Positions 1 to 51,360 are shown, numbered from the whole stretch's first letter. The stretch: DNA of 51,360 bases, filler included, from Basidiobolus ranarum (GCA_040143965.1; 2 parts of 2 records of this genome joined end to end with filler, not necessarily neighbours in it); one strand, 5' to 3'. Made by a program: numbers and translations. Notes: generated by a model from the letters alone, not told the origin.

Positions 1-273
1 GTCCCCGATAGTTTCAAAGGCAGCCATTCTTGTAGCAGCAGTATTAAATATCCATTAAAGTAAAACTGTCCCTAACCCTAATTTTTTTGGTGTCCAGAAT
101 AAAACAATAATGTATGGTCAAAGTCTTCCCAAAGTAAAATTTCCCTATTTTGTAATGTGTACCGAACATGGGCTTAATGACCTCCTGCTGTAGTTTGTTA
201 GGAACGTAGCCAGATTTCAAACACTTGATTCATCCTTGATCACTAAATGAAGACTCCACCAGTTGATGCCTTG

Positions 274-316
274 CATTCCTCACTCCCCACATTTCTCACT
301 CCCCACATTCCTCACT
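274..316. repeat. Short tandem repeat, 16-bp unit CATTCCTCACTCCCCA, about 2.7 copies
   Basis: cattcctcactcccca / catttctcactcccca / cattcctcact read directly. Confidence 0.8.
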
Positions 317-2034
317 TTTTGGAGTCGGATGAGTTTAAATTGTTGATCATTTTCCATTTAGTAATAATGCATGCATGAACCTTTATTAGAGCCTAGATCT
401 ATGCTTTTCCCAAACCAATATCAAGTAATTTCCACCAAACCGTGTCAATGCTGATTTGTTATGTATGCATAACAGCAATTACCGGAACTACCACTCAAGC
501 TCTCTTAACTTTGAAGAAAGATTTATTTGTAGCCATTATTTACACATTCGTAACAAGCTGTGCTAAGGATATGCAAACAACATTAGGATTTCATACTTGT
601 CCCGTTGTGATCAGTTTTTAGCATTGGTATCACAACCACAGCCTCATCAAATAGTATCAAGAGCGTGATACTGACTCTGGATTCAGCTCTGCCTAGATCC
701 TGTATCTGAGGGTTGATGTGAGAACTGCAGCCGTCAGACATTAACTTGGTCTACTTTCAAATTCCGCTGATCTTTGTTCCCCAACTTTTCGGGCACAGTT
801 GTCTATAACTAGTTATTTTGATTCAGCATTCAGTCAGGGTGTTCACATGTTAGCCATTTTGTCAGTTGTCTGATCAGAGCTGATGATAATAATACTGGCA
901 AATCTTAATTAAGATAGCAGCTCTTTCCACTTTGAATACTCTCTAAACCTTCTCCTCTTCATATCATAACCACATCACATCCAGCACAAATGAGGTTCAT
1001 TGCTTAGCTAGTTCATTGGTCAAGAATAATAATCATGGCATATTACTTTATTATCAGCATACCAGTGTGTAACACGTATGCTTAACTACACAATGATGCT
1101 CTAGGTGCATCACCCGAGATTCAACTCCAAGCTCCATTATAGTAGTAATGAGTAGATGGTATGAACTCTAATAGTAATAATGATTGGGCGGCAAGTGTTT
1201 CTGGCTGAGCCGTATGAAGGAATTCGTATTCCTCTAGAATAGTTACGCAGAAATAGCCACTCGTTAAGAATAAATACAAGGTAGGTAAGATTGCAGTTAC
1301 TCTTTGAATATTGTACTAGAAAGTAATAATACGGATAAGTACTTGCATATTGTTAGGTCTAGAAAATACTTCACCAGCTGAATATTCCAAACAAAGTGTC
1401 TAGACTGTGGTCAAATACATCATGCACATATATTTCTAAATTATACGAGTATTAATTACCCTGAAAATCAATATGAAAAATGGGCCCTCTTTTCATAAAC
1501 GGAATAGTGTCTCTTGGATGTCATGTAGTATATGTTTTTTGTACCATCGCTAAATGGAAACTATTTATTGAGCAGTAACGTTGGACTTTGAATATATCGT
1601 AAATTAATTAATTCCTAATAAACTTGCCCGTACCTAGAAAATATTTATTAATCAGTACGTTTTGGAATACATCGTACATTAGCTTGTTCTCCATAAACCA
1701 ACCCGTACCAGTCATTTGGTTTAGGAAATAAGTACAACCAGCACATTCTCACCCTTAGTATTGCCAGTCTGCAAGCCCGGGCACCATAATACTATTATCA
1801 GTACATCTCAATGCTGAATTTCTGTTAACAAGTAAGAGTCTAAGTATTGCCTAGAAATGAGATACACCATGAGTTACACCACAGAACAAGGTTACGTCTA
1901 AGAATACAATTAGATTTTCACTTCAAAGATATAAAAGTTACAAACTCCACTATTATTCAACATATCCTCTGGCTTCTGGTTATCTCTGCCTTCACCAAGT
2001 CCTCAAAAGAATTTTTCAAACTAAACCGTCCGAG

Positions 2035-3282
2035 ATGCAGAAAATGAACTCTGGAGATCTTTACATGAGTGTAAAAATCACTCGTGCTGACGGCACCAAA
2101 CCTCATGTTCTCATCATTGGAGGTGGCGTCTCTGGTCTTACTACTGCCTGGGCTTTACGCAACTCGGGATGTAAGGTTACTGTACTAGCTAAACAATACG
2201 CGCGACATGGAGCCCATGGCGAAGAGATAGTCTCTGAGATTGCTGGTGCATTATGGGAATGGCCTCCAGCCGTTTGTGGTTCCCATGGCAAAGATACCGA
2301 GGAACAGTTAAACAACTTACAACGTTGGTGCCAAATCTCCTACCTTCAATTTAAGGATATTGCTGAGAAGTTTGGTGCGGATAAGACTGGTATTCGTAAG
2401 CGCATGTCATGTTTTCTCTTTGATCGTAAACTTAACACTGAAGGTCTAAAAAAGAAAAGTGAGATTGAAATTGTATGTGATGGATTCAATGACAATCTCC
2501 AAGATTTAATCAAGAGATACAATATCAATACCAATCTGGAGAAGAATGGTTACAACATTGTTGATGGTTATGAGCATCTGTCATATGTGGTTGATCCTGG
2601 AAATTATCTTCATTGGTTAAGAAGATTAGTTGAAGAAAAAGGTGTCACCCTTCTCCAGGGCATCGTTGAAGATACTCTTCATGAGGAAGCGCCTGATCTG
2701 TTAAAGCGCTTCAAGGCTGATATCATCGTCAACTGCACAGGGATGGCCTCCAGAGAGCTATGTGGCGATGAGAAGATGAAGCCTCTCCGCGGAATTCTTA
2801 TACACGCAAAGAACGATGGAAAGAACTTTAAAAAGGTTGAAGGATGCATCTCAATCTCTCAACGCGATGCTGATGCCAATGCTACTGACGATGAGAAAAG
2901 GAAGGCTGAGGAAGGAAGATTTGAGTTTATCGTACCAAGAAACGATGACATTCTTATTCTTGGAGGTTATGCCCAGATGGGTCAAGAAGCACTTGAGTGG
3001 AATGAAAAAGAGCATCAGTATCTGGAAAAAATGAAGGTTGGATGTGTAAATCTATACCCAGACTTAGCCAAGGCCGAATTTGCTGATTATTATTACCGGG
3101 TCGGAATTCGACCATTCCGTGATGAGCCTCGCGTAGGTCAAGATGATAAGAATCCTAAGATCTTTCATAACTACGGTCATGGAGGCTCTGGTTATACCCT
3201 TTCGTACGGATGCGCATTAGACATCCGCAAAGATGTAAAAGAATACTTTGAGAATGAATGCAGGCCTCGCAGTAACTTGTAA
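2035..3282 (+). CDS. FAD-dependent D-amino-acid oxidase family protein, intronless, PTS1-like C-terminus
   Basis: Rossmann motif VLIIGGGVSGLTTA; IVNCTGMAS; GIRPFR; C-terminal DAO signature HNYGHGGSGYTLSYGCA; ends -RSNL. The true start may be a later Met (2044 or 2065). Confidence 0.9.
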   Translation: MQKMNSGDLYMSVKITRADGTKPHVLIIGGGVSGLTTAWALRNSGCKVTVLAKQYARHGAHGEEIVSEIAGALWEWPPAVCGSHGKDTEEQLNNLQRWCQISYLQFKDIAEKFGADKTGIRKRMSCFLFDRKLNTEGLKKKSEIEIVCDGFNDNLQDLIKRYNINTNLEKNGYNIVDGYEHLSYVVDPGNYLHWLRRLVEEKGVTLLQGIVEDTLHEEAPDLLKRFKADIIVNCTGMASRELCGDEKMKPLRGILIHAKNDGKNFKKVEGCISISQRDADANATDDEKRKAEEGRFEFIVPRNDDILILGGYAQMGQEALEWNEKEHQYLEKMKVGCVNLYPDLAKAEFADYYYRVGIRPFRDEPRVGQDDKNPKIFHNYGHGGSGYTLSYGCALDIRKDVKEYFENECRPRSNL

Positions 3283-4263
3283 TTGATAAAATAGGTGGCC
3301 ATATATGTTTTATCGGGTCAAGATCAGCGCCTACGATTTCGAAGACCGACGCTCTATCTTATTCATCAATAGCTTAGATAATGCAAGGTGGCTCAGCAAA
3401 TTTTGAAATTCTTTTAACCAATACACAATAATAATATATGCTATACTATTCAATATACAACTTCATTGCACAATATTTAACACCATTCATTGATATTTAT
3501 CCCAATCAGGAAACAAGTATTGCTATTGGGTGCAACTAACGGACATATTGGGTTAGTGGTGATCTATATTTCATGATCCGAGTGCAATGGTCGATAACTA
3601 ATGGGGTCATAAGGAACAGTTATGTTTATTTTTGATTGGTATAAAATTGGTAAGTGAGCGTTGACAAGCAACGTGGCTCAGCTGCCAAATTAGAGTGAAG
3701 AACGATGGATCTAGATTACTTTAATCTGACAATCGCGATGAGTGGCAGGTGGGTGAGGGGCGAAATATAGTCACATGTATGCAATTGACTTCCCAGAATA
3801 AAAGTTTTTGAAAATTGATTGAAAGCTACAGACAATATCAGAGGTTGCTACAAGATTAAATACAACTCAAGGTCCCATTAGGTCGATCCACAATGCTTAC
3901 ATAATGAGGCTGATCCAATAATTGATTCTCAATGTCACAAGTAGAAGAACTAGCGTTAAAGCACATAGAGCTTTATCGAACTCATTTATCATAAATATGT
4001 GTATATAAGCGGGCACTGGGATTTTAGTAGAAATGATGCGTATAAGGTTACAAGAGCTTACTACAAAATCATTGTCTCAGTTCCAGGAGATATTGAGACA
4101 AGCGATATTTTATTATTAACAATTGACCCGTCAAAAATCTCAATGCTACAAATTGGATGGTCAAAACAAGAATCCTCAGTAGGAAGGCAGACAATGGTTA
4201 AATCAACATTTAGTTCAGTCAAGACACATCCATTGCTTTTCGTCATCGGATTATTCGATTTAT

Positions 4264-4336
4264 CGCCACGTTGGGGGATTTGAACCCCCTGCCCTTCGGT
4301 ATATTAAGGGCATCCTAACAATTAAGTTAACATGGT
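4264..4336 (-). pseudogene. Degenerate tRNA-like element (73 nt), isotype not assignable
   Basis: Minus strand ACCATGT...ACGTGGC acceptor-like stem, GGGGG-TTCAAAT-CCCCC T-arm/B-box, CCCTT/AAGGG stem; D-arm and anticodon loop degraded. Confidence 0.45.
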
Positions 4337-4388
4337 TTACATTAATTATTGCACTGGATTCTTAACGTGATTGCACAATCTTGAGCCA

Positions 4389-4580
4389 TCACCACACTCT
4401 AGCCCCTCCTCCGTTACCATCGGAACCACCACCATTTCCTCCCGCTCCACTGCCGGTATCGTAAGCCCCAGTTCCTCCTCCATTACTACTTGAGCCCCCT
4501 CCTTTACCTCCTGACCCGTTTCCTGGGCCATATACTCCACTATTTCCATCTCCACCGCCTGGAGAGAGATTACTATCTCC
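4389..4580 (-). pseudogene. Glycine-rich coding-like fragment without a start codon
   Basis: Frame reads GDSNLSPGGGDGNSGVYGPGNGSGGKGGGSSSNGGGTGAYDTGSGAGGNGGGSDGNGGGARVW*; preceded by in-frame TAA; locally GC-rich with GGN periodicity. Confidence 0.35.
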
Positions 4581-5636
4581 TTACTTCCCAAGGTCTTTTT
4601 TTACCTTTTAATACTAAATCTACCTATCTTTTTTTACCTATATAAAAACTTTCCATAAAAACTACCAACTAGGCTAACTTTTCCCAGATTTTACCCTTCA
4701 ACTAACACGTTTGTTTTAATATATATGTTTTAAAGCCTAGCTTTAATTTTTGGTATTCTTAGGTACCTGGTACCCCTTCTGCTCTTATACCCTTAATTTT
4801 CACAGCTATTTTTCACACAACAAGCCGTAAACACCCGTTGATAGGGTACTGCACGGTAACAACCAGGTGGACCATTGCACCTCCTACAGATTGTACTCTC
4901 CTAAGTTTCGTAGTGACAGTAATCGGGAATCTTGCCGAGTGATAGGTTTTGGTAGGAGAAATTACTGTGATAGTAGTAAATATAGAGATTAATTTGATTT
5001 GATATCGAACGGTTCTTAGATTTAGCTTTCAGGACAGTAATTCATATGTGCATAATCTCTAGCCCCAGAGTTCAGTTTCTTTTTCTCACTCTTGGAGCAA
5101 GTATAAAAGCCTGACATTAAGCCCGCTAAGTTGAGCGACCAAGAGTATTTAACCGAACCTATATCATAGGGGGTTCTTCGGTTCTAACTTCCCAGGGGCT
5201 CCTTCCTGGTTCCAAAAAAATTGGATGTAGCACCATGTACTCCACTAAATCAACAGAATACTTCAATATAAGATTTCAACATTATTTTAGAATGTTGTGT
5301 TAAGAGAACTGATCAGAAACAGTGTTGAAAGTTGAGTATGTCTGGTTAACTCTGGTGGAGAAAGAGTTAGCTAATTCTGTCAGTATTACATAACTAGGGT
5401 AAAGAGAGAAAACTGGAATTTCATGACATCAATTAGATCGTAAGCTAAGAAGTGATAGCGCTGATATATATTGGATTGGCCAGCTGAGTTGGCATTGTTC
5501 GTACTCTTCATAGCAAAATGAATTAATCCACATTAGATGATTGGATTATAAACTTTTAGCTAGATAAGCTAGGATAGTATAGAAATACAGAAACTGATGA
5601 GCTGTATACCAAACAAGGTTTTAAATATGAAAGGAT

Positions 5637-5967
5637 TGTTGAAGTATTTTGGGAGTTTGTTGGAGGTGGTTTGGAGAACCAGAAGAATTGGTGGCATTCA
5701 CTTATTGATTTATTGAGTAGAAAGTTGACATTTATAGTTTTGTCAAGAGGTAAACAAACAAACAAACGAGAATGTGTTAAAGAAGATCCCAGGAACATGT
5801 GTGCAAATTTTGTGGCTTCTAGGACAAGTTTGAGAAATCTGTATATCGTCAAACCTTTAAGTAAATTACAATTGAGAATAGTGGGTGATATCTTAGTGAA
5901 ATATAGAATAACTAAATACTTAGCTATATATGACTAGATAGATGTCTAACCTATGCTAATTTCAGCA
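5637..5967 (-). mobile_element. Solo LTR of an LTR retrotransposon (Ty1/copia-like termini), 331 bp
   Basis: Begins TGTTGAA and ends TTCAGCA (imperfect inverted termini); flanked by 5-bp direct repeat AGGAT (5632-5636 and 5968-5972); second copy at 25549; TATAAA then AATAAA on the minus strand suggest the orientation. Confidence 0.75.
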
Positions 5968-7576
5968 AGGATAACGCATAACTAGTAAAGATTGAAAGTT
6001 GGATATTTCACTCAGCGGTTAGTTTGTTTTGGGTAATGATACTATAACGGATGAGATCACCAAGAACTAGATTTAAGGAATCTTTAAGCTACATATATAT
6101 ACTCGAAGATATTATTGCAGCATTTATTAAGCTGAAGGCAAAAATGATTGCTACTATCTCAAAGATGAGCTAACTATATATGTAGGTAAGATTAGTCAAT
6201 CAGCTACTTAATTTAATGAATTTTAGGGTTGTAATAAACATTGCTAATCTTGACCATTTTTTAAGTTGTTAACCATATGTCAAATTCAATATGCAATATT
6301 TGATGAAATGAAAATATTTGAAGTGAGCATAGAAACTAAGTTGCAACCAGTCAAGAAGTAGTCTTACTAGACACGCATATCAATTAATGAAGGTGAGTAA
6401 AAGCATGAGCATGAAGGAAGTATACCAGAGAGAGCTACAATGTGCCTATAATGCTCAATTCAATGAGCCGTATAAGCTGAGAAGTTTGCTCTCAATGAGT
6501 GATGCTATATCAGAAATGTTGTATGATGCTAAGGTATTTGACACGAGTTTAAGTTTTATATGCCATGGTTATTCTATCATCACTCCAACTACACAATCTT
6601 AAAATGCAATATTGCTTCATGAATATCTCAAGGTTGGAAGAAGTCAGATTGTTATGTATGGGAAGAAGTATAAACAGGTTCCTCAACGCTTCGCATACTT
6701 CATTTGCTGCTAAATTATGACAAAAGTGATTTTCAGATGAAAGTAAGAGAGTAAATATTTATTATAGCATCACTTGCTAAGAGAGAGATGGCTGCAATAG
6801 TCAATTTGAAAGACATGAACTGCAGAATAGCCATAATGATATGTTTGAAGCTGAGGAGTATGCTAAATGGACCAAACAAAACGCATCTCATCCGCTGTAT
6901 GGCTAGAACGACGTATCAGGAACAAGATACTGGATGAAGATGTTGATGTTGATGAGGCTAGTAGCATATGTAATGACCAAATAGATGCTATAAATTCCCT
7001 TTTTCTCACTGAATTCTAAAGCCGTATGGTTAGACACTAAGGTGATGTAATACTACGTGAATCTACCTAGTTTGGAGATAATGTGTGACTTGATGAGAAG
7101 CTTTCAGAACACAGATTTTGGATTAACTTTTGTGATAATAAAACAAACATCTACAACATGTTACTATGGAACGGAACACAATCGCTGACAATAGATTAGA
7201 ATTACTCATAGAACACAACACAGCATTAGATCAACTGGTTGCAACACTTTCCCGAGTACATGGATAGGATGGTGAAACAGATAAGATATTGATAGAAAAT
7301 CCTCGCATTTCACCGCTTCCTGTACTAGGCAACATTTAGTTGGTTTCTGTATGACCAGTATGAGCATCAAAAATCCCACCTCCCATCAATTTATCATGCA
7401 ACACATCAGTACAAGCTATGCCCTTAACGCGTAAGTTATCCCGAGCCACTAAAGTAGCCGTAGTGTCTCTTTATTAAAAGTTGAGTATCATATCTCCTGT
7501 TTTCTGGAAAATGGTGGGATACATCAAGGGAAACTACTACAAATCACTGTTACAGTTACATTCATATCGAAATTAG

Positions 7577-8542
7577 TTAAATACGGTTCCAGAATGCGAA
7601 GGCTGAAATCAAAAGTGCCATAGCTGAACCAGATTCTACTACAGTAGATGAATTTGTCTTGGCTTTTGTCTGAACATCAGGTACAACAGAGCCAGAGGGT
7701 ACAATTTCTTGATTTGTAGAAGAGACGGATGGAGGAGTGGTCACATTTACGGATGGTGGGTTGCTTCGATTCTTGTACATGGGGAAACGATTACCAAGAC
7801 AATCATTCACTGTGACGAAATGGTAGCCCTTAGCCTTTATTCCATCAATGATTTCTGGTGTTCTTTCAACGCTAAAATTAAGAATCTCATGTTGAAGGGA
7901 AACGAAGTTGTCCACTTTAGGATTACCATTGGTAGCAGCGTTCAGTAGATTAGCCTTAAGCGTATCAAATTGGCTGGGTTGTTCCAAGAAGGACCAATCG
8001 CGAGAGTCAATGTTCCATTGGATAACCAGATATCCTAGTTCCTTCATTACTAATCTGCATTGTTCACTACAATCTCCGTAGGGAGGACGCATCATGGCGG
8101 GAACTACTCCTGAGGCCTCTTCAATAGCTTTCTCCGTTTTGAACATCTCCACTTTGATCATCTCGGGGGAGATTTTATTTAAAGAAGGATGGGAGTAAGT
8201 ATGAGAACCAATTTGATGGCCTTCATCGAGGATTTGCTTGAGATGCTTGTTAAACGCTGGTTCTGCTACTTGCTTACCAATAAGGAAGAAAGTGGATTTT
8301 ATTTCCTTTTCCCGGAGAATCTGTAGCAGCGAAGTAGTATAGAGACCAGGCCCTTATTTTGATATAAGCTTGAGAGTGAAAGAAAACAGAGGAAATGTAC
8401 GCTACTTACCGTCATCAAAGGTCAAAGCGAAAGCACCAGGCTGATCACATTTGAAGATGAATCCTTCACCAGCATCCTGAGAATTAACTGAAAATATCAA
8501 GGCTTGAAGAGCAACCCAACCGATGATAACTAGGGAACGCAT
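7577..8542 (-). CDS. Chitin deacetylase / CE4 polysaccharide deacetylase, secreted, probably GPI-anchored (2 exons: 8542-8410, 8352-7577)
   Basis: Signal peptide MRSLVIIGWVALQALIFSVNS; TFDDGP across intron 8353-8409; HTYSH; RPPYG; DSRDW; LQH; Ser/Thr/Pro-rich tail and hydrophobic C-terminus. Confidence 0.92.
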
Positions 8543-9428
8543 TTGCAAATGCTTGAGGAAATTTTAAGCGCTGAGTGTTTCTCTTACTCATTTCAATGGT
8601 GATATATATATCGCATTAGACTGCTTAAAAAAGCCTGGTGCATCTTCAAAAGGTCCATATATTTCACTGGAACACAGTACTCCGATGTACAGGTTATTAT
8701 TTTCTGCAGTTCTGTAGAAATCTGAGCAACCGCCTACCTTACTCAGATTTTCTCTGGATGTACACCTTGTTTGGAGAGGATGACATAGTTCAAGTGGTAC
8801 TTTAGTTGATGGAGGTAGTATATGACTGTTTGAGTGGTGATTAGGTAAAAAATAAGTGACACTATGGTAGAACAAATTGATACAGAAATTAAGAATGAGA
8901 TGAGAATTGTTGTATCAGCTGCTGATGCCTCAACATAATCACTCAAGGTACACCATTGTAAGCGTGAATATTTACTCTAAATATGAACATTATCGACACT
9001 TGGTAACCTATTGAAGTAGTGCGAACTCGTTTTAGTGAATATGTGAGGAAGTGGTATGATTGTGTATTCTTCTCAAAGATTTGTTTGCTGACAGTATATA
9101 CTTCTGGTTTGTTGTCAGTATGTCACTTGTAATCCTATTTTCCTAAAACCAACACTCGTAGATAAATAACCAATTGGTTCTTTTCATTAATAGTTGTGAC
9201 ATTGTATTATTATTAGGGTAATTCTGACTTTCGACAATATTACGACCACCTAAAGCTACTTTCATCCATATATTGTTTAAATATATAAACCAACTTCCGT
9301 GCAAAATAATACCATTAACTGAGATTAAAATGAACACCATCATATACCGTTGTAGTCTATTTGTCACCAGCATCTAACTCGAAAGCTATTTAGGGACTTG
9401 AATTTGATCTAATCATTGGTGCTGGATT

Positions 9429-9523
9429 TACAGTGATCAAGGATTCGAACCTTGCACCCATCTGATGGGGTCCGACATCTAATCCAGGATGTTAATCACT
9501 TGTTCATTTGAAATACTTACTGT
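9429..9523 (-). pseudogene. Degenerate class II (Ser/Leu-like) tRNA-like element
   Basis: Minus strand: perfect T-arm CAAGG-TTCGAAT-CCTTG, variable-arm hairpin CCCAT-CAG-ATGGG, acceptor-like ACAGTAA/TCACTGT; D-arm region degraded and too long. Confidence 0.35.
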
Positions 9524-12115
9524 TTTGTTTCAACGAGTGATCTATCAATCGCAACCATAACTGAACTACTCCCCTTGATTACTAGCTATGAAACAGCTAG
9601 GATACGATAATCAAATCCCAAAAGCACTCTATGCACAGAAGTGATAATTTATGAAAATCCAAGTCGTAAAAATAGGTTGGTATTTTGCATAATTTCTTCC
9701 TCTTGATTACAACACAAATTACTGCAGTTTCCTGGGTAAGTTAACTTGAGGCAATGTGATGGTAGAATCCACACAACTAGATACATTCTTGATAGATGAA
9801 ATATATTAATAGATACAGACAGGCATGGATGTGATCAATGCATATCACCCTTAAAGTAATCTACATAGACATTTATTATGCAGCTTCCTCTTTAAGGATA
9901 TTCTCGTTAGGGAAAAATGATACTAACCCTGTTATCAGTAGATTTTCATAATATACTTGGATTCATAGTGGAATGAGTTCGTCATATTACCACAAAGTAT
10001 CATTTATCATGGGAACTCTTTACCTATATTACTGAAACAGTACTCAGTAAGTGGTACAATCGGCACCTGGTTCATTAAAAGTCCCAGTAGTAAGGGAGAA
10101 TGTGTCGATTATATCAGCTGTGATAGGAGAAGTGAGGTGAAGTTGAATGTTTGGCATGCCATCAACCGAGTATGATTCATGTCGATTTTCAGCGGTCTTT
10201 ACTGAATCTTGATGGCTCAATCTATAATGTTGAAATGTGAAGGGTTAATCCTTAAATTTATCTCTAGTACAGCCACTATATACATACAATTGCTAAAAGG
10301 TGAATTCAGAAACAGATGTGCATGAAATTGTGATATTGATAACTTCACACTTTTCTATAAACTTAAGACCTAAGTCGGAATGGAGAACTGTGGAGATCAC
10401 TTACCAATGTAATGACTTGCGTGACAGCTGTTTTCTGGCTTGCCTTCAATATTGGTTAAAATTAATATGCCACCTGACAGTCATGTACATATTGCTTAAG
10501 TAAACCTCGCACTCGATCTTTCTTGATTACCGGAATGTTACTATTATATCTGAATTGTATCAGATACTCAGGCAAGGTGAACATTCTCATCATAATAGTT
10601 TTATCCGAAAATGATGCATTCTAAAATAGAGTTACTACCATATTTTACTGCTATTACGTGGAATCCAATATAATGTTCTGACACCAAACAAGCCATCTTC
10701 AATTCTTAGAGCGATCACAAGACCTGACGGATGCAGTACAAACAAGAACATATCTACACTCCCTAGAAAGAAAGAACTTGGTATACATATTTTCCCCTTT
10801 CCCCTACTAAAAGAAACGGTCATACGATTAGTATTATACCTTTCCATATCTCGAGTTCGAATCTGTATGGAAGCAATTACACGCTAATTGTGACGCTTTT
10901 ATTGCTCTTCCTATGGAACAGGTAGGATAGGGTTAGGTATATAGACTATATTTGTCACTTCTACCGTTGAAATTGAGACTAATTTACAGTAGCATTCTAA
11001 TGGCGTAGCCTAAAAGAGAAGTGTCAAAAGCGGAATCTGAGATCATATATATCTGGGGGCACCAATGACCGGATTATTGCTAGTTATGTTATTGTTGGCG
11101 GTATAAACACAATTATAATGTGGTAATTCAGTACATAAAATGTGAGAACAACTCGGGCTAAGTAGTTCTTTTCTGGGAAAGAAAACATTTGTTAATTATT
11201 ACTCAAACAATATCAATAAGAATTTGAAAAGAAATAACCATAGCACCAATTCGCATCTGACTTTGAAGTATTTGGAGAAGCTAATCTATTTCTACGGACC
11301 GCATATTCCACATATTGTCCTTATTAAGTGCACTACAGTCCAATCGCCTGACCCATACAGCTGAAACAAGACCGTATTGTATTGTTGGCGGTTAGAAGCA
11401 TGAAAGAGTTAGGATAACAAGCCTGATTCGCTATAATATGCTATGCCAATTCAGCACCCATTAACCCTAACCCTTCACCTGAGAAAGAGCCCACTTGGAA
11501 CGCCATTTGAAGCACCTGAATGTCAAACTTTCCTGATTCCCATAAGCTCTACGGCTCCGTGGCTCTGTAGCTCTGTGGAACAAATGGCCATTTATCTAAC
11601 TAAAATCAAGCGTTCAATCATTAACGTGGCTTTCTATCTAGCCAATGGCTCACGAATGATCCTAACCCCAGTTTGACAAAGTTCATGTTGAATAGAGTTT
11701 CCTTGGGCCAATACTTGGTTATATCCGAAAAGAGAACTCCTATCCTGGGAATATTACTTTACTTGTATATCCTCTGTGACCAGCGCAGCAGCCAATCCCC
11801 AGCCAGAAAGGAAATGATGTAGGATGGCGTAATGCAGTTGTGTCGTACGGATAGGAGGGTTATTTGGGTGATTTGAATGTTATTTGAGTTGGTCGTCTAT
11901 TAATATTGCATTTGGTCACATCGGTTTGTTGGTTTATGCGATAGGTGTTCATCTATCACATACCAATATGAAACCTGGCGAATCAAGGGCCATAGCAGTA
12001 GAAACTCAATACCCCGTTCTATGGGTCAAATGACCTGCGGGTTCTCTTATAAAGACGGTTTTGACGTTTCCTTCTTTGAAACTTAAACTACTACCTCCGC
12101 ACACTTATATTAGAC

Positions 12116-13589
12116 ATGCTAACTGGTGATTTCACGCAATCCAACAACATCCCAGAGAAATTTGATTACTCGAACGAGCCAGTGCGTTCTTCAGAGCTAA
12201 TCGTACAAAAAGATCAACCTTTCAATGCTGAACCTGCACTGAACTCTTTGATTCAACATTATGTGACTCCCACCGACGTATTCTTCAAGAGGAATCACGG
12301 GCCTATCCCACTAATTGAGCATGATTCCTACACCTTCCAAGTGGATGGAATTGTCGAGAAGCCTTTAATCGTTGATCTCAATACATTGAAGCAGAACTTC
12401 AAAAAGCACGAAGTCGTTGCCGTAATCCAGGTAAATAGGTAATGTGCTCTCTTGGGTATGTGCTTGTAACTGATTATACGTAATTTCTTTAGTGTGCTGG
12501 TAACCGTCGAGATGGTCTTGCGAAAGTCAAAAAAGTTAAAGGTGTGATATGGGGACCTGGAACGGTAGGTAATGCTGTGTGGGCTGGAGCTAGACTTTGC
12601 GACGTATTGAGAGCGGCTGGTGTTTCTATGGATCTATCAAACCCTATTGTCTCTCAACTGCATGTTTCATTCGAAGCATACGGTAAATCCGAAGAAGACA
12701 CATGCTATGGAAGCTCGATACCATTAGAGATGGCAATGTAAGCTAGAGACCCCGTGCTATGTCAAGTGCACCTGAAAACTAACTCTATTCCTTAGTAATC
12801 CTGCGAACGACGTCCTACTAGCATATGAAATGAACGGTTGTGAGCTGACAAGAGATCACGGATTTCCTTGCCGAGTGATTGTGCCAGGTTAGCTCATCAT
12901 TACCACATTCAAACGTAATTTCACGATCTAATCTCTCCAATAGGTGTAATCGGTGCCCGATCAGTCAAATATCTACGTAAAATCACTATCCAGAATGAGG
13001 AATCCCAAAGCTTTTATCAAAAGATGGACTACAAAGTTCTACCACCATATGTGAACGAGGACAATGCGAATGAATGGTGGGATAAAATGGCAGCATTGCA
13101 GGAGATGATCATTCAGAGCGTCATCTGCGAACCCTGCTCCGGACAAGTGCTTCCACCGGGCCCGGTTACCATTCGTGGTTATGCCTTGTGTGGTGGTGGT
13201 AAGGGAGTTGACCGAGTTGGTAAGTAAACAAGTCGACAATGGCAGATTCTTGTTGACCAAATCTAACTATGATTACAGATGTTTCAGTGGATAATGGTCA
13301 AACCTGGTTAGAAACAACGAAATACCAGGCTGCTACTAGAAGTAAATACTACGCTTGGTGCCTGTGGACGACTACAGTAGACAGTATACCAGATGGTGGC
13401 AAAATCATATGTAGAGCATGTAAGTTGACATTAATTACGAAAATGCCACGAATCTCTCTAACCTTCTATCTAGTCGATACCTGTGGAAATACGCAGCCGG
13501 AATTTCCAATCTGGAATTTCCGAGGTGTAATGAATAACTCGTGGTTTGTTGTAGAGAATCTACGTCAACAGTCCAACACAAAGCTCTGA
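12116..13589 (+). CDS. Sulfite oxidase family molybdopterin oxidoreductase without a cytochrome b5 domain (6 exons: 12116-12430, 12493-12737, 12796-12887, 12944-13219, 13279-13419, 13474-13589)
   Basis: [23 protein letters not shown] (Mo-ligand Cys), [52 protein letters not shown] introns keep the frame; ends -NTKL. Confidence 0.93.
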
Positions 13590-13916
13590 GAATATCACAC
13601 TGTTAATACACATGTTACATCATAAAATTATCACCTGACTCTACCCCAACACACAAATAGCCCTGTATAGAAATGAATAAATCAAGATATTTTATGGCCA
13701 AGCCTAACACTAACTAAATGGATCCGAGTCTAGACCGTCGTACACCTTGAGCATGTGGTGGTGGTAGCACTAAGCAGTTGTTTGAGGGATCATGTGAATG
13801 ATTTATTTTAAATATTTTTGGACAGGTAGGCACCCTTTTGAAAGAGCAAGGGAAATATAAAGAAATAATAAACATGTAAGGAAAATTTCAAAAATCGTCT
13901 CCATCTAAATAGTGAT

Positions 13917-14992
13917 TTAGATTTTTTGTTTCTTTTGAGGAGGATTCTCCTCTTCCAGATCCTCGTCATCATCTTCGAAATCCATCTCACCCACCTCCTC
14001 ATCGTCATCACTGTCACCGCCTTGATAATATGAGAAGGCGTTAGGGAAAAGCTCGTTGGCAATGAGCTCTCCTAGTTCGGCACCTTCTTCGCTGAACCAA
14101 TTGAAGAAACTGTCAAGTTCGGATTCACCATTGTGTGTTAAGTTCTAGAATGGGAAATGTTTAATATGGAGACTGGATTAAGTTCTAAGTGATAAACATC
14201 TCGTTACATTGCCCTCTTTCCACTCGATAGGATGGTTCTTGACCTGTGCGCTATCCTTATCGACTGTGAATTCTTTGATCAATTGAGTGTTGGTGAAGAA
14301 AGGATTTTCATCGAAGGTCTAGAAATTACACGAGTCAGTAACAGGTATTTGTCATAAATTCCCACACTCTTAAATTACCATGATAACTTTGTGACTATTG
14401 GCAACGTCCTCATCTCTTTCGATTGTGATATCGGTCAAGTGGTTCAACACTTCCATATCACCTTCTTCGAGAAGTGAGCCTATTTAAAAATGAAAGATTA
14501 ATCTATTTTCATTGCTTAAAGTGATCGATATATGAAGCTACAAACCAAGAATAGGATGGTTGGAGAGCTAGTGATAAATGTAACATAATAAAATTAATTT
14601 AATAATTGATAGAAATAGCTCCAAAACAGCGAATTCCACTTACTGCAGTAGCCCAGAACTTAGGGATGGAGGTGATAATTCCCTGACGTTTTTCGTAGAC
14701 AGGAGCCTTAATTTTCTCATACTTGGCAGCCAATTTAGCGCTTTCTTCCACTGATCAATATATCGAGTAAAAATTAAAGAAATTAGTATTTGAAAAAAGT
14801 TGGGAAATAGTTCATATATAAAGTAGATTGGTAAGGTGAGCTTTAGATATTATTCAGGCTATACTTACACATTTGCTCCTCAATGTTCTCTAATTGTTGT
14901 TCCACTTCGAGAACCTTGGACCAAGCTTCCTTCAATTTGGGATCGCTTTCGATAGCCTCGAGGCCATTCTTAATCGAGATTGGAGCAGACAT
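13917..14992 (-). CDS. NAP-family histone chaperone (SET/TAF-I/Vps75-like), multi-exon with a 22-nt micro-exon at 14546-14567
   Basis: Spliced peptide PVYEKRQGIITSIPKFWATA-LSNHPIL, FDENPFFTN, IEWKEG, SFFNWFS, acidic tail and basic PPQKKQKI end. Confidence 0.88.
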
Positions 14993-15601
14993 AGTGTGGT
15001 CGAAAATAAATGGAGTAAATCTCAAAGGAAACAACAGTAGCAAGAAGAAAGGGGTGGAAAAGAATAGATCGGGTCCGGATCAAGTCAACTGAAAACTGAC
15101 AAAAAAAAAAGAATATTATTTCATCAACAAAGAATGGCCATACTACGGATCACGTGGTGAATCGATTTCGATTTCTGTCACTTAACAAAGTTAGAGTTAT
15201 GACATTCAACTCATCCATCGTTGTAAGAAAAACACTTTGAATTTAGTCAAACAACATTCACATATATATCACTTCATATTCTCATCTGTATAGAGATCCT
15301 GTACATATTGAGTAGCATTTATTAAAACCCAAGATATCCCCTAGTCCGTTACAACGTAAAGGCAGGGATTTAATTAATTGAGGTGGGTGAGCTAAGCAGG
15401 TGAGCTAGGCACTCCTGGACCGATACTACGATTGCATATAACCAATAACTTTGTAGGCTCAAGTTTGCTCATATGCAAGAATAGTATTGTATATAGCATT
15501 ACACGGTACAATACTTAGAATTCGTGAGAGATGCTATTGCGATTTAAAAAGCCAGCTTGGTCCCTGTTCGATTTTTATCTTGTCAACACTTCTTCTGCCA
15601 A

Positions 15602-16206
15602 ATGATCTCCTTGCTTCGTCTACTCGCCTTTCTCTTGCTAGGCTCCACCTCTTTTGTCTGGGCACACTTTGAAATTGTCAGTCCCTCTGGTGGAAATGTT
15701 TATATTGACACCACTGTTGCTATTGAATGGTAAGGATTGAACCAGCCTCCAACTATCATTGATCTTAATCTCACACCTTATTCAATAGGAAAGAAACTAG
15801 TGGCCAGCCTACTCCAGATATATTGACTTTTCAATTATTCGATGGCCCTCTGAATGCTCAACAACCAGTCACAGTCATTGTTACTGCCATAAAATCCAAT
15901 ATTGGATTCTATGAATGGTACGTCTCACCTAAGATTAGTGAAGGTAGCCAATATACCGTTAGTGCTGGGTTAGCTGGTGCTCGAGTGTTTAGCAAACCTT
16001 TTTCAATCATCCACCCTGATTCAAAGATGAAGAAAAGGAATCAACTGGCGAATGCCATAGCCACCAACACAACAAGTAACTCCACCACTCCTGGTACCTC
16101 CACACAGGCGCCTAGAGCCAATGAAACTACTCAAGTAGAAACTTGGTCAAAACACTCTCTAATAGCCATTGCTTTACTGAGCACGTACTTACTGAGCTAT
16201 ATATAA
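15602..16206 (+). CDS. Small secreted Ser/Thr-rich, probably GPI-anchored cell-surface protein with a Kre9/KNH-like N-terminal beta domain (exons 15602-15729, 15789-16206)
   Basis: Signal peptide MISLLRLLAFLLLGSTSFVWA; FEIVSP...IEW...GFYEWYV...FSKPFSI pattern; Thr/Ser stretch; hydrophobic C-terminus. Confidence 0.75.
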
Positions 16207-16448
16207 TTATTACCACATATCTTTAGTAATATACGCTAATTAATCTAGAATCAGAGCAACATCCATATTCATATGACACGTATCATAAAATCCATTCAAC
16301 AGTTACAAGTGCTTTCGTATCCCAAAATATCAGATAGTAAAATAAACATCAAATCTGCTTTCGCCTAATAAGTATGTCTTTATTCCGCAACCATCTTCTG
16401 GGAAGAGGGTATGAATATCAACCTAGCATCCATGTAACATTGAATAAA

Positions 16449-16983
16449 TTAAGCCTTAACAGCGAACTTTCTTTGAGGGAAGTGGATATCCTTCTTTTGC
16501 TGTCTGACAGTCTTACGGGTAACCTCGAACTTGGTCAAACGACGACGGATAGCACGGGTCTTCTTGTAACGAAGATCCAAAGGCAAGTATTTACGGCCCT
16601 CTTGCTTATACAAGAGACGAATGTTTTGACGCTCAGTTTGGGTGATAACGGTAAGAACACGGGCAATAGACTTGCGAACGGTATTGCTACAAATATGAAA
16701 CAGTCAATAATACAATTTAGTGCTTACATGGCCAGAAAAGGGACTTACATCTTGGTCAACTTGGAAGCAGCACCGCCAGCAACCTTTTGAACTCTCAAGG
16801 AAGAGAGTTCTTGCTTGAGTTCATCAAGTTCCTTCTTGAGTTCGTCCTTGGACTTGTTGCGAAGTTCGTGAGCCGATACTTTAGCCTAAAGTGGAATAAA
16901 ATTTTAACTCTTACAATCCATATAACAAATGCTGTAGAATTGAGTTGGATGGATGTATCACAGAAAGGATTAAGCCTTACCAT
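16449..16983 (-). CDS. RPL35: 60S ribosomal protein L35 (uL29); first coding exon is ATG only; introns 16886-16980 and 16687-16748
   Basis: [47 protein letters not shown]...[11 protein letters not shown]...[19 protein letters not shown]...[10 protein letters not shown]. Confidence 0.96.
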
Positions 16984-17444
16984 TTGTCTAATTGAATAAG
17001 TTAAAGGCCTCCGGGGAGAGAAAGGTCGAAAACTTACCGAAACTACTTATTTTTATGAATCTTGATCAACTCTTGTTTTGATCAAAATTAAAAAAATCCC
17101 TTATTTAATAAAATATACATAACATACAATATGATTTGTTCTTGGTAAACATTCCTTTTACACTACACATAATATAACCCAAGTCTATGAGATTCGACCA
17201 TATTGGGTAGATTTAACATATTTTGACTGAAGTGAACAGGCTTGCAAAATAGAAAAGAAATCATTTCAAGATAACGAAGCGCAATGTTGAGTTTAAATTA
17301 TTTATATACAACTTCATAAACAAATATGGATTTTTTTCAATAATAGAAAAGAAACAACACATGAATCTTTTGGTTCGATAAAAATAGTTCGACACATCCA
17401 TTAAATACCTATGGAAATAGGTACATTTATTCTTGAGGAAACAT

Positions 17445-18238
17445 TTAACGGTAACGTCTAAGAGACAAGGTGTTTCTCTTAATCCAGTTATTGCGTCTGC
17501 CAGAACCGATGGTCTTGTTGAAGGCATGTCCCTTACCGTGACCACGGTTCTTCTTACCGATGGCAGTAAGACCACGAGCTTCACGACGCTTATGAACTGG
17601 GTTACAGATCCAGTTGATGCGAGCATCACGGCGGATAGCCTTGTGAGAAGGATCAACAAGGATGATTTCAAAGTACTTGTAAGTAGAATCTTGATTGACC
17701 CAGTAAGAGTTCAAAACGCGAAGATTGGCACATTTGCGGCCAACACGTTCCTCAGCGGTAGCACGGAGGGAGCGTTGATACTTGAGATGGTTGATACCTT
17801 GGTTGACGGGCTTACCGAATTGAGCACCCTTGGAGACAGGTCTCTTACGGTTTCCACGGCGAACACGGATACGGTAGATTACGTATCCTTGCTTGGCCTT
17901 GTATCCAAGACGACGAGCCTTGTCAGGGCGAGAAGGACGGGAAGCACGATGAATAACATTCAATTGTCTACGATAAAAATTGAAAATTGAAAAAACAAAG
18001 GTTATTCATGTTATCCCTGAACAATAGTCATCGGAATATTGGGGGAACCAGTACACAGCCCAAGTTGATTATGATAATCAACCTAGATATAATGCTGCAG
18101 GTCTTCCCATAGCCCAATATTAACCTAACAGGGAAACAATCAGTACCTATACTCCCAGCATCTGACACGAAGCAAAAAGCCCATGACATCGGATTGCTTT
18201 TTCTTGTATAATTCTTCGATATATTTGTAGGCACCCAT
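17445..18238 (-). CDS. RPL15: 60S ribosomal protein L15 (eL15); exons 18238-18147 and 17967-17445; probable 5'UTR intron 18254-18310
   Basis: [58 protein letters not shown]...NTLSLRRYR. Confidence 0.97.
18009..18138 (-). ncRNA. Long structured RNA hairpin within the RPL15 coding intron (candidate cis-regulatory element)
   Basis: Nested helices UGUU-UCCCUG/CAGGGA-UAACA, AAUAUUGGG/CCCAAUAUU, GACC/GGUU, UGCAGC/GCUGUG, CUAGGUUGAUUA/UAAUCAACUUGG; several G-U pairs form only on the transcribed strand. Confidence 0.65.
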
Positions 18239-18534
18239 TGTAGCTTGTGCTTTCTATAAACAGGTGTTAATATGAGATACAGAAGTTGTAATGACGGTTG
18301 CTTTACTTACCTATAATATGTCCACAGTGAATGAAAAAGAGGGAGAACTCACTACCATTTCCTCATATCTTTTATTGATCTGGGAAATTAAAAGGTGACC
18401 CGGCTCCTCTTTTTTTTAATCTTCAGCCAACCATCTGTGTTGCTTGAGATTCATGAAGGGACACAACATTCACTACACAAATAGCCCCAGAAATCAAGTT
18501 TATTCTCATTATGGCTTAGGTTTAGCGATAATAA

Positions 18535-19479
18535 TCAAACACCATACATATTTCTAGCGTTCTCTCGAGTAACAGTTAGTACTCTTTCGAGGGGAATATT
18601 GCTTAATTCCTCAACTTTCTCTGCGATGTAAGGTATCATTCCTGGGTGGGACACTTTGATTCTACCAAATTCACGGTTAATCTTATTTGGCACCATAAAT
18701 GGACCATCGGTTTCTAGCAAAAGTCGAGTGACTGGTGCAATATTTCTTACTATTTCTTGAATATCTTTAGCGGAGGAGAAAGTGACAACACCAGTGATAC
18801 CAAGATAGAGGTTGTTAAAGTGGAATAGTAAACGCTCAGCTAAACTCGGAGAAGAGGTAAAGCAGTGAACGTGAACTTTCCAATTTTTTGGAATATATCC
18901 TTTCATAATCTCCCAAGTGTCTTCTTCAGCCTCTCTAGTATGAATCACGATGGGTTTGTTATTTCGCAAAGCAAGTTTAATCTGTCTTATGAACACTTTT
19001 TTTTGAGTTTCTGGAGAACTTCTCCTATAGTGATAATCTAGCCCCATTTCTCCACATGCGACAACCTTGGGTAAAGATAGGAAAATTTCAAGCTTGCGTT
19101 CAACAGTATCTGTGTATGCTGAAGCATGATGCGGATGTACACCCACTGAATGATATACCAACTCATGCTGGATATCATGATACTTATCAAAATCCTTCGG
19201 GTCACATAGGATATTGATACAAGAGTCCAAATTACTTGGAAAACAAGTTTTGTAAAGTGTATTGTAGTCTGGAATATTATCCTTACCAGCGAAGTCAAGT
19301 ATGTAATTCAGGTGACAGTGTGTATCTACGAATGGTACCTTTGATATGAACCGTAGCTCTTGAGCATGTGGGAAACTCAATCCCAGTTTACCACTTGAAA
19401 ACGGTCTGCGTGAAGTTATTGCTTTTCCTGAAAATAAACCATTGAAATGTGCAATAGCTCTCTGTCTGTAGACCAACAT
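18535..19479 (-). CDS. TatD-family deoxyribonuclease with a basic N-terminal extension (possible mitochondrial presequence)
   Basis: VDTHCHL, SVGVHPH, GEMGLDY, IHTREAEED, HCFT, LLETDGPF; first ATG at 19479. Confidence 0.92.
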   Translation of the reverse strand: MLVYRQRAIAHFNGLFSGKAITSRRPFSSGKLGLSFPHAQELRFISKVPFVDTHCHLNYILDFAGKDNIPDYNTLYKTCFPSNLDSCINILCDPKDFDKYHDIQHELVYHSVGVHPHHASAYTDTVERKLEIFLSLPKVVACGEMGLDYHYRRSSPETQKKVFIRQIKLALRNNKPIVIHTREAEEDTWEIMKGYIPKNWKVHVHCFTSSPSLAERLLFHFNNLYLGITGVVTFSSAKDIQEIVRNIAPVTRLLLETDGPFMVPNKINREFGRIKVSHPGMIPYIAEKVEELSNIPLERVLTVTRENARNMYGV

Positions 19480-19720
19480 AGTTACAGCGAAAGTAGTCAA
19501 AGTAAAACTTATCTAAAATTTAGTAGCCCAGTTTTGATGCTTACAGAAAATTGGGGTCATAAATAGACGATATACGTAAAATCAACCATGAATCAAAGAA
19601 ATGTCCATTGTTACCCGACACAAGATAAAATATATAGAAGATGTATAATTCCATGTTGATACAAAATGAAAGTTAACTGGAACTTTATTTAGAACGAAAA
19701 AGAAATTCAGTCGCAAAAAC

Positions 19721-20167
19721 TTATTCTTGACGACGGCTGGCTCCACGGAATTCAGGCTTGAAATCACCGGAGGCACCTTCCTTCTTGGCACCGTCATCAC
19801 GACGTCTGTAACCTTCACGGTCACCACGGGGACCACGGAATGGACGATCACCTTCTTGACGAGGACGAATACCGACGGGCTTGGCGGTCTTCTTCATGGT
19901 GGCGGGGACGATCTCAGCAGGCAAGTGAAGATATTCACGGAGATACTCGATACCTTCGTTGGTAAGGAAGTAGTAATAATGTTGCCACGAGAATTGGGTC
20001 TTGACCAAACCACGGGAGTTAAGGGATTGCATGGCCTTGATGACTTGAAGGTTAGGAACATCAAGTTCATCATGCTTAGGAGCATTGAAGTCCTTTTTGG
20101 CGACCATGACGCCTTCCTTGAAGAGGCTCTCGTAGATGACCTTTCTGTTCTGCTTGGAAATAAGCAT
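19721..20167 (-). CDS. RPS10: 40S ribosomal protein S10 (eS10); probable 5'UTR intron 20181-20367
   Basis: [32 protein letters not shown]...[33 protein letters not shown]; donor GTTAGT at 20367, GCTAAC branch point and CAG acceptor at 20181. Confidence 0.96.
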
Positions 20168-20238
20168 GTTTGCAAGGTAACTGTGGGAGAGAAAATACAA
20201 ATGGTTAGCTTTTTGAAAATTCCACTTTAACTGAAGTA

Positions 20239-20342
20239 TGGATGGATTATGTGAGCGATTGGATACACCCGTAACCCAACTACACTAAACCACGGTCATA
20301 AATATTTACTTCACTGTCCATCCTTTCCCAACAATCCATCCA
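20239..20342 (-). ncRNA. Structured hairpin in the RPS10 5'UTR intron (candidate cis-regulatory element)
   Basis: 12-bp closing helix UGGAUGGAUUGU/AUAAUCCAUCCA, then UGGG/CUCA and GGAUGGAC/GUGUAUCC. Confidence 0.55.
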
Positions 20343-20759
20343 ATTGCAAATATTGAACTTTACTAACCTTTCTAAAGGAAAGAATTCCGAGGTTACGGCA
20401 GAAGAGAGGGATCTAACAATGTAGTTTCTCAATAATTTAAGGCACTACCTTGGTCATCCCTGTAAAGATTTTTTTGAAAATTTTGGCTTCAAATTGATTC
20501 AATCTATGAGGCTTTTCATTGGTTCTATAATCTCTGATAAAATGATCAAAAAAAAAGCGCCTTTTCCGAATCCCGGTATTTTATGGAGGAGAGAGTTTGC
20601 TTAAATGTACTACGTTATGTTAACATTAAACCACTGTATGATGACAAAAGAGCTGACACCGGGTTGAAGGAATATATTCAAAATGTTGATCGAAAGCCAG
20701 GAGAATTCGAAGGGTCTGTGCTAAGATGAGTTGGCTGGAATGATTATTAACAATGATGC

Positions 20760-21312
20760 TTAGTAAGGATCTTTGGATTAGTAATCGGTTCCTAATTCCC
20801 CACCGACCTGATAATCCACTTGCCGCCTATCCACCACAGCACTAGTATTGTTAAGGATAAATTAATCACTGATAGAAGCTGCCGAAGTCACGATTAATCT
20901 AGGAGCTATTAGCTCAAGTGCCAAGGTGATCAATATATACCCTGCTGTCACAGCCTCGAAGTGTTTTGTCATCTAAGCCTTGATTGATGATCAACGAATT
21001 CTTCACAGAAAATAGCGTGATCACTACAATCTCCTATTTAATTGGATGGAAAGCATGATATTTAATGGATTTTAGTAATAGTTGCCGATGGTTATTCCGA
21101 TTAATAATGGTGATATTAATATGGTAACCAATGGTTCGGTTTCAACAATATATTAGTCATCATCTACTATTCCATCCCCACCGCTCCACAATATTGAACT
21201 TTAAGCTAACAGCAATAGCCAATCTGAGCTGACTCATTACTAAAATCATCACTCATATGGTTACGGTTTTATCCTTAGTCCGATGTGGAAACCTGATTTT
21301 TACGCTTAGTAA
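20760..21312. promoter_or_regulatory. Cluster of bZIP (Yap/AP-1/Gcn4-type) consensus sites upstream of the cyclin gene
   Basis: TTAGTAA/TTACTAA at 20760, 20778, 21072, 21237, 21306; TTAGTCA at 21153; TGACTCA at 21230. Confidence 0.4.
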
Positions 21313-21503
21313 GTATAATACATCAATAGCCAGATCACCAGTTAGGCCTGTCTCTTACCTTTTTCCTTATGAATAAACCATTTCTTTGTTTCAAATTCCT
21401 TGGGCAAGAATACACCTTCATATTATAATACTCCACTTACTTGACTAGTATATTTCCTTTACCAGCCACTTTTCATACTGAATTCCCAGTTTCTTTCTTG
21501 CGA

Positions 21504-22471
21504 ATGGACCCACTTTTACTTCAACAATCCAAAGGGACTGTAACTCCCCCCGTCCGACAAAAAATCTCTCACGGATTAATCGGTAAATATGTTAATCTAG
21601 CCTTTGAATGTCATGGGAACATATGCCTACTTAGCTGAAATCCCTTTCTAATTGTTCAACTTTACTATTTCTAGACGCTGCTTATTCTATCATCGAATCG
21701 ATATGGCCTAGTCACTCAATATGTAAAACGATAGCTCTAACCCCACTGAAGCCTTTTCTTGTGCAAACGCTACGAGAATCAAAAGTATCTATTATTACTC
21801 TTCAAATAGCTTTAATGTATTTATTACGTATCAAAATTGCTGGCAATTATGCGAATAGTTGTCCTGGTGGACCACCCAATTTTGCTAAATGTGGACGTCG
21901 AATGTTTATTGCTGCGCTTATTGTAGCAGGAAAGTTTATTCAAGACAAACATGTTAAAAACTGTGTGTGGGCGAAGTTCACTCGAACTCCTCTACTAGAG
22001 ATAAACATGGTAGAGTTGGCTTTTCTACGGTTGATCGATTACAATCTCTTCGTTCCCGCTGCTGCCTTTGTTCGTTGGTCAACATTACTCAGTAACTACA
22101 TATGCACCAAGGAGTCCTGCCCGCCCTTAACTGCATCATGCGAAGAGTTGTTTGGACATCTTTCTAAACCTAATCGAAAATACAATCGATTTTCGCCTTA
22201 TGTTTCACATCGTCGTAAGGGTATTCACCCAAAATCGATTAGCGTAGATAGTGATTCTATGCCGGTGGAGTCTGTCCGATTCGATTATGTTCCGCAGTTA
22301 CCATTAGCACAGCCTCTGGGTGAAGCATTCCGCTGGAATTCTATTCCGATCAAGACTGTAGAGACACTACACAAGCGATCCTCAAGTCAATTTCAATCTT
22401 CGCCTCCAGGATTACAGCCAAGAAGTCCCATATCGAATACCAGTTCGCCAGAAGAGTCGATGGTGCCTTAA
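21504..22471 (+). CDS. Pho80/Pcl-family cyclin (Pcl5/Clg1-like); exons 21504-21582 and 21675-22471
   Basis: Cyclin box TLQIALMYLLRIK...CGRRMFIAALIVAGKFIQDKHVKNCVWAKFT...EINMVELAFLRLIDYNLFV; Ser/Pro-rich C-terminus. Confidence 0.85.
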
Positions 22472-23222
22472 TATTGTACGTAATAGGAGCTTGTGCATTT
22501 AGCACTGTACATTTGGAATAATGAACCCTTTAGTCAGCTCGATCCTGCTTATTTCTCAACTGGATTAGAATCCTAATTCTCACATACCCCTGCTTATGTG
22601 GTGTCTATCCACGAGGCCCTTATTTCATCCCACTCCACCGAAGAGTGACCAGCGTACCGACACACGATATGTGGATAGTTTACTTCCAAGCTGGCACCTT
22701 CCATATTGTCGAGATGGTCATTGGTCAAATACGACCGCATTAGCAAATGGACCTATCAAAGCATACTATACCCCAATTCCCATGGTAACTATAGAATTTT
22801 ATTGGATAAGAATGAGTAGACTCCGGATAAGTCTATCAAATTCATAGTTGATAATTTAATCTATTTTAAAGGAATTCTTCATCTTCACCTTGACTTCGAT
22901 TCCTCAAATCAAGGACTAGATCGATGTATTCATGTAAATAAAGTGAAATTTGGAAATTCTTTTTATTCTCTAAAACGTACTTTCTGTAAGTTACAGTTAG
23001 ATCTGCAGAAACCAGAGAATAGACCTAACCACGGTGAAGGCTAGATTGCTATCTTGTCTATAAAGGGATCTGCTAGTATGGCTTCTTTTATCCCAGTCAG
23101 ATACATTGGGTAGATATTGACATTAAAGGTTCAATGATATACTTAACGTGTGGGTATTTCCTTTCCAGTTTCCGTTAGTTGAAAGGAAGTTTGTTAAATG
23201 AATGATTTCACTTTCTGTGAGT

Positions 23223-24364
23223 TCAAAAGCTCTCGTCAGAATCATACTCTTGGAGATGCATATCATTTAGATTTTTATGGAGTACGTTCATATTGTTAAC
23301 TTCTTCCGGTGCGATGAAGCTTTCCTAGAAGAACTTCTATTCAATCATAGTGTAAAATCCATAAATTTATATATACATCTCTTACCACTGAGCCATAAAG
23401 GATTCCATGTAATTCACGAAGCACACCTACTGCTGTTCTTTTCTCTTCAGTATCAACACTAGCTACCTGCTCAACTTCTCGCAATTTAGTGTAATAAAAA
23501 TCTCTTTCTCGCTCCAAAGTATCCAATTGTCGTTGCATTTCTGTCAACTGACGACGAAGTTCTTCGACTAAAGGGGAACGTCCAGGTGAAGTGGGAACTC
23601 GTGAGGCGGATGAAAGAGGGCGTGAGTATCCATTTCGGCTGACTCTTGAGGAGGATCTCTCTAGAATATCATAGATTGATTCAACGGTCTTACATAGGTA
23701 ACGGAGTCTTCAATCAAATCATTTCTAATTCTTACCATAGTTTGAAGCACGGGACATAGCGCTACGTGAAGCACTACGACCATTATTGGCTGGAGAAGGT
23801 TGATCTTTTCTTCTGGCAATTGGATCATAAATTGGTACATCGACATTATCATGAAAATGTTTAAGCCACTGAAGGAATTCCAAGTTATCCTGAAATTTAC
23901 ATTTTACTAGTTTTCCAATAGGTATTTCCTAGATATAGAAAGAATAAAGTTAGAGAGTAAGAACTTCACCTATCCTATCGTTTAATTCTATACTAATACA
24001 ATACCCTCTCAATCTTATGCTTATTAAATGCCACTTGGAGTATCTTGTAGTTTTGAATATATTCATATTCTTGGTTGGCGTTAAATTTAACTTTACTCAT
24101 TTGAACGTCACCTATATACATAGTCGCGTTATATTAATGAAGGTTGGGTGAATAAAGGTAGAGAAATAGAGAAAGTGTCATACCATAGATAGAGTCAACA
24201 ATCTGACAATAAGCAGCGCCTAAAATAACAACAGTTAACTATCTGTATGTAAGTATGAATAAACACCCCAACTCACCTTTTCCAAGTTGTTCAATCTTGG
24301 TATAGCTCAGTTGAAGTAACTCATTAACCCATGCCAAAAGCTCAATTCTACTTTCGCCCATCAT
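23223..24364 (-). CDS. BIM1: Microtubule plus-end tracking protein EB1 (Bim1/Mal3), multi-exon
   Basis: [66 protein letters not shown]; acidic-aromatic C-terminus YDSDESF. Confidence 0.93.
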
Positions 24365-25548
24365 TCTTGAAGAAGCCTATAAATAGCGTCAAGTGAAGTG
24401 GTAGAAGATACTAGGATAGAGGTTGGAGAAAGGGGCGAAGTGTTCTGTAAAAGGTTAAAACCAAGATAAATAATCGGTCTATTGGCATGTTATATTGAGG
24501 GGTGTGGTGGCGGTCTAATATGTATTTTATCGCAATACAACTCGATTTTTAAAATCAACCTAATTTGTGAACAATGTAGCAATCATAATGGGATAAGTGG
24601 AGAGAATAGGTTAGAATGGGTTACAATGGCTTATTGACTTAAACGCTACTTTGCATAATTTAGCTTGGGGTGATGCATCGTAGGGATGGTCAGGGAAATC
24701 TTGACATAGCATAATATAGGCAGGTAATATAGGCAGGAACCTCTTAACTACATGCATTAGAGGGTAAGGTCTCTCTGTTCCCGCAGATAGAAGTGGTCTA
24801 CGTAGGGCATAAAAACATGATCCTTGAAGGCGATCAGTTTGTGTGATAAATCATAGGAGATTTTGTCCTACTGAGTGAATAAACGGCTAGAAATGGTTGG
24901 TTAGGTGAGGTACTATTTGTATATGTATTAAACCAACTATGATGGATTAACTAGAGCATTCATGAAATATCGTTGTAAACAATGAATTTAGCCCCATTTG
25001 GAACCCAGAGTTTGCCACACGTTTCAATCCACGTTCTGTGATCACTACAGATACATTTACCACAAAGGAGCATTGGTAAATACGCGGATCAATTTCACCT
25101 GTAAGCCATTGTTTGTCAGACGCTATTGTCCCGATTGTGATCTTATGTGACATTCACCAAACCTTGAATATAACAACCATTGTCTACAAGTGTTGCTACT
25201 TATTTTGCTTACCTCCGTAAGTCAACTTGGCAAACCATATCAATCACAAACAACCATAATTTTCTATAGATGTCATAAGACTTTGGTAATAATTTCTCTT
25301 TGTTATGAGACATGCGAATACTTAATATTCCTACCATGTACCACGTTAGACTAGTCATTTCGATGGAATGATTATTGTTATTACTTCTACTATTCTTTTG
25401 CTACTTTTCCACTATGGAATAATTGGGGGTATCTATTAGGTATTACTTAAGAAACAAGAATCCCTCGAATTTTGAGATACACTTGGCTGAGCGTGAGTCA
25501 AAAACTTGTGGGGCCTTAGGAAAAGCTAATAATTCTTTAGTCTTAGAT

Positions 25549-25684
25549 TGTTGAAGTATTTTGGGAGTTTGTTGGAGGTGGTTTTTCGAACTAGAAGAGT
25601 TGATGGTTTTCACTTATTGATTTATTGAGTAGAAAGTTGTCATTTACAGTTTTGTCAAGAGGTAAACAAACAAACAAACGGGTA
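25549..25684 (-). mobile_element. Second copy of the LTR, truncated by the contig end
   Basis: Ungapped match to 5637-5768 with 10 mismatches by my count; same TGTTGAAG terminus; preceded by TAGAT. Confidence 0.75.
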
Positions 25685-25784
25685 NNNNNNNNNNNNNNNN
25701 NNNNNNNNNNNNNNNNNNNNNNNNNNNNTTAATTAATTAANNNNNNNNNNNNNNNNNNNNNNNNNNNNNNNNNNNNNNNNNNNN
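25685..25784. other. Artificial contig linker / assembly gap
   Basis: 44 N + TTAATTAATTAA (stops in all six frames) + 44 N. Confidence 0.97.
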
Positions 25785-26251
25785 AAAAAAAAAGGACTTG
25801 TACATATATCGAAAATTTGAGTCTTTAAGGAATATAGTGATAGCTTGAATTGCAGTGGAATAGCTAGTTCTCTTTTAGGATTTTTCTCGCAATTCGATGA
25901 GAGCAGTCATAATGGCAACGATTTACTCATTCAACGTTTTTTAAATCGTTTAAATAATATCATAGCTTTTGCCTAATATAGGTTAAACAGATGATCCATA
26001 GATTATGTGTGGAATGTACAATGGTCTCATTATAATAATAGGACAATACAGTCCCGTGATTTTCTCGTATATTCCTTCACCGCAGCTTCTCACTTGTGTG
26101 TTATTCCCATTAAAACTTGGCGGTTTATTTGCTATTCTTAGCTTCGTTTTCCATGTTCATTAGCTATATTTCCAAGTGATCAGTAATATCATTCACCTTT
26201 AGAGTGGTCACTTTTTAGTTTAAATTTCCCTTCTCAACCTAATATCCTAAC

Positions 26252-27715
26252 ATGTTACCCTTAATTTCTTTATCTCCCGAGCGCTTCTCCAAACGACACA
26301 GTCAAGCATTTGCTGGACTTCAAAGTATAATACAATACAACATAGATGATCACTTGAACACTTTACCAAAGTCTTCTCTTACTCTTTCAAAGTTTCAAAA
26401 TCTTTCCTTTGCTTTAAAGGAAAATCAAGGGACTCTTGAATTAGTTCACGGTTTGGAGACTTTTGCTCAAAATCTTGAACAAGAAACTATTGTAGTTACA
26501 AAATCTCTATTATACCTCAAAAGGTTACCCTTACCAGAATTTTCGGAGGAACTGTGTAGATATTCCAACCAAACATATCCTACCTTCGAAAAACCAACGT
26601 TACCGCTATGTAGATACAAATCGCTCGACTCTTGTGATGCACCGGATGTCTCCTCAGAAACTCAAGATATGAGCTCACCCTCCCTAAAAGTCGTTCTCGC
26701 TGAAATCTCCCAAGATAGAGTGTCTTGGCAATACAATCAAATTTTGGACTATATTACTAGACTTATTAGCGAAGTATCCTCTAAAAAATGTATTTTAGAA
26801 AACTCTGTTCACGAAATTGACCAACTTTCCAATCAAATTACCTCGAAAAGCAACGAAGTTGAAAAGATCACCATGAAAGCACTCGGGCAAAAGGCCATTC
26901 ATTTATTCAAGGATCACCCTGGGTTGCTTCGAGACTTGGGAGAAGCTATTCGTAAAATAGAAGGAACTTATTCTGTTCATTTCCATCCTTATGTAATATT
27001 ACACGTATTTATATCAGCTATTCAGTACCGTCAACACCAGCTCGCCAGCTTTCTCTTGGACCAGGATTACAATTGGATAGAGAAGATGGCTTCTGATATC
27101 GAGAAGACAGTTCAAACAGCGATCACTCTAGCTCATCAAATTATGCAACAGCATGATAAACTAATGAACTGGCGTCGAAAACTTTTGGATGTCTATCTTG
27201 ATAAGAAGAAACAAATATGCCGAGTTAAGCCTAACAAATACCTATTCGAAAAAAATCAACTTCTTGAGCAAAAGAAAACTTTAACCCATAGATCCTTTTC
27301 AAAACTCCAAGAATTAACTGCGGAAACGGCACAAACAGCAGAGCAATTTCTGACCCACGTTCGTAATTTATTTCATGAAATCGACGAAAAAATCACCAGC
27401 AACAGTAACATAGATCAACACGAACGAGAACTCCTTAGTCAACTCATGACATCCTCTTTTGATGCACCAACAACCACTAAAGCTCCCCCTTCCTACAACC
27501 AGAGTCTCGTATCTAAGAAGAGTACTCACGACCAACTAGAGTTCAATTCACGAGCTTCTGCTGCTCATATTTACTCGTTTGAACTGAAACATCAAAACGA
27601 ACTTGAGCGGCTTCTTCATCTGATCCAGGTCTTGGATGCACAAGGAAAGGTCCTGATCATGGTGAATGAAATATTCTCTAGTTGGGTTCAACCATTTGGT
27701 CATGGTAAAGCATAG
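26252..27715 (+). CDS. Hypothetical 487-aa helical/coiled-coil protein, intronless
   Basis: Long ORF rich in L/E/Q/K/S; no family motif recognised; PPSY motif near the C-terminus. Confidence 0.75.
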   Translation: MLPLISLSPERFSKRHSQAFAGLQSIIQYNIDDHLNTLPKSSLTLSKFQNLSFALKENQGTLELVHGLETFAQNLEQETIVVTKSLLYLKRLPLPEFSEELCRYSNQTYPTFEKPTLPLCRYKSLDSCDAPDVSSETQDMSSPSLKVVLAEISQDRVSWQYNQILDYITRLISEVSSKKCILENSVHEIDQLSNQITSKSNEVEKITMKALGQKAIHLFKDHPGLLRDLGEAIRKIEGTYSVHFHPYVILHVFISAIQYRQHQLASFLLDQDYNWIEKMASDIEKTVQTAITLAHQIMQQHDKLMNWRRKLLDVYLDKKKQICRVKPNKYLFEKNQLLEQKKTLTHRSFSKLQELTAETAQTAEQFLTHVRNLFHEIDEKITSNSNIDQHERELLSQLMTSSFDAPTTTKAPPSYNQSLVSKKSTHDQLEFNSRASAAHIYSFELKHQNELERLLHLIQVLDAQGKVLIMVNEIFSSWVQPFGHGKA

Positions 27716-27887
27716 ATTTTATCAAGAGATTCAACACGAGTAAGAGATCCAATACGAGTGGATTTTTTATGGACAATTAAGGGACTCAATACGAGTGGAT
27801 TTGTTATATGCTTGCATTCAATATATACTTACATTCAATAGAATAAATGTTACAGGTTAGCTCAGCTGATCTCCAATAAACATTACT

Positions 27888-28930
27888 TCACTCTCTGGAT
27901 ATCGGAGACGGTCTCGGCGGAGGAGTGAGTCCGTTGGGAGTATATGGCTCAGGCTTAATTGGTTCAATCTCAATGTTGATCTGATCAGTGGGCATTCTCT
28001 TGAACGAATTAATATGACTACTCCAGTGACTACTACCTTCCGATTTGTTGGGTCGAGATGAATTAGTATATTGATCCATGGGAGATGAAGGATTCGTTCC
28101 TTTCCCTGGTTCACTGGACATCTTGAGTTTATGAGTATGTTGTAATTGCTCTGAAGTAAGCTTCGAAGCAGTCGCCCCTAAAATCCCCATGTTAATCATA
28201 GCTAAAGAAATATCAACATTGTGAGAGGGAGCTTACAACTAATCACGAAAAAGATCGAAGATTGCTCCTTCAGTACATTCGTCATGGCTAAGATAACCAT
28301 GAGTACACTCACAGTAGCCGTACCCAAGCAATAGATGGTTCCATCGGTCAATAAGGTAGCATACAATCGCGTATGGGTGAACTTCCAGAGATTGTAGATT
28401 CTAGTCAAGAAGAATACGGAGAAGAATCCATTGACCAGTAACTCAGTCGCCACCACTGAAACGGCACCAAACGTACTGACTTGAGTATCACAGGTACGCA
28501 AAGAAGTGGTGATAGGCTTCATTTGGAATAAATTCAATACTCCAGCGGCTAGTCGAATGAACTCACATACCGCCCCAAGCAATAGGATACTTTTAGATCT
28601 AGTTGAGCCGTAGTATGCTTTCAAAAGAAGAATCAGTTCAATCGAAAGGGTGGAGGTTAGATTGAGGATGGCAGCGAAATAGATGCGTGTGCTACAAAAT
28701 TCATCGTAATAAAAGAAAGTGATGATCATGGTGATATTTGTGATGGAGCCTAGTAGTGATTGTATGAAGTTAAGAATGTACATGGACTTTCTATCAACTA
28801 GTAGTAAGCGAGTGGCGTGGTAGGTGTTGTTAACGAAAACCACTGTCACCATAGCTATGATGGCCATGCTAGTATTCGAGTTGAACAGCATCTGGAGCTG
28901 TGTGGTGATATGCGTCGGCTGAGCGTTCAT
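27888..28930 (-). CDS. Seven-transmembrane GPCR-like membrane protein; predicted 35-nt intron 28202-28236
   Basis: Seven hydrophobic segments, Cys before TM3 and in the TM4-TM5 loop, LLLKAY at the end of TM3; GTAAGC...TTTAG intron joins ORF 28202-28969 to ORF 27888-28199 in frame; Ser/Pro-rich cytosolic tail. Start could be 28969. Confidence 0.75.
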
Positions 28931-29250
28931 GATGTACAAGAGAGTGTAAAGCGTTGGAGTACATGGCATCTATATATATATGAACGCTCATTAGACAAAC
29001 AGTAGCATTGGTGTCAAACGGTTGACACATTATTAAACAATATAGGAGCCCAAGTGAAATCATTACAATAGGGAGGTGAGACTGTTAATTTGTTGTCTAG
29101 AACCATGATCTACCACTTGCCCAGTATATATATATTTGTAACCACTAGTATTAATCACTAGTATATTCGTAACCACCCACCCTGTATATTCGTGACTATA
29201 GCTCAAAATCATACCCCTTACCTCATTGTTGGGAGAACAATGTGCTTCTA

Positions 29251-29342
29251 AACCGTATATTCGAACCATACATTTGGACCATACAATTGAACCGTATATT
29301 CGAACCATACATTTGGACCATACAATTGAACCGTATATTCGA
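29251..29342. repeat. Higher-order tandem repeat: 39-bp unit (3 x 13-bp subunits), about 2.3 exact copies
   Basis: AACCGTATATTCG-AACCATACATTTG-GACCATACAATTG starting at 29251, 29290 and partially at 29329. Confidence 0.9.
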
Positions 29343-29675
29343 GAATACATTATTCCTCTTCTGTTGATCTTCACTTATGAGTTTGCGCCACCCGTTTTGG
29401 TGGATATTCCCAGGCTAAATGCTAACACTTGGATAAAGGCAATGTTCAACCTGATAAAAATATGGGAAATATTGTAACGATAAGCTAATATTTTCCCACC
29501 TTATTGTCTTCGTGACCTCATCCACTTGGTATTGGTTGATGATGGGGTCTATGAGCTAACAATACAAGTACTCAGTCGTGGCTTATTAACTTTCAATCGT
29601 TTACAAATATAAACTGATACATAGCAACGCTTCAAACCAAACTCACCTTCCAACTCTTCTACTTTATCTTTAAAA

Positions 29676-31664
29676 ATGCTGTTGGACTCTTCTGAAATAG
29701 TGGTGGTTAAGAATTACGTGAATGGAGAATTTATAGAACCACTTAACAAGGAATATATTGATACCTACGACCCTTCTCAAGGCAGTGTAAGGTCGAGCTC
29801 ATTCCATTCACTTATATACTCTCTTTAACCGTACCCTTGTTTAAAGGTTTACGCTAAGCTTCCCGACTCTGACACTGAAGATATTAATAATGCTGTACAA
29901 GCTGCTCATAAAGCCTTTGAAACTTGGTCCAAAACCTCGGCCACTGAACGTTCAGCATACCTTTACCGTATTGCTGAAATACTTGAGAAAAGAATTCCAG
30001 AGTTTGCCAAAGCTGAATCACGAGACCAAGGGAAAACGGTGAAATTCGCAAAAACCGTTGATATTCCTAGATCAGTACTTAATTTTCGATACTTTGCCGG
30101 ACATATACTTCACTCTCAAGAAAGTGCTACCTTTCTAGAGGATGTAGCGGTGAATTACACTCAACGAGTTCCCATAGGAGTTGCAGGACTTATTAGTCCT
30201 TGGAATTTGTAAGTTTCAAAATAATATTCGAGGTCATACAAATGAATCCATTCAATTGATATCTTCACTCCTTGTCATTAGACCTTTGTATCTACTCACT
30301 TGGAAGATTGCCCCTTGTCTAGCTGGTATCTATAATTGGATTGAAATTCATAATGGAATCTTGGTGACCAATTACTTTTGAATTTAGCCGGTAACACATG
30401 CGTCTGTAAACCTAGTGAATTCACTAGCTTTACTGCTAATCGTAAGAATGGATGTTTATTATCATGAATTTGAATTGAAAACTAACATTTGAATAGTACT
30501 CTGCTCGGTTTTCCAAGAAGCTGGTCTCCCAAAAGGCGTAGTAAATATGGTATATGGAACAGGTAAAGAAAAGAATGGATCGAAGACCTTCCATTTACAC
30601 TACTAAATATCTTTCAATGGATTTAAAAGGACCCAAAGCGGGGAATGCCTTGGTTATTCATCCCAAAGTTCCACTTATATCATTCACTGGAGGTAACTAT
30701 ATTGGAGAATTTAACTTATGAATGGAATGTCTAGTAATGTTATTTTGATGTATTCAGGTACCGTTACAGGAGCTAAAATTGCTGGTGGGGCTGCACCACT
30801 TTTCAAAAAGTTGTCATTGGAATTAGGTTGGAATAAGCATTGTGTATTGTTGATATAATTAGGGAACTAATTCCTTTCTAGGTGGAAAAAATGCCAATAT
30901 CATATTTGATGATTGTAATTTGGAAGAATGTGTCACCACTAGTATTCGATCATCATTCAGTAATCAGGGAGAGATATGTCTGTGTGGTTCCCGTATATTT
31001 GTTCAGGAAACTATTTATGAAAAATTCCTGGAGAAATTCGTTTGCAAAGCCAAAGAACTCACCGTTGGAAATCCGACCGAAGAGAATACTGATGTGGGAG
31101 CATTAATTTCAAAAGAACATTTAGCTAAAGTTAGCGGTTATGTAGATCTTGCCAAACAAGAAGGAGGAACCATACTGTGTGGTGGTGATAAGCCATCACT
31201 TTCATCACAGCATGAAAATGGTTATTTCTACCTTCCAACTATTATCACTGGGTAAGTACATTGGAGTTCGAAACCAATGATTTGTGTGATATAAATTAAT
31301 TCTTCTTGTAAATCCGCTCTAATATTTAATGTTGTGTAGAGTAAGCCCCGATTCTAGAGTTATGCAGGAAGAGATATTTGGCCCAGTGGTAACGGTGTTT
31401 CCTTTCAAGACTGAAGAAGAGGCCATTGAACTTGCCAACAACTCACAGTATGGACTATCTGCTTCAGTGTGGAGTGAAAACGGTCGCCGAGGACGACGCA
31501 TCGCATCTCAACTAAATGTAGGTACTGTTTGGCTAAATTGTTGGTTAGTACGAGATTTAAGAATGCCCTTTGGTGGTATGAAAGCATCTGGAGTTGGTAG
31601 AGAAGGAGCTGACCACAGTATGGACTTTTTTACTGAACTTAAAACCATTTGTATGGCAAATTAG
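29676..31664 (+). CDS. Aldehyde dehydrogenase, ALDH8A1 / 2-aminomuconate-semialdehyde dehydrogenase-like (9 exons)
   Basis: ESRDQGK, DIPRSVLNFRYFA, ISPWNLPLYLLTWKIAP, KPSE, SFTGGT, LELGGKN, NQGEICLCGSR, EEIFGPV, NCWLVRDLRMPFGGMKASGVGREG. Confidence 0.92.
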
Positions 31665-31702
31665 TTGTATCAATAAAGATTTATTAGGAAAATACAAAAA
31701 GA

Positions 31703-32137
31703 TTAAACGGTGGATGTGGGTACGGGTATGGGTGGTGAATTACCAACTACATCCAATATCTTCACTGGAGACATTCCAAACATAGTACAATTCACCGGTT
31801 CATATAATATAAAGTAAGTAGGAAGATTAGCCACTTGTGGAGAAATATTCACAATGACACCCATACGAGTAGTGGAAGTTGAATCAGTTGGAATAAAATC
31901 CTCCAGATCTTTGATATAAGAAATATCTGGTGAATACAAACCCAAAGTTAAATTAGATTGATTTAAGATAGTCACATCTAACACTGAAATGGTTAACCAA
32001 TTCGTAATAGAAGAATGTATCTGTTCAGGTGCTTGAATAGTTACTGCAGTTTGAAGTGATCTTGGATTATCACATTTTCCGTGGATGATATTGATTATAC
32101 TTATTAGAAGAGTACATTTAGTCCAGGTGAAATACAT
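31703..32137 (-). CDS. Small secreted hypothetical protein (144 aa)
   Basis: Signal-like N-terminus MYFTWTKCTLLISIINIIHG; beta-strand-like pattern; Pro/Thr-rich end; convergent with the ALDH gene. Confidence 0.55.
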   Translation of the reverse strand: MYFTWTKCTLLISIINIIHGKCDNPRSLQTAVTIQAPEQIHSSITNWLTISVLDVTILNQSNLTLGLYSPDISYIKDLEDFIPTDSTSTTRMGVIVNISPQVANLPTYFILYEPVNCTMFGMSPVKILDVVGNSPPIPVPTSTV

Positions 32138-33090
32138 CTTTCAAAAGATAATGGATTGTTCAATATCTCAAAAAAAGTAGCCCTTTTTAAAGGTGAATTC
32201 GGATAGAACTTAGGGTGGTTTCATTTATTTACCAGTGTATGTAAAAAAAGGTGGTAAAGAATAGCGGAGATTTGGATGGAATGTATTCACTTTGCATTAA
32301 TCGAAGAATATTTAAAAGAGTCATGGTTATTGGGGAAACTGGTAAAGCTTGCATGAATTTTCAATTGATTCGATAGTGGCTTTAAACAAAATGACATATC
32401 CCGCGTCCCGCGTCCCGTATCTCATACCCCATATATCCCATTCCACCGAAATATTGACTGTGAACTATATAGCAATGCAAATTTTATTTCCAGGCCGTTG
32501 GTTGTTCCATTTAGCTTGTTTCTTAATCTATTCGTTCATCTAATTCATAAATTCATTTGGATCCTGTCTGACTTGTAAACGTAATTAACTATGAAAAGAG
32601 TAAACAATTGTACAATGTGCGAATATATAGAAATGGTATACAGTACATTAAGGCTTGAGAGTAAGTAACGTAAATGTCACCATCTATCCCTAAAATGTTA
32701 CATCTCCATATGTTCTAAAGCAGTGATACTCAGTTCGTGGTCAATTGGATATCTCCCTTTGAGGAGGAGATAGAAGTGGGAAATTAAGGTCGAAAATTAC
32801 AGTTACAAATGGGACGAATATATGGCTTTCTGGCCAGTAAGGAATAGATCAAAGAGCGAAAGAAAAGAGATGAGACGAGCATATATAGAACAGAGGCAAC
32901 AAGAAGAAAATAGGTCTTTGTTATACCAGCAGGAATATATCAAGGGAAAAGGACACGCTGTTGATTGAGTAGGAAATCAAGCTGAGACCCGACATCCGGT
33001 GATGGCTACACGATGATATCAACTTCATCATCGGTTCGACGATTGTGGTAACGAAAAATATATTAAGCCAGCTAGTGGGTGGTGAGTTAC

Positions 33091-36000
33091 CTAGAACTGG
33101 GTAAAGCCCTGAGATTGGAAGGCCTCGGATCTCGCTTGGGATGACATGTCAAAGACATCTTGACTTAAGAGGGCATCGTCTGTTTGAGATTTGTAACCAT
33201 CCATAAAGCCAGTGGCATCTTGAGACATCAAGGATCCTCCGTTTGCCAACATTCTCAATCGGTCAGATTGGGAGAACCCAATTCCTGATGATAGTTGACT
33301 GTTGAAAGCATTCTGTGTAAATGGACCTTGTGATGATCCATAAGCATTCATATACATGTTTGCAGGCTGAGTGTTCTTTCTAGAAGCATTCCCAGTCTGG
33401 GATAGATCTTGGCTGAAGGGGCCATTGAGCGTGGGGAGCAAAGGAATAGTAAACTGGGATGAAAACGATGCTGCCATTTGATCGGAGGGGATATATCCAA
33501 TAGGGTCATGAGTTCTGAGGAAACTGTCGCTGTACCTTCCTCCGCCACGACGATGATCACTAGCCAAAGGTGGTTTGGCAAATGCTTCGCGTGCATCCAC
33601 TTGATGAATAAGGGTATGCTTAAACTTGTCGTTGTGTGTGTAGGCTTTCCTAGGGCGACTGAACTGAATCATACTGACTTTGAGATTACTGAGAGGTCCC
33701 TCAACAAGGCATCCGTTTTCTTTGTAATGAACCAAGAGATGATGCCACAAAGGATGCTTACTAAGCACCTTAGGATTACCGAGGATGACTACTCCATATC
33801 GAGCTCTGGTAAGAGCTACATTAAGACGTCTGGGGTCGCTCAAGAAACCAATACCCTGATGTTCATTGCTTCTAACACAACTGAGGATGATATAATCTTT
33901 CTCTCTGCCTTGGAATGCATCAACACTAGCAACTTCTATCTCTTTATAGAGATCCTTGCGGAGAGACCCACTAAATTGCATATAGCTTACAATGTAACTT
34001 CTTTGACCTTCATATGGGGTAATGATACCAATCTGAGCTGGCAAAATACCAGCTTTGAGGAACTTGGTCACCACCTTCTCACAGTTAGAGGCCTCAGTTC
34101 TATTCAAATAGGAGGTTCCACTGGTAGAGATTTCTTCCTGACCAAGGTTAGTATGGAAGAACATAGGAGTTTCCGGAACAGGCCAAGGAAAATCAACATT
34201 TTTACGTAATCTCTCTTGGGTAGTAACACCATTCTGCAGAGTACCTTCATAAAACATATTACTAGGGAACTCGGACAGGCAAGGATGCATACGATACTGC
34301 ACTTGCAGGCGAATGGGTCGGATGCCCAAAATTACAAGACGTTCGAACAATGATTGGCATAAACCAGCACGAGCAGCCTTTTTGTTCATGATGACTGGAC
34401 CAAGTTGTTGATGATCACCTACCAATACAGCTTGTTTGGATCCCAGAACGAGTGGAATCAGGCATTCTGGTTCGGCAGCTTGTGTGGCTTCATCGATTAA
34501 TACAGTACGGAAAGTAAACTTGGCGAGACGAGAATCTCCAGCACCAACACAAGTACAAAGGATAACATCAGCATTTTGAAGAATTTCCTTTTCGCATGCT
34601 CTTTTAAGCATCTTGTATTTCCTTTCATCGCTACTACTTAATTCACCTTGCTCAGTCTTGAGCTGAATTAACTTTTGTAATTCAGGGTGGGTATCGTTAT
34701 TTCTGACTTGCTCGTGAAGTGTCAGGAAAGACACAGGACTGTCGAGGGCCTCTCTCGATTTTGCCGTAAGACGAACGACCTTAAGTCCCGTAGAATGTAT
34801 CTTTTCAGTGAGTTGATCAACAGCAACGTTACTAGGTGCACAAACTAACACTTGACCAGGATTCATCTTCGCGAGGTGATAAACAATCGAGGCAGAGGTG
34901 ACAGTTTTACCGGTACCAGGGGGGCCCTGGATTAAACTAAGAGGCTTTTGTAATACGCTCTTGACAGCATACACTTGGGAGTGATTTAATTCGGGAAGAT
35001 TGGGCGCTGAGAATCGCTTGGGCATTTGAGTACGAAGAATTTGGGGTTCAACATCATGACCTAACAATTTGTGGTAGATATAACCACTAACAGACGTTTC
35101 ATCCAGAGCAAACGTCTTCATTGCAAGTTGCATTCTATCAAAACTAGTAGATTTCCATACGAAGTCCACTGAGAAGTTGTGGGTGCAGTCGATTGGAGTA
35201 TTATCGTTTCTTCGGAGTTCAATTCCAACTTCATCACTAACATTATCGGGAACCTTAATTACATGCCCAACACTCTCCCATGGTGCATGAAGCTCACCGC
35301 GATAACGCATTCTTAACTCATCGCCTACGGCAAGTCGAACTTCACCAAGTTCGTATTTTGGAAGATTGAACCAGGCTATACGCTTTTGATTTAAACCCAT
35401 GTCCCAACGAACTACAATATCATCTTGAGTTTGTGATTCTTTCAACTTCTTGTCGTAATCGGCCTCCATCTTAACAAGAGGTCCAAATATGTTCTGGTAT
35501 TGATAAGCATCTTCGTATCGCAAAAGAACCGGATGGGGCTCATCATCAACCCCTGGTTTTTCTAAATCTTCTAAAGTAGCTTCAGTATTATCTTTCCACA
35601 ACTCCTCAAGTTTGTTAATCTGCTGGGCACTAATTTGGCGAGCCCTAAGCTGTTCTTGTTCCGATGGTACCTTTACTAACCAACTTAAGAAAGAACGATC
35701 GTCAATAAGAGGTAACCATTGAGAGGTATCCCAGTTCATATCTTTGCTACTAGGCATAGAGGCGCATGGTTGTCTGCATAACAAAACGACCACAGTATCG
35801 CTCTTAGCTGGAATGAAACCCAACAGGAATACATTCTTACAACCACAATTGTAGCATTCGAGAGTGGTTTCACCAAGAGGTGACTCTGGGTGTAAGATTA
35901 CTTCCTTATGCTTAGCACGAACCATATGGGTAATTATATGGGAACCAGCGGTGTTTCCGCGTGAGTTACAAAACCACTTACTGCAGCTCATACACTTTAC

Positions 36001-36366
36001 CACTGAGGCGGGGGAATGAATTCCACAGTATCTGCATGCATGGGGTGGCAAATTTCGAGCAGCCATATCTTGATCAAGTACGAGATCATAGTCATCCGTC
36101 TCTTCAAAAGTAAACTGATCATTGTGACTACGACGATCCAGCTCTTCGAGAGCTTGAGATTGAGATGGAGAGCCCAATGATAAAGAAGCTAAAGACAATT
36201 CAGGCTCGACAAACTTGGACGTACCATCTCCACCATCGAGTTGTGTATTGAGTTGAGAATTTAAAGTAAAATCTTGATAATCATATTGAGAACCTTGGGT
36301 ATCTCCACCAAATTCAAGATAGCTAAAATCGGCATCCTGTGAGGCTGCCTCTTGGAATTGATTCAT
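33091..36366 (-). CDS. UPF1: Regulator of nonsense transcripts 1, SF1 RNA helicase UPF1/NAM7, intronless
   Basis: CH domain ([24 protein letters not shown]), [40 protein letters not shown]-rich termini. Confidence 0.98.
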
Positions 36367-37008
36367 AGTCAGTGGTCCTGAGATTGGTGAGACGAAGTAT
36401 CTAGATATATGAGTTCCTCCGTTTCACTATTACAAGAGCCTATAGTGGCGTGCAACATGTTCGCAACGATACATCAATTTTACCGCAATGTGAGATCAGG
36501 TGACTAAGGAATACATCAAAAAAGATTTTTTTTCATTTCAATCTTCAGGGAAAACGGTGCGATCAAATTCAGTCTTTCAACAATCAAATTATCTGCATGG
36601 GCATGGGCGAGTGTTAAGCGTGGAGAATAGATCATTGTAATCCTTTTTCCATTCTTTTTCCATTCCACCCCATCCTGATTATTCGTTTAGTCACCACGTG
36701 CTAGAATATTTGTGTACCATTCTTTGTGAACCATTCGAATTTTAGCGAGTAGTGAGTGTTTTGATATTCGCTTGATGGTAAAGATATCCCTGGAAAACAC
36801 ATTGCTGCGAATGACTGTGAAACACTCATTGAAACATGGAAACATTGAAACGCATTCCCCGTTGACATAACGTTTATTGCTTTCGATTTCGCTTATAAAT
36901 AGTGGATATTATTGTATGGTCATATAAACTATGCATTGATTTATGATGTTCAAGGCCCAATCAAGCATTTATGACAATCAAACCAGCTGCTGTTGTATGA
37001 GATCACTA

Positions 37009-38328
37009 TCACCAATAGATCCATATAGAAGAGCTTAATAAGAAAGAGAGGATCAAAGTGGAGCTGTGAGATATTGAGGTTCCAGATGCAGGCAAGACTA
37101 AACAATAATCGAAGAGTGAGCTTCCAGCTTCTAATTGTATACATAATGATATACCACTTACTATCCAACGATCTTTCCTGACTTGGAGGTATAGTATACA
37201 AAAGTTCGAATACCTCACCCTCATACGTGCTTAAGTGACCCGGAAATACTGGCGCCACTCTACCAGTCTCTGTGTAAACAAACAGACGATACATGCCTTC
37301 TTTTGTACCTTGAGGAATATTCCACGGGTACATTCGCGTACTACTAGGGATATTTTTTGCTACAGATATTATCGAATTGTCAAGTAGATTTCTCGCTTCT
37401 ATGTTGAAAACTTGAGGAGTGACGATTAACCCAATAGGACTCCAAGTTAAATTGAGTGTTCCTGGAATTAGAATGGTTTGACCTAATGACGGAGAAAAGA
37501 ATTGGAGTGTTGCTGGAGGATTAACAAAGTTGGTTTGTCCGACGTGACTTCCACCTGGTATACCCATAACATTTACGGCATCTCCACCTGAAATAGTAGA
37601 ATGAAGTTAGAGATATATTCTTCACTTCAAGTTCAATTAAAACACAAAATAAGTTACCTTCTGGCTCGGGCTCTTCCGGTATGGATTCAATCTCATCTTC
37701 AGGAGGAAATGACAAAGTCTCATCTGGTTGAAATTCCGGGAGTACGGGACCCCCACCATTAACAGTGGGATCCATGACTGTAGGGTCCCCTACGTGACCA
37801 AATAAAAAAATAGCTAAGTATGTAAGCTACCTGGAATCAAAAGATATCTAATATTACTTTGAGGGATTCCATTTTCGACGGAGCTTGGAACTGGTAGCAA
37901 ATTGTTAGGTTGACAGTAAATAAAAATATTGAGAGGATATAAAGAACACTCACCAACTTCCAATCTCTTGTTACCTCCTTGTGACTTTATTGACGAGGAA
38001 CCGGACTCGGAATCTAATACACGGACACTTTAACGCCTTATAATAATCGTAATAAATATACTTGTATATAGAGAGAGGGAGCTAACCTTGGCCCTCCTGA
38101 TCGTCATTTTGGAGTGTTGTTAGTATGTCTAATATTTAAGAATCAGTTGAGAATGGTTGGGATCATAGAGCCTCATTATTTCTCATCATTACCTGCGATG
38201 TATTCCAAGTCTGGGCTCTGGGAGGTGTCTGAGCTAATCTCAATTTGGTCCTGATATTCAGCTTTAGACAAGGTCATGACAATAAGCAAACATAGCAGGA
38301 TATTGAGTTTGTAGTAAAAAATCATCAT
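37009..38328 (-). CDS. Secreted/GPI-type surface protein with an acidic linker and DUF7137-like beta domain; 7 predicted exons (38328-38193, 38128-38087, 38013-37954, 37890-37858, 37789-37658, 37587-37162, 37097-37009)
   Basis: Signal peptide, in-frame GT-AG joins, domain LNLTWS...TPQVFNIE...YPWN...YRLFVYTETGR...PGHL...FELLY, hydrophobic C-terminus. Confidence 0.7.
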
Positions 38329-38643
38329 TGGACTTTTTCTCTGCAAATGAAATGGTATTGAAGATATGCCACCCAAGATGACTCTACTTATATATCAAGT
38401 GTGCGTTGTTTGAATATGTTTTTATTATGTGGGGTCCGACCATGTTGTAGATTCACTCACATACACATCTCGCATACACATGGAATCATGTTCTCCATCT
38501 TATGAATGTACTTCGATGCACCGCGCCATCCACCACGATAACTGGATTTTGGATTTACACACATATATATTCTACTCCAAAGACTAATCAGAGAATGCTG
38601 CTGCTGATAAGTGAGACCAGCTCATTGAATACACAGCTAGCCA

Positions 38644-39845
38644 TTACCATGAGCTTATTAGACCAACAGACGTCATACAGATTATTACCAGGAGATTAAA
38701 CGTTTGAATGTTTGCTGAACCAACTAAGACGGAGCTCAATGAATCTAATGAATTTATACAAATAAGCAAGGAATAACTATCAAAGCAAAATATGTTAGCT
38801 TACCTTGGAAAGAGGTTGAAATATACATGCCAAACCTGGCTGAAAATGGTGCGAGTTTCCCAGGTATAGGCAATGCCTTTTCACCACGCTCGTCAAAGAT
38901 CTTGAGCACATAATCGCTTGAAGTAAGTAACGGATAATCGGTCTGATTCACCTGAGAAGTCTTCCAAACGTAGTGCGTAGTGTTGCCTGACATATTGTAA
39001 CTTACAACGTAGCTATACATTATATCACTTCTTTCAATGACGAGGTTCAGCTGTTGCGGCTTGTAAACCACATCTCCTAGGTACCACTTGAACTCAATCT
39101 CTGCACCAATCTCAAAGTATGGGAAGAGGAGGTTTGGTACTGGTGGGTTAGTCATTCTAATTTCACCAACTGGGGATTGAGGAGTGACAATTTCACCAAT
39201 AGTACCATTCCCCCACGCGATTATCTCATTACAATTCAACACACTGTCATTTGGGCCATATATGCGTCCATAAGAGTTGTAGAGAGAAGTTCTATTAGTG
39301 CACATCTGAATGTTAGTTCCATTGACTATAACTCGGCCACTTTGGTACTGAACATCAGTACCATTGATAAATACGTGATCGCCTTTGACCAAAAGACTAG
39401 TTCCATTTACAATTGTATAACCATCTTTGACAGTGATATTATCGCCTCCGTATATTGTATGTGTACCGTTAATCAGAACCTCCTTCGAATTTACATATAT
39501 TTTAGATCCAGAAAGAGATACCTCAGTTCCGTTATAAGTGCCATTTCCCTTCAGCCTTATCTCAGTGAGGTTTAGTCCGTGGACGAATTGGCGAATTTTG
39601 TCGTCATAACCAAGGCTCTTCGTGAAATTTAGTAGTGCTAGACCTTCTTGAACTTTTTTAGGGCTCACAAGCTTGGCTAAAAATCAGATCAATTAGACTA
39701 CAGTGGTTCAAACTCGCAATAGACATGACATGTACGTACATATATTAAATGTCGAAGATTGTGGTGCCTCGAACGAGCCTTGAGAGAAAACGAATGAACC
39801 CAAAGTAGCAAGAATCAATACTACTCTATAAGCTATCATTATCAT
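38644..39845 (-). CDS. Secreted/GPI-type surface protein with an NGT-repeat region and DUF7137-like domain (3 exons); tandem paralog of the previous gene
   Basis: Signal peptide MIMIAYRVVLILATLGSFVFS; FEIGAEIEFKW...KPQQLNL...YVWKT...PLLTSSDYVLKIFDERG...PGKLAPF...FGMY; last exon hydrophobic. Confidence 0.8.
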
Positions 39846-40296
39846 AAAATACTGAGGAAGTCCAAAGCTCATGTCCGTGGCAGTTTATATATTGTACTAT
39901 AGTTCAAAACAATTCCAATGGAAATGTTAATCGATAAAAAGTTCCCATATCCAGACAGGCTTATACAGACAGGCTTGATATAGAAGGATGGCTATTTTTG
40001 AAATGAGGTGGAGTAGGGGTAATCAATGTCGTGGTTCTGGCTGCTCCGATAGTACTTATCTAGAAATGTCTAACTCTGATTGGATAGGCTGACTATATTT
40101 ACATATGAACTTATATTTAGCTGAACATATTTTTATTCAAAAGGTCTGAAGTTGAATACACCAAAAAAATAACGGGGAAGGACTGTACAGAAAATATGAA
40201 TGTTGATGGTTTAATTCAACTTGAGTTTTTTTACAAAGGTGGATATACAGATCACCGTGATTGATTCTATCCAAGTTGAAGACGACAAATCTAGTT

Positions 40297-41236
40297 TCAT
40301 TGTTTATTTAGGATAAAATCAAGCGATAACGATCGCTTTGCATGCTGATGCGGTGGACGATTAGAAGCTATGAAAACATAAGTTAGTCAAGCCCAAATTT
40401 CTATGAGAGTGAAGTGTCTGCCTTACCTTTTTGTGAGGTTCCTTCCTCTTCGCTTGTATCCGAATCAACGGACTCAAATCCCGGATTAACACACTCAAGT
40501 GGTGGTGTGGCAATGGGTGGGAGCTTGGTTAGATTCTCCTCAAACGGACACGGCTTTTGTGCCCCCAACGAGAAATGGGACGAAGTGGGAGTGCGGAGAG
40601 TACCAAATGGGTGAGAATAAGTAAAATCGAAATGTATCGAATTGGTGACAGGCGGGAAGTTATAGGGCGAGGAATTTTGATACGTGTGTGTGAGATCGGT
40701 CAGAGGGACTAACTGAGGTTTAGATAATTTGCAGGTGGGGCTGATCAACGGAGTTTGATGTGCTGCAGGTGACCCAAATGGTGGAGGACTCATGCTATGG
40801 TAAGTAGAAGTCCTTTCGTTGGAGTGATATATCACATCCTGCGACTTTGTTCGCTTCCTAGAGGTAGATCTGGATGGAAACTATTAGATCTACTTTGGCT
40901 AATGATTTGTAATGTCTCAACATACCTTATTTCATACGACAAGCCATGGTTGTGGGCCATACATTTCCCTGCACGGAACTCCCACAACTTTTTGTCGGTT
41001 AGATATAGAACTACTCGCCAGTCGCAATTACATCTTTCTGAGGTTCTATTTCGCTTGCGAACAGCATTTTTTTTGGATTCGGGCCGCCCCTCACGAGAAC
41101 AAACTATATATATTGTGGAGCTTTTAGATGTTCTTCTTCGCACTCCAAATCCACATTTTTTTGCCAACTGCTGACACCATTCAAATGCTTCTTGAGCTGT
41201 ACTGAACTGCATAGCAAAGATTTCGCGGAAGTCCAT
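40297..41236 (-). CDS. FAR1-type (MULE-transposase-derived) zinc DNA-binding protein, probable transcription factor (3 exons; first intron 40858-40925)
   Basis: FSTAQEAFEWCQQLAKKCGFGVRRRTS...IVCSREG...RTSERCNCDWRV...HNH; Ser/Pro-rich remainder; C-terminal LSLDFILN. Confidence 0.8.
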
Positions 41237-43029
41237 GTTGTTATTGAAAATACGGTTTAATGGAAAAGTTAACCGACAAACGGTAATACCCTTATTATGA
41301 ATCCATCTTCCTCTCTTTTATACCTTACATGTCGATTAATCCCAACGAGTGAAACCAGTTGTTACATAACTAGAGTTCACAAATCCAACGTTTCCAAATA
41401 CTTTTCAAATGAAAGAGTCGCTACACTTGGGAATTCATGCAACATGTGTGCTACAGGCCAATGAGTAGATCCTTCAAAATGAGAAATGACATTGTCAGTG
41501 TGAAACTGTATATTGAATTACTTCGTTAACGTAACGTTTAGATGATTCAATGAGCTGATTAGATGTATGTAGTTGTTAACCCACTAAGCTCAGGGCATGA
41601 TGTACTAACATCAAACGTCTTTCGGCTTAGCCTTTGTAGCATAATCGTGCAGTATAAAAAAGTTCTATTGGATCGCAGTGGTTATGCGACGGTGATTCTG
41701 CGCCTCTTTTGTGAACCTCGTCGTCTCAGAATTCTCCTCATGGCATGAACTCAGAATTGACTCCAAGTAACGTCAGTAAATATGAACTGACATGTACGTA
41801 AATCGATTCAACCAGCGGTCAGATATCGTTTTGGATCAAATTGGTCAGTCTTAACATGTGGTTCAATCTATCTTAGCAGCAATGTTGGATGCTAAAGATC
41901 GTGTTGATTGCTCTAAACGGCACTTCAATGATGAATCAGATTTGGTTTCAAATGGGCCGAATGACACTAGGAATACACAACTACACTTCACGTTAAAATA
42001 AACTAATATATGAATATCATAGTTCGCAGCATAAACTCGGTCGTTGAACAGAAAGAGAAAGACGCCTCAAGTAGTACTGAAACTACGACATGCTAAACTC
42101 AAATATTTAAGCCTCAATTCAGATGGAGCAGCTAGACTCAGATATTCAGTACATCCGCACACCCACACCAGTGAAACTTTGGTGGCCAATAAATAAGCCC
42201 CGAAAGGCTCTGACAGTAAGAATATTTGGAGACCAACATTGAAACCACAAGGTTACCAACATGATCGGCACTCCACATCTGTAAGGAGAAATTAGATCAC
42301 GATACGTCAATCACTGATCATATTTAGCTCAAACCTCTGCACTCTTTCTTTTTGGTGTGCCTTGTTCAAACGTTCATGTTATTACTAATTGCTGCCACCA
42401 CACCATACGAATCTTAGACTTATATCCATAGTTACAAGGTGGCTACTACTGCTGAGGAAGGTGCATAGCTACTCTCGGATGGCAGAATAGTAAAACCCGA
42501 ATCGCTATTTACTTATGTGAATCTTGAAGGAACTGTGCGAACCTTGAAGGAACACTCCATCACCTAACTCCCCCGATTCATCACATATACCAGCAAGTGC
42601 ACAAACCCAAGCCTCACTAATAATTGTGTGAGATAAGATTAAACGAAACATTGATCGTGGAAGAAATAACATAATCCAATTACTTTTGCTTACAAATGCT
42701 AGTAATGACTATCGTATCCAAGCTGCCAACCCATTCCAAATGGTAAAAAACTACTGGATTAGTCGATGGATATCTACTTGTGTGATCAGAACATCGTGAC
42801 TACTATCAACAAACGTTTAAAGCCCATAATTATTGACAAGTGTTTGGAGACAGGTATTTGGAGGTATCCAAAGATGCTGCACCTGAAACACTAATCAGAT
42901 TTACCTAGTTTGAATGCATGCATCTATTCCCGATACCCTTGATACAAATGTGTATATTATATAAAGCCGAACGGCCGTCTAATCCTGCAATGCTGCTTAT
43001 CAAATGCACTTCCCTACACAAGCAACTTT

Positions 43030-43101
43030 CAACAAATAGCTTCCACTATCCCTTAATACCCAACAAATAGCTTCTACTATCCCTTAATACCTAACAAATA
43101 G
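43030..43101. repeat. Tandem repeat, 31-bp unit, about 2.3 copies
   Basis: caacaaatagcttccactatcccttaatacc / caacaaatagcttctactatcccttaatacc / taacaaatag. Confidence 0.85.
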
Positions 43102-43523
43102 TTTACGACGCTCCTGAGTTATATTATCAAGTCTTGATTACATTGAACTGTTACAAAAAAGTATGACTACTTATATTGACATGGGACAACACTGTACCCT
43201 TTTACACGATAACATTATGATAGCCTCTTATCTCATCCTATACTCCCCGTTATCACGCAAGAATTTATTACCACAAAATCTTCTATCCTCAATCACGATA
43301 ATATACCCGCTAAAATTGTACAGACTGATGGTTACTCCAATTTTCACTCTTAATAACTAGAATAGCTACAAGTAGAATTCAGGGTGTATTGGCACTTTCC
43401 AAACCCTAGGTTTCATCTTGATTGAGCATTATATCAAGTATGACAAGCACATTTATTCCTTTATAATCCATTACTTTTCTGTTTTATAAGCTAAAGCGTA
43501 ACAAGGGCAGTAGTCAAGAGGCA

Positions 43524-46500
43524 ATGAGCACTTCCAAATGGCCGGATGAAGCTGAGGATAGCGATACTTCAGATTCTGAACACCTAAATATCTCAACCAA
43601 CAGTTCTCAATCTCCTCCAATTCCGATTCCAATACCAAGAACTTCTTACGATGAAACAGATTTCTCTCCTAACCTAAGCAAAAGTCATGATAATCCTTCT
43701 TCATATCAAACGCCCACTCTGGGTACTATACATGAGACACTTCAGCCTCAAGTAGAAAGGGAGTTGCTTTCTGAACCTTCATCATTTAATACTGGCCGAT
43801 TTTCTAGAGCAAGTAATTCACAAAGTTCGACAAATCGTAATACACAAAATACACAACCTATTAATACGTGGGTGCAGTATCAAGAATGGCTCGCCAAATC
43901 TCAATCTATGCGGCGTCGACCTCGCCGTTCTGCTCCAGAACCCTCAACTACACCCAGTTTTTCCCCGACCCTTCCTCAGCGAAATTCAACATTCGACCAC
44001 ACTTTGCACAAATCGAAACAAACTGCTCGCTCAAGCTTGTTAGGAAAAACTCCTACTACCGGAAGTATCCTGGATTACTTTGCACAGAGAAGAGAATCAT
44101 TTTTGCCCTCCTCACCTAACGTCGAAGATACTAACAGTGATTTCGAAGTTACACTTGATAACGGTACAACCAAACAACGAACCGTTTCTATGACTACTAC
44201 TGTAGATGGATACAGGTATAATTTTTTGCAACATGGTTGACTTTTATATGAGATAACTGATATTTTAATTTTTGCAGAATGTCCCAGCATTCTCAAGAAG
44301 CCGAACCGTTGATACCAGATAACAGCTCCAGTGACGAAATGTATTCAGATGATGAATACGATTATAGTAAGAAAGGACTGTATCAATCAATGACCAGGGT
44401 TTTTGAGCCGGTGAAGAAACTTTGCGAACTCACTCCCAGGAAAAAGAATGTGTTAAAATCGTCTTTCGGTTACTTTCTAGCAACCCTTTTTACATTTGTG
44501 CCATTTTTGCGAAATCTTCTGGGAGATACTTCTACTCATCTTGCTGCAACAGCCATAATTTTTCTCAATCCCGCTCGTAGATTAGGTGCTTTCTTGGAAG
44601 GTTGTATATACGGGGTCATTGGCTTGACGATCGGTGGAATGTTAGCTTGGGGGAGTTGTGAAAGTGCATCCGTTTTGAATGGCCATAACTATCATGTTGT
44701 TGGCAAAATAGTTGGTGTCATTGTATTTTGTGGTGGCGGAACATTTATTATTGCTTTCCTTAAAGCAAAATTTGGAAAACCCACCGTTAATACAGGAGCG
44801 TCTCTTGCCTATATTACACTATATGTAGTGTTGATCAAACAAGCGAGTGTACTGAAGATTGAATTCACAAGCACTGTTCTTGAAAACATCGTTCGATCAG
44901 TGCTCACTGGATTATGTGTAAGTTTCGTGGTTGCTTTTACCGTCTGGCCTGTAAGTGGTGGAGATAGTTTAAGGTGAACTTTCCGTAGTACATTCTGCTA
45001 CAATAACTTACAATCTACTGTTAATTTTACTGACTTTTCACCTCTTAGATCCGACATCGCAGTTACTATGAGCTCTTTCCGGCTTCTTCTCAAGAACATC
45101 ACAAAAACGTTCTTGTTAGATCCAAATTTCGATGATAAGATTGACATCCAAACAGCCATGCAGGCCCATCGACAATCTTTTGCCGCGCTTCAAACTTCAC
45201 TAAGCGAAGCACAGCTCGAATTTTTTAATTGGAAGGTAAAATTTCATCATATTCATTATGAAAACTCGTCTCTGTATCTCACGCAATGATGGTCTCAGGT
45301 GTTTTATCATCTTGACCGATACAATTCTGTCATTAATAGTCTCAACCGACTCTCGCAGCACTTAAGTAGTATGAGCAGTGGAATAGCTATGCAAGAAGAT
45401 ATTGTTAAGCGAGTGAAAACCAGAATGAGTTCGTTTTGGCCATCAGTAATGAGCTCGGACACCATTAAAGCATTGGATATTGAAAGTCCGTTAAGCCCAG
45501 AGCAAGAAACCACATTAGCCGAATTCATAAGATTTGTTGGTCCTCCCCTACGTTCGCTAGCCTATGCGGCCAAACAGACCATCATGGAGATTCAATCCAC
45601 TTTTAGCAATGCGAATAAAATGAATTTTATTGATGATGGAACGCTCGCCGGTGCTGTTGATTTTGCCCTTTTACAGCAAAATCTTCATCACGCGTTAAAG
45701 ATTTTTGAGGAATCTCAGATACAAGCCGTCGCCCAACTCTACCAACAGCGAGGAATTGACGGAAAGCCTAATGAAAATGTATTTATCGTATACTTTTTTG
45801 TATTTAGTTTACAAGAATTTACAAAGGAACTTATCCACCTCGTCGGAGCTGTTCGTGAGTTGGAAGAAGAGCAACGTGAAGCAGAAATTGATAAAAAGAA
45901 ATACGGGAAAATATCTTGGTGGACTCGAAGAATGTGGAAGAAAATCCAGCGCCGTCGTATAAAATCAAGTAAGAATGGGTTTATGAACCCTTCATCAGAT
46001 AGGTACTTAATTTAATGTTTAAATAGGAAAACCCAAGGCCCCAGCTCCGTCTATTATACCAGAATTCCCCGATGCGTTAGGAGAACATGACAGACCTCCC
46101 ACGGAATTTCGTCACAAGTTAACCACTCGGGCGTGGGCGTTTTTCTCTTGGTTTCGTCAGTTCGAAGTTAAATTTGCTATCAAAACTGCTGTCTTTGCTA
46201 TGATTCTATGTATTCCGGCCTTTGTGGATGATTGGAGACCTATATTTCGAGCATATCGTGGTGAATGGGCTTTAATTTCGGTAAATTTATTTACTTTATT
46301 TTCTTCCTAACAGATATCTGAATATTAATTGACCCCAGATGGCTGTTATACTTGTCCCTACCGTTGGTGCTTCAAATATGGTGGGAGTATTACGAATCAT
46401 ATGCAATTTCCTTGGCGGCTTCTTGGCAGCAGTGTTCTACTACATGTTCTCGGAAACTACCTTCTTACTCCCAGTGCTAATCTTCTTGGTCTCAATTCCA

Positions 46501-47603
46501 TGCTGGCATTTGAATTTAAACACAAAGTACCCACGTATTGGTCAGTTTACACTGCTTACGTTCAACGTGGTTCTTTTGAGTAAAATCACTTCCAGTGAAG
46601 ATAATGACGTAGATATTTTTATATTGGCATCTCATCGTGCCATTGCGGTGTCTGTTGGGGTGACGGTTGGACTACTAGTCACTAGGTAAGAAGTATGACT
46701 CCAAGATAAAACAATCGGCCTTCTTTAACATCTCATTCTTTAAATAGTTATATCTGGCCGTATGAAGCGCGAGTGGAACTTAGAAAAGGTCTTAGCGACT
46801 TTTTTAGAGACACGAGTAAACTATACCACAAACTCATAGCCGTCTATTCGTCACCTATCCCTATCGACCCACCTAACTCCAATTCAGACACATATTCTAT
46901 TTCATGCCGTTCTCTTACTTTCAATGACCATGATGATATGGAATCGATGGATGAGGATGAACATGACGAAGATTCTCGATTGTTAAACTCCATTCAAACC
47001 AAGCACAATAATGAAATCTTGGAAAATAGTCGTCGGGAATTCATGGATCTTGAGCTATCACTACAAATTAGCCTACTCAAACTTGAAGCCTTACTTGCGG
47101 CAACACCCAATGAACCACGTCTGAAGGGACCATTTCCCCAAAAGACCTACGCCATGATATTATCTTCTTGTCAAACAATACTAGATCGGTTGCTCGCTCT
47201 CAGAATTGCGGTAACTAAGAAAGAGTGGTTTCTCTTGGTTCAGGAAGATTTCTTATTTCCTACCAATCGCGAAAGACGGCATATGGCTGGTAGCATTATA
47301 CTCTATTTATACGTAATAGCCTCTGCATTTAAACTCAAAACTGCCCTCCCTCCCTATCTCCCACCCGCTGCTAAAGCGCATCAAGTTTTGGTCGAAAAGA
47401 TTCGAGAGCTTGATGTGGTGAAATCATCAAAACTACCTGACGACAAAACAGGCAACAAGGTCTATTACGTATATTATTATGCTTATGTGGTAAGTATAGA
47501 AGAAGTTATTCGTGAACTGGACAGAATCAGCGGCTACATGTACTTGCTATTTGGATGCGAAGGAGGCACTGCATTCCAACACTATTTCCAAACAGAACCT
47601 TAA
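43524..47603 (+). CDS. FUSC/ArAE (aromatic acid exporter, fusaric-acid-resistance-like) family membrane protein, about 7 exons
   Basis: Disordered N-terminus; two TM blocks; VLKSSFGYFLATLFTF, VWPVS, KFAIKT...RGEWALIS...PTVGAS, IWPYEARVELRKGLS, EPRLKGPFP, LPPYLP. Confidence 0.88.
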
Positions 47604-48764
47604 CAACATTTTATATCATGGTTATTACTATCCATACCCTTTATTGGCGATTCAGAACATCCATCATATCGTTACCCACGATTTCCTAGCACGTTTACTA
47701 GCTCACTAAATATATATCTATTCATACATTTAAGTCACAGCCAACTTATCTGATTCAACCTTATCAACTGATATCATTTCCAACCTAGTGATCAATTGAT
47801 TGTGACTTGATTGTGACATTACTGAAAAGCTTCATGGAAACTGTTACATCTTGAAGCATGTATACACAGATAACAATGAACCTCTCGCATTTGTTCACAC
47901 GGTGCTGAATCTAGAAAGAATTCTATTGAAGGACAAAAAGCCGACGATTTTGCAGCCGATTGATTCCTTCTGATTAATTAGTTGATCAAAGTTAACTACA
48001 GGTACACTATGCTGATCGGTTGATCTAGACTTGGCGGTTTCTTGATGCATTCAAGGGCCAAGGGTCAAGGGTCAATATGAATATTACTCATGACTGAATC
48101 ATGGGAAAATAGAGATCTTCAAAGTGAAGCACCAATATTTCTATGCGCAGTACAAATAAAAGCATCCAAGTGATAACGTAATGAATCACATGTCAAGACA
48201 AGTTGGTTATGAAAACAGAGCCTCGTTCATGCAAATTGTTTGACTAAACTAACGTGTCGGGTGAGTTAAATCGTATTCTTAACGTTGCAACCCATCTGAA
48301 AATCACAATCATGGTCATGGTCATGCGATCGTTGATTTAGCTTCCCCTTGCACTTCTCGTTCAATATTAAGCGCCTTTTAGTAACAATTTATTTATATTA
48401 TATGTAATGTCTGAAATCAAAATGCAACCCACATGTCAACGCAAAATCTTTGAAGATTCTAACCATATCCCCTGCTTAATGTGTAAAACCTTGGGTTACC
48501 TGATCAATTACAAAAAACGGAGCAGGACTATTGGGTTTAAATTTAGAAACCTGGTACACTCCTGTCATCATTGAGACGAATAAAAGCAGTCCCCACCCCA
48601 CGTAATTTCTCTATCCCTCCTCTTATATCACTCTAGTTGATTCAACACCTCTGTCTATACACTTCTCTTTATTAAAGGTAACCACTCATTTCGCCTACCC
48701 TCTACTGCCTTACTTTTCTATGTATTAACCTGTTTCATCAAGGCTTAACTACAGTCTATCTACT

Positions 48765-50698
48765 ATGCAAAACAAAGTCATCGTTGTTGGAGGAGGTTTG
48801 TCTGGGCTTTCAGCCGCACACACCATTTATGAAGCAGGAGGCAACGTTATGGTCATTGATAAAAGCTCGTTCTTTGGTGGTAACTCGACAAAAGCTACCT
48901 CTGGTATTAACGGAGCCTTGACTAAGACCCAAAAGGAACTTGGAATTAAGGTATGTCAATCTTCACAACATATTTGTCAATTTCTGGTTGTTCACTCTTA
49001 TTCGTTATATTACAGGATAGTGTTGAGGCTTTCTATGATGATACTGCTAAATCCGCTAGAGATTTAATCCGCCCTGAACTTGTCAAAGTTTTAACTGGAA
49101 ACAGTGCATCCGCTGTTGAATGGCTTCAATCTCGCTTCAATCTTGATCTTTCCTTAGTTGCTCGTCTGGGTGGACACTCTTTCCCACGCACACATCGTGG
49201 TAAAGAACGTTTCCCAGGTATGACTATCACCTATGCGTTGATGGAAAAATTAGAAGAAATTTCTCGGGCCGAACCACAACGCGTTCAATGCGTTACCAAA
49301 GCTCAAGTAACTCGCCTTATCAAAGATGATAATGGTGGTGTTATTGGAGTAGAATATCAAAAGAAATCTGGGGAAAAACTCACTGAATACGGACCAGTTA
49401 TTCTTGCTACTGGTGGTTACGCAGCTGATTTCACACCGAATTCTTTGATTAAAAAATATCGTCCAGAGTTCATCGATCTACCAACTACTAATGGCGAATA
49501 CTCCACCGGTGATGGTCACAAAATGGTCATGGAAATCGGTGGAAATACTGTAGACCTTGAGAAAATTCAGGTTCATCCTACCGGTTTGGTAGATCCTAAA
49601 GAACCTGATGCTAAGGTGAAATTCTTGGCTGCTGAGGCACTCCGTGGTGTTGGTGGTATATTAGTCAATGGTGAAGGTAAAAGATTCTGTGATGAACTTG
49701 GACACCGTGATTACGTTACTGGTGAAATGTGGAAAAGCAAATTCCCCATCCGTTTGGTACTCAACGAAGCAGCCTCAAAGGAGATTGAATGGCATTGTAA
49801 ACATTATGTTGGCCGTGGATTGATGAAGAAATTCAAGAATGGTCAAGAACTAGCCAAAGAAATCGGTTGCTCTGTTGATACTTTGGCCAAAACCCTCAGT
49901 GATTACAATGGATTTGCTAAAAATAAGAACGATCCCTATGGAAAGAAATTCTTCCATGGTGTACCTATCAACATGAATGAGGAATTCCACGTTGCATTGA
50001 TGACACCAGTTCTTCACTATACTATGGGAGGTGTTGAAATTGACCCAGCATCCAATGTGAAAGGTCCTCAAGGCAATATTCCTGGTTTGTTCGCATGTGG
50101 TGAATTGGCCGGTGGTGTGCATGGTGCCAATCGACTCGGTGGTAGTTCACTTTTGGGATGCGTCGTGTTCGGACGTGTTGCCGGAAATAGCGCCGCTAAA
50201 TACATTTCCGAACATCCTACTCTGCAAGGAAACAATAATCAGGTTGCCACCAGACGTTTGTTAAATATCGCAGGTCAATTAGGAACACAAATCGCCATCA
50301 ATCTAGTGCCTGAACAAAACCGTCTACAACTTGAAATCGTATGGGATGGTCAAGGTCAAAATTCCCCTAATGGCTCATCGTATCAGCCACAAAATAATCA
50401 ACAATCCTCCAATCAAGCACCCCCTGCTCAAGAAAGTAAGGCACCTGAAGCCAAAGATAAGATTTACAAAATGGAAGAAGTAGCCAAGCACAACACCAAA
50501 GATGATTGCTGGGTTATTGTCAACGGACAAGTTCTCGATGTAACCAACTTCCTATCCGATCATCCCGGTGGCGCCAAAGCTATCCTTTTGTTTGCTGGAA
50601 GGGACGCTACTGAGGAATTCAATATGCTACACAAACCAGATGTAGTTGATAAATATTCACCTGAAAGTATCATTGGCGTTCTAGCTAAGAAAGATTAG
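48765..50698 (+). CDS. OSM1: Soluble fumarate reductase (Osm1/Frd1-type flavoprotein) with a C-terminal cytochrome b5 domain; intron 48951-49015
   Basis: VVGGGLSGL, GGNSTKATSGING, LGGHSFPRTHR, QVHPTG, LAAEALRG, HYTMGG, GGVHGANRLGGSSL; b5 motif VAKHN..DDCW...HPGG...HKP. Confidence 0.93.
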
Positions 50699-51360
50699 TA
50701 GAAAAGACTGAAAACAGCAAGTGCAAACTCGCGTATATGGTTAATATAAAGCAATCACAAAAATAAACCGCTTAATTTCCAAATCCATGATATTCATTAT
50801 CTTGTCAATGACGAGCAATGCTAATGGCAAACATCACTCATGTGGGGATTCTGCATCCTTGATTGAGTATGATTTGCCTATCAACTGGATTTACTAATTT
50901 ACATTTGCCTTTACATTTGCTAAATACAAATTATGTCTAGGCGATATCTATTGCATCATTAAATCAATTTATGCTTGTGAAGATAGTGGTGCTATATTTA
51001 TTTCCATTATTTGCTAATCTTTAGTGCATATATTTGTTGGTAAGTAGCTCTCAATGTGACTGATAACACTAAATAATAAGGTAATAACTTATCCATTCTG
51101 AAGCTCTATCCTATGTCTAATTTATAGTTTCTGCTAGCCAGCAATCATTGCAAGTATTGTGAATCATGAAGCTTAGTGTGACATTGTTCAGGAAAATTAA
51201 TATGAGCTTGAGAAATATTTGATGATTACAATTAAGCCATTTATGCTTTAACAGTAATGAAAAAAAACTGTACAAGAGCTAAGATTAAAAAGTTAATCAA
51301 GCAAATTCCATTAATATTTAAATTCAACTTTGTTAAATCTTTAGTATCATCCTGCAGTTA

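Follow-up and report, generated by a model that had tools for sequence, protein, structure and literature searches.

A 130-nt RNA hairpin in the RPL15 intron of an early-diverging fungus as a possible zipper-stem-like loop-out

Folding and comparative analyses of a 51,360-nt stretch of DNA (hereafter the window, which holds 88 N) support that a 130-nt rod-like hairpin in the intron of the eL15 (RPL15) gene is an exceptional and lineage-specific fold. We tentatively favour the reading that this rod is a zipper-stem-like loop-out, i.e. a lineage-specific expansion of an ancient RPL15 intron which acts, if at all, structurally. The rod would have arisen as a self-complementary expansion, either by inverted duplication or by palindromic insertion, and its co-transcriptional folding into one rod would loop out about 100-130 nt between the weak donor GUACUG and the putative branch point AAUAAC. 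Because introns here measure about 59 nt, the loop-out would bring donor and branch point to approximately the normal spacing of this organism, and folding of the rod might be needed for, or at least permit, efficient splicing. A structural loop-out is favoured because the rod separates a weak donor from a non-consensus branch point, its inner helices respect the limits of zipper stems, and a precedent exists in yeast.

To our knowledge, structured introns that bring splice sites together or that sense their own protein product have been described almost exclusively in budding yeast, in which introns are long and atypical. If the loop-out is true, the zipper-stem principle would extend to a short-intron, early-diverging fungus with a very different splicing regime, and the rod would provide a simple means to test the tolerance of short-intron spliceosomes for long inserts. 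Its practical value is modest, as a candidate for reporter or probing work and a warning for gene prediction.

The RPL15 gene, its intron and its splice signals

A complete eL15 (RPL15) gene is encoded on the minus strand of the window. The coding part of exon 1 (18147..18238, minus strand) starts with an ATG at 18238 and comprises 30 codons plus the AG of the Arg31 codon; its peptide is present in 76 of the 80 related loci that were kept as the best of a metagenome scan. The phase-2 intron (17968..18146, minus strand; 179 nt, GUACUG...UAG) interrupts the Arg31 codon between its second and third base. Exon 2 (17445..17967, minus strand) provides a further 173 codons and the stop, and its product has PF00827 relatives with up to 91% identity. 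After splicing, the reading frame joins to QLNVIHR....

The 5' splice site GUACUG (18141..18146, minus strand) has no G at +5. We infer that it is weak compared with GUAAGU-type donors, which represent the general fungal consensus, a judgement made against that consensus and against local donors obtained with a search pattern that required G at +5. The 3' splice site UAG (17968..17970, minus strand) and the U-rich tract with two UUCAAU repeats (17971..18000, minus strand), which are alternative weak branch sites, were read from the sequence. The best branch-point candidate, AAUAAC (18001..18006, minus strand; intron nt 141-146), was chosen on the basis of local yUAAy motifs. Its candidate branch A, intron nt 145, precedes the 3' splice site by 34 nt. 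AAUAAC is followed by the U-rich tract and is named here as the likely, non-consensus branch point; a second AUAAC sits in the base of the rod. Upon intron retention, a UGA (18140..18142, minus strand) would come in frame three codons past Tyr30 (AGG UAC UGA), and retention would be expected to yield a truncated product and a possible target of nonsense-mediated decay (NMD).

The intron norm of the window was estimated from 14 plausible introns of unverified gene models, which measure 50-88 nt (median 59) and carry yUAAy motifs 12-22 nt upstream of the acceptor. They were chosen by eye from GT..AG candidates joining long open frames (a 92-row list, plus one from a 636-row list), preferring a strong donor and the shortest acceptor, with a search pattern that required G at +5. 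Measured against the median of this eye-picked set, the statement in the initial annotation that the 179-nt intron is about three times the usual length was borne out.

Some further features of the locus were recorded. The 5' leader of RPL15 contains a further candidate intron of 57 nt (18254-18310, minus strand) with the consensus signals GUAAGU, UUAAC and UAG, which contrast with the non-consensus signals of the 179-nt coding intron. The donor hexamer GUACUG is repeated within the rod at a bulge (18049-18054, minus strand; intron nt 93-98), and this copy is a potential cryptic donor. Directly upstream of RPL15, on the same minus strand, lies an ORF for a TatD-related DNase (18535-19512). A 1110-aa open frame (33094-36423, minus strand) with Pfam domains UPF1_Zn_bind, 1B and AAA_11/12 encodes UPF1, the NMD helicase. 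Its nearest relatives from named organisms belong to the Mucoromycota in the broad sense, with Gigaspora at 80% identity, Acaulospora at 83% over 80% of the query, and further relatives in Ambispora, Rhizophagus, Jimgerdemannia and Calcarisporiella at 77-78%, and these matches assign the window to the same broad group. The window's own UPF1 is present among the database proteins (100%), and its own eL15 is absent among the 120 best (best 91%); the source annotation may lack the eL15 gene or model it wrongly, perhaps owing to its unusual intron. Other ORFs of the window encode a FAD oxidoreductase (1876-3279), a fumarate-reductase-like FAD/cytochrome b5 protein (48953-50695) and a DUF7137 protein (38757-39683).

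Fold and stability of the rod

The rod (18009..18138, minus strand) comprises 130 nt that fold as a single nested hairpin of 48 bp, 10 G-U pairs included. It spans intron nt 9-138, i.e. 73% of the intron length, which confirms the earlier description of about 130 nt in one nested rod that fills most of the intron. The folding energy of the whole intron was -46.7 kcal/mol in the sense orientation (z -2.60; 4 of 200 dinucleotide shuffles equal or better) and -33.5 kcal/mol in antisense (z -1.29; 24/200). For the rod alone, the sense fold reached -44.9 kcal/mol with a z of -3.74 and none of 200 shuffles as stable, and the antisense fold -31.1 kcal/mol with a z of -1.71 and 11 of 200 as stable. 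The rod was also more stable than all 5100 segments of 130 nt taken from the two strands of the window (lowest energy -43.8, mean -22.95, sd 6.35 kcal/mol), and after regression of energy on GC content it ranked first of 5102, with a residual of -20.8 kcal/mol and a z of -3.98. The comparison with shuffled sequence that the initial annotation had proposed thus came out in favour of the rod. Although the rod ranks first, the next values (z -3.27 and -3.20) identify it as the extreme of a continuous tail, not as an isolated outlier.

Other very stable 130-nt folds, with GC-corrected z between -2.7 and -3.3, were observed at 27089-27218 and 8149-8319 (plus strand) and at 47009-47138 and 45089-45218 (minus strand). 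Several of them are rod-like, and none has sequence in common with the RPL15 rod. The fold at 27089 lies within a long open frame, and that at 8149-8319 overlaps an ORF of the opposite strand.

When 331 nt of pre-mRNA were folded, the rod was retained and most helices had pair probabilities of at least 0.9, with lower values for UGCAGC/GCUGUG (0.40-0.58) and GGU/AUU (about 0.7). The basal 10-bp stem is formed by the 5' arm UGUU-UCCCUG (18129..18138, minus strand) and the 3' arm CAGGGA-U-AACA (18009..18019, minus strand), with pair probabilities of 0.57-0.98, and contributes about 14.7 kcal/mol. Its first base is 8 nt past the donor GU; the stem stands 8-12 nt from the donor, and it ends 7-12 nt upstream of A145. 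The ACA that had been noted at the 3' base of the rod is present (nt 136-138) within this 3' arm, where AUAACA also matches the H-box pattern ANANNA. At the other end, CUAGGUUGAUUA/UAAUCAACUUGG (18060..18086, minus strand) forms an apical stem of 12 bp with a 3-nt loop and probabilities of 0.76-1.00, which is the longest unbroken helix of the rod. A 7-nt bulge interrupts the apical duplex, and 7-nt and 4-nt bulges lie on either side of the helix next to the 12-bp one.

Four of the five helices named in the initial annotation are part of the minimum-energy fold. The fifth, AAUAUUGGG/CCCAAUAUU, is a perfect 9-bp complement and is absent from the favoured fold, its pair probabilities being 0.00; forcing it costs 10.3 kcal/mol (-36.4 vs -46.7). 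In its place, the favoured fold uses a shifted register made of UAUUGGG/UCCGAUG, UAU/AUA and GGG/CCC.

Pairs that are G-U on the transcribed strand and A-C mismatches on the other had been put forward as a signature of RNA-level symmetry. Such pairs are present: 10 of the 48 pairs are G-U and 38 are Watson-Crick, and three A-C oppositions, read off the drawing, lie in symmetric loops. The contrast of 10 to 3 gave a one-sided binomial value of about 0.05 when calculated by hand, from a count that is biased by the choice of fold. As a signature it is not statistically distinctive, as the sense-antisense energy gap of 13.8 kcal/mol was matched at 139 of 2551 positions of the window. This gap is ordinary, and the sense strand is G+U-rich (57% G+U); the strand specificity is real and by itself is no proof of RNA-level selection. 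Strand asymmetry was rejected as such a proof, because those 139 positions differ as much.

The putative branch region AUGAAUAACCUU is complementary at 11 of 12 positions to AAUGUUAUUCAU, where exon 2 begins (17998-18009 with 17949-17960, minus strand). The resulting helix of 9-11 bp had a probability of 0.94 in the 331-nt fold and was dismissed as evidence on account of its local z of -1.66, with 15 of 200 shuffles equal or better.

Age of the intron site and origin of the rod

The metagenome scan for eL15 loci gave 592 stretches, 573 of them confirmed, and the best 80 were kept. Exons 1 and 2 were contiguous in 64 of these 80 loci (cDNA or intronless), three loci were without exon 1 upstream and one without the start of exon 2. 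The other 12 were gapped, with an intron at the same site in two, 5 nt upstream in six, about 10 nt upstream in three and none there in one (L073). The two same-site introns, those of L038 and L047, share both site and phase with that of the window's eL15 and are unstructured (61 nt and 0 kcal/mol in L038; 109 nt and a z of 0.10 in L047). A rod in a close relative was found in none of the best 80 metagenome loci. Among named organisms, the nearest eL15 proteins reach 86-87% identity and belong to several phyla, and the Endogone model P0009 has 37 extra residues at the place of the eL15 intron.

The best eL15 match, P0002 (91% identity), is a gene-caller ORF that runs across an intron located at the same site. 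It begins in exon 1 out of frame, where 9 of 15 residues are identical to the corresponding frame of the window (E 8e-4), reads 23 intron codons and then continues in frame into exon 2. The implied intron has a GUAUGC donor and measures 2+69+2 = 73 nt, which is too short for the rod. P0002 is the closest eL15 relative compared, at an evolutionary distance from the window's gene that may be large. The presence of same-site introns in L038, L047 and P0002 indicates that the intron site is ancient and that the rod is not. Given the intron of only about 73 nt in P0002, the sole informative relative, the rod is lineage-specific within the reach of this comparison, and the conservation that the initial annotation had proposed to look for was not seen there.

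An origin without a selected role was weighed against the loop-out. The rod could be a neutral relic, i.e. a decaying inverted duplication, a MITE-like insert or an introner-like or internally symmetrical intron, that folds only because of how it arose and is tolerated; we consider this rather unlikely, and take it more seriously than the remaining alternatives. The absence of the rod from the ~73-nt intron of P0002 points this way, as do the modest DNA-level complementarity (38/48 Watson-Crick), the unremarkable strand asymmetry and the further rod-like folds of the window. Earlier reports provide parallels: fungal introner-like elements are described as longer than regular introns and have stable predicted structures (PMC3609843), and introns of Hypoxylaceae carry terminal inverted repeats of 45-55 nt (PMC8469720). 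The RPL15 intron likewise exceeds the genomic norm and holds a stable hairpin, a likeness to these introner-like and internally symmetrical (stw)introns. Those elements and introns, in contrast, occur as many near-identical copies at new positions, whereas the rod occupies an ancient position and is a single copy in 51 kb.

Several results speak against a relic. Apart from itself and its own apical palindrome, the intron matched nothing in the window (blastn-short) beyond stretches of at most 14 nt with E of at least 1.7, so that the many copies that would have marked a MITE were not encountered, no second copy being present within the 51-kb window. No direct repeat that would represent a target-site duplication was seen at the flanks of the rod (UUG, then UUUCCCUG ... 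CAGGGAUAA, then CAUG); the rod as a whole is an imperfect palindrome, and an old target-site duplication could have decayed. The ancient intron site (L038, L047, P0002) argues that the intron as a whole is no new gain, and the G-U excess described above also weighs on this side, with the same bias of the count. In sequence, a neutral palindrome would look identical to a zipper stem, and the relic and the loop-out would be inseparable by that means. A protein-level search for introns of relatives that gene callers had translated, made with the 92-aa ORF formed by exon 1 out of frame and the first 119 nt of the intron, gave no candidates.

Splicing control, small RNAs and other RPL15 introns

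The loop-out that we favour takes its principle from the zipper stems that are known from the long introns of budding-yeast ribosomal-protein genes. Such stems are common in these introns and poorly conserved between species (PMC12350175). In the RPL15 intron, the arrangement that defines such a stem (PMC12350175) was found, with the 48-bp rod (nt 9-138) between the donor (nt 1-6) and the putative branch point (nt 141-146). The inner helix of nt 28-34 with nt 112-118 lies within the three limits of the yeast A-complex model (PMC12350175), with values of 27, 27 and about 53 nt for the putative branch point. The basal 10 bp fall outside those limits, with distances of 8-12 nt to the donor and 7-12 nt to A145. 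As the basal stem is too near both the donor and AAUAAC by yeast-derived limits, it would have to open, and the full rod could hinder splicing. This geometry would change if the branch point were a downstream UUCAAU. Without the rod, 49 nt of intron remain (179 - 130), which fits the zipper reading when compared with the 50-88 nt of local introns and with the 57 nt of the candidate leader intron.

The nearest parallels are the S. cerevisiae zipper stems of RPS17B and RPL7A/B. In RPL7B, the stem is able to offset a branch point that departs from the consensus (PMC12311795), an association that resembles the one proposed here. Unlike these stems, whose host introns measure about 400 nt, the rod belongs to an early-diverging fungus with introns of about 59 nt, forms one continuous 48-bp structure that makes up 73% of the intron, and has its basal stem nearer to the donor and the putative branch point than is permitted by the model for yeast. 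The poor conservation of zipper stems in yeast fits the absence of the rod from P0002. The strand asymmetry of the rod, which would be expected under selection for RNA folding, is not distinctive, and this counts against the zipper reading.

The initial annotation had raised the possibility of autoregulation. Excess free eL15 would bind the rod or its base, stabilise the basal stem and block spliceosome assembly, and the retained-intron transcript would be directed to NMD; we regard such a switch as improbable. The non-consensus donor and branch point, which are directly flanked by the 10-bp basal stem of about 14.7 kcal/mol, keep a regulatory reading alive. Retention would give an immediate in-frame stop, and the window also encodes UPF1. 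In yeast, structures within introns mediate the autoregulation of several ribosomal-protein genes (PMC13232506, PMC4838235 and PMC12311795), and the conserved covarying stem-loop of Pezizomycotina-like RPL15 introns (see below) indicates that RPL15 introns can hold constrained structure.

Against autoregulation, the rod is absent in P0002, the 91% relative, the covariance model of the Pezizomycotina stem-loop matches nothing in the window's intron, and Rfam gave no match. Autoregulatory elements can be recognized by a structure that orthologous introns conserve with covariation, and P0002, L038 and L047 showed none. A literature search gave no RPL15 intron element and no eukaryotic example of eL15 feedback. 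The terms RPL15 and L15 are absent from the main texts of PMC7732827 (a feedback screen in yeast), PMC5640933 and PMC8216456. With the elements of RPL30, RPL22B, RPS9, RPL7B, RPL18B and RPS22B, the rod shares the presence of structured RNA in the gene's own intron beside suboptimal splice signals and a non-productive retention product. Those elements, unlike the rod, are conserved among related yeasts and have a demonstrated protein binding or dosage response, while the rod is not conserved in the nearest relative. Candidate eL15 leaders of archaea are included in Rfam.

An extended version of the autoregulatory proposal, which we likewise hold to be quite unlikely, makes the rod an eL15 feedback sensor: free eL15 would clamp the basal stem between the weak donor and the branch point, the retained intron would lead to NMD via the UGA, and, together with the Pezizomycotina stem-loop, this would amount to repeated evolution of RPL15 splicing control. 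If true, such control would have evolved repeatedly in fungi, with different RNA structures in the same ancient intron. If eL15-responsive, the rod would be the first eukaryotic eL15 feedback element.

The rod might also be the precursor of a small RNA, either an intron-encoded single-hairpin H/ACA-like RNA, as the initial annotation had suggested as an alternative, or a Dicer-processed hairpin of mirtron or milRNA type; this is the least likely of the readings considered, and a very improbable one. Intron-encoded H/ACA snoRNAs resemble it in combining an intronic hairpin followed by ACA with a ribosomal-protein host gene, and the ACA lies 2 nt past the UCCCUG/CAGGGA stem. Internal loops of the favoured fold do not exceed 3+3 nt, and opening of the weak GGU/AUU helix would create a 9+9 loop 17 nt upstream of the ACA, compared with the 14-16 nt that canonically separate the pseudouridylation pocket from the box. 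The nearest UPF1 relatives from named organisms are Mucoromycota, a group with RNAi, which would suit a processed hairpin.

Other features do not fit such a precursor. H/ACA snoRNAs have two hairpins of about 65 nt and an H box, and here there is a single hairpin of 130 nt, with an upper stem far longer than in H/ACA RNAs. The 41 nt past the rod consist of the branch region and the U tract, with no second hairpin or ACA, and the H/ACA assignment was rejected: the two-hairpin layout with H box and ACA expected in fungi is missing, and Rfam gave no match. The geometry of the pocket is approximated. Box C/D snoRNAs carry a C box (RUGAUGA) near the 5' end, a D box (CUGA) near the 3' end and a terminal stem. 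This class was also rejected, as the only CUGA is at nt 4-7 and the GAUGA at nt 115-119, which is the wrong order, with no CUGA downstream. With a longest uninterrupted helix of 12 bp, compared with the duplex of roughly 21 bp free of large bulges that is expected of such precursors, the rod is probably a poor Dicer-type precursor, its apical duplex is interrupted by the 7-nt bulge, and the rod is absent from P0002. The search of Rfam 15 with E up to 10 over 17000-19000 returned one unrelated match outside the intron, and the entire window gave no matches at gathering scores.

In Pezizomycotina-like contigs, the 3' end of the RPL15 intron was observed to carry a conserved stem-loop that is unrelated in sequence to the rod. 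Its positions are L016:1455-1506, L021:1-50, L022:163-216, L023:330-385, L025:1449-1506 and L070:1453-1506; over this region L071 does not differ from L070, and L059 contains a part of the stem-loop (1-34). The first six loci have their best protein matches in Pezizomycotina and their intron 5 nt upstream, after Glu29. These loci share a block of about 35 nt directly before the acceptor, and outside this block the introns differ, with a range of 68 to 294 nt. All 30 cells of the 5-bp core stem are paired, and two of its pairs show compensatory changes (U-A/C-G and U-A/U-G/C-G). Its score was reached by 12 of 500 shuffles, and RNAalifold gave the same stem, which extends to 11-12 bp in three of four complete introns in single-sequence folds.

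The covariance model built on this stem-loop recovered all 8 loci (E of 2.4e-5 or lower), with nothing else convincing among the best 80. Applied to the window, it gave 13 weak matches, the best with 11.2 bits and an E of 0.48, and none in the eL15 intron, which shows that the rod and the stem-loop are unrelated in sequence. No Rfam match to the stem-loop was obtained, and two screens for fungal ncRNAs do not mention RPL15 in their main text. The stem-loop is a candidate regulatory element, with better comparative support than the rod. Its 15-nt loop is nearly invariant (14 of 15 columns invariant or two-state) and ends in GCUGA, the likely branch point; in L022 and L023, no other branch candidate of the CUGA type lies near the acceptor. 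The loop may bear some resemblance to 5.8S rRNA.
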